Of a stretch of DNA of 32,000 nucleotides, positions 1 through 32,000 are shown in pieces. The stretch spans positions 18,455-50,454 of the forward strand of contig JAFWCU010000035.1 in the NCBI GenBank assembly GCA_017534305.1, written 5' to 3'. This DNA comes from Clostridia bacterium (GTDB lineage: Bacteria; Bacillota; Clostridia; TANB77; CAG-465). Both the position numbers and the translations under genes were made by a program. Numbering within the stretch: the first letter of the stretch is position 1; each line of letters begins with the position of its first letter. The notes beneath the pieces were generated by a model, which saw only the letters and a list, made by a program, of their open reading frames with translations, had not been told where the DNA came from and ran no database searches.

Positions 1-555
1 AAAGAACTTGAGGAAATTGCTAAAGAAAAAGGAAATGAATATCTTCACAATATGTTAAGAGAACTAGATCCTAAAAGTGCAGAAGAAATTCATATGAACA
101 ATGTTAAACGTGTAATTCGTGCAATAGAAATGGCTAAAAATGTTGGATTAAAATCTGAACATATGGAAGCCGAAAAGACAAGAATTGCAAACGAAAAAGC
201 ACCATATGAGTTTGTAGTATTTTGTATTGAACAAGAAAGAGAATACTTATACAGTAGAATAAATCTAAGAGTAGATTTAATGATAAAAGATGGAATATTA
301 GATGAAGCAAAAAAAGTTTATGATATGAAACTACCATCAAACAACACTTGTATGCAAGCAATTGGATACAAAGAGTTCTTTCCATACTTTGAAGGAAAAG
401 CTACACTAGAAGAATGTATTGAAACTTTAAAGAAGGAAACAAGACATTATGCAAAACGTCAAATGACTTGGTTTAACAACAAACTAGATTGTATAATGCT
501 AGATGGAAGTAAGCCAAAAGAAGAGCTAGTAAATGAAATTATAAGTAAATTATAA
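1..555 (+). CDS. miaA: tRNA dimethylallyltransferase MiaA, C-terminal portion (5' end outside window)
   Basis: Frame 1 is open from base 1 (KELEEIAKEKGNEYLHNMLRELDP...). The C-terminal ...KKETRHYAKRQMTWF... tail is typical of MiaA. Stop TAA 553-555. Confidence 0.8.
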   Translation, partial: KELEEIAKEKGNEYLHNMLRELDPKSAEEIHMNNVKRVIRAIEMAKNVGLKSEHMEAEKTRIANEKAPYEFVVFCIEQEREYLYSRINLRVDLMIKDGILDEAKKVYDMKLPSNNTCMQAIGYKEFFPYFEGKATLEECIETLKKETRHYAKRQMTWFNNKLDCIMLDGSKPKEELVNEIISKL

Positions 556-572
556 TGAAATAGGAGAGGTAT

Positions 573-1790
573 ATGAAAAAGGTTTTAGACTTTTTAAAAG
601 CTAATATTAGAATTATTGTTATAGCAGTTATATTATTAGTATTTATCATTGTATATAAGTCTAAAGATGTATTCACACATAAGACAATTTACACAGTTGT
701 AAATGGTGACCTTGAAAGTATGACAGAAACCAATCTATATTTGTTAAAATCTGAAAATATAGTGGATTATAACAAAGAGGAATCAATTACAGCCATAGTA
801 GACCAAGGAAAACGTGCATCAAAATATGAAGCAATAGCCACATACCAAAATGATAGCTATGAAGATTATCAAAATCAAATTGCTCAAATAGACAAGCAAA
901 TACAATCACTAATAAAAGACATGCCAGAAACACATTCTGCAGATATAACTGGTATTGAAAATAAAATATTAAAATATGCATCAGAACTACAAGGAACTAC
1001 TTCATATTCTAAAATTCAAGAATATAAAGCAAAACTAGATGAACTTGCGTATAAAAAAATAACTATTCTTGCAAATAGCTCACCAGAAGATTCAGCTATA
1101 AGAGATTTAATATCTCAAAGAGAGGAATTAGTAAGACTTAGTAAGACATCAGAAAACACAATATGGACAGATAGATCTGGAATTGTTACATACAAATTAG
1201 ATGGCTTAGAAGGTATTTTAGATTATGGAAATATAACTAATTATTCAGCTCAAGAGTTAGATAATATAATTGAAAAATATAATACAAATGGAAACAATGA
1301 GTTTGGAATTAAGATAGTTAATAACTTCAATGCATACTTATTAGTTAAGACTCCAAAAGGTGAAAATGATGACTATATAAAAGAAGGAAGAACATATAGT
1401 ATAAGAGTAGCAGATTTAGAGAATACAACACTAAAAGTGAGACTTACTAAAAATATAGCTGAAGGAGATTATAACTATTCAATATTTGAAATTCAAAATG
1501 AAATAGATAGCTTAGTAGACTATAGAAAACTATCTTGCGAAGTAATATGGAACACAATTAGCGGAATGGCTGTACCACTTAATGCTATATATCATGATGA
1601 TGAGCAAAATTATGATTATGTTTTAATGGTATATGGAACAGATTATAAAAGAGTAGCAGTAAATATTAAAAGAAAAAGTGACAGTATAGCGATTGTGGAA
1701 AATGTGGATAAAAGCACAGCAGAAAGCTATGGACTTGACACATCATTCGTACTTGAAATGTATGACGAACTTGTAATAGAAGATAGATAA
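573..1790 (+). CDS. membrane-anchored coiled-coil protein, HlyD/membrane-fusion-protein-like layout
   Basis: GGAG at 563-566, 6 nt before the ATG. N-terminal TM (IRIIVIAVILLVFIIVY), long helical/coiled central part, beta-rich C-terminus (RSGIVTYKLDG..., GMAVPLNAIY...YVLMV...IAIVE). Family guessed by eye only. Confidence 0.5.
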   Translation: MKKVLDFLKANIRIIVIAVILLVFIIVYKSKDVFTHKTIYTVVNGDLESMTETNLYLLKSENIVDYNKEESITAIVDQGKRASKYEAIATYQNDSYEDYQNQIAQIDKQIQSLIKDMPETHSADITGIENKILKYASELQGTTSYSKIQEYKAKLDELAYKKITILANSSPEDSAIRDLISQREELVRLSKTSENTIWTDRSGIVTYKLDGLEGILDYGNITNYSAQELDNIIEKYNTNGNNEFGIKIVNNFNAYLLVKTPKGENDDYIKEGRTYSIRVADLENTTLKVRLTKNIAEGDYNYSIFEIQNEIDSLVDYRKLSCEVIWNTISGMAVPLNAIYHDDEQNYDYVLMVYGTDYKRVAVNIKRKSDSIAIVENVDKSTAESYGLDTSFVLEMYDELVIEDR

Positions 1791-1828
1791 AAAACAAGAA
1801 GCAACAATTTAAGAGTTGCTTCTTTTTG
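1790..1828. terminator. bidirectional rho-independent terminator
   Basis: Perfect 10-bp stem AAGAAGCAAC (1796-1805) / GTTGCTTCTT (1815-1824), with an A-run upstream and a T-run downstream. It lies between convergent genes. Confidence 0.75.
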
Positions 1829-2399
1829 TGTATTTTTTACCGCTAACTTGGTCTGTATAGACCTTAACGTTCTGATATTTTTCTGTATTTAATACTTTCT
1901 TTTGATCTCCAAGTATTAATAGTGTTTGATACAATTCATACTTAGAAAACATATCTGTTTCCATTATTTCATTTATGCATTTTTCATAATAGTATTCTCT
2001 AGAATTTTGTACAAGTAGTGGTTTGTCTAATATTTTGTTATAATGGCTTAAATTATCTGAAAGAATAGAAGACATTATAATAGCTTCAGGACTTTCATAA
2101 TCTCCTAACTTATATTCTTCTAAAATCTTAGTATAATTTTCAATTAAATCTGTATTTTCACATACCTTATTATATACAATAGCACTAAGTCCAGTAGGAT
2201 TTACTCTAATACATTCATAACTATCATTCCCATAAAGTGGAGAGTCTTTAGGCGCAAGAAATGCCAAAATGCCAGACTTTACTCCATCGTTTAAAGTAAG
2301 TACTTTGTTACCAAACTCAGATAACTTAATTCCATATTTTAGACAATCACTTGCAACATTTTTATCTAGATAGATATATAAATCTTGCACGATTATCAC
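1809..2399 (-). CDS. hypothetical protein (196 aa), no recognisable motif
   Basis: Long ORF with host-like composition, flanked by terminators. No family recognised. Confidence 0.55.
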   Translation of the reverse strand: MIIVQDLYIYLDKNVASDCLKYGIKLSEFGNKVLTLNDGVKSGILAFLAPKDSPLYGNDSYECIRVNPTGLSAIVYNKVCENTDLIENYTKILEEYKLGDYESPEAIIMSSILSDNLSHYNKILDKPLLVQNSREYYYEKCINEIMETDMFSKYELYQTLLILGDQKKVLNTEKYQNVKVYTDQVSGKKYTKRSNS

Positions 2400-2443
2400 C
2401 TCAAGTGACTATATTATAGCATAGCTTATGCCAAATGTTAAGA

Positions 2444-2477
2444 AAAAAATAAAAAAGCTACCAAATTAATGGTAGCT
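2444..2477 (-). terminator. rho-independent terminator downstream of dut
   Basis: Stem AGCTACC (2456-2462) / GGTAGCT (2471-2477). The A-run 2444-2456 on the + strand is a T-run on the minus strand. Confidence 0.7.
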
Positions 2478-2493
2478 AGAATTATTTAAATTA

Positions 2494-2949
2494 TTATTTA
2501 TCTGTAGAACCAAATCCACCCATACGAGTTCCTGTTGCGCTATCGTCATCAACAGTTAAGTATTTTTGGAATACTACTTGTCCAATTACATCTCCTTTTT
2601 TTACTTCAATGTCATGGTCTGAACAGTTAAAGTATGCAAAAAAGAAATGTCCATCGTTATCTGGATTTCCATAGTAATCTGAATCTATTAATCCAACACT
2701 ATTTGCCATTAAAAATCCTTTTTTAGGACCAGAGCTTCTGTTAAGTAGAAGATAACATTCATCTTCCATACAATAAGCTTTAAGTCCTGTTGGTATTAAT
2801 GTTGGTTTTATTCCTGGATAATATTTTGGAATAATAATATCTTCTGCAGCTTCAACATCATATCCTGCTGAATGTGCAGTTTTTCTTACTGGCATATGAA
2901 TATCTTTATCTTCATATCCTTTAGCAATTTCAAATCCTCTTTGTCTCAT
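2494..2949 (-). CDS. dut: dUTP diphosphatase (trimeric dUTPase family)
   Basis: Motifs HSAGYDV, GLIDSDYYG and C-terminal RMGGFGSTD. 151 aa. Confidence 0.9.
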   Translation of the reverse strand: MRQRGFEIAKGYEDKDIHMPVRKTAHSAGYDVEAAEDIIIPKYYPGIKPTLIPTGLKAYCMEDECYLLLNRSSGPKKGFLMANSVGLIDSDYYGNPDNDGHFFFAYFNCSDHDIEVKKGDVIGQVVFQKYLTVDDDSATGTRMGGFGSTDK

Positions 2950-3082
2950 TTTAAAGTCCCCCTTAATTTCATATGTATTATATCATAATGAGTAATAAAA
3001 ACAATAAAAATAGAGTAAAAAATATAATAATAAAGAAAATGAAACATATTATAAATATTTAAAATAAAATATAAAAATTTAA

Positions 3083-3109
3083 TAAAAAATTAGCCTCAAA
3101 AGAGACTAA
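3083..3109 (-). terminator. rho-independent terminator of the lemA-htpX operon
   Basis: Minus strand reads TTAGTCTC-TTTT-GAGGCTAA followed by TTTTTT. The hairpin includes the htpX stop codon. Confidence 0.6.
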
Positions 3110-3999
3110 TTAATATGTTCAAGTCTTGCTATACGTTCATCAATTGATGGATGTGTAGAAAATATAGAACTTTTCTTTTTCTTTCTTGTTTTTCCATTTG
3201 GATCATTAATATACATATGAGCAGTTGCATTACTATAATTTCTCATAGTAGAGTTATCTGCATCAAGTTTTCTTAAAGCAGATATTAATCCTTTTGGATT
3301 TCTAGTAAATTCAACAGAAGTCGCATCTGCAAGATATTCTCTTTTACGAGACACTGCAAGTTGAATTATCTTAGAAACAATTGGAGAAAGAATTAAGAAA
3401 ACAAGTCCAACTATATATAATATTATAGTATATTTTCCAAAATCATCATTGTCTGAACGTCTTCTTCTAAAACCAAATCTTAATACTAAATCTGATATCA
3501 TAACTATAAAACCAGCAAATACTGATACTACAGTAGATAATAAAATATCATAGTTTTTAACGTGAGATAGTTCGTGAGCAAGAACACCTTCAAGTTCGTA
3601 CTTATCCATTATATCTAGAAGCCCGGTTGTAACACATATTACTGCATTTTGTGGATTTCTACCAGTAGCAAATGCATTAGGTGAAGGATTGTCTACTACA
3701 TAAAGTTTAGGTCTTGGCAAACCAGATGCAATAACAAGTCCATCCATAACAGATGTAAGCAATTGGTCTTCTTGAGGATTAGCAGGTCTTGCATTATGCA
3801 TTGCAAGTACTATCTTATCACAGTTGTAGTAAGTAATAAAACTACTAATAATAGAAAAGGCCATAGCAATGATAACAGAGTATGGCCCTAAGTTCATGTA
3901 ATAACATATAAAGTATATAAGTAGTGTTACTATTAATACGAATCCCAAAACTATAAAAAATGATTCAATTTTGTTATTTCTTACAGCTTTTAATATCAT
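3106..3999 (-). CDS. htpX: M48-family zinc metalloprotease HtpX
   Basis: HEXXH motif in AHELSHVKNYD, four hydrophobic segments, C-terminal STHPSIDERI. Lies 9 nt downstream of lemA. Confidence 0.9.
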   Translation of the reverse strand: MILKAVRNNKIESFFIVLGFVLIVTLLIYFICYYMNLGPYSVIIAMAFSIISSFITYYNCDKIVLAMHNARPANPQEDQLLTSVMDGLVIASGLPRPKLYVVDNPSPNAFATGRNPQNAVICVTTGLLDIMDKYELEGVLAHELSHVKNYDILLSTVVSVFAGFIVMISDLVLRFGFRRRRSDNDDFGKYTIILYIVGLVFLILSPIVSKIIQLAVSRKREYLADATSVEFTRNPKGLISALRKLDADNSTMRNYSNATAHMYINDPNGKTRKKKKSSIFSTHPSIDERIARLEHIN

Positions 4000-4008
4000 A
4001 AAGTCACC

Positions 4009-4554
4009 TTAAAATTGTACTTTTACAGGTTCTTTTTCAGCGTCATCAATAGTAAAGAATGGTTCTTCTTTATATCCAAACATTCCAGCAAGAATATTGT
4101 TTGGAAATTTCATTATAGCAGTGTTATACATTTGAACTGTATCGTTATAAAATTGTCTAGAATAAGCAACTTTATCTTCTGTTCCAGCAAGCTCTGTTTG
4201 TAGTGCTAAGAAGTTCTCGTTTGCTTTTAATTCTGGGTAAGCTTCACCTAAAGCAAAAATACTTTTTAAAGTAGAAGTTAATTCATTGTTTGCTTTAGCT
4301 TTATCTTCAACAGAAGTAGCACTTGCATATGTATTTCTAGCAGCAATTACTTTTTCTAAAGTTCCTTGCTCATGAGCAGCATAACCTTTAACAGTTTCAA
4401 CAAGATTTGGAATTAAGTCAAATCTTCTTTTTAGTTGAGTGTCAATTTGTGCCCATGCATTTTTAACTCTCATTTTTAATGATACTAAATTGTTATATAC
4501 ACCTATAATCCAAACTATAAGTAATACAACAACAACTATTAGAGCAATCCACAT
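4009..4554 (-). CDS. lemA: LemA family membrane protein
   Basis: N-terminal TM followed by YNNLVSLKMRVKNAWAQIDTQLKRRFDLIPNLVETVKGYAAHE, the classic LemA core. Confidence 0.85.
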   Translation of the reverse strand: MWIALIVVVVLLIVWIIGVYNNLVSLKMRVKNAWAQIDTQLKRRFDLIPNLVETVKGYAAHEQGTLEKVIAARNTYASATSVEDKAKANNELTSTLKSIFALGEAYPELKANENFLALQTELAGTEDKVAYSRQFYNDTVQMYNTAIMKFPNNILAGMFGYKEEPFFTIDDAEKEPVKVQF

Positions 4555-4689
4555 AGTTCATACCTCCCTTTATATTACTATAACATTTTATCATTATTTA
4601 TTATCAAATGCAATATAATGAAGTAATACAAATGTGTATATTTGAATAAAAACTTGTTATTTAGTTTTTTATCTAAATAGACATAAAAT

Positions 4690-4718
4690 TTGACATTAAA
4701 ATTATTATATAGTATAAT
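4690..4718 (+). promoter_or_regulatory. sigma-A type promoter
   Basis: TTGACA (4690-4695), 17-nt spacer, TATAAT (4713-4718), upstream of the G5/SLT gene. Confidence 0.7.
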
Positions 4719-4751
4719 ATCTGTGTTAAATATTCTTTAGGAGGAATTTTT

Positions 4752-5750
4752 GTGAAAGAAGACAAAGCATATATATTAAGAAAAGCGCTTACTGTGTTAA
4801 GCCTAGTACTAATATTTGCTACTGCTGGATTACTAGCAATTACAACCCAACTTAAGACAATTACATTTAACTACTATGGTAATGTTAAATCTATTAAAAC
4901 ATTAGCAAGTTCTGTAGATGCATTTTTACTACAAAACAATATTTCATTAAATGAAAGTGCAGTAATAGAACCTCAAGCTGGAGCAAGAATAACAAACGGA
5001 ATGACAATCACTGTTTCAACTACAAGAGCAGACGCTATTGATATTGAAAAGATAAGAGAGTCATATGCACCAGTTGTTGCTAGTGTAAAAGAAGAAATAC
5101 AAGCAATACCATTTGAAGAGGAAAAGGTTGATAACGCAGATAGAGAATCTGGAGAAACTGAGGTATTACAAGAAGGTGTTGAAGGCTCAAAATCTATTAG
5201 TTATATAGTTAAAACTTCAAACAACCAAGTAATACAAAAAAATGAAATTAAAGCTGAAGTAATACAAGAAGCACAAAATAGAGTAGTAGAAGTAGGAACT
5301 AAAGTTTCTAGAAGTAGCTTAGTATCATCTATATATACTACACCAGTTGATGGTGGATTCATTAGTTATAATATAGATTTTCCAGAAGAGTACCAACACT
5401 ATGCATATAATCTTTGCCAAAGATATGGAATAGACTATTCATTATTTATTGCAATAATGTTTGTTGAAAGTAGATTCCAACCAAATGCAAGTAACGGTGG
5501 ACTATATATTGGACTATGCCAAGTTGCTGCAACTCATTTACCAAACTTAAGTTCAAAACTTGGTATCTCAGATTTATATGATCCTTACGATAATATGACT
5601 GCAGGTGCTTATCTTCTATCATATTATATAAATGCAAATGGTAGCGTTGAATCTGGTCTTGCTTCATATGGTGGTGGTGCATCATACATAAACTTAGCAC
5701 TAAGCACTAGAGAAAGACTGATTGCAAACGGTGGTTTATCTGATATATAA
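4752..5750 (+). CDS. cell-wall protein with G5 domain and C-terminal lytic transglycosylase (SLT) domain, YabE-like position
   Basis: GTG start with an AGGAGG RBS and an N-terminal TM. G5-like stretch (IPFEEEKVDNADRESGETEVLQEGVEGSKSISYIV...VVEVGTK). SLT-like AIMFVESRFQPNA...GLCQV. Sits upstream of rsmA, like B. subtilis yabE. Confidence 0.75.
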   Translation: MKEDKAYILRKALTVLSLVLIFATAGLLAITTQLKTITFNYYGNVKSIKTLASSVDAFLLQNNISLNESAVIEPQAGARITNGMTITVSTTRADAIDIEKIRESYAPVVASVKEEIQAIPFEEEKVDNADRESGETEVLQEGVEGSKSISYIVKTSNNQVIQKNEIKAEVIQEAQNRVVEVGTKVSRSSLVSSIYTTPVDGGFISYNIDFPEEYQHYAYNLCQRYGIDYSLFIAIMFVESRFQPNASNGGLYIGLCQVAATHLPNLSSKLGISDLYDPYDNMTAGAYLLSYYINANGSVESGLASYGGGASYINLALSTRERLIANGGLSDI

Positions 5751-5760
5751 AAATGAATGA

Positions 5761-5791
5761 AGAATAGCTACTAAAAATAGCTATTCTTTTT
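5761..5791 (+). terminator. rho-independent terminator
   Basis: Perfect 10-bp stem AGAATAGCTA (5761-5770) / TAGCTATTCT (5778-5787) followed by a T-run. Confidence 0.8.
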
Positions 5792-5813
5792 ATTTCTAAA
5801 TAAAGGAGAAAAT

Positions 5814-6671
5814 ATGAATACATTATCTAAGACAAGAAGTATAATGAGCAAATTTAATATTGTTGCAAACAAAAGATATGGTCAAAATTTCCTTATAGAT
5901 GATAACATTTTACAAGGAATAGTATCTGCAGCAGATATAACAGATGAAGATTTAGTTATAGAAATAGGACCAGGTCTTGGAAATCTTACTGAATATATAT
6001 TAAATACTGCAAAATACGGATTACTAGTAGAAATAGATCCTAAAATGATAGCAGTTTTAGAAGATAGATTTAAAGATAAAACTAATTACACATTATTAAA
6101 TGAAGATATTTTAAAAGTAGATATAGATAATTTAGTTGAAAAAATTAAAACAGAAAATAATATAGATTTTAAAAGTGTAAAAGTAGTTGCAAATCTTCCA
6201 TACTACATTACAACACCAATTATATTCCAGTTGCTAGAAGATAGTAATTGCATTGAGTCAATAACAGTAATGGTACAAAAGGAAGTAGCAGAGAGAATGA
6301 CCGCAGATTCACATTCAAAAGAGTATGGTATACTAACTATAATGGTAGATTATTTTTCAAATGCAAACATAGATATAATCGTTCCAAACTCTAGTTTTAT
6401 TCCAGAGCCAGGTGTTACATCTGCTGTAATTACTTTAAAGAAAAACAGAAAATACAAAGTAAACAATGAAAAAGTGTTCTTTGAACTTGTACATAAAGCT
6501 TTTGCACAAAGAAGAAAGAAAATGACTAATTCATTATCTAGCAATAACTTTAATAACATGTCTAAACAAGAAATTGAAGAATTATTTACAAATTGCAATT
6601 TAAAGCTTACTACAAGAGCAGAAGAACTAGAAACAATAGATTTTATAAATATTGCAAATAGTATAAAATAA
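5814..6671 (+). CDS. rsmA: 16S rRNA (adenine1518/1519-N6)-dimethyltransferase
   Basis: KRYGQNFL, EIGPGLGNLT and VANLPYYITTPI motifs. Confidence 0.95.
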   Translation: MNTLSKTRSIMSKFNIVANKRYGQNFLIDDNILQGIVSAADITDEDLVIEIGPGLGNLTEYILNTAKYGLLVEIDPKMIAVLEDRFKDKTNYTLLNEDILKVDIDNLVEKIKTENNIDFKSVKVVANLPYYITTPIIFQLLEDSNCIESITVMVQKEVAERMTADSHSKEYGILTIMVDYFSNANIDIIVPNSSFIPEPGVTSAVITLKKNRKYKVNNEKVFFELVHKAFAQRRKKMTNSLSSNNFNNMSKQEIEELFTNCNLKLTTRAEELETIDFINIANSIK

Positions 6672-6683
6672 GGGGATGATAAT

Positions 6684-7406
6684 ATGAATTTAGATAGCTA
6701 TAAATTTACTGCACACAGGGGATTGTTTAATAATAAAGATATTCCAGAAAATTCAATGAAAGCATTTGAAGCAGCAATGCAAAAAGGTTTTGCAATAGAA
6801 CTAGATGTTCAAATGACAAAGGATGGTTATCTTGTTGTTTTTCATGATAAATCTTTAAAACGTGTGTGTGGTCTAAAAGATGAAATAACTATGCTAACAT
6901 TAAATGAAGTAAAACAAGCACGTTTATGTGGAACAGATTCGATGATACCAACATTTGAAGATGTATTAATGTTAGTAGATGGAAGAGTACCACTATTAAT
7001 TGAAGTAAAAGAAGATGATAATTATGAAGAACTAATGCCAAAACTAATAGCATCACTAGAACGTTATGAAGGCGAGTATATGATTGAGTCTTTTGATCCA
7101 AGAATAGTATTATGGTTAAAGAAGAATCATCCAAGCATAATTCGTGGACAACTATCATCTAGAAACATACGTGAAGTTAAAAATAGATTTCTTAAATTTG
7201 TTCTTGGTAATATGTTTTTAAATGTAATAACAAAACCACATTTTATAGCTTATCTTTATACAGAAGTTACACCTAAGTTTTATAAAAGACATCATAAAAA
7301 AGGTAGACAAGTTGCTGTATGGACAGTTAAGAGCAAAGAAGAATATGAAAAGATAAAAGATATAATAGATATATGTATATTTGAAAACGAGGAGACTACT
7401 AAGTAG
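6684..7406 (+). CDS. glycerophosphodiester phosphodiesterase family protein
   Basis: AHRG...PENSMKAFEAAMQKGFAIELDVQMTKDGYLVVFHD GDPD signature. Confidence 0.8.
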   Translation: MNLDSYKFTAHRGLFNNKDIPENSMKAFEAAMQKGFAIELDVQMTKDGYLVVFHDKSLKRVCGLKDEITMLTLNEVKQARLCGTDSMIPTFEDVLMLVDGRVPLLIEVKEDDNYEELMPKLIASLERYEGEYMIESFDPRIVLWLKKNHPSIIRGQLSSRNIREVKNRFLKFVLGNMFLNVITKPHFIAYLYTEVTPKFYKRHHKKGRQVAVWTVKSKEEYEKIKDIIDICIFENEETTK

Positions 7407-7413
7407 TCTCCTC
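7389..7413. terminator. hairpin between convergent genes (probable bidirectional terminator)
   Basis: Perfect 11-bp stem GAGGAGACTAC (7389-7399) / GTAGTCTCCTC (7403-7413) with a 3-nt loop. The flanking U-runs are weak. Confidence 0.55.
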
Positions 7414-7417
7414 ATTA

Positions 7418-8005
7418 TTATTCTTCAATTCCTGGTACGTGATGTGTTAAACGTTTATAACATTTTCTACAAACAGCTTTATATGAATCATTTCCGCCAA
7501 TCAATATATCTGGTCCAGAAGTGACTGGAACACCATTTATCATACGCATATTTACAGTAGCTTTTGCTCCACAATCACATATAGTTTTAATCTCTTCAAT
7601 TTTATCTGCCATTTCCATTAGAGGAAGTGAGCCTTCAAAAAATCTCATTTTAAAATTAGTTCTAAGTCCGTAGCAAATAACTGGAATATCTAAAATATCT
7701 ACTATATCTGTTAGTTGAAGAACTTGTTTTCTTGTAAGAAACTGTGCTTCATCAATTAATACACATGCAGGTTTTGGCTCAATACTTTTAACTTCACGGT
7801 AAATATTTGTATCACCATTGAAAGTTTTAGCATCAGCTTGTAGTCCAATTCTTGTTGTAATTTTTCCTACCTCATATCTATTATCTATTTCTGCTGTATA
7901 AAGTACTACGTCTTGTCCTCTTTCTTTGTAATTATATGCAACTTTAAGTAAATCTATTGTTTTTCCACTACCCATTGCACCAAATCTAAAGTATAATTTT
8001 GCCAT
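7418..8005 (-). CDS. tdk: thymidine kinase
   Basis: GAMGSGKT P-loop, VLIDEAQF, and a C-terminal zinc cluster C..C...CRKC. I chose the ATG at 8005 (MAKLYF...) because GGAGG lies 8 nt upstream; the track start at 8020 is a TTG inside the RBS. Confidence 0.93.
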   Translation of the reverse strand: MAKLYFRFGAMGSGKTIDLLKVAYNYKERGQDVVLYTAEIDNRYEVGKITTRIGLQADAKTFNGDTNIYREVKSIEPKPACVLIDEAQFLTRKQVLQLTDIVDILDIPVICYGLRTNFKMRFFEGSLPLMEMADKIEEIKTICDCGAKATVNMRMINGVPVTSGPDILIGGNDSYKAVCRKCYKRLTHHVPGIEE

Positions 8006-8096
8006 AAAAACAACCTCCAAATTTCACAAAAATTATAGCACAAAGTAATCGTTTTGTTAAGTAAAAAATGTATGAATATTTATTCACATTTTTTTA

Positions 8097-8125
8097 TTGA
8101 CAACACCAAAATAATTAGATATAAT
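8097..8125 (+). promoter_or_regulatory. consensus sigma-A promoter of the metallophosphoesterase cassette
   Basis: TTGACA (8097-8102), 17-nt spacer, TATAAT (8120-8125). Confidence 0.75.
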
Positions 8126-8210
8126 GAAGTCGGTTGGAGAATGATGATGAGCGCAAATAATTTTTTGGCTTGGTTTTTTAAATTAATATTTAAAAAAGGA
8201 GGGAGTTTAT

Positions 8211-9170
8211 ATGAAAAATTATAGCAAAGTAGTCGAAAAGATGAAAAGTAAGCAGCTCACTCTTAAACAACTCAAATTAACCATGGAGGATATCAACTAT
8301 CTAAGAGACAATGGTCACAACGTGAAAGAACAATATGATCCTCGTGTAGAGGACTATGTATATTATATTGTCACATCTGGAGACACTGCATATATAAAAA
8401 TTTCTGATTCTTTAAAACAAGGACAAGAAGTAAACTTAAAACTTCTTGAAATATCCGATCTGCATTGCGGATGTAGAAATTTTGATAAGCAAGGCTTAGA
8501 TAGAACCCTTCAAGAGGCACAGGCTAGAGGAGTAGAGTTTGTTCACATTTCAGGAGACTTGATTGACGGATTTGGAGTTTATAGGGGACAAGAAAATAAC
8601 CTAAAACACAACAAAGCAATCGAGCAAATCAATGAACTGATGGCAGTTCTTGAAAAGTACGATTTTTGGTATATAGCCAGTATGGGTAACCATGATCAAT
8701 CATTTTGTATGAAAGGTGGGCTAGATCCAATTAAGTACTTGGAGGCTAAGATGGCAAAAAAAGGTAAAAGATTTACCTACTTAAGCGCCTACGAAGCAAA
8801 TATAATTCATGCAGGAATTGTATTTAGGTTGATCCACTTGTCTGGTGGTGCAGCTAGAGCAGCTTCATATAAAGTTCAAGTGTATCTTTCTAGAGTATTT
8901 GAAAGTAACCTAAACGATGTTGAGATAGGAGGCAAAATATATAACCTACGAAGCATTCAAGCAGGACACTTTCATACATTCTATTCACTATCGATGAGCG
9001 GTATAAGAATAATTATGCCGGGCAATTTCCAACACGATGGTGATCTTGAAAAGAGAATGGGTATTTCTGGAAAAACAGGGGGAATCTTCACTGAACTTAC
9101 TATTATTGGAGACAAAATAGCAAGGGAGAAGATAGAGTTCTTTGATCCTTGGGAAAGGAAGGAGGGATAA
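8211..9170 (+). CDS. calcineurin-like metallophosphoesterase with intact active site and an unassigned ~85-aa N-terminal domain (MPE-A)
   Basis: AGGAGGGAG RBS. Motifs ISDLHCG (DxH), SGDLIDG (GDxxD), MGNHDQS (GNHD), LIHLSGG (H) and AGHFHT (GHxH). Confidence 0.8.
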   Translation: MKNYSKVVEKMKSKQLTLKQLKLTMEDINYLRDNGHNVKEQYDPRVEDYVYYIVTSGDTAYIKISDSLKQGQEVNLKLLEISDLHCGCRNFDKQGLDRTLQEAQARGVEFVHISGDLIDGFGVYRGQENNLKHNKAIEQINELMAVLEKYDFWYIASMGNHDQSFCMKGGLDPIKYLEAKMAKKGKRFTYLSAYEANIIHAGIVFRLIHLSGGAARAASYKVQVYLSRVFESNLNDVEIGGKIYNLRSIQAGHFHTFYSLSMSGIRIIMPGNFQHDGDLEKRMGISGKTGGIFTELTIIGDKIAREKIEFFDPWERKEG

Positions 9171-9173
9171 TCT

Positions 9174-10136
9174 ATGAAAGAAGATTTTTTAACCTCACAA
9201 AAAGCATCTAATGCTCTTTCAAAAATGCGTGCAAAAGCGTGTACTTTAGAAGAGTTAGAACTTACACAAGAACAGATGGACGAGTTGATAGCAGCAACAG
9301 GAAATATTAACTGTAACGACAGGAATAAGACATATTATATAACTAAGTTTAATGAGAACAATTATGAAATAATTTCTTTTATAAACAGCGAAGAAATTAC
9401 TGAAAAATGGCTAGAAATAAGTGACTTGTACCTTGGTAGTGTTTTCTGTGATATGGAAATGCTTGAATATATCCTAAAACTTGCAAAAGAAGAAGGTATA
9501 ACCAACGTTCATATTGCTGGCGATTTATGCGCAGGACATCCTTCGTATAAAAAACAAGATTTGTATCTTACAGCAAAGACTGCACAAGAACAGGCTGATA
9601 TTGCTATAAAGCTTTTCTCTAAATTCCCAGAATTTAAATATTACTGTATTAATGGAGAAAGGGACCTATCATTTGAAAAAGGTGACTCTATTAACCCAAT
9701 CGTTTTAGTTCAAAGAGCTTTAAACGAAAAAGGAATAGATTTCCATCATATCAATGAAATGGTAGCAAACTTAGTCATAGACGGTGTAGTTAAGAGAATC
9801 CAGCATGGAACAGGAAGACTTGCATACACAAAGTCATACAAAATTGAGAAAGAAATGTGGCAGCAATTCGAAAATATGAGTGACAATGTCATCATAAAGA
9901 ATCGCAACTACAATATATGCTTTGTTCAATTCGGACATTATCATGTTAACTGTTTACAAAGATTGGGCGGAATAATGATTACATCAACTGCAGGTATGGT
10001 TATGGATGATAAAGGCGTTTTAAACGAGAATACATCATATCCATCTGCCAAATTCTCTACAGCTGTTATCAAGAATGGTAAAGTTGTAAGATTTGTGACT
10101 GAAAGCATTACCAATCCTAAAAACGTTACCATGTAA
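9174..10136 (+). CDS. paralogous metallophosphoesterase-fold protein with degenerate metal-binding motifs (MPE-B, probable pseudoenzyme)
   Basis: Starts 3 nt after the MPE-A stop. Aligns with MPE-A throughout, but the motifs read ISDLYLG, AGDLCAG and INGERDLS. RIQHGTG and FGHYHV are retained. Confidence 0.75.
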   Translation: MKEDFLTSQKASNALSKMRAKACTLEELELTQEQMDELIAATGNINCNDRNKTYYITKFNENNYEIISFINSEEITEKWLEISDLYLGSVFCDMEMLEYILKLAKEEGITNVHIAGDLCAGHPSYKKQDLYLTAKTAQEQADIAIKLFSKFPEFKYYCINGERDLSFEKGDSINPIVLVQRALNEKGIDFHHINEMVANLVIDGVVKRIQHGTGRLAYTKSYKIEKEMWQQFENMSDNVIIKNRNYNICFVQFGHYHVNCLQRLGGIMITSTAGMVMDDKGVLNENTSYPSAKFSTAVIKNGKVVRFVTESITNPKNVTM

Positions 10137-10140
10137 CTAT

Positions 10141-10178
10141 AAAAAAAGAGAGTACCAATTATTTGGTATTCTCTTTTT
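10141..10178. terminator. bidirectional rho-independent terminator
   Basis: A-run, 12-bp stem AGAGAGTACCAA (10147-10158) / TTGGTATTCTCT (10163-10174) with one G-T pair, then a T-run. It lies between convergent MPE-B and the XRE gene. Confidence 0.8.
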
Positions 10179-10186
10179 GTGTTAAA

Positions 10187-10798
10187 TTATTCTTTAGAAA
10201 TTACTTTCCTTTGCCAACTTTTCTTTCCACATTCTGGGCATTTCATATATCTTGTTCTACCAAAATGCATAGACCACAATACACTTGAAAATGTTGGAAC
10301 ATATTTATGATGACAGTTATTACATTCATAGTATCCAGCAGTTTGTTCAATTCTTATTGCAAATGGTATGGCAATTGCAAATTGTACAAAACCAATAAGT
10401 ATAAGTAAAACTCTTAGCCAATCTACCATTTCAATAAATGATGCTATAAATACTAAAACTAAAAATGTAATTGAAGCACCAAATCCAATAACATATTCTA
10501 GTGCAAGCATTCTTTTTGCTGTTTCTTCTTGCTCTTTTTTCATAGCAAGTATAATTTCATCATATTTTTTATCATTTTCGTTCATATTAATCATCTCCCC
10601 ATAAAATAATTCATTAATTCCTATACCAAGTATTTCACAAAGCTCTATCATAATAGAAGCGTCTGGTAGTGATTTTCCAGTTTCCCATTTAGATATCGCT
10701 CTATCTGAAATATTTAGTTTTTCTGCAAGTTCTAGTTGTGTAAGACCAACTTCTTTTCTACGAGCAGCAATAAATCTTCCAATTTTGATTTGATCCAT
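10187..10798 (-). CDS. membrane-tethered XRE-family HTH regulator with C-terminal zinc ribbon
   Basis: HTH_XRE core (IGRFIAARRKEVGLTQLELAEKLNISDRAISKWETGKSLPD), two TM segments, and CNNC...CPEC. I chose the ATG at 10798 (MDQIK) because GGAGG lies upstream; the track start is a TTG. Confidence 0.8.
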   Translation of the reverse strand: MDQIKIGRFIAARRKEVGLTQLELAEKLNISDRAISKWETGKSLPDASIMIELCEILGIGINELFYGEMINMNENDKKYDEIILAMKKEQEETAKRMLALEYVIGFGASITFLVLVFIASFIEMVDWLRVLLILIGFVQFAIAIPFAIRIEQTAGYYECNNCHHKYVPTFSSVLWSMHFGRTRYMKCPECGKKSWQRKVISKE

Positions 10799-10891
10799 AA
10801 TACTTTCCTCCTTCAATTATATTTTAATGAATTATTATATAAATTAACACGAACTGTTGGTTGAGTTTCTTCAATTATACCATTTTAAGCC

Positions 10892-10923
10892 AAAAAAAGA
10901 TATATAGAAAAATCTATATATCT
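10892..10923 (-). terminator. rho-independent terminator of the Fic gene
   Basis: Perfect 10-bp stem AGATATATAG (10898-10907) / CTATATATCT (10914-10923). The minus-strand T-run is the + strand A-run 10892-10898. The hairpin includes the Fic stop codon. Confidence 0.75.
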
Positions 10924-11924
10924 AAATGTGTTTTATAATATCGTTGGTTTTTACTCTTAGGCTTATCTGGAATTGTCATCTGTACATATCCATCTCTAAT
11001 AGCACAATTTAAATATTTATTTCTAAGAGTATCTTTGTGTTTAACATCTAATTTGAACATTATTTCATTTGCAGTCATAGGTTCTTCTTCCATATTTTCT
11101 AATAGTCTTTTTACATTAACGCTTGCTTCTGTATATACAAGTTTTGCAATAGTTTCTAAATCTTTTAAAGTTGTATTAATCATATCTAACATAAATTCTA
11201 CAAACACAGTAGATTCGCCATCAATATGAGCTTTAGCTATTGCATCATAATACTCTTTTTGATGTTTTTTTATCTGATTTTCAATAGGTACATATTCAAA
11301 TATATCTCTGTAATTGCATAAAATAGCGTTTTGCCAAAATCTAGCTGTACGGCCATTACCATCTTGAAAAGGATGTATAAAAACAAATTCATAGTGAAAG
11401 ATACAAGACATTATAATAGGATTAATATTATTTTTTTCTCTTTTCATCCAATCAAATAAATCTGAGATTAAATATGGTACTTGCTGTGGTGGAGGACAAA
11501 TAAATATACATTTATCTCCAGCAAAAACACCTTCGTTACCAGTTCTATACTTTCCAGCAAGTGGAGCCAAATCTTTTTCTATGATTCCATGAATCTTTAA
11601 TAAGTCTTTTTCTGAATATGGTTTTACTTTAGTTAATTGTTCATATGCAAGTTTAATATTTTGAACTTCTTTAATTTCATTTTCAGGTCCAACAACTTCT
11701 TTACCATCAATAATATCTCTAACTTGACCTTTAGAAAGCGTATTTCCTTCTATTGCAAGTGAAGCATGAATAGAAGTTATTTGAGTATTTCTTCTAAGTT
11801 TAGGTTCTTTATCTAATCTAGTATAATGTTTGTATTCTCCAACTTTTTCCATAATTGAAGATAAAGTTTCTAACATTTTATTTGTAATTGTAAATGGTGG
11901 AGTATAATTATCCATAAAAGTCAC
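10914..11924 (-). CDS. Fic family protein (class II, autoinhibited AMPylase type) with C-terminal wHTH-like tail
   Basis: Fic motif HPFQDGNGRTARFW. An N-terminal inhibitory-helix motif SLAIEGN matches (S/T)xxxE(G/N). Confidence 0.85.
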   Translation of the reverse strand: MTFMDNYTPPFTITNKMLETLSSIMEKVGEYKHYTRLDKEPKLRRNTQITSIHASLAIEGNTLSKGQVRDIIDGKEVVGPENEIKEVQNIKLAYEQLTKVKPYSEKDLLKIHGIIEKDLAPLAGKYRTGNEGVFAGDKCIFICPPPQQVPYLISDLFDWMKREKNNINPIIMSCIFHYEFVFIHPFQDGNGRTARFWQNAILCNYRDIFEYVPIENQIKKHQKEYYDAIAKAHIDGESTVFVEFMLDMINTTLKDLETIAKLVYTEASVNVKRLLENMEEEPMTANEIMFKLDVKHKDTLRNKYLNCAIRDGYVQMTIPDKPKSKNQRYYKTHLDI

Positions 11925-11972
11925 CTCTTTCTTGCTATTTTAATTATACCATGGATTTAATTAAAAAAACAA

Positions 11973-11994
11973 TATCTTACCTATATCTTACCTA
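11973..11994. repeat. perfect 11-bp tandem direct repeat ATATCTTACCT x2
   Basis: Copies at 11973-11983 and 11984-11994, between the tRNA operon terminator and the Fic promoter region. Confidence 0.9.
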
Positions 11995-12044
11995 AAACAT
12001 ACATAAACAAAATGTTACAATTGTAGAATAAAGCAAAATGAAAA

Positions 12045-12072
12045 TAAAAAAAGACGACTATTTCTAGTCGTC
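12045..12072 (-). terminator. rho-independent terminator of the tRNA operon
   Basis: Minus strand reads GACGACTA-GAAA-TAGTCGTC followed by a T-run (the + strand A-run 12045-12052). Confidence 0.8.
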
Positions 12073-12087
12073 AAACCATTGTTTAGA

Positions 12088-12163
12088 TGGAGCTGAAACT
12101 CAGATTCGAACTGAGGACCTACGGTTTACAAGACCGTTGCTCTACCAACTGAGCTATTCCAGC
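12088..12163 (-). tRNA. tRNA-Thr (anticodon UGU)
   Basis: Reverse complement GCTGGAATAGCTCAGTTGGTAGAGCAACGGTCTTGTAAACCGTAGGTCCTCAGTTCGAATCTGAGTTTCAGCTCCA. It folds as a cloverleaf with anticodon loop CTTGTAA and an encoded CCA. Confidence 0.93.
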
Positions 12164-12177
12164 ATATATACTTTTTA

Positions 12178-12252
12178 TGGTGACCCGTAGGAGAGTCGAA
12201 CTCCTCACTCCGCCGTGAAAGGGCGATGTCTTAACCGATTGACCAACGGGCC
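12178..12252 (-). tRNA. tRNA-Glu (anticodon UUC)
   Basis: Reverse complement GGCCCGTTGGTCAATCGGTTAAGACATCGCCCTTTCACGGCGGAGTGAGGAGTTCGACTCTCCTACGGGTCACCA. Anticodon loop CTTTCAC, encoded CCA. Confidence 0.93.
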
Positions 12253-12258
12253 CCATGA

Positions 12259-12334
12259 TGGTGAGCCATCGCAGATTCGAACTGCGGACAACTTGATTAA
12301 AAGTCAAGTGCTCTGCCAACTGAGCTAATGGCCC
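12259..12334 (-). tRNA. tRNA-Lys (anticodon UUU)
   Basis: Reverse complement GGGCCATTAGCTCAGTTGGCAGAGCACTTGACTTTTAATCAAGTTGTCCGCAGTTCGAATCTGCGATGGCTCACCA. Anticodon loop CTTTTAA, encoded CCA. Confidence 0.93.
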
Positions 12335-12377
12335 ATCAAAGTATATAGCAATCAGTTTTACAACTGACTGCGCATAT

Positions 12378-12406
12378 ATAATACTACAATTTGAGGCTCT
12401 TGTCAA
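12378..12406 (-). promoter_or_regulatory. sigma-A promoter of the tRNA Lys-Glu-Thr operon
   Basis: Minus strand TTGACA (12401-12406), 17-nt spacer, TATTAT (12378-12383). Confidence 0.7.
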
Positions 12407-12551
12407 TAGATTTTATTTAAAAAAGCGAAAAAAATTGAAATTTGCAAATGAATTCAATTATTCTACAAATTATTATTTACAAAAGCTCTAGTTTTATAAC
12501 ATATCAGTCAAAGTATTGCAAGCTAAAAACAAGGGTGCTACTATATTTTAC

Positions 12552-12565
12552 GTGATTCAAATATT
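12552..12565. repeat. left arm of a 14-bp perfect inverted repeat (GTGATTCAAATATT)
   Basis: Exact reverse complement of 12746-12759. Confidence 0.9.
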
Positions 12566-12581
12566 TTCATTCTAATTATTT

Positions 12582-12637
12582 TTATCTATAATTTTTTATC
12601 TAAATTTTTTTATCTAAATTTTTTTATCTATTATTTA
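12582..12637. repeat. iteron-like tandem array, four 14-bp units starting TTATCTA
   Basis: TTATCTA occurs at 12582, 12596, 12610 and 12624, an exact 14-bp period. Units 2 and 3 are identical (TTATCTAAATTTTT). Confidence 0.9.
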
Positions 12638-12745
12638 AATTCTTAAACGTATTATCATATAATCTTAGTTTGTTTTTTAGTGAGGAAGGAAAAATAAAAT
12701 AACATTAATAGATACGTTTGCAACTTTAGTTTAGCAACAAGTTTT

Positions 12746-12759
12746 AATATTTGAATCAC
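12746..12759. repeat. right arm of the 14-bp perfect inverted repeat (AATATTTGAATCAC)
   Basis: Exact reverse complement of 12552-12565. It ends 26 nt before the next start codon. Confidence 0.9.
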
Positions 12760-12784
12760 ATTACTATATATAAGGAGGAGGTAT

Positions 12785-13126
12785 ATGAAATTAAACAAAT
12801 TATTGTGCATAATGTGTATAACCTTGTGCCTTTTTATAACATCATGTGTCTTTGCTGCAAATAATAATACTACAACAGGATCTACTCCAAGTTTAGTAAC
12901 TAAAATTAATTCTGCATTTACTAGAATTCAAGGCTACCTTAAAAAAATTTCAACCCCAATTGCCGGAGTTTGTATAGCAAGTGGAATAATTATTAGGAAA
13001 TTGAGCTTTGGAGATGAAAAGAAAATGATTACAGGAAAGAGAATAATTACTAATTCTGTAGTAGGATATGCTGCAATTCAACTGTTAGATTTAATAATTA
13101 AATTTATAGAAGCAGTAATAAAATAG
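12785..13126 (+). CDS. small secreted/lipoprotein-like protein with two C-terminal hydrophobic helices (VirB2/TrbC-like topology; function unassigned)
   Basis: Strong RBS AAGGAGGAGG. Signal peptide with a possible lipobox ITSC (Cys21) or an SPase I site VFA-A. Hydrophobic helices TPIAGVCIASGIII and NSVVGYAAIQLLDLII are separated by a charged loop. Confidence 0.6.
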   Translation: MKLNKLLCIMCITLCLFITSCVFAANNNTTTGSTPSLVTKINSAFTRIQGYLKKISTPIAGVCIASGIIIRKLSFGDEKKMITGKRIITNSVVGYAAIQLLDLIIKFIEAVIK

Positions 13127-13127
13127 T

Positions 13128-13922
13128 ATGGAAGAATATATAAAAAGTTTAAATGAAGTCTTAAATAGGCTAAGTATATCGTTAAGAAGCAATATTTATT
13201 CTGTAATAGATAAGATAGCAAATATAGATGTTTCTCTTTTTGACAAAGAACCACTAAAAAGTATATGCAATACTAATTTACTATATATAGTATTAACACT
13301 AATATGGGCAATAATAATTGCTATTGCAGTAAAATATGTTTTAAATCTATATAGTGACATAGCAATCAGTAAAATATACTTTTATATTTTAAAATGTGTT
13401 GTAATAGGCATCATTAGTATAAATAGTTATAGTATTTGTAAAGAAATTATTAGGATAAATAATCTTCTTACACATATAATAGCTTCATCTTTAGAAGAAA
13501 CAATAGATTCATCAATTGAGTATAAATTTTTAGATGATAACATAGATTCGATAGATGAACTTATATCTTCAAAAGATAAACTTAGTTTAAATGGAGTAAA
13601 AGATGGTATAGTTTGTTTTTATATGATATCCCTTTTAGTATTATTATCTCTAAGATATGTAATAGTAATATCATGCATAATTATCTCACCAGTAATGTGT
13701 ATATTATTACTTGTGCCTAACTTAAATAATTATTTTTATACATATATAAAAGTATTCATATACAATCTATTACTTCAAAACATAAACATACTTATACTAT
13801 ATATACCAATATCTGCAAGAACAGAAAATAGTGTTTTCTTACCTATCATAATAGGTAGCATTGTACTTATATATAATGTAAATAAAAAGGCTGGAAGTAT
13901 TATTTATGAGAAAAAGAATTAA
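13128..13922 (+). CDS. polytopic membrane protein, 5-6 TM (VirB6/TrbL-like topology; function unassigned)
   Basis: The ATG lies 1 nt after the upstream stop. There are several long hydrophobic segments and no soluble-domain motif. Confidence 0.6.
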   Translation: MEEYIKSLNEVLNRLSISLRSNIYSVIDKIANIDVSLFDKEPLKSICNTNLLYIVLTLIWAIIIAIAVKYVLNLYSDIAISKIYFYILKCVVIGIISINSYSICKEIIRINNLLTHIIASSLEETIDSSIEYKFLDDNIDSIDELISSKDKLSLNGVKDGIVCFYMISLLVLLSLRYVIVISCIIISPVMCILLLVPNLNNYFYTYIKVFIYNLLLQNINILILYIPISARTENSVFLPIIIGSIVLIYNVNKKAGSIIYEKKN

Positions 13923-14262
13923 TAAACAACAAATATTTAATTTTTATAATAAAACACACAAGTGGCATGGCTTAATAGATTATAAATCATTAACGATAAT
14001 AGCTGTGTACGTATTTTTATGTGGCTATCTAGTGATCAACATGAATATTACAAATACGCTAAAGTTATATGTAATTATTATATTAGTTTTACCAGTAATA
14101 ATATTTACACTTTTAAATATTAATGAAGATTGTGTTGTTGAAAAACTTGTTACAATTGTCTGTTATTTACTATCTAAAAGGGTGTATACAAAGTCAATAG
14201 ATTTCAAGGAAAAGAAGACTATCTACAAAAAGAATGCGGAAAATAGTCGTATTGAAAAATAG
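13906..14262 (+). CDS. small two-TM protein (TcpE/VirB3-like size and topology; function unassigned)
   Basis: Overlaps the upstream gene by 17 nt. 118 aa: a basic aromatic N-terminus, two TM helices, and a basic C-terminal tail. Confidence 0.55.
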   Translation: MRKRINKQQIFNFYNKTHKWHGLIDYKSLTIIAVYVFLCGYLVINMNITNTLKLYVIIILVLPVIIFTLLNINEDCVVEKLVTIVCYLLSKRVYTKSIDFKEKKTIYKKNAENSRIEK

Positions 14263-14280
14263 TCGAATTAGTGATATAAT
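14252..14280 (+). promoter_or_regulatory. near-consensus sigma-A promoter for the loader operon
   Basis: TTGAAA (14252-14257), 17-nt spacer with TGa, TATAAT (14275-14280). It overlaps the end of the preceding gene. Confidence 0.65.
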
Positions 14281-14307
14281 GACATCCAATTAAGAAGGAG
14301 TATATAT

Positions 14308-15279
14308 ATGAAATTTGATAGCCAAAAGAAAAAGTTAGAACTAGGTGATACACTTGTTCCAGACTTATTCATATTAAACAATATGAAAGCTCTTGGAAAA
14401 AATGATTTACATGTGTATCTATACCTATTATATTTACTAAAGAATAATGTAGAAATAGATTCAGAGTTACTAATGAAAAATTTGGAGTTAAGTGCAGATG
14501 AGCTAAAAATAAGTCTAGATGTACTTACAGCAGAAGGTTTAATTCAAAAAACAACAAGAAGTGCTGTAGTTGTAGACTTAAAAGAAACAGAAATAAATAA
14601 ACAATATACTCCTAAATTTGATAGTAAAGTTAGCAGATATGAAAATGTAATAGACGAAAAAAGAAAAGCGTGCGTTGATGCTATTTGTGAGAGCTTCTTT
14701 AATGGATACATGTCATTTAGTTGGCATACAGACATAGGAAATCTATTCAATATGTATGGATTTGCAGAAGAAGTAATGATAGCATTATTCCAATACTGTC
14801 AAGAACGTAAGGCATTAAATAGAAAATACCTATTTGCTGTTGCAGAAACTTGGCATAATGGAGGAGTACATACTTTTGAAGAACTTGAAGCTTTCTTAGA
14901 TAACTATGAAAAATTCAATAAAATTAAACAAAGAATTTGCAAAGCTTTAGGAATTGTAGGAAGAAACCTTTCAAAATACGAAGAAGAATTTGTAAAGAAA
15001 TGGATTGAAGAATATAACTATGATTTTGATATTATAGAAGAAGGATTAAAAAGAAGTACATCTACAACTAATCCAACAATAAAATACATTGATGCAATAA
15101 TAACTAGCTGGTATAAAAAAGGATACAAAACAGTAGATGAAATTATCGAGGCAGAAAGTCCAAAAACTGTTGAAGATAAACCAGTAAGAAAAATCCCATC
15201 TGCTATAGCTAAAAAGAAAAGTTATCAAAATTATACACAAAGAGATTATGACGATTACAACGAATTCTATGATGAATAA
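14308..15279 (+). CDS. DnaD-domain replication initiation / helicase-loading protein (B. subtilis DnaB-type architecture)
   Basis: N-terminal wHTH-like region plus two DnaD/DnaB_2-like repeats (...MIALFQYCQERKALNRKYLFAVAETWHNGGVHTFEELEAFL and ...IIEEGLKRSTSTTNPTIKYIDAIITSWYKKGYKTVDEI). Confidence 0.75.
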   Translation: MKFDSQKKKLELGDTLVPDLFILNNMKALGKNDLHVYLYLLYLLKNNVEIDSELLMKNLELSADELKISLDVLTAEGLIQKTTRSAVVVDLKETEINKQYTPKFDSKVSRYENVIDEKRKACVDAICESFFNGYMSFSWHTDIGNLFNMYGFAEEVMIALFQYCQERKALNRKYLFAVAETWHNGGVHTFEELEAFLDNYEKFNKIKQRICKALGIVGRNLSKYEEEFVKKWIEEYNYDFDIIEEGLKRSTSTTNPTIKYIDAIITSWYKKGYKTVDEIIEAESPKTVEDKPVRKIPSAIAKKKSYQNYTQRDYDDYNEFYDE

Positions 15280-15296
15280 TTGAGAGGAGTGGTTAT

Positions 15297-16304
15297 ATGC
15301 AAAGCGAAGCGTATAGAAAAATTGAAGCAGAGTATGATTACAAAAGACAACAAGCACAAAAAGATGCAAAAACTTTTAAAGAAAACGTATACGATGAACA
15401 TCCACAACTTGCTCAAATAGAAGCAGACATTGCAAAAGTTGCAATTGAATCTATGAAAGCTAGAATAAACTCAGATGATAATACAAGAGCAAAAGAACAA
15501 GAGAAACTTGAAAAGAAAATAGAGGAACTTCAAGTAGAATATGATAAAGCTTTAAAAAGAATAGGATTAACACTTGAAGATTTTGAACCAAAATATGAAT
15601 GCGAAAAATGCAAAGATACAGGAATGTATAAAGATGCAATGTGTAGTTGCTTCAAGCAAGCATTAATTAATGAATCATTCAAACAGTCAAACATGCTAAA
15701 AATAAAAGATGAAAACTTCGAGACTTTTGATTTTGGTTACTATTCTTCAAATCCAGACAAGGAAAAATATGGAATAGATAAGTCACCATTAGAAAAAATG
15801 GATGCAATTAGAAAACAAGCTTATGATTTTTCACATAAGTTAGATGACCCAGAACAAAAGAACCTATTGTTTAGTGGAACAACAGGACTTGGTAAAACAT
15901 TCCTTGCAAATTGTATTGCAAATGAAGCAATAAAACAAGGAAAATCTGTTATATATCAAACAGCACCAATTCTTTTGGATAAAATGGTAGACTATCAATT
16001 TAAATATAATAAAACAGAAAATGATAGAGAAGAATATCAAAAAATATTTGAAGTTGATTTATTGATTATAGATGATCTAGGAACAGAAACTATGAATTCT
16101 GCAAAATTTAGCGAATTATTTAATATAATTAATACTAGACTTCTAAAAGGTAAAAAGATGGTTATATCTACAAATCTAACCACACAAGAAATTAAAAATC
16201 TATATGAAGAAAGAATATTCTCAAGACTTGTAGGAGATTTTTCGATTTTAAGATTTATAGGTGAAGATATTAGAGTATTAAAAAAGAAGATAAATAAAGC
16301 ATAA
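15297..16304 (+). CDS. dnaI: helicase loader ATPase DnaI/DnaC family
   Basis: Cys cluster CEKCKDTG...CSC, Walker A GTTGLGKT, Walker B LLIIDDLG. Confidence 0.85.
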   Translation: MQSEAYRKIEAEYDYKRQQAQKDAKTFKENVYDEHPQLAQIEADIAKVAIESMKARINSDDNTRAKEQEKLEKKIEELQVEYDKALKRIGLTLEDFEPKYECEKCKDTGMYKDAMCSCFKQALINESFKQSNMLKIKDENFETFDFGYYSSNPDKEKYGIDKSPLEKMDAIRKQAYDFSHKLDDPEQKNLLFSGTTGLGKTFLANCIANEAIKQGKSVIYQTAPILLDKMVDYQFKYNKTENDREEYQKIFEVDLLIIDDLGTETMNSAKFSELFNIINTRLLKGKKMVISTNLTTQEIKNLYEERIFSRLVGDFSILRFIGEDIRVLKKKINKA

Positions 16305-16338
16305 AAGAAAGAGTACCGAATAATTGGTACTCTTTTTT
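16304..16338. terminator. bidirectional rho-independent terminator
   Basis: Stem AGAGTACC (16310-16317) / GGTACTCT (16326-16333), with an A-rich run upstream and a T-run downstream. It lies between convergent genes. Confidence 0.75.
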
Positions 16339-17254
16339 ATCCATTAAATTCTTCTCTTTTTCTTTCAATTTTTAGTAATTGTTCATATAGTTTTTCTTCT
16401 CTTTCAGATATATCTTCAGGAAGATCAATGTGAACTTTTAGATTTAAGTCTCCACGATTTCCATCTTCAGTGACATATCCTTTGTTTGGTACAGTTACTA
16501 TTTCACCATCTCTTAAACGCTTTGGTAGAGAAACAAATAATTTTTCATCCATAACTTGAAGCTTGTACTTTCCACCAAGAGCAGCAACAGCTGGAGTAAT
16601 ATTAATATCTTTGTTAAAATCTGTTCCTTCAATTTTAAACTCTGGATCATCTAGTAATTTAACATGTATAATTAAATCTCCGTTCTTACCACCATTTTTC
16701 CCTGGATTACCAAGAGCAGCAAGTCTAATCTTGTCTCCGTTTTTTATTCCAACTGGTACTTTAACAGAAAATGTTTTCATTCCAGTTTTGTGTGCACGTA
16801 TTGCTATTTTCTTTTCTGCCCCAAAGAAACCTTCTTCAAGAGTTACATCTAAATGAGTAACTATATCTGAACCTTTAATTGGTTTTTTCTTATCATCTAT
16901 ATTCTCATTATTTGAATTATTATCGCCTTTTCTAAATCCTAAAATTTGGTTTAATATATCGTTAAATACATTTGCACCAGATTTGAATTCATATTTTACA
17001 TCTTGTAGTCCTGATTCTATATTTGCAAATCCATATCCATATCTTGCAACTTGTCTATCATATTTTCTTTTTTTCTCTGGATCCATAAGGATCGCATAAG
17101 CTTCATTTATATCTTTAAACTTTTCTTCAGCATCTTTGCTTTTATTTTTATCTGGATGATATTCTTTAGCAAGTCTTCTAAAGTTAAGTTTTATATCTTG
17201 ATCAGAACTTTTTCTGTTGACTTCCAATATTGCGTAATAGTTTTTTTGTTTCAT
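16337..17254 (-). CDS. J-domain co-chaperone, CbpA-like (no zinc-finger domain)
   Basis: J domain YYAILEVNRKSS...EYHPDKNK with HPD. A DnaJ C-terminal beta domain is present. There are no CxxCxGxG repeats. Confidence 0.8.
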   Translation of the reverse strand: MKQKNYYAILEVNRKSSDQDIKLNFRRLAKEYHPDKNKSKDAEEKFKDINEAYAILMDPEKKRKYDRQVARYGYGFANIESGLQDVKYEFKSGANVFNDILNQILGFRKGDNNSNNENIDDKKKPIKGSDIVTHLDVTLEEGFFGAEKKIAIRAHKTGMKTFSVKVPVGIKNGDKIRLAALGNPGKNGGKNGDLIIHVKLLDDPEFKIEGTDFNKDINITPAVAALGGKYKLQVMDEKLFVSLPKRLRDGEIVTVPNKGYVTEDGNRGDLNLKVHIDLPEDISEREEKLYEQLLKIERKREEFNG

Positions 17255-17330
17255 ATAATACCCCTTTAAAAACTAATTCTAACTTGATTTTTATTATATC
17301 ATAGATAATCTAAAATTCAAGGATATTCGC

Positions 17331-17359
17331 TTGATTTTTTAATTTTTTTATAATATAAT
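17331..17359 (+). promoter_or_regulatory. candidate sigma-A promoter of gyrA
   Basis: TTGATT (17331-17336), 17-nt spacer, TATAAT (17354-17359). Confidence 0.5.
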
Positions 17360-17392
17360 GAGGGAGTAAAAGCAAATGGAGGTATGTATATA

Positions 17393-19870
17393 ATGGACAT
17401 AAATGATGAAAACTTTTTATCGGCGCAAAAAATTGTTCCTGTAAAAATCGAAGATGAAATGCAAAAATCATATATAGACTATGCAATGAGCGTTATTATC
17501 TCCCGTGCCTTACCAGATGTAAGAGATGGTTTAAAACCAGTTCATAGAAGAATTCTTTATACAATGTATGAAGACAAACTATGGCCAAACGTTCCTTACA
17601 GAAAATGTGCAAACGTTGTTGGTGACGCAATGGGTAGATACCATCCACATGGTGACTCATCAATATATGATGCATTAGTACGTTTAGCACAAAATTTTTC
17701 ACTAAGGTATCCTCTAGTTGACGGACATGGTAACTTTGGATCTATGGATAATGATCCTCCAGCCGCAATGAGATATACTGAGTGTAAACTTCAAAAAGTT
17801 GCACTCGAAATGCTTGAGGATTTAGACAAAGAAACAGTAGACCTTATGCCAAACTATGATGACAGATTAAAAGAACCTACTGTTTTACCAGCAAAACTAC
17901 CATATCTATTAGTTAATGGTGCATATGGTATTGCCGTTGGTATGGCATCTAATATTCCACCACACAACTTAGGCGAAGTAGTAGATGGTACAATTGCTCA
18001 ATTAGATAATCCAGAGATTACTAATGAAGAATTAATGAAATATATCAAAGGACCAGACTTCCCAACATCAGGTATTATTGTTGGAAAAGAAGGTATCAAA
18101 GATGCATATACAACTGGTCGTGGTAAAGTAACAATAAGAGCAAAAACAGAAATTGAAGAAGACTCTCGTGGTAGATTTAAAATTATCGTTACAGAAATAC
18201 CATACCAAGTAAATAAAGCAGCACTTGTTGAAAGTATTGCAAAATTAGTTCAAGCTAAAACAATCGAAGGAATTTCAGACTTAAGAGATGAAACAGATAG
18301 AGAAACAGGATTAAGCTGTGGAGTAAGAATTGTTATAGAACTAAAAAGAGATGCAAATCCAAACGTAGTTCTAAATCAATTATTCAAACATACACAACTA
18401 CAAAATTCTCAATCTATGTTAATGCTTGCTATTGTAGATGGTGTACCTAAAGTACTACAACTTAGAGAAATACTAGGAGAATACATCAAACACAGAGAAA
18501 ATGTTGTAATTAGAAGAACTGAGTTCGACTTAAAACAAGCAGAAGCAAGAATCCATATCTTAGAAGGATTAAAAATTGCTATAGATAACATCGATAGAGT
18601 TATCCAAGTAATTAGAAATTCATATGATGATGCTAAAGAAAACTTAATGAAAGAGTTTGAACTATCTGAAATTCAAGCTCAAGCAATCCTAGATATGCAA
18701 TTAAGAAGACTACAAGGATTACAAAGAGAAAAAATTGAAGAAGAGTTAAATGAACTTCTAGCTTTAGCTAAACACTTAAGAGAAATCTTAGGCTCTATGG
18801 AACTTGTTAAAGGTATCATTAGAGATGAACTTATAGAATTAAAACAAAAATATGGTGATGAAAGAAAAACAGCTATCACTCATGGTGAAGGTGAAATAGA
18901 TGTTGAAGATTTGATCAAAGAAGAAAACAATGTTGTTACTTTAACACACTTTGGATATATCAAGAGAATTTCTCTAGATACATACAGAGCTCAAAGACGT
19001 GGTGGTAAAGGCCTAACAGGAATGAATACTCGTGAGGATGACTTTGTTGAACAAATCTTTGTTACATCAACTCATAATAGCTTAATGTTCTTTACTAATA
19101 CTGGTAAAGTATTTAGACTTAAAACATATGAATTACCAGAAGCAGGAAGAACAGCCAAAGGTACAGCTATCGTTAACCTACTACAACTTAACCAAGGTGA
19201 AAAAGTTACTGCAGTTATGCCAGTAGAAGACTTTAACGATGATACAAAATATGTACTTATGGCTACAGCTAATGGTCTTATCAAGAAGACTGCACTTTCA
19301 GAATATGGAAATATCAGAAAGACAGGTATTCAAGCTATTACTCTTAAAGATGACGATGAGTTAATAGATGTAAGACTTACAGATGGATCAAATGATGTAA
19401 TCATGGTAACACATGGTGGACAATCTATTAGATTCAAAGAAGAAGAAGTAAGACCAGTAGGTAGAACTGCAATGGGTGTTAAAGGTATCGAACTTGCAAA
19501 AGACGACAAAGTAGTTGGAATGGAACCATTAAAAGAAGATAATGGATATGTTTTAGCAATTACTGAAAACGGATTTGGTAAGAGATCTGAAATGGATGAT
19601 TACAGATGCCAAGGAAGAGCAGGAAAAGGTGTTCTAACATACAAGATAACATCTAAGACTGGTAACATCGTTGGAGTTAAACTTGTAAATGATGATGACG
19701 AAGTAATGCTTGTAACAGATACTGGAATAATCATTAGATTAAATGTAAATGATATTAGCATTCTTGGTAGAAATACACAAGGTGTAACTCTAATGAGAAC
19801 ATCTGATGGTGGAAAAGTAGTAAATATTGCTAAAGTTCCAAATGAAGATGAAGAAGTTGCAGATGAATAA
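17393..19870 (+). CDS. gyrA: DNA gyrase subunit A
   Basis: [16 protein letters not shown], catalytic AAMRYTE, and the GyrA box QRRGGKG. I chose the ATG at 17393 (MDIND), 10 nt after GGAGG; the ATG at 17384 is only 1 nt from the RBS. Confidence 0.95.
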
Positions 19871-19894
19871 TCTTAACAAGAATATAATAATAAG

Positions 19895-19930
19895 GAGTAT
19901 AGAATTAATCTATACTCTTTATTTTTTTTG
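19895..19930 (+). terminator. rho-independent terminator after gyrA
   Basis: Stem GAGTATAGA (19895-19903) / TCTATACTC (19909-19917) followed by a long T-run. Confidence 0.8.
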
Positions 19931-19959
19931 TTTACAATTTACATAAATTATGGTATAAT
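19931..19959 (+). promoter_or_regulatory. sigma-A promoter with extended -10
   Basis: TTTACA (19931-19936), 17-nt spacer ending in TGg, TATAAT (19954-19959). Confidence 0.65.
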
Positions 19960-19984
19960 ACCGCAAGAAAAGGAGGAATTGTTT

Positions 19985-21184
19985 ATGTTTGAATTAAATA
20001 ATAAAAATGTAAAAAAGATTCTTTTAATTATTACGTATGCAGCAGTGCTAATATTTGCTCTGTTTAATATAAAATTTGTAGGATACATCTTAAACCTACT
20101 TAAACCATTTATAATTGGTTTTGCAATAGCGTTTATATTAAACATACCACTTAGTAAATTTGAATCTTTTTGGAAAGAAAAAACTGCTAGAAAAATTAAA
20201 GATAAAAAGGGCAGAGTAACAAAAACAATACCAAAAGATTCAAAACTTATGAGACCGCTTGCAATAGTTTTTTCACTAGTTGTATTCATAGCAATTATAG
20301 CTGGTGTATTACTTTTAGTAATTCCACAAGTGGGAAACACAGTAAATATTTTAAAGGAAAACATTCCTACTGCATTTAACAATGCAAAAGAATGGGCAAT
20401 AGAAAAAGCACATAACAACCCACAAATACTAGAAAAAATCAATGAGTTTACACCTAACTGGAAAGAATTAGATACTAACGTAACTGAATGGGTAAAAAAT
20501 GCAGCAACAGGTATAATTGGTGCTGGTTTTACATTTATTAGAGGAGTAGTAAGTGGAGTAGTAAACTTCATCATGGGAATAGTTTTTGCTGTATATATGT
20601 TAGCTCAAAAAGAAAAATTAACTGAACAATTCAAAAAGTTAATTAAATCATTCTTATCTGAGGAAAAAGCAAACAAATTATTTCATGTGGGAAGTGTTAC
20701 TAATGAGACTTTCAAAAGTTTTATTGGTGGACAATTTATTGAAGCAATAATTCTTGGAGTTTTATGCTTTATTACAATGACTATCTTTAGAATGCCTTAT
20801 GCATTAAGTATTTCGGTTGTTGTTGGACTAAGTAATATTATTCCTGTATTTGGACCATGGTTTGGTGGAGCAATTGGTGCTATCATAATTCTAGGTACAA
20901 ATCCAATGCAAGCATTATGGTTTATCCTAATGGCAATTGTACTTCAACAAATAGACGGAAATCTTATTTATCCAAGAGTTGTAGGAGACAGAGTTGGTCT
21001 TCCTGCTATATGGGTAATGCTAGCAGTTCTTGTTGGTGGTAATGGATTTGGAATAATTGGTATGTTTGTTGGTGTTCCAGTAGCATCAGTAATATACAAA
21101 TTACTTAGAGAAAGAATCGAAAAGCAAAAAGAACAAGCAAAATTAAAAGAAAAAACTGAAAAAACAACAGAACAAATAGGGTGA
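19985..21184 (+). CDS. AI-2E family transporter (UPF0118/PerM-like permease)
   Basis: Multi-TM protein with NIIPVFGPWFGG and QQIDGNLIYPRVVGDRVGLP signatures. ATG at 19985 after AAGGAGG; the track start at 19928 is a TTG. Confidence 0.85.
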   Translation: MFELNNKNVKKILLIITYAAVLIFALFNIKFVGYILNLLKPFIIGFAIAFILNIPLSKFESFWKEKTARKIKDKKGRVTKTIPKDSKLMRPLAIVFSLVVFIAIIAGVLLLVIPQVGNTVNILKENIPTAFNNAKEWAIEKAHNNPQILEKINEFTPNWKELDTNVTEWVKNAATGIIGAGFTFIRGVVSGVVNFIMGIVFAVYMLAQKEKLTEQFKKLIKSFLSEEKANKLFHVGSVTNETFKSFIGGQFIEAIILGVLCFITMTIFRMPYALSISVVVGLSNIIPVFGPWFGGAIGAIIILGTNPMQALWFILMAIVLQQIDGNLIYPRVVGDRVGLPAIWVMLAVLVGGNGFGIIGMFVGVPVASVIYKLLRERIEKQKEQAKLKEKTEKTTEQIG

Positions 21185-21210
21185 GATTAAATTCTCACTT
21201 TATTTTTTTC
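21181..21210 (+). terminator. rho-independent terminator
   Basis: Stem GTGAGA (21181-21186) / TCTCAC (21193-21198) followed by a T-rich run. It overlaps the stop codon. Confidence 0.65.
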
Positions 21211-21233
21211 TCTTTTTGTGATATAATAATTAT

Positions 21234-21564
21234 GTAGTATTTCAGATGATTGCTTGCCTTTATGGCCAGAGGAAAGTCCGGACACTATAGAGCAGGGTGC
21301 TAGATAACGTCTAGTGGGAGTGATTCTAAGGAAAGTGCAACAGAAAATTACCGCTACTTTTGTAGTAAGGGTGAAAACGCGAGGTAAGAGCTCACGACAA
21401 TCTATGGAGACACAGATTGGGTGTAAACCCCACCTAGTGCAACACCAGAATGAAACGATATCAGGTTGCTCGCCAAGTTTCAAGTTGGTGGCTTGAGATG
21501 CATAGCAATATGCATTCTAGATAAATAATCATCTAATACAGAATCCGGCTTATGAAATGCTCAT
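21234..21564 (+). ncRNA. rnpB: RNase P RNA (bacterial), compact, about 330 nt; ends approximate
   Basis: Universal P4 halves GAGGAAAGTCCGG (from 21269) and ACAGAATCCGGCTTA (from 21538). P2 is AGATGATT / AATCATCT and P1 is AGTATTTC / GAAATGCT. An upstream TGaTATAAT (21222-27) fits the 5' end. Confidence 0.9.
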
Positions 21565-21577
21565 ATTTATATTTTTT

Positions 21578-21607
21578 AAAAGTCCTTTTTGGGCTTTTAT
21601 TTTTTTG
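21578..21607 (+). terminator. terminator after rnpB
   Basis: Stem AAAAGTCC / GGGCTTTT with one G-T pair and a TTTTT loop, followed by ATTTTTTT. Confidence 0.55.
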
Positions 21608-21651
21608 TCTAAAAATATATGTAAATTAATTGTCGTTAAGCCTTAAAATCA

Positions 21652-21680
21652 TTGACAATTATTTTATTTTAATATAAAAT
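21652..21680 (+). promoter_or_regulatory. sigma-A promoter of the CofE-like/T4CP operon
   Basis: TTGACA (21652-21657), 17-nt spacer, TAAAAT (21675-21680). Confidence 0.6.
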
Positions 21681-21716
21681 TTAAATAGTTAAATTCACAA
21701 GATTGGAGGTATTATT

Positions 21717-22415
21717 ATGGAGTTTAAAGCTTTAGAAGGAAAAAATGTAGAAATACAAGTAGGAGACAACAAATATATGAGACATGCAATTGAGACTCAC
21801 TACATTCAACTTGGTGAAAGTTATATTGACATTGTTAAACAATATGTTTCTCCTATTTACGAAGAGGGAGATATTGTATCGTTTAGTGAAAAAATAATTT
21901 CTTTATGCCAAAAGAATATTGTATATAAAAAGGACGTAAAAGTATCCGGTCTTGCTAAGTTCTTATCTAAATTTGCTATGAGAACAGATGCAGGTATCGG
22001 TGTAGATAGCCCATATAAAATGCAATTTGCTATAGATATAAATGGACCTTGGAAAGTTTTATGGGCAGCAATAGCTGGAGGATTCTGCAAAATTTTTGGA
22101 AAACATGGTGTTTTCTATGAAATCGTAGGTAAAGAAGTTAGTGGACTTGATGGATTCTATGGAGATGTATTCTCAGATTATTCAGAATTTGGTATCAAAA
22201 TTCCACAAAATCCAAATGGAGTATGTAATGAAATATACGAAAAAACAGGAGTTAAATCTATGATTGTTGATGCAAATGACTTTAACCAAGAAATACTAGG
22301 TAAAGCAGATGCAATTGAAGAATCTGAAGAAGAACTAATTGGTATGATCAAAGATAACCCTTGTGGTCAAGCCAAAACATTAACACCAATGGTATTAATT
22401 AGAAAAGTTAAATAG
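21717..22415 (+). CDS. CofE-like (F420-0:gamma-glutamyl ligase fold) protein
   Basis: GDIVSFSEKIISLCQ resembles the CofE GD(I/V)xVxxxKxxSKAEG segment. The C-terminal DNPCGQAKTLTPMVLIRK resembles the conserved CofE tail. Assignment by eye. Confidence 0.5.
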   Translation: MEFKALEGKNVEIQVGDNKYMRHAIETHYIQLGESYIDIVKQYVSPIYEEGDIVSFSEKIISLCQKNIVYKKDVKVSGLAKFLSKFAMRTDAGIGVDSPYKMQFAIDINGPWKVLWAAIAGGFCKIFGKHGVFYEIVGKEVSGLDGFYGDVFSDYSEFGIKIPQNPNGVCNEIYEKTGVKSMIVDANDFNQEILGKADAIEESEEELIGMIKDNPCGQAKTLTPMVLIRKVK

Positions 22416-22441
22416 ATTTAATTTAGAAGAGGGGTTGAATT

Positions 22442-23011
22442 ATGGATAGTTTATTTAAAATGAACAAGTTTGAGGTTATTGACTTACCAGGTATGAACAC
22501 ATTAGCTTTTTTAGTTGAAAGAGATTATGATGCGTATACTCAAGGTTATGCATATTTATCTCTAGAAAAGCTAAGAAGTGTAGAGGTAAGAGAAGAAAAC
22601 CAAGTAAAAAAAGTATTTAATGTGCTTGTTGATGACCCAGAAGATGAAGACGATATAGTTCTTCTAACACTTACAGATAGCAAAGCATTCTTAAGTACAG
22701 GAATCCTAGATAAAAATGGATTTACAGTAGAAAATAGTAATGTTTCTCTAACATATGGCTCAATATATAATACAGAAGGTATTGAGTACAGAGATGTTGC
22801 TTACACACCAGACTTAAGAAGAAACTTCTCAATTATTGATTCTCAAACAGGAGAAGAAGTTAAACCTTCTCTATATAGAGACGATAATGGTGAGGTCAGA
22901 GGTAGATGCAAAATTATGCCTAATAGACCATACATAGTATTAGAAGTATCAATGGAAGATGAAGACATTAGAAAATTAAAGCTTGATGAAGAAGCAGATG
23001 AAATGATTTAG
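22442..23011 (+). CDS. acidic hypothetical protein (189 aa)
   Basis: RBS GAGGGG. Rich in D/E (DDPEDEDD, MEDEDIRKLKLDEEADEMI). No family recognised. Confidence 0.6.
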   Translation: MDSLFKMNKFEVIDLPGMNTLAFLVERDYDAYTQGYAYLSLEKLRSVEVREENQVKKVFNVLVDDPEDEDDIVLLTLTDSKAFLSTGILDKNGFTVENSNVSLTYGSIYNTEGIEYRDVAYTPDLRRNFSIIDSQTGEEVKPSLYRDDNGEVRGRCKIMPNRPYIVLEVSMEDEDIRKLKLDEEADEMI

Positions 23012-23022
23012 GAGGTATAATA

Positions 23023-23205
23023 ATGAGTAAGAAAAGTATTCACGATAAAATTAAAGTTGATATGGTTGAAGGACTTATTACTGAAAAAGGTGAATTTATT
23101 CCAGAAAAAGGAATAAGTGTAAAAAATAAAGAAGTAAGAAATCTTTCTCCAGAGCAAATTAAGAAAGCAAAAGAAAGAGGAGAATACGACGATAAAGTTA
23201 GATAA
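23023..23205 (+). CDS. small charged hypothetical protein (60 aa)
   Basis: AGGAGG RBS 11 nt after the upstream stop. K/E-rich with no hydrophobic segment. Confidence 0.5.
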   Translation: MSKKSIHDKIKVDMVEGLITEKGEFIPEKGISVKNKEVRNLSPEQIKKAKERGEYDDKVR

Positions 23206-23225
23206 TATAAGAAGGAGTTTATGAA

Positions 23226-25334
23226 ATGAGAGATTTTTTTGATGATTTTAAACAAAAAGCTCCAATACTTATAATTATATCACTTATACTATCTATTGTT
23301 TTTGGTGGAGCATTAACAAAATCAATTGTAGATGCAAAAGCTGCTGGCAGTACTTCAATGATTGCTACAATATTTTCTACTTTGTTAGGAAATATAACAA
23401 GTTTCCAATTTTTCTCTGGAATATTTGCAGACTTTTTAACATTCTTAAAAATTACAGGAGTTATATTTGTTGCTGTATTTGGTATTTATCTATATGCTAA
23501 ATATAAAGCTAGTCAAGTAGGCGAATATGAAGGAAAAGAAAATGGTTCTAGCCAATGGGGTAAAGGAGCAGAAGACTTTAAGCACGCATCAGATGGTAAA
23601 GAAATACTAAACAAAAAAGAAGGATTTATACTAAGTAAAACACATTACTTAGGAACAGATTTAAGAAAAGTTGGTATCAATAAAAACATTCTTGTTGTCG
23701 GTGGTTCTGGTTCTGGTAAAACTGCATGTTATATTAAACCAAATATCATGCAATGTTTAGGATCATATATTATCACTGACCCTAAAGGAGAATTATATAA
23801 AGAGACATCACAATTTTTAAAATCTGAAGGCTATGATGTTAAAGCATTTAACCTTGTAAACCCAACATATAGTGATTTCTATAACCCAATATACAATATA
23901 TGTTCAGACCAAGACGTAGATACATTAGCTCACATCTTAGTTACAGGAGCAAATAAAGAAGGTGGCGGCGGAGATGACCCATTCTGGGATAACACTGCAA
24001 AAATGTTAATTTCTGCTACTATTTACTATGTTTTATCTGTTCTACCATTAGAACAACAAAACATAGGAAGCTGTCTAAACATTATTCGTCAAGGTGGTGC
24101 AGATAGTTCAATATTTGAAAAATTATTTGTTGATGATTTAATGCCAGAACATCCTGGTAGAATTCAATATGAATCATTTAAAACTGCTGCAGATAAAACA
24201 ATGCAATCAATAGTTATTTCATCTATTTCTAAAATGCGTGTTTTTGATATGCCAGCAATTCAAAGAATAACATCATCTAACAGCATTAACTTTAGAGATG
24301 TTGCAAAGAAGAAAACAGTTATATATGTTATAACATCAGCTGCTGAAAGTACATATGATTTTGTATCTACAATGTTCTTTAGCCAAATGTTCTCAATACT
24401 ATATAAACAAGCAGATGACTATGGTTCAAGATTACCAAATCAAGTATATTTCTTACTAGATGAGTTTGCAAACATTGGTCAAATACCAGACTTTCAAAAG
24501 AAGTTATCTACAACTCGTAGTTTAGGTATTTCTATCTCAATTATTGTACAATCACTTGACCAATTAGAAGCATTATACAAAGACTCATATGAAAATATTC
24601 TTGGTAACTGTGATACTCAATTATTACTTGGTACTAACTCACAAAAAACAGCTGAGTATTTCTCAAAGAGTTTAGGACAAACAACAATTAAGATTGAACA
24701 AAAATCTGTTAGCAAAGATAAAGACGAACATAAAAAACAAAGTGTATCTGTAAGTACACAAAGACAAGCAAGAGATCTAATGACTGTTGATGAAATTAGA
24801 CGTATGGATAACAACAAAGAAATTCTTATGGTTAGAGGTCTAAAGCCAATTATGGCAGAAAAAGCTTGGTACTTTAAAGTTCATCCAAAAAGAGATATTA
24901 TCGAATCAATGAAACTTGGAAGTATCAAAGATATGCCAATACCAGAAGAACTTCCATATTCATATTTTGATGTTCAAAAATACTTACAAGACAGAAAAAG
25001 ACGTGCTCAAGAAATTCTTAAAAACAGATCAAAAGATGTTCAAGTGGACACTGGATATTCATCTGCTACTCAAGACAAAAGCAGACCATATGGCACTGTA
25101 GATAAAAATAGAGAAGCAGAAATTGATCATAGACCACTTGCAAATGGAATGGATTCAAATTCATATAATGATTTATATGAAAACAATGACTATAATCCAA
25201 TTGCTGATGCTCAAACAAGTGAAAGCAAAGCACCAAATGAAATAACTCAAGAAGATTATGATCTACAATCTGAACTTGAATCTAAATTTGATAAACTATT
25301 CGGTTCAAGCAGCTCTGCTGTTAATGACGATTAA
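23226..25334 (+). CDS. type IV coupling protein (VirD4/TraG/TraD family ATPase)
   Basis: N-terminal TM helices, Walker A VVGGSGSGKT, ITDPKGELY, Walker B VYFLLDEFANIG, SIIVQSLDQL, and an acidic C-terminal tail. Confidence 0.85.
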   Translation: MRDFFDDFKQKAPILIIISLILSIVFGGALTKSIVDAKAAGSTSMIATIFSTLLGNITSFQFFSGIFADFLTFLKITGVIFVAVFGIYLYAKYKASQVGEYEGKENGSSQWGKGAEDFKHASDGKEILNKKEGFILSKTHYLGTDLRKVGINKNILVVGGSGSGKTACYIKPNIMQCLGSYIITDPKGELYKETSQFLKSEGYDVKAFNLVNPTYSDFYNPIYNICSDQDVDTLAHILVTGANKEGGGGDDPFWDNTAKMLISATIYYVLSVLPLEQQNIGSCLNIIRQGGADSSIFEKLFVDDLMPEHPGRIQYESFKTAADKTMQSIVISSISKMRVFDMPAIQRITSSNSINFRDVAKKKTVIYVITSAAESTYDFVSTMFFSQMFSILYKQADDYGSRLPNQVYFLLDEFANIGQIPDFQKKLSTTRSLGISISIIVQSLDQLEALYKDSYENILGNCDTQLLLGTNSQKTAEYFSKSLGQTTIKIEQKSVSKDKDEHKKQSVSVSTQRQARDLMTVDEIRRMDNNKEILMVRGLKPIMAEKAWYFKVHPKRDIIESMKLGSIKDMPIPEELPYSYFDVQKYLQDRKRRAQEILKNRSKDVQVDTGYSSATQDKSRPYGTVDKNREAEIDHRPLANGMDSNSYNDLYENNDYNPIADAQTSESKAPNEITQEDYDLQSELESKFDKLFGSSSSAVNDD

Positions 25335-25339
25335 TAAAT

Positions 25340-25368
25340 AAAAAGGCTCTCAAAAAGAGTCTTTTTTT
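25340..25368 (+). terminator. rho-independent terminator after the T4CP gene
   Basis: Stem AGGCTCT (25344-25350) / AGAGTCT (25356-25362) with one G-T pair, followed by T7. Confidence 0.7.
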
Positions 25369-25394
25369 ATGTCCATTTTTGGCTATATTTTTAC

Positions 25395-25423
25395 TTGAAA
25401 ATCTATATTATATATAGTATAAT
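25395..25423 (+). promoter_or_regulatory. sigma-A promoter
   Basis: TTGAAA (25395-25400), 17-nt spacer, TATAAT (25418-25423). Confidence 0.65.
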
Positions 25424-25445
25424 CTAGGTATATGTGGAGGGGTAT

Positions 25446-26138
25446 ATGAACAAGGAAAAAGGATTAATTGCTATAATAGTAATTATAGTGTCAGTTGTGT
25501 TAACTATTTTTATCGCAATGTGGCTCCTAGATACTACCGGAAAAGTGAATCAAGGGAATTATAGAATAAGCGATATTATCATACAATCTGGCGCTACAGT
25601 AACTGAAGTGCAAGATAATAGTGTTAAAATAGAAAAACTATCTGGTCTATTTTTTGATGTTTCACAAACAAATGAAGTAACTATTTTTGTAGAAGCAAAT
25701 ACAAAAATTGCATCTATGATGCTAGACAATATCAAAATATCAGATCCAGTATTAAAAGGAAAAATGAGCCTTGCTCAAAAAGACTACGAAAAATATGACA
25801 TTACTCAAGATTTAAAATCGTTACCATTATATTTAGAAGAAAAAGATGGTCAATACAAAATATGTCTTGTCATAGATAATGATAAAGTAATTACAGATAA
25901 AAACGTAAGTGATGATAAAGATAGTATTCCATACTCAGGAGAAATATTTAAACTTTGGAATATACCAGTAAGTGACTTAACTTTTGATGTTTCTTTTGAA
26001 CTTATCATTACAGACGAATCAGGAACAAAAGTTAAAACAGAAATTAAACTAAAGATGCCAGCAGAAGAGATGTTAGAGTCAGGAATGTCTATTCTAAAAC
26101 AAGACGCAAGTAAATATTTATTTACTATACAAAAATAA
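25446..26138 (+). CDS. N-terminally membrane-anchored, beta-rich extracytoplasmic protein (function unknown)
   Basis: ATG at 25446, 5 nt after GGAGG; the track start at 25434 is a GTG inside the RBS. Single TM LIAIIVIIVSVVLTIFIAMWLL. Confidence 0.6.
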   Translation: MNKEKGLIAIIVIIVSVVLTIFIAMWLLDTTGKVNQGNYRISDIIIQSGATVTEVQDNSVKIEKLSGLFFDVSQTNEVTIFVEANTKIASMMLDNIKISDPVLKGKMSLAQKDYEKYDITQDLKSLPLYLEEKDGQYKICLVIDNDKVITDKNVSDDKDSIPYSGEIFKLWNIPVSDLTFDVSFELIITDESGTKVKTEIKLKMPAEEMLESGMSILKQDASKYLFTIQK

Positions 26139-26149
26139 TATAATTGGTA

Positions 26150-26178
26150 TTGAAAATCTAAAGAATATATTGTATAAT
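26150..26178 (+). promoter_or_regulatory. sigma-A promoter of the SRP RNA
   Basis: TTGAAA (26150-26155), 17-nt spacer, TATAAT (26173-26178). Confidence 0.7.
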
Positions 26179-26186
26179 ATCACTAT

Positions 26187-26263
26187 GCCAAGCGATAGAG
26201 TACTGTGAACCTTGTCAGGTCCGGAAGGAAGCAGCAATAAGCAATATACTCTATGTGCCTGGC
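26187..26263 (+). ncRNA. ffs: small (4.5S-type) signal recognition particle RNA, about 77 nt
   Basis: Conserved domain IV core GTCAGGTCCGGAAGGAAGCAGC. The ends GCCAAGCGATAGAGTA / TACTCTATGTGCCTGGC pair into one long hairpin, followed by T7. Confidence 0.85.
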
Positions 26264-26285
26264 TTTTTTTGTTATAGGAGGGAAT

Positions 26286-27824
26286 ATGGGATATATAGCA
26301 CTATACAGAAAATATAGACCAACTACATTTAGTAATATCATTGGTCAAGAAAACGTAACAAAGATACTTAGAAATCAAATAAAAAACAACAAAATATCTC
26401 ACGCATACTTGTTTAGTGGTACACGTGGAACAGGTAAAACAAGTGCAGCAAAGGTATTTGCAAGAGCAATTAACTGTTTAAATCCACAAGATGGTGAACC
26501 ATGTAATGAATGTGAAGTATGTAAAGGAATATTAAATGGAACTATAACAGATGTAATTGAGATGGATGCTGCATCAAACAATAGTGTTGAAAACATTCGT
26601 CAAATACGTCAAGAAGTTGTATATGCAACTGTAGATGTTAAATATAGAGTATATATTATAGACGAGGTTCACATGTTAACAACTAGTGCATTTAACGCAT
26701 TACTTAAAACATTAGAAGAACCACCAGAAAATGTTGTGTTTATTCTAGCAACTACAGAACAACACAAGATTCCTGTAACAATTCTTTCTCGTTGCCTTAA
26801 GTTTGATTTCAACAGACTAAGTGAGGAAGATTTATACAACAGAGTAAAATATGTTTTAGACTCAGAGGGCGTAAAATATGAGGACGAAGCATGTAGATAT
26901 ATTGCAACTCTTGCAGATGGAGCTGCACGTGATGCACTAAGTATATTAGACAGATGCATATCTGAATCAGATGATATATTAAAATATGAAGATGTACAAA
27001 ATATAGTTGGTGCAATAGATAAAAACATAATAGATAAAGTTGTAGAAGATATTTTAAACTACAACTCACTAGATGCAATTTCTCAAGTAGATGAAGTAAT
27101 AAAAAAAGGAAAAGATTTAAGACAATTTACTTTTGAAGTCACAAATGAATTCTTAAATAGACTTGTAGATGCAAAAGAAGGAACAGATAGACTTATTGCA
27201 ATAATAGATAGATTATCTAGCTTAGATAATGATTTAAAATCTACAACAAGAAAAGAAATAGTTTTAAAAGCTTGCATTGTTCAACTATGCAATTTAAAAC
27301 AGCCTGTACAGATTGAAGGAAACACACAATCAGCACCTCAACCAATGAATGACATTTATACTAAAAAAATTGAACAACTAGAAAAAGAGGTAATAGAATT
27401 AAAAGATAAAATAGCTAAGGGAGTACAAGTTCAGTCAGCTCCTGCTCAGACAGTTGAAGCTCCTAAAGTAAATGTTGTTAAAGAAACAAGAGAAAAAGTA
27501 GATACTAATGGATTAACTGAGTTTCCAAGTACAGAAGAACTAAAAAAAGAAATGATAGACAGAGGTAAAGTTAAAGTATATTCTGCATTAGTTAAAGCAA
27601 AAGTATATGTAGATGATGTTGTAAGAGTTATAACTACAAACACATTTGGATATAAAATACTAACTCAAGAAGATACTGCAGAAACTATCTCACAAGTACT
27701 TTTTGAAAAGTATAAAATTAACAAAAACATTGTACTAGAATTAGTAACAGAAAACGGAGAATCTATCTCAAAGATAGAAAAAGTATTCAAAGACAATAAT
27801 ATTGAATATACTCCAATGGATTAA
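26286..27824 (+). CDS. dnaX: DNA polymerase III subunit gamma/tau
   Basis: ALYRKYRPTTF, GTRGTGKTS, zinc module CNECEVC, and IIDEVHML. ATG at 26286 after AGGAGGG; the upstream part of the track ORF overlaps the SRP RNA. Confidence 0.95.
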   Translation: MGYIALYRKYRPTTFSNIIGQENVTKILRNQIKNNKISHAYLFSGTRGTGKTSAAKVFARAINCLNPQDGEPCNECEVCKGILNGTITDVIEMDAASNNSVENIRQIRQEVVYATVDVKYRVYIIDEVHMLTTSAFNALLKTLEEPPENVVFILATTEQHKIPVTILSRCLKFDFNRLSEEDLYNRVKYVLDSEGVKYEDEACRYIATLADGAARDALSILDRCISESDDILKYEDVQNIVGAIDKNIIDKVVEDILNYNSLDAISQVDEVIKKGKDLRQFTFEVTNEFLNRLVDAKEGTDRLIAIIDRLSSLDNDLKSTTRKEIVLKACIVQLCNLKQPVQIEGNTQSAPQPMNDIYTKKIEQLEKEVIELKDKIAKGVQVQSAPAQTVEAPKVNVVKETREKVDTNGLTEFPSTEELKKEMIDRGKVKVYSALVKAKVYVDDVVRVITTNTFGYKILTQEDTAETISQVLFEKYKINKNIVLELVTENGESISKIEKVFKDNNIEYTPMD

Positions 27825-27880
27825 CTTGAAAATTAGAAATATATATAATATAATTAGTTTTGTTGAAAGGATGATAGAAA

Positions 27881-28216
27881 ATGGGAAATAAATACGGTGG
27901 ATTTCCAGGCGGTGGTTTTGGAAACATGCAAAATATATTAAAACAAGCACAAAAAATGCAAGCAGATATGGAGAAAAAGCAAGCAGAACTTGCAACAAAA
28001 GAAATCGAAACATCTGCAGGCGGTGGAGCTGTAGTAGTTAAAGCTACAGGAGATAAAGTAATAAAAGAAATAATAATTCAAAAAGATGTAGTAGATCCAG
28101 ACGATGTAGAAATGTTACAAGACTTAATTTTAACTGCTGTAAATGAAGCTTTAAAACAAGCAGATTCTATGGCACAACAAGAAATGGGACAATTTAGCAT
28201 GCCAGGTCTATTCTAG
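27881..28216 (+). CDS. ybaB: YbaB/EbfC family nucleoid-associated protein
   Basis: [23 protein letters not shown]...[12 protein letters not shown]...[19 protein letters not shown], in the conserved position between dnaX and recR. Confidence 0.9.
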
Positions 28217-28225
28217 GAGATAAAT

Positions 28226-28819
28226 ATGTATTCAGATACAGTTAATAAACTAATTAACCAATTTGAAAAATTACCTGGAATTGGTCATAAGAGTGCTGTA
28301 AGACTCGCCTTTTTCATACTTGAATCTAACAAAGAAGTAGCAGAGGAAATGGCTAAAACATTAGTTGAAGCTAAAGAGAATGTTAAATTCTGTTCTGTGT
28401 GTTATAACTTAACAGAAAAAGATCCTTGCTCAATTTGTTCAGACACTAAAAGAGATGAGTCTACAATATGCGTTGTTGAAAACGTAAAAGATGTAGTTGC
28501 AATGGAAAAAACACATGAGTACAGAGGAAAATATCACGTACTTCATGGTTCGATTTCTCCAATGAACAACATCTCAGCAGGGGATATAAAAATTAAGGAA
28601 CTATTACAAAGATTAAGCGATGATAAGATAAAAGAAGTAATACTTGCTACAAATCCAACAGTTGAGGGAGAAGCAACAGCAATGTATATTTCAAGATTAA
28701 TTAAACCTTTAGGGATATCTGTAACAAGAATAGCTCATGGAATTCCTGTGGGTGGAGATCTTGAATATACAGACGAAATTACTCTTATCAAAGCATTAGA
28801 AGGAAGAAGAGAGATGTAG
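28226..28819 (+). CDS. recR: recombination protein RecR
   Basis: [14 protein letters not shown] HhH motif, C4 zinc finger CSVC...CSIC, and a Toprim region. Confidence 0.95.
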
Positions 28820-28822
28820 CTT

Positions 28823-29635
28823 ATGAATATCGGTTTTTTTGATTCTGGACTCGGTGGAGTTGCAGTATTAAAAGAAGCTTTAGATACTGGACTTAGTGAA
28901 AATATATACTATTTAGGAGATACAAAAAATACTCCATATGGTACAAAAGATGAAAATTTTGTAAAAGAAGTTATTAACGATAATATCAATTACTTGATTG
29001 GACTAAACTGTAATCCAATAGTTATTGCTTGTAACACAGCAACAAGTCTATGTATTAAAGAGCTTAGAGATAAATATCCGGAAGTTAAATTTATCGGAAC
29101 GGAACCTGCAGTAAAGGTTGCAGCAGATGCGCACAATAGTAAAAAGATTCTTGTACTTGCTACAACAATAACTGCAAAACAAGAAAAACTTCATGCTCTA
29201 ATTAAAGAGCTAGACATTGATTCAAAAGTTAAGATTCTTCCTGCAGATAAACTTGTGTTATTTGCAGAGGATATAGATTGCAAAAACAAATCTAAAGAAG
29301 TAGAAGAATACATTAATGAACTATTCGAAGGACTAGATTTACACGAGTTTAGCCATATAGTTTTAGGTTGTACACATTTTCCACTATTTAGAGAAAATTT
29401 TGCAAATGTTATACATACTAAAGATGAAAATTTAAAAATTGATATCGTAGATGGTGCTAAGGGAATAGCTAAAAACCTTATAAATACCATCAACAAGTTA
29501 AATAATCGTGATGATTATATCAAGCAAAATAAATCTGTTACAATTATTACGACAAGTAATAAACCAGAGTTCATTGTTAGAGTAAATGAAATACTTGAAA
29601 ACGAACCAATTAAAACAGATATCAAATTACGATAA
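28823..29635 (+). CDS. murI: glutamate racemase
   Basis: FFDSGLGG, ACNTATS and GCTHFP motifs. Confidence 0.9.
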   Translation: MNIGFFDSGLGGVAVLKEALDTGLSENIYYLGDTKNTPYGTKDENFVKEVINDNINYLIGLNCNPIVIACNTATSLCIKELRDKYPEVKFIGTEPAVKVAADAHNSKKILVLATTITAKQEKLHALIKELDIDSKVKILPADKLVLFAEDIDCKNKSKEVEEYINELFEGLDLHEFSHIVLGCTHFPLFRENFANVIHTKDENLKIDIVDGAKGIAKNLINTINKLNNRDDYIKQNKSVTIITTSNKPEFIVRVNEILENEPIKTDIKLR

Positions 29636-29721
29636 AATTACAAAAAAATTTCAACAAATTGTAGCATATTTTATTACAACGTGATATAATGATTACAGTT
29701 TTAAGAACGAGGTGTATATAT

Positions 29722-30423
29722 ATGAATGATAAAAAAATCTTAATAGTCGATGACGAGAAAGCAATAGTAGATATCTTAAAATTCAATCTTGAAAAAGAAG
29801 GATTCACAACTACTGTAGCCTACGATGGAGAGGAAGCTATTAAAATAGCATTATCTGTTAACCCAGATTTAATATTACTAGACTTAATGCTACCTAAACT
29901 TGATGGATTTAGCGTATGTAAAAAACTAAGAAAAAGTCTAGTATGCCCAATTATAATGTTAACAGCTAAGGAAGAAGTTGTAGACAAAATCATTGGTCTA
30001 GAACTTGGAGCAGACGATTACATGACAAAACCATTCAGTATAAGAGAAGTTATTGCTAGGGTTAAAGCTAACCTTAGAAAACACACTTTACCTGAAGTTG
30101 AAGAAGACAAAAACTCTTCTAAAAACAAAATAAAAGTTAAAGATATGATAATCGATCCTGAAAGATACATTGCAATTGTCAATGGAAAAACAATCGATTT
30201 AACAATAAAAGAATTTGAACTACTTAAATTATTATCTACAAACCCAAATCAAGTATTCACTAGAGAACAAATTCTAAGAGGAGTTTGGGGATATGATTTC
30301 TATGGTGATGCAAGAACAGTAGACGTTACTGTAAGAAGACTTAGAGAAAAAATTGAAAAGAATTCTGCAGATCCACAATACGTTCAAACAAAAAGAGGAA
30401 TGGGATATTACGTTTCTTTATAA
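29722..30423 (+). CDS. OmpR-family response regulator, WalR/YycF-like
   Basis: KKILIVDDEK...LILLDLMLPKLDG...IIMLTAK...GADDYMTKPFSIREVIARVKANLRK closely follows the WalR pattern. ATG at 29722 (MNDKK). Confidence 0.85.
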   Translation: MNDKKILIVDDEKAIVDILKFNLEKEGFTTTVAYDGEEAIKIALSVNPDLILLDLMLPKLDGFSVCKKLRKSLVCPIIMLTAKEEVVDKIIGLELGADDYMTKPFSIREVIARVKANLRKHTLPEVEEDKNSSKNKIKVKDMIIDPERYIAIVNGKTIDLTIKEFELLKLLSTNPNQVFTREQILRGVWGYDFYGDARTVDVTVRRLREKIEKNSADPQYVQTKRGMGYYVSL

Positions 30424-30459
30424 TAGTAAAATATATAATAATTATTGGAGTGAAATTAT

Positions 30460-31854
30460 ATGAAAATTTCTATGAAAAGAATTATTAGAGCTATGAGTAT
30501 AATTATGGTAGTTATAGTATATATAACTACCATTTTATTATCTAGATCTCTAATAGATACAGACAAGTTTTTCAGTGTAAATAACATTATAATTTTTGCG
30601 GTAATAGTTATAGTAACATACATAATTTCAGTTATAGTATCAAACAAGGTGGCAGCCCCAATAAAACGTATAGAAAAAGGCATGAAAATGGTAAGTGAAG
30701 GAAAGCTACCAGATGTTAACAGAATTAAAAATGTAGAAGTATTTCCAGAATACAAAAACTTAATGCAAAACTATATTGCAATGCTTAAAGTTATTAAGAA
30801 AAATACTTTTGATCTTAATAGCCAAGAAAGTAAAACTGAAATTATACTAGAACACATGGCAGATGGAGTTATGGCTTTCTCAACAACTAAAGACATAGTT
30901 CATATGAATAAAGCTGCTATGAGACTATTAAATATTACTCGTCAAGATGATAATTTTGATGCTATTTGCCAAAAATTAAATTTAAATATAGACTTTAGCA
31001 AGCTAATGTACCTACCAAACTACCAAAGTGTAGAAATTAAGACTACTATTGGTGAGGATTTGGCATTAAGTGTTGTTTTTGCGCCTTTCTTTAGTGATGA
31101 ACTAAATCCTATGGGTGTTATTATGATTATTAGAAACATAACAGATAGTGTTAAGACAGACAATGTAAGAAAAGAATTTGTTTCTAACGTATCACATGAA
31201 TTAAAAACACCGTTAACAAGTATTAAAGGATATTCTGAAACAATGATGAATGGTGACTTAACTTACGAAGAAGTAATAAGATTTTCTAAAGTTATTAACC
31301 AAGAGGCTAACAGAATGAGTAAGCTTGTATCTGATCTTCTAAATCTATCTAGAATGGATTATAACAGAACAAATTGGGAACAAGTAACAATTAATACTAA
31401 AGACGAACTAAAGAAAGTTTGCGAAAAAGTTAGATTTGAAGCAGAAGAAAAAGGCCACAAGGTAGAACTAATTTGTGCAGACAATACACCTACTACATAT
31501 GTAGACAGAGGATGCTTTGAACAAATTATGATCAATATTCTAACAAATAGCATTAAATATACTCCAGATGGTGGATTAATAAGAATCTACGCTGGCCCTG
31601 TTGAAGGTGGAAGAACTGGAGTAAAAGTAATAGATAATGGTATTGGTATTCCACAAAAAGACCTAGAAAGAATATATGAAAGATTCTATAGAGTAGATAA
31701 AGCTCGTTCTAGAAAAATGGGTGGAACTGGACTTGGACTATCTATTGTTAAAGAAATGGTAGATGGAAACAATGGTACAATACAAATAGAAAGTAAACTA
31801 AATGAAGGAACAGAAGTAACTGTAATATTCCCTTCAACAAAAGAACAAAAATAA
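30460..31854 (+). CDS. sensor histidine kinase (2 TM-HAMP-PAS-HisKA-HATPase), WalK/VicK-like
   Basis: H-box FVSNVSHELKTPLTSIKGY, N-box ILTNSIKYTP, and G-boxes DNGIGIP and GGTGLGLSIV. Only a short extracellular loop separates the two TMs. Confidence 0.85.
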   Translation: MKISMKRIIRAMSIIMVVIVYITTILLSRSLIDTDKFFSVNNIIIFAVIVIVTYIISVIVSNKVAAPIKRIEKGMKMVSEGKLPDVNRIKNVEVFPEYKNLMQNYIAMLKVIKKNTFDLNSQESKTEIILEHMADGVMAFSTTKDIVHMNKAAMRLLNITRQDDNFDAICQKLNLNIDFSKLMYLPNYQSVEIKTTIGEDLALSVVFAPFFSDELNPMGVIMIIRNITDSVKTDNVRKEFVSNVSHELKTPLTSIKGYSETMMNGDLTYEEVIRFSKVINQEANRMSKLVSDLLNLSRMDYNRTNWEQVTINTKDELKKVCEKVRFEAEEKGHKVELICADNTPTTYVDRGCFEQIMINILTNSIKYTPDGGLIRIYAGPVEGGRTGVKVIDNGIGIPQKDLERIYERFYRVDKARSRKMGGTGLGLSIVKEMVDGNNGTIQIESKLNEGTEVTVIFPSTKEQK

Positions 31855-31864
31855 GGAGAAAATA

Positions 31865-32000
31865 ATGAAGTATTATGATACACATGCGCATTTTAACGAT
31901 GAAAAGTTTAATGGCATAGTAGAAGAAGAGTTACAAAAATGCTTTGATACAGGTGTAGATAAAATTAACATTATTGGATATAACACAGAAAGCTCAAAAA
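31865..32000 (+). CDS. TatD-family metal-dependent hydrolase, N-terminal part (3' end outside window)
   Basis: ATG 31865 after AAGGAG. MKYYDTHAHFNDEKF... contains the TatD DTHAH motif. The ORF is open to the window end. Confidence 0.7.
   Translation, partial: MKYYDTHAHFNDEKFNGIVEEELQKCFDTGVDKINIIGYNTESSK

Follow-up and report, generated by a model that had tools for sequence, protein, structure and literature searches.

A conserved gene pair of Clostridia encodes a DP1-like metallophosphoesterase and its active-site-degenerate paralog

In archaeal DNA polymerase D (PolD), selectivity loops keep duplex DNA out of the exonuclease active site, into which they thread the 3′ end of a single strand. 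The DP1-type proofreading phosphodiesterase fold is said to be active in archaeal PolD alone. PolD itself has been described as exclusive to Archaea, and the selectivity loops of its small subunit, DP1, have been defined, as has the requirement of DP1 Tyr412 for the full exonuclease rate (PMC10721889). The B-subunits of the eukaryotic DNA polymerases α, δ, and ε also carry a DP1-type phosphodiesterase domain, which has lost catalysis and has been retained as a structural partner (PMC10721889). A further described relative is Mre11/SbcD; the phosphodiesterase domains of Mre11 function as a dimer.

Here, we describe two adjacent genes, A and B, from a 32,000-nucleotide stretch of a Clostridia bacterium genome (contig JAFWCU010000035.1; hereafter, the window), whose products belong to the same fold. 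Our search of the literature on “DP1-like” phosphoesterases and bacterial DP1 homologs found no description of this A/B family.

The gene pair, its motifs, and its transcription unit

Gene A (positions 8211-9170, + strand) codes for a metallophosphoesterase of 319 aa whose active site is intact, whilst the product of gene B (9174-10136, + strand), 320 aa long and paralogous to A over its full length, has a degenerate one. The genes lie 3 nt apart in a common reading frame, and the Shine-Dalgarno sequence of gene B, GGAAGGAGGG, is located inside the 3′ end of gene A. The proteins are 31% identical over 264 aa by BLASTP (E 1e-32), and a profile-profile alignment of the two (100% probability, E 3.7e-40) runs over residues 6-312, so that the N-terminal domain is covered. 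The window A and B proteins did not reach Pfam PF00149 at E<1; for many close homologs, PF00149 is a precomputed annotation.

Calcineurin-like metallophosphoesterases are recognized by five motifs (DxH, GDxxD, GNH[DE], H, and GHxH). All five occur in protein A, as D83-x-H85, G115-D116-xx-D119, G159-N160-H161-D162, H209, and G252-H253-x-H255; these are invariant in 20 homologs, and the residues invariant across the A family include D83, H85, D116, N160, H161, H209, H253, and H255. Protein B lacks the full set, with D-L-Y in place of DxH, GDLCA in place of GDxxD, and GERD in place of GNHD, and has lost the motif-I histidine and the motif-III asparagine and histidine. These three states are invariant among 14 B orthologs, and motif V is additionally lost in distant B orthologs and in the second halves of the fusion proteins described below. 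In the clade to which the window belongs, five of the seven metal-ligand positions of B are still invariant, and B may, judging from its residues, retain metal or substrate binding rather than act as a pure scaffold. The motif strings quoted for both proteins in a preliminary description of this DNA are all present exactly as claimed, and BLASTP, profiles, and motif scans bear out its account of two paralogous metallophosphoesterases, of which A has an intact and B a degenerate active site.

The same description had portrayed the pair as a self-contained unit with its own consensus promoter and a bidirectional terminator, and this holds. The sigma-70-type promoter of the A-B operon, TTGACA-17-TATAAT (8097..8125, + strand), matches the consensus at 12 of 12 positions, and neither hexamer varies among 12 species; visual inspection of the promoter region revealed no LexA-box-like element. 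It is followed by a 5′ leader of ~85 nt (8126..8210, + strand) with a strong Shine-Dalgarno sequence, AGGAGGG, and conserved blocks (CAGTTG, ATGAGC, and GCTTG). The leader RNA matched no Rfam family, and its consensus fold is weak (-2.8 kcal/mol, no covariation), with no convincing conserved structure. In most orthologs, the leader contains UUUCCU, which is able to pair with the Shine-Dalgarno sequence; the window has UUUUUU. At the other end, a hairpin terminator (~10143..10178; -21.7 kcal/mol, z -7.35), flanked by an A-run and a T-run and therefore usable from both strands, is common to the A-B operon and a convergent XRE gene.

Relationship to DP1 and other phosphoesterases

Sequence and fold comparisons both identify DP1, the small subunit of archaeal PolD, as the nearest known family of A. 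Against NCBIfam, the top five matches of A are DP1 models (best E 2.6e-17), although at 63 bits A falls far short of the 445-bit cut-off of the DP1 equivalogs (PRK04036), and neither A nor B matched PF04042 at E<1. When a profile of A was compared with the PDB, DP1 was matched at E 4e-12 to 4e-9 and Mre11 at 1e-3, placing DP1 ahead of all other solved families by ~8 orders of magnitude; the B profile had no PDB match of its own. The AlphaFold2 model of A (pLDDT 82, pTM 0.86) has the beta-alpha-beta-alpha-beta sandwich fold of metallophosphoesterases, and it gave 165 PDB matches at E<=1e-3, all of them metallophosphoesterases among the matches listed. DP1 takes all ten of the best places in this Foldseek search (E 1e-9 to 5e-8), Mre11/SbcD and Rv0805 form a second tier, and the generic phosphodiesterases Rv0805, GpdQ, and 5′-nucleotidase are close behind DP1.

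A has all of the metal-binding motifs of DP1, an Mre11-like 3′-5′ proofreading exonuclease (PDB ID codes 5ihe, 6knb, and 8ppt), and the spacing between motifs II and III is 44 residues in A versus 46 in DP1. Both selectivity loops have counterparts in A. Residues 115-135 of A, GDLIDGFGVYRGQENNLKHNK (8553..8615, + strand), which comprise motif II and the counterpart of loop 1, align without gaps with residues 403-423 of Pyrococcus abyssi DP1 (HMMER), and Tyr124 of A stands opposite DP1 Tyr412. The counterpart of loop 2 (DP1 577-597) is formed by residues 270-290 (9018..9080, + strand); residues 270-285 align with DP1 577-592, again without gaps in HMMER, and position 279, which is L, F, or Y in the family, is aligned with DP1 Phe586. 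Mre11/SbcD likewise shares its phosphodiesterase fold and motifs with A, but its loops are short whereas those of A are long and of DP1 type, and no separate counterpart of its capping domain is evident in A, which terminates at residue 319 after two beta-hairpins downstream of motif V in the AlphaFold2 model. Nor does a Rad50/SbcC ATPase gene adjoin the pair in the window or in loci L002-L023. With no such open reading frame in the window, the earlier view that this is not a canonical SbcCD/Mre11 module is supported.

Unlike DP1, A is bacterial and chromosomal and is paired with a dead paralog, and it contains neither an OB-fold nor the DP1 N-terminal domain. Neither the window nor any of the 20-kb loci examined revealed a DP2-like large subunit. 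In place of the missing domains, A has a predicted winged helix of ~70 aa, and the protein is laid out as a predicted N-terminal winged helix (approximately residues 1-63) ahead of a phosphodiesterase domain resembling that of DP1. This N-terminal domain (8211..8420, + strand) is predicted to be helix-helix-helix-strand-strand, at an AlphaFold2 pLDDT of 87-97, a topology that fits the three-helix bundle and beta-hairpin wing of a winged helix-turn-helix. The N-terminal extension had been presented as ~85 aa long, common to A and B, and without a family; it is indeed shared and has no family by sequence, but its length is ~70-75 aa. A Pfam search with the isolated A and B N-termini returned noise only, whilst in distant family members Pfam HTH_11, TrmB, or MarR domains are found at the equivalent position.

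The reading that we favor, albeit tentatively and with somewhat less than an even chance of being right, is that A:B is a stand-alone heterodimeric metallophosphoesterase with one working site that acts as a 3′-end exonuclease on single-stranded DNA. We infer the DNA substrate, the polarity, and the cellular role from the relationship to DP1; the likeliest activity would be metal-dependent 3′-to-5′ trimming of single-stranded DNA ends in a chromosomal DNA-maintenance function. The proximity of Rv0805, GpdQ, and 5′-nucleotidase in the model-based fold search means that A may instead have a small-molecule substrate. Rv0805 is a cyclic-nucleotide phosphodiesterase, it and GpdQ match at E ~1e-7, the domains of distant family members are of a regulator type (HTH_11/TrmB/MarR), and the pair has no fixed DNA-repair neighbor, all of which would suit a phosphodiesterase for nucleotide signals or small molecules (cyclic nucleotide, ApnA, or similar) whose winged helices make it a ligand-processing transcription regulator. 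We consider this unlikely, though worth keeping in mind, given the lead of ~8 orders of magnitude that DP1 holds by sequence and the gapless retention of both loops that are specific for single-stranded DNA in DP1. Relatives in PHROG, by annotation only, are also labelled exonucleases: the phage metallophosphoesterases of PHROG 7339 (“DNA repair exonuclease”) are matched significantly at profile level by A (2e-11) and B (9e-9).

Partnership of A and B

A and B are adjacent in every one of the 17 genomes with synteny, as well as in two distant lineages where the neighboring genes differ. Moreover, there are natural A-B fusions of ~690-710 aa with the same order, in which the first half is active and the second half is degenerate and B-like, the latter assignment being made by eye from a MAFFT alignment and motif scans; MAFFT itself aligned the B homologs with the first half. 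In an AlphaFold2 model of one such fusion (whole-chain pTM 0.71), the order is winged helix-phosphodiesterase-linker-winged helix-phosphodiesterase. The combination of an active first half with a dead second half in natural fusions argues for an A:B heterodimer, and the suggestion of a heterodimer in the preliminary description has thereby gained the support of strict co-occurrence and of the fusions.

We infer that the two-gene operon would give rise to a heterodimer with a single functional active site. A would be the catalytic subunit, with a phosphodiesterase domain in the DP1/Mre11 branch that keeps both DP1-type loops, and B its partner, an ancient paralog in which catalysis has been disabled. 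The predicted winged helix on each subunit could bind DNA or a partner protein. By analogy, the pairing might resemble that of the two protomers of the Mre11 dimer, except that one site of A:B would be dead, or that of the inactivated phosphodiesterase domains of eukaryotic B-subunits. B is like the B-subunits in being an inactivated DP1-type phosphodiesterase domain, and unlike them in that its partner is an active paralog rather than a polymerase catalytic subunit; no direct sequence match between B and the B-subunits was detectable.

The latter likeness also raises the prospect that A:B proofreads in trans while docked on a replicative or repair polymerase of the bacterium, B serving as structural adaptor, and is thus a functional equivalent of DP1 and the eukaryotic B-subunits. 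DP1 is, after all, the nearest family, with its loops conserved, and the active and inactive paralogs echo the history that led from DP1 to the B-subunits (PMC10721889). Structural matches also include phage proteins named “DNA polymerase II small subunit” or “DNA polymerase,” but these names are automatic annotations. None of the loci examined has a polymerase gene linked to A and B, and the parts of DP1 that make the contacts (OB fold and N-terminal domain) are absent, a winged helix standing there; a polymerase accessory module is quite improbable. It also counts against the favored stand-alone exonuclease that none of the conserved neighbors suggests DNA metabolism: dut, tdk, dnaD, dnaI, and gyrA, which lie nearby in the window, and the genes for LexA, RecD2, or a DNA glycosylase elsewhere do not accompany the pair consistently.

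Inheritance, codon composition, and the question of defence

The A-B pair occupies the same chromosomal site in all 17 related species-level genomes found. Across species, the A and B proteins are 74-87% identical, versus 67-77% for ksgA and 58-69% for GDPD, the synonymous sites of both genes are as diverged (saturated) as those of the flanks, and both are under purifying selection. Recent horizontal transfer was rejected on the grounds of this synteny and saturation; the horizontal acquisition proposed earlier does not agree with the 17-genome synteny, the flank-like synonymous divergence, or proteins more conserved than ksgA and GDPD. The pair had also been placed within an accessory interval. 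It is instead the conserved border of one, since the variable spot is bounded by gene B on one side and by a conserved tRNA-Thr/Glu/Lys cluster on the other, and the Fic/XRE interval starts beyond gene B. The content of this spot is XRE and Fic in the window, and a serine recombinase with an ABC transporter in locus L003.

The proposal of foreign origin had been based upon G+C counts made by hand on 60-nt lines. Recomputed, these are 25, 25, 25, 17, and 17; four had been right and one had been noted as 26. The shift is real, but it resides mainly in third codon positions: GC3 is 0.316 for A (z 5.6) and 0.287 for B (z 4.6) versus 0.161 +/- 0.027 in 30 other open reading frames, whilst the z-scores for total G+C are just 2.7 and 1.4. 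The locus is syntenic in 17 of 17 genomes, as a core locus would be, but without the host-like composition. An excess of G/C-ending rare codons was found in the A/B family in every lineage examined, and the family seems to have maintained the shift as a property of its own, rather than as the fading relic of a transfer.

Could the pair nevertheless be a cassette that was acquired horizontally, either for defence against phages or from a prophage? GC3 far above that of its neighbors, its position next to a variable, tRNA-linked insertion spot, and a weak match of A to the NCBIfam DS9 anti-phage phosphoesterase (E 0.011, 14.6 bits versus a cut-off of 420) would fit such an origin. More distant, single-copy relatives with the same full-length architecture are also found in phage-like contigs; the phage proteins, themselves uncharacterized, are encoded singly, with no dead paralog. 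Neither A nor B matched any model of PADLOC-DB 2.0 at E<=1, and the neighbors of A/B are housekeeping genes in four unrelated contexts. No member of the A/B clade was found in IMG/VR by a scan with A-family patterns, and isolate phages gave a single distant match, an archaeal virus. With synteny in 17 species, synonymous divergence saturated like that of the flanks, and a pair more conserved than its housekeeping neighbors, we regard such a cassette as highly improbable; a defence role was rejected on the PADLOC result and gene context, and the phage-defence link suggested in the preliminary description is not supported. The A-B pair is an old, inherited chromosomal component and not a recently acquired defence cassette.

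Sites of the GGA-CGG-A type have so far been described in glass-sponge mitochondria. In a sister clade, gene A contains a conserved candidate +1 frameshift site of this sequence, the alleles concerned being those of loci L015 and L030-L032, where it is embedded in GAG-NTN-GGA-CGG-AAA-AAT; a metagenome scan for the site returned the known contig and one unrelated chance match of 58% GC only. Both the rare-codon bias, which is maintained, and the conservation of the frameshift alleles suggest that a nuclease is controlled at the level of translation. A more far-reaching scenario, which we think distinctly unlikely as a whole, is that the family is an undescribed bacterial and phage branch of the DP1-type proofreading phosphodiesterase, in which a duplication in gut Clostridia produced an active and an inactive partner that are obligately heterodimeric, an independent parallel to the evolution of the eukaryotic B-subunits from archaeal DP1. 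A:B would then be a trans-acting 3′-end DNA editor whose dosage is lowered by rare codons and, in the sister clade, by a programmed +1 frameshift at GGA-CGG-A.

These results correct the reading of the locus as a defence island, the A-B pair being neither an accessory nor a mobile cassette. Should A:B prove to be an exonuclease of the DP1 kind that acts on single-stranded DNA, as we favor, an active DP1-type phosphodiesterase would exist outside Archaea, and the pair would be a clean natural enzyme/pseudoenzyme heterodimer that is fused in some lineages. In these uncultured gut Clostridia, the conservation of A and B exceeds that of the neighboring housekeeping genes, and the pair therefore probably has a DNA-maintenance role that is performed by different nucleases in other bacteria.

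The A-B operon and its products

The window derives from an uncultured Clostridia bacterium and has a G+C content of 30%. Gene A (8211-9170, plus strand) encodes a 319-aa metallophosphoesterase and gene B (9174-10136, plus strand) its 320-aa degenerate paralog; the two are separated by 3 nt, lie in one reading frame, and are each preceded by a strong Shine-Dalgarno sequence. A perfect TTGACA-17-TATAAT promoter (8097-8125, plus strand) precedes the operon, and a strong hairpin between an A-run and a T-run (~10143-10178) serves as its terminator. Because the promoter consensus is invariant across the species compared, transcription of A-B is suggested to be constitutive. Back-to-back with this promoter is a divergent one for tdk (8032-8060, minus strand; TTAACA-17-TATAAT with an extended -10 TG), an arrangement that is kept across species. 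The 5′ leader of the operon (8126-8210) contains sequence blocks kept in 12 species and, in most of them, a UUUCCU with the potential to pair with the Shine-Dalgarno sequence; the leader matched no Rfam family, and covariation offered no support.

Every motif string quoted in the preliminary description was found in the sequence. Proteins A and B are 31% identical (BLASTP, E 1e-32), and their profiles align across residues 6-312 (hhalign, E 3.7e-40); judged by these alignments, they are paralogous end to end, N-terminal region included. All metal ligands are invariant within the A family. In B, Tyr replaces the His of motif I (DxH), Ala replaces the second Asp of motif II (GDxxD), and Glu-Arg replaces the Asn-His of motif III (GNHD). 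Since D84, D117, H211, H255, and H257 are still invariant in B of the window's clade, these proteins may retain residual metal or ligand binding. Motif V (GHxH) is also gone in distant B orthologs (loci L018 and L020), as well as in the second halves of the A-B fusions described below. The B lineage is thus predicted to be catalytically dead, yet is strongly conserved, and the original suggestion that B is a pseudoenzyme partner of A is strengthened.

The two genes are adjacent in every locus, including in two distant lineages with 46% and 56% A identity, whose contexts are unrelated (ackA/pta and glycosyltransferases/DeoC/LexA). Searched exhaustively with HMMER, the A profile gave 1750 representatives at E<=1e-3 (35 at E<=1e-30), among which are A-B fusions of ~600-710 aa with their halves in gene order. 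Motifs I, II, III, and V are present in the first half, and the second is B-like and degenerate (SNL, GDIVWG, NGDCE, YGSIRN). An additional search identified 19 further fusions. The fusions are located in housekeeping contexts of spore-formers. One of them, P0092, was modelled as two winged helix-phosphodiesterase modules connected through a helix plus a disordered linker, with a pTM of 0.71 that weakly supports a defined mutual arrangement of the modules. Constant adjacency, together with the natural joining of an active and a degenerate half, makes a stronger case for the heterodimer that had been proposed.

Chromosomal setting and codon usage

The pair was initially thought to have been acquired horizontally and to lie in an accessory interval. 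The metagenome-assembled genome "Clostridia bacterium Tb.RUG.55" has a contig that encodes both proteins with 100% identity, and the identity to those of a Clostridiaceae assembly is 98/97%. Scanning one genome per species yielded 17 loci, and every locus long enough to judge has the gene order miaA, HlyD-like, dut, M48, LemA, G5-SLT, ksgA, GDPD, A, B, with tdk between GDPD and A in most. Across species, A (78-100% identity) and B (74-100%) are conserved above ksgA (67-77%), GDPD (58-69%), and most other neighbours. Identity of A/B at four-fold degenerate sites is 0.38-0.55, as low as in the flanks, so pair and chromosome have diverged in step; synteny in 17 species-level loci and this divergence leave horizontal acquisition unsupported.

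Nor is the pair part of an accessory interval, as the variable stretch is downstream of B. This insertion spot (10187-12334) extends from B to a conserved tRNA-Thr/Glu/Lys cluster (12088-12334, minus strand), and in the window holds two genes: one (10187-10816) encodes an XRE-family HTH protein whose C-terminal part is membrane/zinc-ribbon-like, the other (10914-11924) a Fic protein. At locus L003 the spot is occupied by a large serine recombinase of 632 aa and an ABC transporter, and at L014 it is nearly empty. The conserved pair borders an insertion hotspot and is not its cargo. The remaining window is core chromosome (dnaD-like, dnaI-like, gyrA, RNase P RNA, SRP RNA, dnaX, ybaB, recR). Amid it, between RNase P RNA (21234-21567) and SRP RNA (26184-26269), is a gene for a VirD4/TraG-type type IV secretion coupling protein (23226-25334; Pfam T4SS-DNA_transf, E 1e-84), which may be a conjugative-element remnant; the flanking ORFs (21717-23011 and 25434-26138) have no Pfam match. 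Three small, very A+T-rich ORFs (12785-14262; G+C 0.22-0.28), also without a Pfam match, are located upstream of the dnaD-like and dnaI-like genes and are syntenic across species, and two of them are just 32-47% identical, compared with 60-75% for their neighbours.

The hand counts of G+C in the preliminary description were correct within one base on recount. Total G+C of A (0.366) and B (0.333) is only mildly raised over 0.297 ± 0.026, and the shift is concentrated in third codon positions, where GC3 is 0.316 for A (z 5.6) and 0.287 for B (z 4.6), against 0.161 ± 0.027 for 30 other ORFs. The excess comes from G- and C-ending codons, e.g., AGG, ACC, GTC, CAG, and TTG, that are rare elsewhere in the window. 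Gene A tops GC3 among all compared genes in 16/16 syntenic loci, and in all lineages examined (window 8211-10136; loci L002-L023) no neighbour gene reaches the GC3 of A/B or of their fused form. High GC3 persists in distant lineages where the pair or fusion has entirely different neighbours; the contrast is most extreme at L023 (0.390 vs 0.144 ± 0.031). The excess looks like a property of the gene family that is maintained, rather than a relic, because synonymous sites are saturated between species. Our leading idea is that selection for rare codons, giving slow or low translation, is possibly responsible; the rival explanation is repeated import from donors of higher G+C.

A candidate frameshift in gene A orthologs

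Gene A of the window is itself intact. In four diverged loci, the orthologs of window 8211-9170 (L015:10001-10943, L030:28-990, L031:3001-3940, and L032:511-1468) are broken at the same codon, equivalent to window 8925-8942, by one extra C that separates the two Gly codons of ...E[IL]GGK[IK]YN.... Read in the zero frame, the site is GG[AC]-CGG-AAA-AA and a stop follows 3-8 codons on; the +1 frame runs open through 73-80 codons as far as the normal stop, motif V included. This tail is under purifying selection: its dN/dS is 0.08-0.45 at pS 0.32-0.51, similar to that of the upstream part, which argues that the tail is still translated. The four broken alleles are non-monophyletic, with L030 outside the clade holding all intact genes in a neighbour-joining tree; the broken state is therefore old, or had two origins. 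No gene in the window uses CGG, and among Gly codons the +1 codon, GGA, is the most frequent. The CGG/GGA arrangement is the same as that in glass-sponge mitochondria, where +1 frameshifting occurs at rare CGG_(A) codons that owe their origin to an insert placed 5′ of GGA (reviewed by Atkins et al., PMC5009743). The most economical reading is that the broken alleles carry a candidate +1 ribosomal frameshift, either programmed or compensatory. Two other readings are that the gene is split and makes use of the in-frame ATG-ATG a short way upstream, or that transcription slips in the A-run. Separately, gene A at L016:9938-10958 has a different single-base frame break near its 5′ third in one further genome assembly, which could reflect misassembly or mark a pseudogene.

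Relationship to DP1 and proposed function

Neither protein had a Pfam match at E<1, and both matched PHROG 7339, annotated "DNA repair exonuclease" (2e-11 and 9e-9). The best five NCBIfam matches of A are models of DP1, the small subunit of archaeal PolD (best 2.6e-17, scoring 63 bits where the cut-off is 445). In a search of PDB sequences, the profile of the A family matched DP1 at 4e-12 to 4e-9 and Mre11 at only 1e-3; the B profile had no match. In the AlphaFold2 model of A (pLDDT 82, pTM 0.86), a helix-helix-helix-strand-strand module (residues ~1-63, pLDDT 87-97) is followed by the phosphodiesterase sandwich. In a Foldseek search of the PDB with this model, DP1 structures take the first ten places (E 1e-9 to 5e-8), followed by Mre11/SbcD, Rv0805, GpdQ, and 5′-nucleotidases.

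A pair of extended loops (residues 403-423 and 577-597) distinguishes DP1 from Mre11; the loops build an "exo channel" admitting single-stranded DNA only, and their Y412 and F586 stack on the primer, mutation of these residues lowering the exonuclease rate (Betancurt-Anzola et al., PMC10721889). Using a chain-to-residue offset of 144, checked on the catalytic H451, HMMER aligned A 115-135 (GDLIDGFGVYRGQENNLKHNK) without a gap on DP1 403-423 (GDVVDGIGIYPGQYSDLVIPD), and likewise A 270-285 on DP1 577-592. Y412 is matched by Tyr124 of A, which hardly varies within the family, and F586 by family position 279 (L/F/Y). Motifs II and III are 44 residues apart in A and 46 in DP1. The spacing in P. furiosus Mre11 is 35 (D49 to N84).

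More distant single-copy relatives have the same full-length architecture as A and are located in phage-like contigs that encode tape measure, DUF5906 primase, ParB, and RNase T; some distant members have Pfam HTH_11, TrmB, or MarR domains at the position that the N-terminal module occupies in A. Among viral proteins, the structural neighbours include some from phages whose automatic annotation reads "DNA polymerase II small subunit". IMG/VR yielded no member of the A/B clade itself, and isolate phages gave a single distant match to it, in a Halorubrum virus. PADLOC matched neither A nor B, which leaves the earlier idea of phage defence unsupported, and we regard a defence or prophage cassette as very improbable. 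No neighbour gene of A/B is conserved across the lineages examined, so gene context provides no functional lead.

It is mainly because DP1-specific features are present in A that we favour a single-stranded 3′-end exonuclease over a generic phosphodiesterase. A small-molecule or cyclic-nucleotide phosphodiesterase-regulator seems unlikely. A polymerase-docked proofreader or adaptor, in the manner of DP1 and B-subunits, is less likely still. The names of the family proteins found were uninformative, and our literature search found no paper describing the family. We place the pair among the metallophosphoesterase nucleases, as an uncharacterised branch that resembles DP1 and bears a predicted winged helix. 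As the reading with the best support, we tentatively propose that A and B would pair as a stand-alone heterodimer with one active site, which would trim the 3′ ends of single-stranded DNA, and whose predicted winged helices would bind DNA or a partner.

Follow-up and report, generated by a model that had tools for sequence, protein, structure and literature searches.

The window, by which we mean the whole 32,000-nucleotide stretch of the Clostridia contig analysed here, contains three small genes, P1, P2 and P3, between a tRNA cluster and the replication genes dnaD and dnaI, and a second locus with a type IV coupling protein (T4CP) further downstream. The features are as follows.

12088..12334, minus strand: cluster of tRNA-Thr(tgt), tRNA-Glu(ttc) and tRNA-Lys(ttt), divergently transcribed (ARAGORN).
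12516..12544, plus strand: promoter-like site that would serve the trio, with TTGCAA and, after 17 nt, an extended -10 TGCTACTAT.
12552..12784, plus strand: structured 5' leader with an outer helix (12552-12565/12746-12759) and a nested helix (12644-12651/12712-12719).
12785..13126, plus strand: P1 (ORF call, 113 aa), VirB2/TrbC-like type IV secretion system (T4SS) pilin homologue, in which a helix-loop-helix hairpin follows a Sec signal peptide.
13128..13922, plus strand: P2 (ORF call, 264 aa), polytopic membrane protein, TrbL/VirB6-like by assignment via its orthologues.
13906..14262, plus strand: P3 (ORF call, 118 aa), two-TM protein, probably VirB3/PrgI/TcpE-like on weak family matches.
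14252..14280, plus strand: promoter-like site across the P3 stop, with TTGAAA and, after 17 nt, TG-n-TATAAT.
14308-15279, plus strand: dnaD-domain gene (Pfam DnaB_2).
15297-16304, plus strand: dnaI, DnaC/DnaI-type helicase loader (IstB_IS21; NCBIfam PRK06835, 345 bits against a cut-off of 215).
22442..23011, plus strand: o189, acidic soluble protein, always directly upstream of the 23226-type T4CP.
23226-25334, plus strand: PcfC/VirD4-type T4CP; its Walker A and Walker B motifs are intact, and two TM segments lie at the N-terminus.
25434..26138, plus strand: o234, predicted from hydropathy to have an N-terminal TM anchor and an ectodomain of ~190 aa.

The coordinates bear out the tight packing of three plus-strand ORFs described in the initial annotation: a single base separates the P1 stop codon TAG (13124-13126) from the P2 ATG, and the P3 ATG at 13906 lies 17 nt within the end of P2, giving a 1-nt gap and a 17-nt overlap. 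Strong Shine-Dalgarno sequences are found at P1 and at the downstream dnaD, and GC content falls to 22.7% across the trio. That the three are real genes, as had been claimed, is supported by orthologues in 60 species-level genomes and by dN/dS values far below 1 (0.03-0.34 over all three), indicative of purifying selection. The ORFs remain intact at divergences down to 51% DnaI identity, and their translational coupling is conserved.

The order tRNA(Thr-Glu-Lys), [T4CP]-P1-P2-P3-dnaD-dnaI is conserved in ~60 species-representative MAGs. Among 60 species genomes with the operon, P2 is present in 59, P3 in 58 and dnaD, nearly always immediately 3' of P3, in 56; the missing genes are explained by contig ends except in locus L066, in which the trio and dnaD-dnaI form separated blocks. 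The block from [T4CP] to dnaI stays intact through inversions and relocations of gyrA and dnaJ at its flanks. By Pfam scans, the replication genes gyrA, dnaX and recR also occur in this region, a set that we take to be origin-proximal in Firmicute genomes. A G5-SLT protein at 4752-5750 presumably has no part in a T4SS and corresponds to the yabE-like gene conserved next to ksgA, judging from Pfam assignments of syntenic genes and the yabE-ksgA arrangement. The trio is chromosomal and vertically inherited and does not reside on a mobile element. No integrase or att repeats were seen, and a tblastn search with P1 against plasmid and phage collections gave no real match; the criteria for a conjugative element are not met, with no homologue of PcfG, TcpM or TrwC in the window or 94 related loci and the same chromosomal synteny in 60 species.

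Of 35 loci scanned, 33 have the three tRNA genes immediately before the operon (they were not found in L043 and L062), and the cluster forms its conserved upstream boundary. Reading the cluster as the mark of a mobile-element insertion thus finds no support, the tRNAs being conserved chromosomal neighbours, and on the strength of the same 33 loci we rejected an integrative and conjugative element (ICE) inserted at a tRNA gene. Both hexamers of the promoter-like site upstream of P1 are kept in the aligned intergenic regions of 12 loci of the window's clade, hereafter clade A, and a promoter function for the trio is inferred from this sequence alone. The leader contains a 14-nt perfect inverted repeat; the alignment of 16 clade-A loci has 92.9% of its cells paired, with compensatory double changes in 8 of 22 pairs, a level of covariation reached by none of 500 shuffles, and no Rfam family matches it. 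The site overlapping the P3 stop agrees with the consensus at 11 of 12 positions, with both elements kept in 12 clade-A loci, and would drive dnaD-dnaI independently of the trio. No plus-strand terminator was found in the P3-dnaD interval.

For P1, hydropathy and the AF2 model (pLDDT 78) agree on a signal helix followed by a hairpin of helices 37-73 and 78-112, and RKLSFGDE is an invariant loop motif of the family. P1 of the window itself falls slightly short of the Pfam cut-offs (PF18895, E 1e-4, 22.8 against 26.6 bits; PF04956, E 2e-4, 21.9 against 27.9 bits); among 27 family members, PF18895 T4SS_pilin is matched by 26 and PF04956 TrbC/VirB2 by 23, with a best E of 7e-9. Together with the signal peptide and the two hydrophobic helices flanking a short charged loop, these family matches meet the criteria for a VirB2/TrbC pilin, and we assign P1 as a VirB2/T4SS_pilin relative on the basis of these profiles; that it forms a pilus is inferred only. 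The lipobox noted initially did not hold up: the Cys is not conserved across the family, which rules out P1 as a lipoprotein, and a signal-peptidase-I type site, V-[YF]-A|A, is conserved instead. P1 has a dN/dS of 0.03-0.12, as low as those of dnaD and dnaI. Its remote relatives include multi-pilin proteins of Parcubacteria, consistent with the PF18895 pilins of the T4SS in Patescibacteria (PMC12102498). A Foldseek search of the PDB with the confident hairpin returned only generic helical hairpins (best E 0.2) and is non-specific.

By hydropathy, P2 has 5-6 hydrophobic segments, and residues 103 to 155 bound a hydrophilic loop of ~55 aa. P2 of the window is itself without a direct Pfam match; it matches 59 orthologues with E values from 1e-19 to 1e-132, and 18 of the 46 orthologues scanned match PF04610 TrbL/VirB6 (best E 5.7e-7), all other family matches among them being singletons, so that no family competes. 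By transitivity through these orthologues, P2 is assigned as a TrbL/VirB6 relative. In hhalign comparisons with pCF10, pCW3 and R388, the P2 family aligned best with TcpH and TrwI (VirB6), neither significantly, and an AF2 model built from an alignment of six close sequences reached a pLDDT of only 42, so no fold search was made. The dN/dS of P2 is ~0.24. P2 carries frameshifts in three lineages (L006/L007, L062 and L008) and evolves faster in the clade without the operon ATPase described below, which together suggest that the system may be decaying in parts.

P3 is the weakest of the three assignments. Hydropathy places a basic, aromatic N-terminus before TM segments at 28-46 and 54-72, and the window protein has no significant direct family match. 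Within the family of 45 members scanned, 10 match PrgI weakly (best E 0.019), three match VirB3, also weakly, four match the SCO6880 family, and 16 match the N-terminal 115 aa of NF045975 VirB4_plasma, the VirB3-like part of the VirB4 of mycoplasma ICEs (best E 1.3e-4). hhalign of the family against PrgI, TcpE and TrwM was negative. Its dN/dS is 0.15-0.34. On these recurrent but weak matches (best E 1e-4 to 0.02), P3 is probably VirB3/PrgI-like.

The initial annotation had rested on topology, which hydropathy supports for all three proteins and the AF2 model for P1. Its identification of P1 and P2 as VirB2- and VirB6-like now has the backing of family profiles, while that of P3 as VirB3(TcpE)-like stands only in part: family matches recur, but they are weak, hhalign is negative, and the assignment remains no more than probable. 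In scans covering 27 P1, 46 P2 and 45 P3 family members, each family recurrently matches only the T4SS family that its place in the operon would predict, other matches being singletons or limited to at most four members, and no holin, bacteriocin or transporter family recurs. PDB sequence searches with the three family profiles gave nothing meaningful. The family alignments were also compared, by hmmsearch and hhalign, with pCF10, pCW3 and R388, using either every ORF or only the genes annotated as T4SS; this too was uninformative, with probabilities below 8% throughout.

The ATPases associated with the trio are of the coupling-protein type. The T4CP at 23226 follows P3 at a distance of 8964 nt. 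Its score of 435 bits with NCBIfam conju_CD1115, where the cut-off is 250, vindicates the earlier recognition of a genuine VirD4-type protein ~9 kb from the trio, and with Pfam T4SS-DNA_transf it reaches 285 bits; its match in the PDB is Cag5 (E 3e-13), and pCF10 PcfC matches its orthologues in related loci at ~1e-50. Co-occurrence of this T4CP with the trio, which the initial annotation had proposed as a check, holds in both clades of the lineage, in which the T4CP lies ~9-13 kb from the trio with synteny kept. The upstream neighbour o189 accompanies the T4CP in loci L072-L094, at T4CP identities as low as 48%, and o234 is a conserved downstream neighbour in many loci; neither has a Pfam family or similarity to accessory proteins of pCF10 or pCW3.

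The operon begins, in 45 of the 60 species, with the gene for a divergent T4CP-family ATPase, which overlaps the P1 start. Six clade-B representatives exceed the Pfam gathering score for TrwB_AAD_bind (38-61 against 20.5 bits) and five of them that for TraG-D_C, L043 falling short with 19.9 against 22 bits; with the 23226 protein, these operon T4CPs surpass family cut-offs and meet the criterion for a type IV coupling protein. Against the PDB, the operon ATPase profile finds neither VirB4 nor HerA, and DotL, the Legionella T4CP, only weakly (E 0.15), behind the unrelated protease CtpB (E ~0.007). With this profile, neither the window nor the clade-A loci show a relic, and because the tRNA cluster is a fixed neighbour, we interpret the absence as a clean deletion of the gene in clade A. 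The 23226 T4CP aligns with the operon ATPase only in the Walker A region; orthology was rejected on this ground, and the 23226 T4CP is a distant paralogue. Contigs overlapping at 98.6-99.6% identity (L093/L033 and L078/L048) indicate that clade-B species carry both T4CPs.

The other T4SS components are missing locally. phmmer found no VirB4 match for PrgJ, TcpF or TrwK in the window or 94 related loci (~20-32 kb examined per genome), nor does VirB4 appear in Pfam scans of large flanking ORFs; homologues of the VirB8-like proteins (PrgL/TcpC), of the hydrolases (PrgK/TcpG) and of the relaxases PcfG, TcpM and TrwC are likewise absent from the window and the 94 loci, with PcfC (~1e-50) as the positive control. 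The earlier remark that VirB4, relaxase, VirB8 and hydrolase are lacking is thus confirmed within this scope, which is ~10 kb around either locus and not whole genomes. Accordingly, no locus satisfies the monoderm MPF-FATA criterion of a VirB8-like protein and a hydrolase beside channel genes, nor that of the archaeal Ced/Ted systems, which calls for a VirB4/HerA-like CedB/TedB with CedA and CedA1, the ATPases here being T4CP-type.

We consider it probable that the trio forms the core, at the membrane, of a pared-down T4SS-derived apparatus that became fixed in the chromosome of a lineage of uncultured low-GC gut Clostridia and is passed on there much like a housekeeping operon, a proposal made in the absence of experimental or expression data. 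The T4SS-derived origin already put forward in the initial annotation has the backing of the family profiles and the T4CP association. In this model, Sec would export P1, cleavage would follow V-[FY]-A, and the protein would enter the membrane as a helical hairpin and then form a short filament or conduit upon a P2/P3 platform; one or two hexameric T4CP ATPases would pass substrate to the P1 structure, across the single membrane. Clade A presumably relies on the one T4CP left to it, the VirD4-type protein, to serve the trio. Because a relaxase/oriT module is lacking, the substrate is not expected to be a cognate plasmid. Our preferred guess, by analogy with Ced/Ted and with somewhat less than even confidence, is exchange or uptake of chromosomal DNA; next, also as a guess, come the roles suggested for the T4SS of Patescibacteria, namely delivery of proteins or contact between cells.

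Vertically inherited chromosomal T4SS derivatives that serve host functions are known from the Rickettsiales rvh T4SS, the genes of which are scattered in islets, and from Helicobacter ComB, which takes up DNA without a relaxase. Both are diderm systems that retain VirB4 and the VirB7-10 core, and ComB lacks a T4CP whereas the trio system has one or two. In the Enterococcus plasmid pCF10 (Prg/Pcf, MPF-FATA), the small genes prgF/prgG, prgH (266 aa, VirB6-like) and prgI (117 aa, VirB3-like) mirror the trio in order and size, and PcfC and the window T4CP both belong to NCBIfam conju_CD1115. However, prgI is followed by prgJ (VirB4) while P3 is followed by dnaD, PrgH and PrgI have no direct sequence similarity to P2 and P3, and the VirB4 (PrgJ), hydrolase (PrgK), VirB8-like protein (PrgL), relaxase and adhesins of pCF10 were not found at the trio loci. 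Monoderm T4SS classes have moreover been described as lacking VirB2 pilins (PMC12102498), in contrast to the VirB2-like P1.

In our best reading, which rests on analogy, the closest counterparts are the chromosomal T4SS of Patescibacteria and archaeal Ced/Ted. The Patescibacteria/CPR systems are, like the trio, chromosomal, lineage-wide and relaxase-less, combine VirB6 and PF18895-type VirB2-like pilins with PrgI/VirB3 (only probable for P3) and an often distant T4CP, and lie near dnaA in some members (PMC12102498); the window, for its part, has gyrA, dnaX and recR, taken to be origin-proximal. They differ in being anchored on VirB4, usually with TrsD, whereas no VirB4 was seen near the trio and a T4CP-family ATPase heads the operon, and in having a pilin array in a CPR host rather than one pilin gene in Clostridia. 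Ced/Ted and the trio would both be domesticated, relaxase-less chromosomal derivatives of conjugation systems, in which a VirB2-like pilin, a VirB6-like pore and small two-TM partners remain alongside a single ATPase (PMC9905601). Yet the Ced/Ted ATPase is VirB4/HerA-like and that of the trio T4CP-like, the resemblance to the archaeal proteins is architectural without sequence similarity, and DNA import, demonstrated for Ced (PMC9905601), is only conjecture for the trio. We found no literature treating this lineage together with T4SS.

Every T4SS described so far has VirB4 as its signature ATPase, and its absence near the trio counts against the T4SS reading, as does the failure of structure-based confirmation (the P2 model at pLDDT 42, the non-specific Foldseek result for P1). 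The trio might instead be an islet of a complete, scattered chromosomal T4SS, essentially a conventional monoderm system with a pilin, whose VirB4, VirB8-like protein and hydrolase are encoded elsewhere, with the scattered rvh system or the Patescibacteria T4SS as parallels. Just ~20-32 kb per genome was examined, the VirD4-type T4CP already lies 9-13 kb off, T4CP genes far from virB4 are common (PMC12102498), and a VirB3-like subunit normally implies a VirB4 partner. Nevertheless, virB4 nearly always directly follows virB3 in described systems, a place that dnaD takes in 56 of 60 species, the window and 94 loci yielded no VirB4, VirB8 or hydrolase homologue while the PcfC control reached ~1e-50, and the ATPase fused to the operon in most species is a T4CP, leaving this explanation on the unlikely side without being negligible. 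Bolder, and to our minds distinctly unlikely, is the idea of a bacterial Ced counterpart, a VirB4-less, T4CP-powered machine with a VirB2/VirB6/VirB3-like core, domesticated as a core operon of this lineage, that exchanges or imports chromosomal DNA or contacts cells; if true, it would be the first VirB2-type conjugative-pilus homologue at work in a monoderm Firmicute, and no earlier T4SS derivative would have a paralogue of the coupling protein in place of VirB4.

The persistence of [T4CP]-P1-P2-P3-dnaD-dnaI while gyrA and dnaJ shift, the lack of a terminator between P3 and dnaD, and the presence of gyrA, dnaX and recR in the region would also fit a repurposed trio that acts with DnaD/DnaI, the 'replication initiation and membrane attachment' proteins, as a membrane scaffold for replication initiation or chromosome handling, with the T4CP, an FtsK-like DNA pump, as its ancestral fourth member. 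We find this improbable: dnaD-dnaI has its own strongly conserved extended -10 promoter-like site over the P3 stop, the two blocks are apart in L066, the cleavable signal peptide and pilin hairpin of P1 suggest an extracytoplasmic role, and conserved adjacency can be a frozen accident. Still harder to sustain is a functionless, decaying fossil of an ancient ICE inserted by the tRNA cluster. ICEs classically target sites next to tRNA genes, the bulk of the T4SS genes is gone and the operon ATPase deleted in clade A, P2 is frameshifted in three lineages, and GC dips at the trio; yet ORFs intact down to 51% DnaI identity, a P1 dN/dS matching that of dnaD and dnaI, conserved translational coupling, a conserved promoter-like site and covarying leader, and the lack of any integrase or att repeats seen all speak against it. 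We give equally little credence to the trio being small membrane proteins without T4SS ancestry (holins, bacteriocin immunity proteins or transporter accessories) that resemble T4SS proteins only in composition and topology. Window P1-P3 do fall under every curated threshold, hydrophobic low-complexity helices give spurious profile matches, and neither PDB profile searches nor hhalign against single pCF10, pCW3 and R388 sequences found anything, but recurrent matches are restricted to the T4SS families expected by position, a T4CP gene overlaps P1 in 45 species, and no holin, bacteriocin or transporter family recurs.

T4SSs normally belong to mobile elements or pathogens, and the two domesticated chromosomal exceptions considered here are recent descriptions, Ced/Ted and the system of Patescibacteria, whose T4SS genes proved essential for epibiotic growth. 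A reduced T4SS-derived apparatus built around the trio would be a third, independent case, in a host lineage of common, uncultured Clostridia of the human and animal gut, and would be unusual in combining a VirB2-like pilin in a monoderm with T4CP-type ATPases and no VirB4 in sight. The inferred deletion of the operon ATPase in clade A, followed by faster evolution of the VirB6-like gene, offers a handle on which ATPase serves the core. Finally, if the system moves DNA, genes would flow through the gut microbiome by a route so far unrecognised.

The three small membrane-protein genes of the window (P1, P2 and P3) are, in our best-supported reading, a chromosomally domesticated, strongly reduced derivative of a type IV secretion system (T4SS) that is vertically inherited and under selection. 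Their reading frames and tight packing match the initial annotation exactly, the stop codon of P1 and the ATG of P2 lying 1 base apart and P2 overlapping P3 by 17 nt:

12088-12334, minus strand, tRNA Thr-Glu-Lys cluster
12516-12544, conserved promoter-like site of the trio
12785-13126, plus strand, P1 (113 aa)
13128-13922, plus strand, P2 (264 aa)
13906-14262, plus strand, P3 (118 aa)

By hydropathy, P1 has a signal-like segment and a hydrophobic helix at the C-terminus, P2 has 5-6 hydrophobic segments and a hydrophilic loop of ~55 residues, and P3 has a basic, aromatic N-terminus followed by two TM segments. Because the window proteins alone score at or below threshold (P1, T4SS_pilin PF18895 at E 1e-4 and TrbC/VirB2 PF04956 at E 2e-4; P2, no family match; P3, E 0.6 for PrgI and E 0.0065 for residues 1-115 of a mycoplasma ICE VirB4), we gathered orthologues and scanned each member separately. 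PF18895 was matched by 26/27 members of the P1 family and PF04956 by 23/27 (best E 7e-9), while TrbL/VirB6 PF04610 was matched by 18 of the 46 P2 members (best E 5.7e-7), the 13 other families matched there all being singletons. Among 45 P3 members, PrgI was matched by 10 and VirB3 by 3, and in NCBIfam the membrane portion at the N-terminus of NF045975 VirB4_plasma, which we take for a VirB3-like segment joined to VirB4, was matched by 16 (best E 1.3e-4) and the family of SCO6880, an actinobacterial conjugation membrane protein, by 4. On these per-member scans we regard P1 and P2, with good confidence, as T4SS homologues and P3 as a probable VirB3/PrgI-type subunit. The VirB2 and VirB6 identities originally proposed from topology thus gain profile support across both families; the VirB3/TcpE proposal for P3 gains recurrent PrgI, VirB3 and VirB4_plasma matches but remains probable only.

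In the P1 alignment, the signal peptide ends in V-[YF]-A|A and the inter-helix loop RKLSFGDE is invariant; the Cys is not conserved, so the lipobox first suggested for P1 has to be dropped. An AF2 model built from the family alignment has a signal helix and a helix-loop-helix hairpin (pLDDT 78). The trio mirrors the order and sizes of the pCF10 series prgF/G, prgH (266 aa), prgI (117 aa), prgJ (VirB4), and PcfC of pCF10 is annotated as belonging to the same CD1115 family of type IV coupling proteins (T4CPs) as the window T4CP. Among 1.84 billion representatives, only 236 clusters are remote relatives of P1; some are multi-pilin fusion proteins of 4-7 tandem pilin-like repeats per polypeptide (P0094, 606 aa; P0120, 583 aa; P0134, 382 aa, from Parcubacteria/Andersenbacteria), which are fused counterparts of pilin arrays described in Patescibacteria.

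Scanning one genome per GTDB species yielded 60 loci, all from MAGs labelled Clostridia bacterium, Clostridiaceae, Bacillota bacterium or Clostridium sp., CAG:465, CAG:921 and CAG:1219 among them. P2 is present in 59, P3 in 58, dnaD in 56 and dnaI in 55, the missing genes being explained by contig ends save in one rearranged genome (L066). The tRNA cluster adjoins upstream in 33/35 loci scanned and is therefore a fixed chromosomal landmark, which rules it out as a sign of insertion. The trio is followed by genes for a DnaD-domain protein and a DnaC/DnaI-type loader (NCBIfam PRK06835, 345 bits), then by a DnaJ-like gene, gyrA, an AI-2E transporter, two unknown genes, the T4CP, dnaX, ybaB and recR, in a low-GC (~30%) bacterial chromosome region rich in core replication genes. 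GC falls to 22.7% over 13001-14000 (P2) versus ~30% in the flanks, which fits Ile/Leu/Asn/Lys-rich membrane proteins. At 16337-19870, gyrA lacks an adjacent gyrB and lies beside a divergent DnaJ/CbpA-like gene, a pair that is kept but inverted in several clade-B genomes. At 10187-11924 (minus strand), between a conserved gene (o320) and the tRNA cluster, genes for an HTH regulator and a Fic/DOC protein are seen only in the window and a 96%-identical relative (L012); the two genes resemble a species-specific insertion and may form a toxin-antitoxin-like pair.

In 45/60 species (clade B), a ~600-aa gene separates the tRNAs from P1, overlapping the start of P1. Its product carries TM segments at the N-terminus along with a Walker A motif, and in six proteins scanned it exceeds the Pfam gathering score for TrwB_AAD_bind (38-61 bits) and, in 5/6, for TraG-D_C, with TraD-type T4CPs as best NCBIfam match. 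On these matches, this operon ATPase is a very divergent member of the T4CP family, not VirB4. It is absent from the 15 species of clade A, which includes the window; as searches of the window and clade-A loci turned up no relic and a mere ~440 nt separate the tRNAs from P1, its loss is a clean deletion.

The genuine coupling protein reported downstream was confirmed at 23226-25334 (T4SS-DNA_transf 285 bits; conju_CD1115 435 bits, cut-off 250; H. pylori Cag5/VirD4, 3e-13). It is not a relocated operon ATPase, since their BLASTP alignment is limited to the Walker A region. In a metagenome scan, the order o232-o189-T4CP-o234-dnaX-ybaB-recR is kept in closer relatives and the o189-T4CP pair is retained down to 48% identity, which shows that this T4CP is syntenically fixed in its own right; neither of its conserved neighbours, the acidic soluble o189 and o234 with a TM anchor and an ectodomain, matched any family, and the variable flanks are housekeeping genes (VanW, ThrRS, SecDF, PolC, LytR). 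Its co-occurrence with the trio holds in both clades: metagenome T4CP loci overlap genome loci of both clades at 97.6-99.6% nucleotide identity (L093 = L033, L078 = L048 of CAG:1219, L087 = L039, L083 = L017), and therefore clade B has two T4CP-family ATPases and clade A the VirD4-type one only. In L078, from the Clostridium sp. CAG:1219 relative, a 6.5-kb insertion containing ThrRS, a 1120-aa protein of unknown function and a Tad4-like (Thoeris inhibitor) ORF (14148-14513) separates the T4CP from o234.

The main rival reading places VirB4 and the remaining parts at other sites in the genome. Phmmer queries from pCF10, pCW3 and R388 matched no VirB4 (PrgJ, TcpF, TrwK), relaxase, VirB8-like protein, hydrolase or VirB11 in the window or 94 related loci, and the positive control, PcfC, matched orthologues of the 23226 T4CP there (~1e-50). 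The absence of VirB4, relaxase, VirB8-like protein and hydrolase noted initially is thus borne out locally; for VirB4 it remains unproven genome-wide because only loci, not whole genomes, were searched.

Between the window and relatives with trio proteins 66-96% identical, dN/dS is 0.03-0.12 for P1, 0.23-0.25 for P2, 0.15-0.34 for P3 and 0.04-0.08 for dnaD and dnaI. With DnaI identity matched at 0.8-0.9, P1, P2 and P3 average 0.70, 0.41 and 0.51 identity in clade A versus 0.80, 0.69 and 0.62 in clade B; evolution of the VirB6-like gene especially sped up following loss of the operon ATPase. P2 is frameshifted in L006 (10330-11230), L007 and L062 (10240-11110) and disrupted in L008 (10270-11100) and L009; a 1-nt insertion at ...AGTATGTATACACGG... 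is common to L006/L007 and L062, and L006 has a second frameshift. P1, P3 and the operon T4CP are intact in loci with broken P2, and disruption of P1 was never seen. The P2 frameshifts reflect either pseudogenisation or programmed frameshifting. In a single case (L013, 11106-11459), TGA replaces the conserved Trp codon of the P3 KW-G motif; nonsense mutation, sequencing error and recoding are all possible causes.

A leader of ~230 nt lies 3' of the trio promoter-like site, its 5' end (12552-12565) pairing with 12746-12759 around a nested helix (12644-12651 with 12712-12719). It is present in 16/16 clade-A loci and absent from clade B. Across these 16 loci, 92.9% of cells are paired and 8/22 pairs have compensatory changes; 0/500 shuffles attain these values, and slid controls pair at 26-50%. 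No Rfam family matches the leader, whose role could be that of a 5'-terminal stabiliser or of an unknown riboregulator acting on the pilin operon. Inside it (12583-12632), a tandem TTTTTATCTAAA-like 14-nt unit in ~4 copies is expanded in the window compared with the closest relatives. An extended -10 promoter at 14252-14280 (TTGAAA, 17 nt, TGATATAAT), overlapping the P3 stop codon and conserved in 12/12 aligned clade-A loci, would give an independent dnaD-dnaI transcript. Thus, adjacency need not imply obligatory co-transcription with the trio; no terminator intervenes between the two.

The closest published counterparts are the chromosomal T4SS of Patescibacteria, which comprise VirB4, PrgI, VirB6 and PF18895 pilins without a relaxase, lie near dnaA in some lineages and have T4SS genes reported as essential for epibiotic growth (PMC12102498), and the archaeal Ced/Ted DNA importers (PMC9905601), in which one ATPase accompanies a VirB2-like pilin and a VirB6-like pore. 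The trio system differs from both in ATPase type, apparent lack of VirB4, host and fixed dnaD-dnaI link. As a domesticated T4SS derivative, it would be a reduced apparatus of pilin, VirB6-like and VirB3-like subunits served by T4CP-family ATPases; the transported substrate is itself unknown, and we favour DNA, with low confidence.

Follow-up and report, generated by a model that had tools for sequence, protein, structure and literature searches.

What does a conjugative-type coupling protein (T4CP) do in a chromosomal locus between two RNA genes, with no conjugation machinery beside it? The question arises from a 32 kb stretch of Clostridia DNA (the window), for which a preliminary description had proposed a four-gene operon and a use other than classical conjugation. 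Judged by gene order and sequence comparison, P2, P3 and the T4CP gene, joined by P5 in the window's clade, are shown here to be a chromosomally fixed, vertically inherited module whose T4CP descends from the CD1115 type of conjugative coupling proteins and which is neither an ICE nor an ICE remnant.

Results

Layout of the locus

The interval is bounded upstream by rnpB (RNase P RNA, class A; 21234-21567, + strand; Rfam RF00010, 261 bits) and downstream by ffs (small SRP RNA; 26184-26269, + strand; RF00169, 68 bits). Between them, on the same strand, lie the ORFs of P1 (21717-22415, 232 aa), P2 (22442-23011, 189 aa), P3 (23023-23205, 60 aa) and the T4CP (23226-25334, 702 aa). The intergenic gaps are 26, 11 and 20 nt, and a Shine-Dalgarno-like sequence precedes every gene (in gene order GGAGG, GAGGGG, AGGAGG and AAGGAG), confirming four closely spaced genes. 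A fifth gene had been overlooked: P5 (25446-26138, + strand, 230 aa), located between the T4CP gene and ffs, with its own Shine-Dalgarno sequence and promoter-like site (TTGAAA-17-TATAAT, 25395-25423, + strand, 11 of 12 positions matching).

The promoter and terminator said to frame the four genes held up in part. A terminator-like hairpin with a U-run follows the T4CP gene (25340-25366, + strand; -10.8 kcal/mol, z = -4.2); a simple terminator scan left it unflagged. The TTGACA-17-TAAAAT site 5' of P1 (21652-21680, + strand) also matches at 11 of 12 positions, but matches of this kind are no commoner in the AT-rich region than in shuffled sequences (33 versus 28.8 ± 5.8), so that the site is a plausible, unproven promoter. 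No terminator was found between P1 and P2 in the window, where P1 is probably co-transcribed with the downstream genes. The genes dnaX-ybaB-recR lie 3' of ffs, and a ParC/GyrA-like gene is found near the module in the window's clade. GC content is 0.29-0.32 over the region and similar in the flanks, in line with the host-like composition noted earlier.

A distinct T4CP subfamily

That the last gene encodes a T4CP is borne out by matches to PF02534 (E = 1e-84) and to NCBIfam NF045973 'CD1115 family' (434.9 bits, cut-off 250). The product has an N-terminal anchor of two hydrophobic/TM segments (residues 8-36 and 62-92), the motifs GGSGSGKT, DPKGE and LLDEF, a retained all-alpha domain (PF10412) and an acidic tail (residues 566-702, pI 4.5). 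That is, two TM segments, the NBD, the all-alpha domain and a long variable tail are followed by a conserved C-terminal motif, YDLQSELESKFDKLFG. In the subfamily, this motif reads [FY]D[LI]Qx[EQ]LExKF[DN]ELFG and ends a long variable linker; it occurs in every module T4CP with a complete C-terminus, distant ones included, and is missing from the T4CPs of mobile elements (MGEs).

None of the 43-44 orthologues covering Walker A, DPKGE, Walker B and GNCDT departs from these motifs. For the motor part, the pairs listed gave a dN/dS of about 0.07-0.25 at a dS close to 1. Pairwise T4CP identity correlates with that of ParC (rho 0.75) and DnaX (rho 0.57), and mean identity is 0.64 for the T4CP and 0.63 for DnaX. 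Module T4CPs were monophyletic with respect to MGE T4CPs in 195 of 200 bootstrap replicates. Such comparisons support vertical inheritance under purifying selection, and by the same measures the module T4CPs are a separate, selected lineage.

Distribution of the module

The trio of P2, small protein and T4CP recurs at more than 110 loci, in two deep clades and scattered lineages, amid housekeeping genes throughout. In about 45 species-level genomes, the order P1-(VanW)-P2-small protein-T4CP-P5-ffs-dnaX-ybaB-recR is kept, and rnpB, and with it the place of the T4CP gene in the rnpB-ffs interval, kept its position in seven of nine related loci tested. In clade 2, the T4CP gene lies within 1.5 kb in 62 of the 63 loci with enough downstream sequence. 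Distant P2 homologues with sufficient contig are followed in five of five cases by a small ORF (fused to P2 in L092) and then a T4CP-like gene; a sixth, whose contig ends too early, was left out of this count.

The reported lack of a relaxase and a VirB4-containing channel extends well beyond the window, whose 32 kb hold no relaxase, VirB4, VirB6, PcfB, C40, CD1107 or integrase. In the neighbourhoods inspected, 8-10 kb on either side of the more than 110 loci, we found no VirB4, VirB6, relaxase or PcfB; the 80 clade-2 loci gave no matches to VirB4, VirB6, PcfB, relaxase, C40 or CD1107. MGE members of NF045973 lie in PcfB-T4CP-Maff2-VirB6-PrgI-VirB4 or relaxase-T4CP-topoisomerase arrays.

Directly downstream of the module, clade 2 and L089 carry Metallophos and AAA_23/AAA_27 (SbcD/SbcC- or YhaO/YhaN-like) genes, which are missing from the window's clade. 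These neighbours, like dnaX-ybaB-recR here, would fit a DNA substrate and in that respect run against the explanation preferred below.

P2, the small protein and P5

The middle proteins had been called unassignable, and P2 indeed has no recognisable family or fold: it has no family in Pfam, NCBIfam, PADLOC or PHROGs, and its AF2 model (pLDDT 82.8) gave no Foldseek match. P2 matches just 108 clusters among 1.84 billion representatives, and none of 72,556 plasmids, 50,697 phage records or 2.9 million viral contigs carries it. Its strongly acidic character was confirmed (pI 4.35 in the window, median of 4.9 across P2s), but the DDPEDEDD tract is limited to the window's lineage and is no general feature. 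We infer that P2 is a cytoplasmic protein of all-beta fold and acidic character that partners the T4CP.

P3 is small, K/E-rich and fast-evolving. Each of the approximately 43 syntenic loci has a small ORF that separates the P2 gene from the T4CP gene, and the small proteins of the module are mostly acidic or K/E-rich and of low complexity. By its place, P3 is the equivalent of a small tip-bearing protein in other lineages. This tip, [DE][DE]x[ILM][IV]-COOH by consensus, is carried by P2 or by the small protein; in the window's sublineage, P2 ends in the acidic-hydrophobic ...EEADEMI. Exactly one of the two proteins bears the tip in 31 of 40 loci and both in none, against a background of 26 among 1270 ORF ends; the other 9 loci lack the tip or have a degenerate one, and it is divergent in distant lineages. 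Moreover, P0362 and P0364 are fusions of P2 with the small protein. Going by these fusions and the one common acidic-hydrophobic tip, the two proteins go together.

P5 is predicted to comprise a TM helix and an Ig-like beta-sandwich ectodomain (AF2, pLDDT 86.1); the model gave no Foldseek match and is not VirB8-like. Its family has 228 members and no Pfam family. There are 34 syntenic orthologues, and P5 is missing where SecD/SecF comes after the T4CP gene. From this pattern, P5 is a clade-specific accessory protein, apparently membrane-anchored.

A +1 frameshift in T4CP orthologues

Many T4CP orthologues need a +1 frameshift at a CGG codon; the window's gene is not frameshifted. An extra C yields the 0-frame CGG codon, inside the Walker A motif of the ATPase, and the +1 reading gives a GGN glycine codon. 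CGG is otherwise almost unused in module-bearing genomes, and split and unsplit genes are interspersed in two clades. Frameshifting by +1 at rare codons, programmed or compensatory, has been described for glass-sponge mitochondrial genes (CGG_A or UGG_A, with the inserted base 5' of GGA), yeast Ty3 and bacterial prfB (PMC5009743). The rare codon at the +1 site, here CGG, is the shared feature; in contrast to those cases, the present one concerns a bacterial chromosomal gene and a site within Walker A. A Shine-Dalgarno-like stimulator of the prfB kind was not evident at the T4CP frameshift sites.

Discussion

A proposed channel-less T4CP with a dedicated partner

Overall, we favour with moderate confidence a fixed module in which a channel-less T4CP has P2 and the small protein as its partner. 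Its best reading is as a domesticated T4CP with a use other than classical conjugation, because it lies outside any ICE, is host-like in composition, occupies a conserved interval and is vertically inherited under purifying selection; in this the preliminary description was right. The T4CP would be an active membrane-anchored ATPase, hexameric by analogy, and would need no linked VirB4/VirB6 channel to operate. Its dedicated cytoplasmic partner, either adaptor or cargo, would be P2 together with the small protein, which may make contact through short terminal motifs, namely their C-terminal tip and the C-terminal motif of the T4CP; this role is suggested because both are conserved and complementarily placed. 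As for the cargo, a protein or peptide seems to us likelier than DNA, and it would be dealt with at the single membrane or passed across it. Membrane transport of cargo with no channel is not known for any T4CP. A fixed chromosomal T4CP in uncultured gut Clostridia, with no channel nearby, points to an undescribed cellular job of this family.

Alternative explanations

DNA translocation is the ancestral function of T4CPs, and the module could be a DNA motor: either a membrane-anchored pump like FtsK/SpoIIIE or a partner in the handling of DNA ends. It would work on the chromosome or on incoming DNA, with P2 and the small protein as regulators and no need of a channel. We consider this unlikely, though deserving of attention. 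The retained all-alpha domain is consistent with it, as are dnaX-ybaB-recR and the ParC/GyrA-like gene next to the module in the window's clade and, in clade 2 and in L089, the position directly upstream of genes like SbcD/SbcC or YhaO/YhaN. However, these neighbours may merely reflect inherited gene order, and the window's clade lacks the SbcCD-like genes altogether. Both a relaxase and an FtsK gamma-like domain are lacking, and no DNA-binding partner is evident, given the acidity of P2 and the mostly acidic or K/E-rich small proteins.

Distinctly improbable is a split system, of which the locus would be one piece and whose T4CP would serve a T4SS or conjugation apparatus encoded elsewhere, or resident or incoming mobile elements. 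The T4CP scores as a full VirD4-like member of the CD1115 family with TM anchor, NBD and AAD intact, and our inspection covered 8-10 kb to each side. A published discussion (PMC3158045) covers T4SS components that are used in trans or have been domesticated as protein exporters. Yet none of the more than 110 loci, from at least two deep clades, has a linked T4SS gene, whereas such genes normally cluster with the T4CP gene, as in the MGE arrays examined. In addition, none of the partners (P2, the small protein, P5) is related to PcfB, Maff2, VirB6 or VirB8, and the module T4CPs form a subfamily with a C-terminal motif of its own.

The earlier proposal of one four-gene functional unit, with the T4CP exporting a substrate after its modification by a CofE-like ligase, appears very unlikely. 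P1 does stand 26 nt 5' of P2 with no intervening terminator, and it adjoins the module or is one gene apart throughout the window's clade, where its identity is 74-99%. But a VanW/G5 gene separates P1 from P2 in 28 of 45 syntenic loci (P1 abuts P2 in 17), and loss of this gene in the window's sublineage brought P1 up to the module. Each also occurs without the other. P1 homologues (55-68% identity) are known without any P2 or T4CP from Oscillospiraceae, Bacilli and others, those of Oscillospiraceae adjoining Fhs and a methenyl-THF cyclohydrolase-type (FTCD_C) gene; conversely, 80 clade-2 loci and L087-L094 (two other lineage groups) have the module without P1. That is, P2, the small protein and the T4CP co-occur as a set and P1 is not a member, being, by its distribution, an unrelated housekeeping neighbour outside the conserved module.

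The likeness of P1 to CofE proved borderline. PF01996 matches residues 25-85 only (25.1 bits, cut-off 25), and the same N-terminal match of about 60 residues recurs, equally borderline, in 17 of 17 homologues. P1 falls far short of the equivalog cut-offs (29 versus 350 and 12 versus 180), and a profile search with P1 found no CofE among PDB sequences. Its resemblance to the CofE/F420-0:gamma-glutamyl ligase superfamily and to TIGR04132 ('putative folate metabolism gamma-glutamate ligase') consists of the PF01996 match and the folate-gene neighbours in Oscillospiraceae, which suggest that P1 is probably a folate-linked CofE-superfamily ligase. Since P1 is independent of the trio and only borderline related to CofE, the idea of a ligase-modified export substrate finds no support.

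A decaying ICE/IME remnant persisting by chance, suggested by a T4CP family otherwise found on conjugative elements, has a negligible probability and is refuted by selection and synteny: about 45 species share one chromosomal position, the catalytic motifs do not vary, dN/dS stays far below 1 at saturated dS, the T4CP diverges at the DnaX rate, and neither an integrase nor a relaxase nor an anomaly in composition is seen.

Comparison with known systems

The preferred arrangement, a channel-less T4CP with P2 and the small protein, would be akin to a DotL-IcmS/IcmW-type coupling complex in minimal form. In the Legionella Dot/Icm system, a C-terminal extension of DotL docks the small acidic adaptors IcmS/IcmW, with LvgA and DotM/N in the complex, and cargo is recognised via acidic or hydrophobic C-terminal signals. 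P2, however, has no sequence or fold relation to IcmS/W, the module has no Dot/Icm channel, the organism is monoderm and the interaction proposed here is an inferred one.

Membrane-anchored P-loop motors of the FtsK-HerA-type sister families, FtsK/SpoIIIE and EssC/EccC of the T7SS, work without a T4SS channel, and EssC/EccC recognise the C-terminal tails of small substrates. They belong to a different family: the window's T4CP matches FtsK_SpoIIIE weakly (E = 0.09), has a single ATPase domain and lacks gamma and FHA domains.

With CD1115-family MGE T4CPs (E. faecium plasmid NZ_LR135387; Vescimonas and Monoglobus elements), the module T4CP shares 33-38% identity, the N-terminal TM anchor, the Walker A/B NBD and the all-alpha domain. 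In contrast to these, the module is monophyletic, chromosomal and syntenic, without linked channel genes, and it has P2 and the small protein in place of PcfB and a unique C-terminal motif.

Results

The preliminary description's four-gene arrangement was confirmed throughout. Downstream of rnpB (21234–21567) and a promoter-like TTGACA-17-TAAAAT site (21652–21680), plus-strand ORFs encode a CofE-like protein (P1, 21717–22415, 232 aa), an acidic protein (P2, 22442–23011, 189 aa), a small protein (P3, 23023–23205, 60 aa) and a VirD4/TraG-type coupling protein (T4CP, 23226–25334, 702 aa). The gaps between them measure 26, 11 and 20 nt, each gene has its own Shine-Dalgarno-like sequence, and a hairpin with a U-run follows the last one (25340–25366, −10.8 kcal/mol, z = −4.2). 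A fifth plus-strand gene, which encodes the membrane protein P5 (25446–26138) and has its own promoter-like site, had been overlooked between the T4CP gene and ffs (26184–26269). The GC content of the region is like that of its flanks. The remaining genes of the window are of housekeeping or miscellaneous kinds (MiaA, KsgA, a G5-SLT protein, Fic, DnaD-like, DnaI-like, DnaJ-like, ParC/GyrA-like, an AI-2E transporter, DnaX, YbaB and RecR), and no relaxase, VirB4 or integrase was found within the 32 kb.

Three further stretches of the window stood out. Two adjoining ORFs without a Pfam family (8211–10136, 319 and 320 aa) have a GC content of 0.34–0.36 versus about 0.29 around them. On the minus strand, a Fic/DOC-family gene adjoins an HTH_3 regulator gene (10187–11924), and the two could be a toxin-antitoxin-like or a regulatory pair. 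The lowest GC content of the window (0.23–0.24) was measured at 12500–14300, just downstream of a tRNA Thr-Glu-Lys cluster (12088–12334, minus strand) and upstream of the DnaD- and DnaI-like genes; the three ORFs of this stretch (113, 264 and 118 aa) have no Pfam match on record.

The T4CP matched PF02534 (Pfam, E = 1e-84) and reached 434.9 bits with NCBIfam NF045973 (‘VirD4-like conjugal transfer protein, CD1115 family’), for which the cut-off is 250. It contains the all-alpha domain (PF10412 TrwB_AAD_bind, E = 7.8e-31, residues 152–538), an N-terminal anchor of two hydrophobic segments (residues 8–36 and 62–92, Kyte-Doolittle window) and an acidic, low-complexity tail. GGSGxGK[ST], DPKGE, LLDEF and GNCDT were invariant in all 43–44 orthologues that cover them among the window's syntenic relatives (clade 1). 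That is, judged from its sequence, this is a real T4CP with intact catalytic motifs. Its closest plasmid-borne relatives share only 34–38% identity with it. T4CPs that are encoded next to P2 and a small protein (hereafter the module), including the distant ones described below, were monophyletic versus five MGE T4CPs in 195 of 200 neighbour-joining bootstrap replicates. After a long variable linker, every module T4CP with a complete C-terminus, including those of the distant loci L088 and L089, carries the invariant motif [FY]D[LI]Qx[EQ]LExKF[DN]ELFG, located in the window at 25261–25308 (residues ~679–694, YDLQSELESKFDKLFG); it was not found in the five MGE T4CPs compared.

The window comes from an uncultured MAG of Clostridiaceae. 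A one-genome-per-species scan with the P1 alignment yielded 80 loci, with Clostridium sp. CAG:465 among the relatives. About 45 loci keep the order ParC-like ... rnpB, P1, (VanW), P2, small ORF, T4CP, P5, ffs, dnaX, ybaB, recR. Identity to the window drops to 49% for the T4CP, in step with DnaX at 51%, and pairwise T4CP identities are correlated with pairwise ParC identities (rho 0.75) and DnaX identities (rho 0.57). The mean pairwise identities of 0.64 (T4CP) and 0.63 (DnaX) indicate an equal rate, and the motor part of the T4CP shows a dN/dS of ~0.07–0.25 at a dS near 1 in the pairs reported. These observations point to vertical descent of the module T4CP under selection. The preliminary description had asked whether relatives carry the same T4CP inside an ordinary ICE, which the related genomes do not. 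Synteny, the tracking of identities, the invariant motifs and the low dN/dS exclude a decaying ICE and, together with the spread over ~45 species, the flank-like GC content and the lack of integrase and relaxase, led us to reject any ICE, IME or remnant thereof. One clade-1 locus, L037 from a gut-derived Clostridiaceae MAG, also contains an OLE (ornate large extremophilic) RNA gene (1712–2326, minus strand, 345 bits) a few kb upstream of the module.

While the domesticated T4CP of the preliminary description stood up to this comparison, the four-gene functional unit with a ligase did not. P1 directly adjoins P2 in 17 of the 45 loci, and a VanW/PG_binding_4/G5 gene separates them in the other 28. 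Among the best 120 of 1570 matches, P1 identity is 74–99%. Around its homologues at 55–68% identity, which include those of Oscillospiraceae, Bacilli and Solobacterium, neither P2 nor a T4CP nor P5 was encoded within 8 kb. In Oscillospiraceae the P1 homologues adjoin a formate-tetrahydrofolate ligase gene (PF01268) and an FTCD_C cyclohydrolase-type gene (PF04961), and a VanW/G5 gene often follows the P1 homologue there (loci L060–L075, for example L061 4003–5664 and L060 4010–4720). Adjacency of P1 and P2 is best read as the result of VanW loss in the window's sublineage. The CofE-like assignment itself depends on a match of residues 25–85 to PF01996 just above threshold (25.1 bits, cut-off 25), which was shared by 17 of 17 homologues; scores were 12.4 bits for TIGR01916 (cut-off 180.65) and 29 bits for TIGR04132, a putative folate gamma-glutamate ligase (cut-off 350), and no CofE was retrieved when PDB sequences were searched with the P1 profile. 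There are hints that the P1 family acts in folate metabolism, and P1 is, from its sequence and neighbours, best read as a housekeeping, possibly folate-linked putative ligase.

P2 had no Pfam or NCBIfam match at E ≤ 0.1 and none in PADLOC or PHROGs. A word-indexed search gave 418 relatives, and 108 clusters were found among 1.84 billion representatives. Downstream of each of four distant P2 homologues (P0370, P0371, P0381 and P0427) come a small ORF and a T4CP gene whose product shares 40–47% identity with that of the window, above any plasmid T4CP. In P0467, P2 is fused to a small-protein segment and followed by a weaker match to the T4CP N-terminus (31% over 74 residues), and the contig of P0373 breaks off beyond the small ORF, within a short fragment, N-terminal and hydrophobic, that did not match a T4CP. 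The visible neighbourhoods of the distant loci are of another housekeeping kind, either rpmB, the trio and SbcD-SbcC-like genes, or DnaJ and the trio.

With six of the distant P2 sequences as query, a metagenome scan found at least 294 loci of a second clade, 80 of which were kept (clade 2, L100–L179). A T4CP was encoded within 1.5 kb in 62 of the 63 clade-2 loci with enough downstream sequence. The usual order is SleB, YpeB, MurF-like, Ddl, HD, DnaJ-like, P2, small, T4CP, SbcD-like, SbcC-like, PrfA. Directly 5′ of P2, a DnaJ+DnaJ_C (CbpA-like) gene is present in 32 of 33 long clade-2 loci as well as in the distant loci L088 and L093; the DnaJ-like gene of the window (16337–17254, minus strand) lies ~5 kb upstream of the module on the opposite strand. 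In clade 2 as well as in L089, the next genes directly after that of the T4CP are a Metallophos and AAA_23/AAA_27 pair (SbcD/SbcC- or YhaO/YhaN-like) (DnaJ/SbcCD-like neighbours for example at L119 10979–12058, L176 12957–14870 and L089 11067–13778).

The small ORF is fast-evolving and present in all syntenic loci. No relaxase or VirB4-containing channel was recognised among the genes within 8 kb in the ~45 clade-1 loci, and tblastn of the 80 clade-2 loci gave no match to VirB4, VirB6, PcfB, C40 peptidase, CD1107 or a MobA/L relaxase. Together, these surveys show P2 and the small protein to be two obligate neighbours of the T4CP, with no linked T4SS. P5 is absent from the other clades and is accessory. 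Within clade 1 it is missing where SecD/SecF directly follow the T4CP gene (L023, L037, L046, L047 and L049).

Across the small ORFs of loci L012–L081, most end in an acidic-hydrophobic tip such as GEDDMII, GENDLIV, EEDEPIV or DGYDDNII. In the window's sublineage P3 has no tip, and the tip is found at the end of an extended P2 (...EEADEMI, 22982–23011). Exactly one of the two proteins carries it in 31 of 40 loci and both in none, while only 26 of 1270 background ORF ends are tip-like. In the distant homologues P0362 and P0364, P2 is fused with the small protein and ends in GDDELIV and EADELIV, respectively. This pattern suggests that the tip is a docking motif common to a two-part partner protein. 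In one locus, L048, the small ORF (11234–11374) is truncated relative to those of L033 and L039, which may reflect an assembly error or real decay.

The AF2 model of P2 is all-beta with a C-terminal helix (pLDDT 82.8) and had no significant Foldseek match in PDB or BFVD. PcfB, a basic, helix-rich protein of ~160 aa, is the usual upstream partner of CD1115-type T4CPs. We rejected P2 as a PcfB, since P2 is acidic and predicted to be all-beta and matched no Pfam or NCBIfam model (NCBIfam being assumed to hold one for PcfB); by eye, the K-rich PcfB sequences look unrelated to it. P5 was modelled as a TM helix with an Ig-like sandwich (pLDDT 86.1). No PDB match was obtained at E ≤ 0.001, VirB8, TraM and TcpC were not among the Foldseek matches, and given the predicted beta-sandwich we rejected a VirB8-like channel subunit, which would have an NTF2-like alpha+beta ectodomain.

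The T4CP gene is split in 13 of 44 clade-1 and 32 of 61 clade-2 loci, in every case at one shared codon immediately 5′ of Walker A; in two further loci the extra C precedes this position by one codon (GTA C GGA GGT), which brings the clade-2 total to 34 of 61. The split site GTT GGA C GGA TCT GGT reads V G [+1] G S G (for example L048 11547–13524 with the shift at 12021, L027 at 12018, L157 at 9327, and L146 and L178), and the T4CP gene of the window is unsplit (GTC GGT GGA TCT). The constant feature is one extra C, which creates a CGG codon in the 0 frame and a glycine codon (GGN) in the +1 reading. CGG is almost unused (0–0.15 per 1000 codons), with 7 occurrences among 47,633 codons of long ORFs in the clade-1 split loci, none among 56,946 in the clade-2 split loci and none among 8,062 in the window. 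Both parts are open in 12 of 13 clade-1 and 29 of 29 clade-2 split genes and are under purifying selection (dN/dS < 0.5 at a dS near 1 between split members, in the pairs reported). In the tree, the split genes are scattered among unsplit ones. We rejected assembly artefacts and pseudogenes, since the split genes come from independent assemblies, have diverged to this extent and consist of intact, selected parts. The orthologues thus combine a conserved slow-codon shift site with intact parts under selection, which makes a programmed +1 ribosomal frameshift at CGG a candidate mechanism. The C part of the T4CP in L039 has a second interruption after 134 codons, which may be an assembly error or real decay.

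Discussion

We tentatively propose a stand-alone T4CP system, that is, a conjugation-derived coupling ATPase with two new partners and without a type IV channel. It would do housekeeping work, either as a membrane translocase or as a recruitment motor, in large clades of uncultured low-GC gut Clostridia, and in roughly half of the lineages programmed +1 frameshifting at CGG would be needed for its synthesis. We consider this reading as a whole possible, with more doubt than confidence. The T4CP would be the membrane-anchored motor and P2 together with the small protein its cytoplasmic partner, docking through their short terminal motifs. As for the cargo, we lean towards a protein or peptide, because the partners are acidic and do not resemble DNA-binding proteins in character, because the gene upstream usually encodes a J-domain protein, and because there is no relaxase. 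Set against these points is a serious rival, in which the module works as a DNA motor; arguments for it are the ancestry of the T4CP family, the presence of SbcCD-like and dnaX-recR genes nearby, and the fact that the all-alpha domain has been kept.

In type IV secretion machines, T4CPs are taken to be the receptors for substrates. The module T4CP might belong to a split system and serve an unlinked T4SS elsewhere in the genome, which we consider unlikely. A phage, plasmid or viral origin of P2 was rejected, as it had no match in plasmid, phage or IMG/VR collections, and so was an anti-phage defence system, for which the sole hit was the T4CP to PADLOC ‘mad8’ at 23 bits, consistent with generic P-loop similarity.

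If a stand-alone system is indeed at work, a vertically inherited T4CP with its own partners would show that the motor can be exapted alone, and the module would give a defined three-gene system for asking what a coupling protein does without a channel. It adds two protein families without detectable relatives of known fold, in gut Clostridia that are abundant and uncultured and have small, AT-rich genomes. The frameshift, if true, would be a rare case of +1 recoding in bacteria, at a sense codon that is hardly used, and has a bearing on the way AT-rich genomes come to leave codons unassigned; both together would tie the level of a motor to the decoding of a near-unassigned codon. A stand-alone T4CP module with vertical inheritance was not described in the literature searched, and the searches on orphan or domesticated T4CPs and on TANB77 returned nothing that describes this one. 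Systems without VirD4 are given a section in a 2025 review of T4SS diversity; a word search of that review did not find the converse, a VirD4 conserved without a system.

Among described cases of recoding, the closest is the +1 frameshift in glass-sponge mitochondria at the rare CGG_A or UGG_A, with the additional base inserted 5′ of GGA (PMC5009743). The CD1115-family T4CPs of MGEs belong to the same NCBIfam family as those of the module. They are found in the context PcfB-T4CP-Maff2-VirB6(CD1112)-PrgI-VirB4(CD1110) in Enterococcus, Vescimonas and Monoglobus elements, a context absent from the window and all module loci, and other MGE members of NF045973 lie in relaxase-T4CP-topoisomerase arrays. 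In contrast, the module T4CPs form a separate clade without linked channel genes. For the docking of P2 and the small protein onto the T4CP, we propose the Legionella DotL-IcmS/W coupling complex as an analogue.
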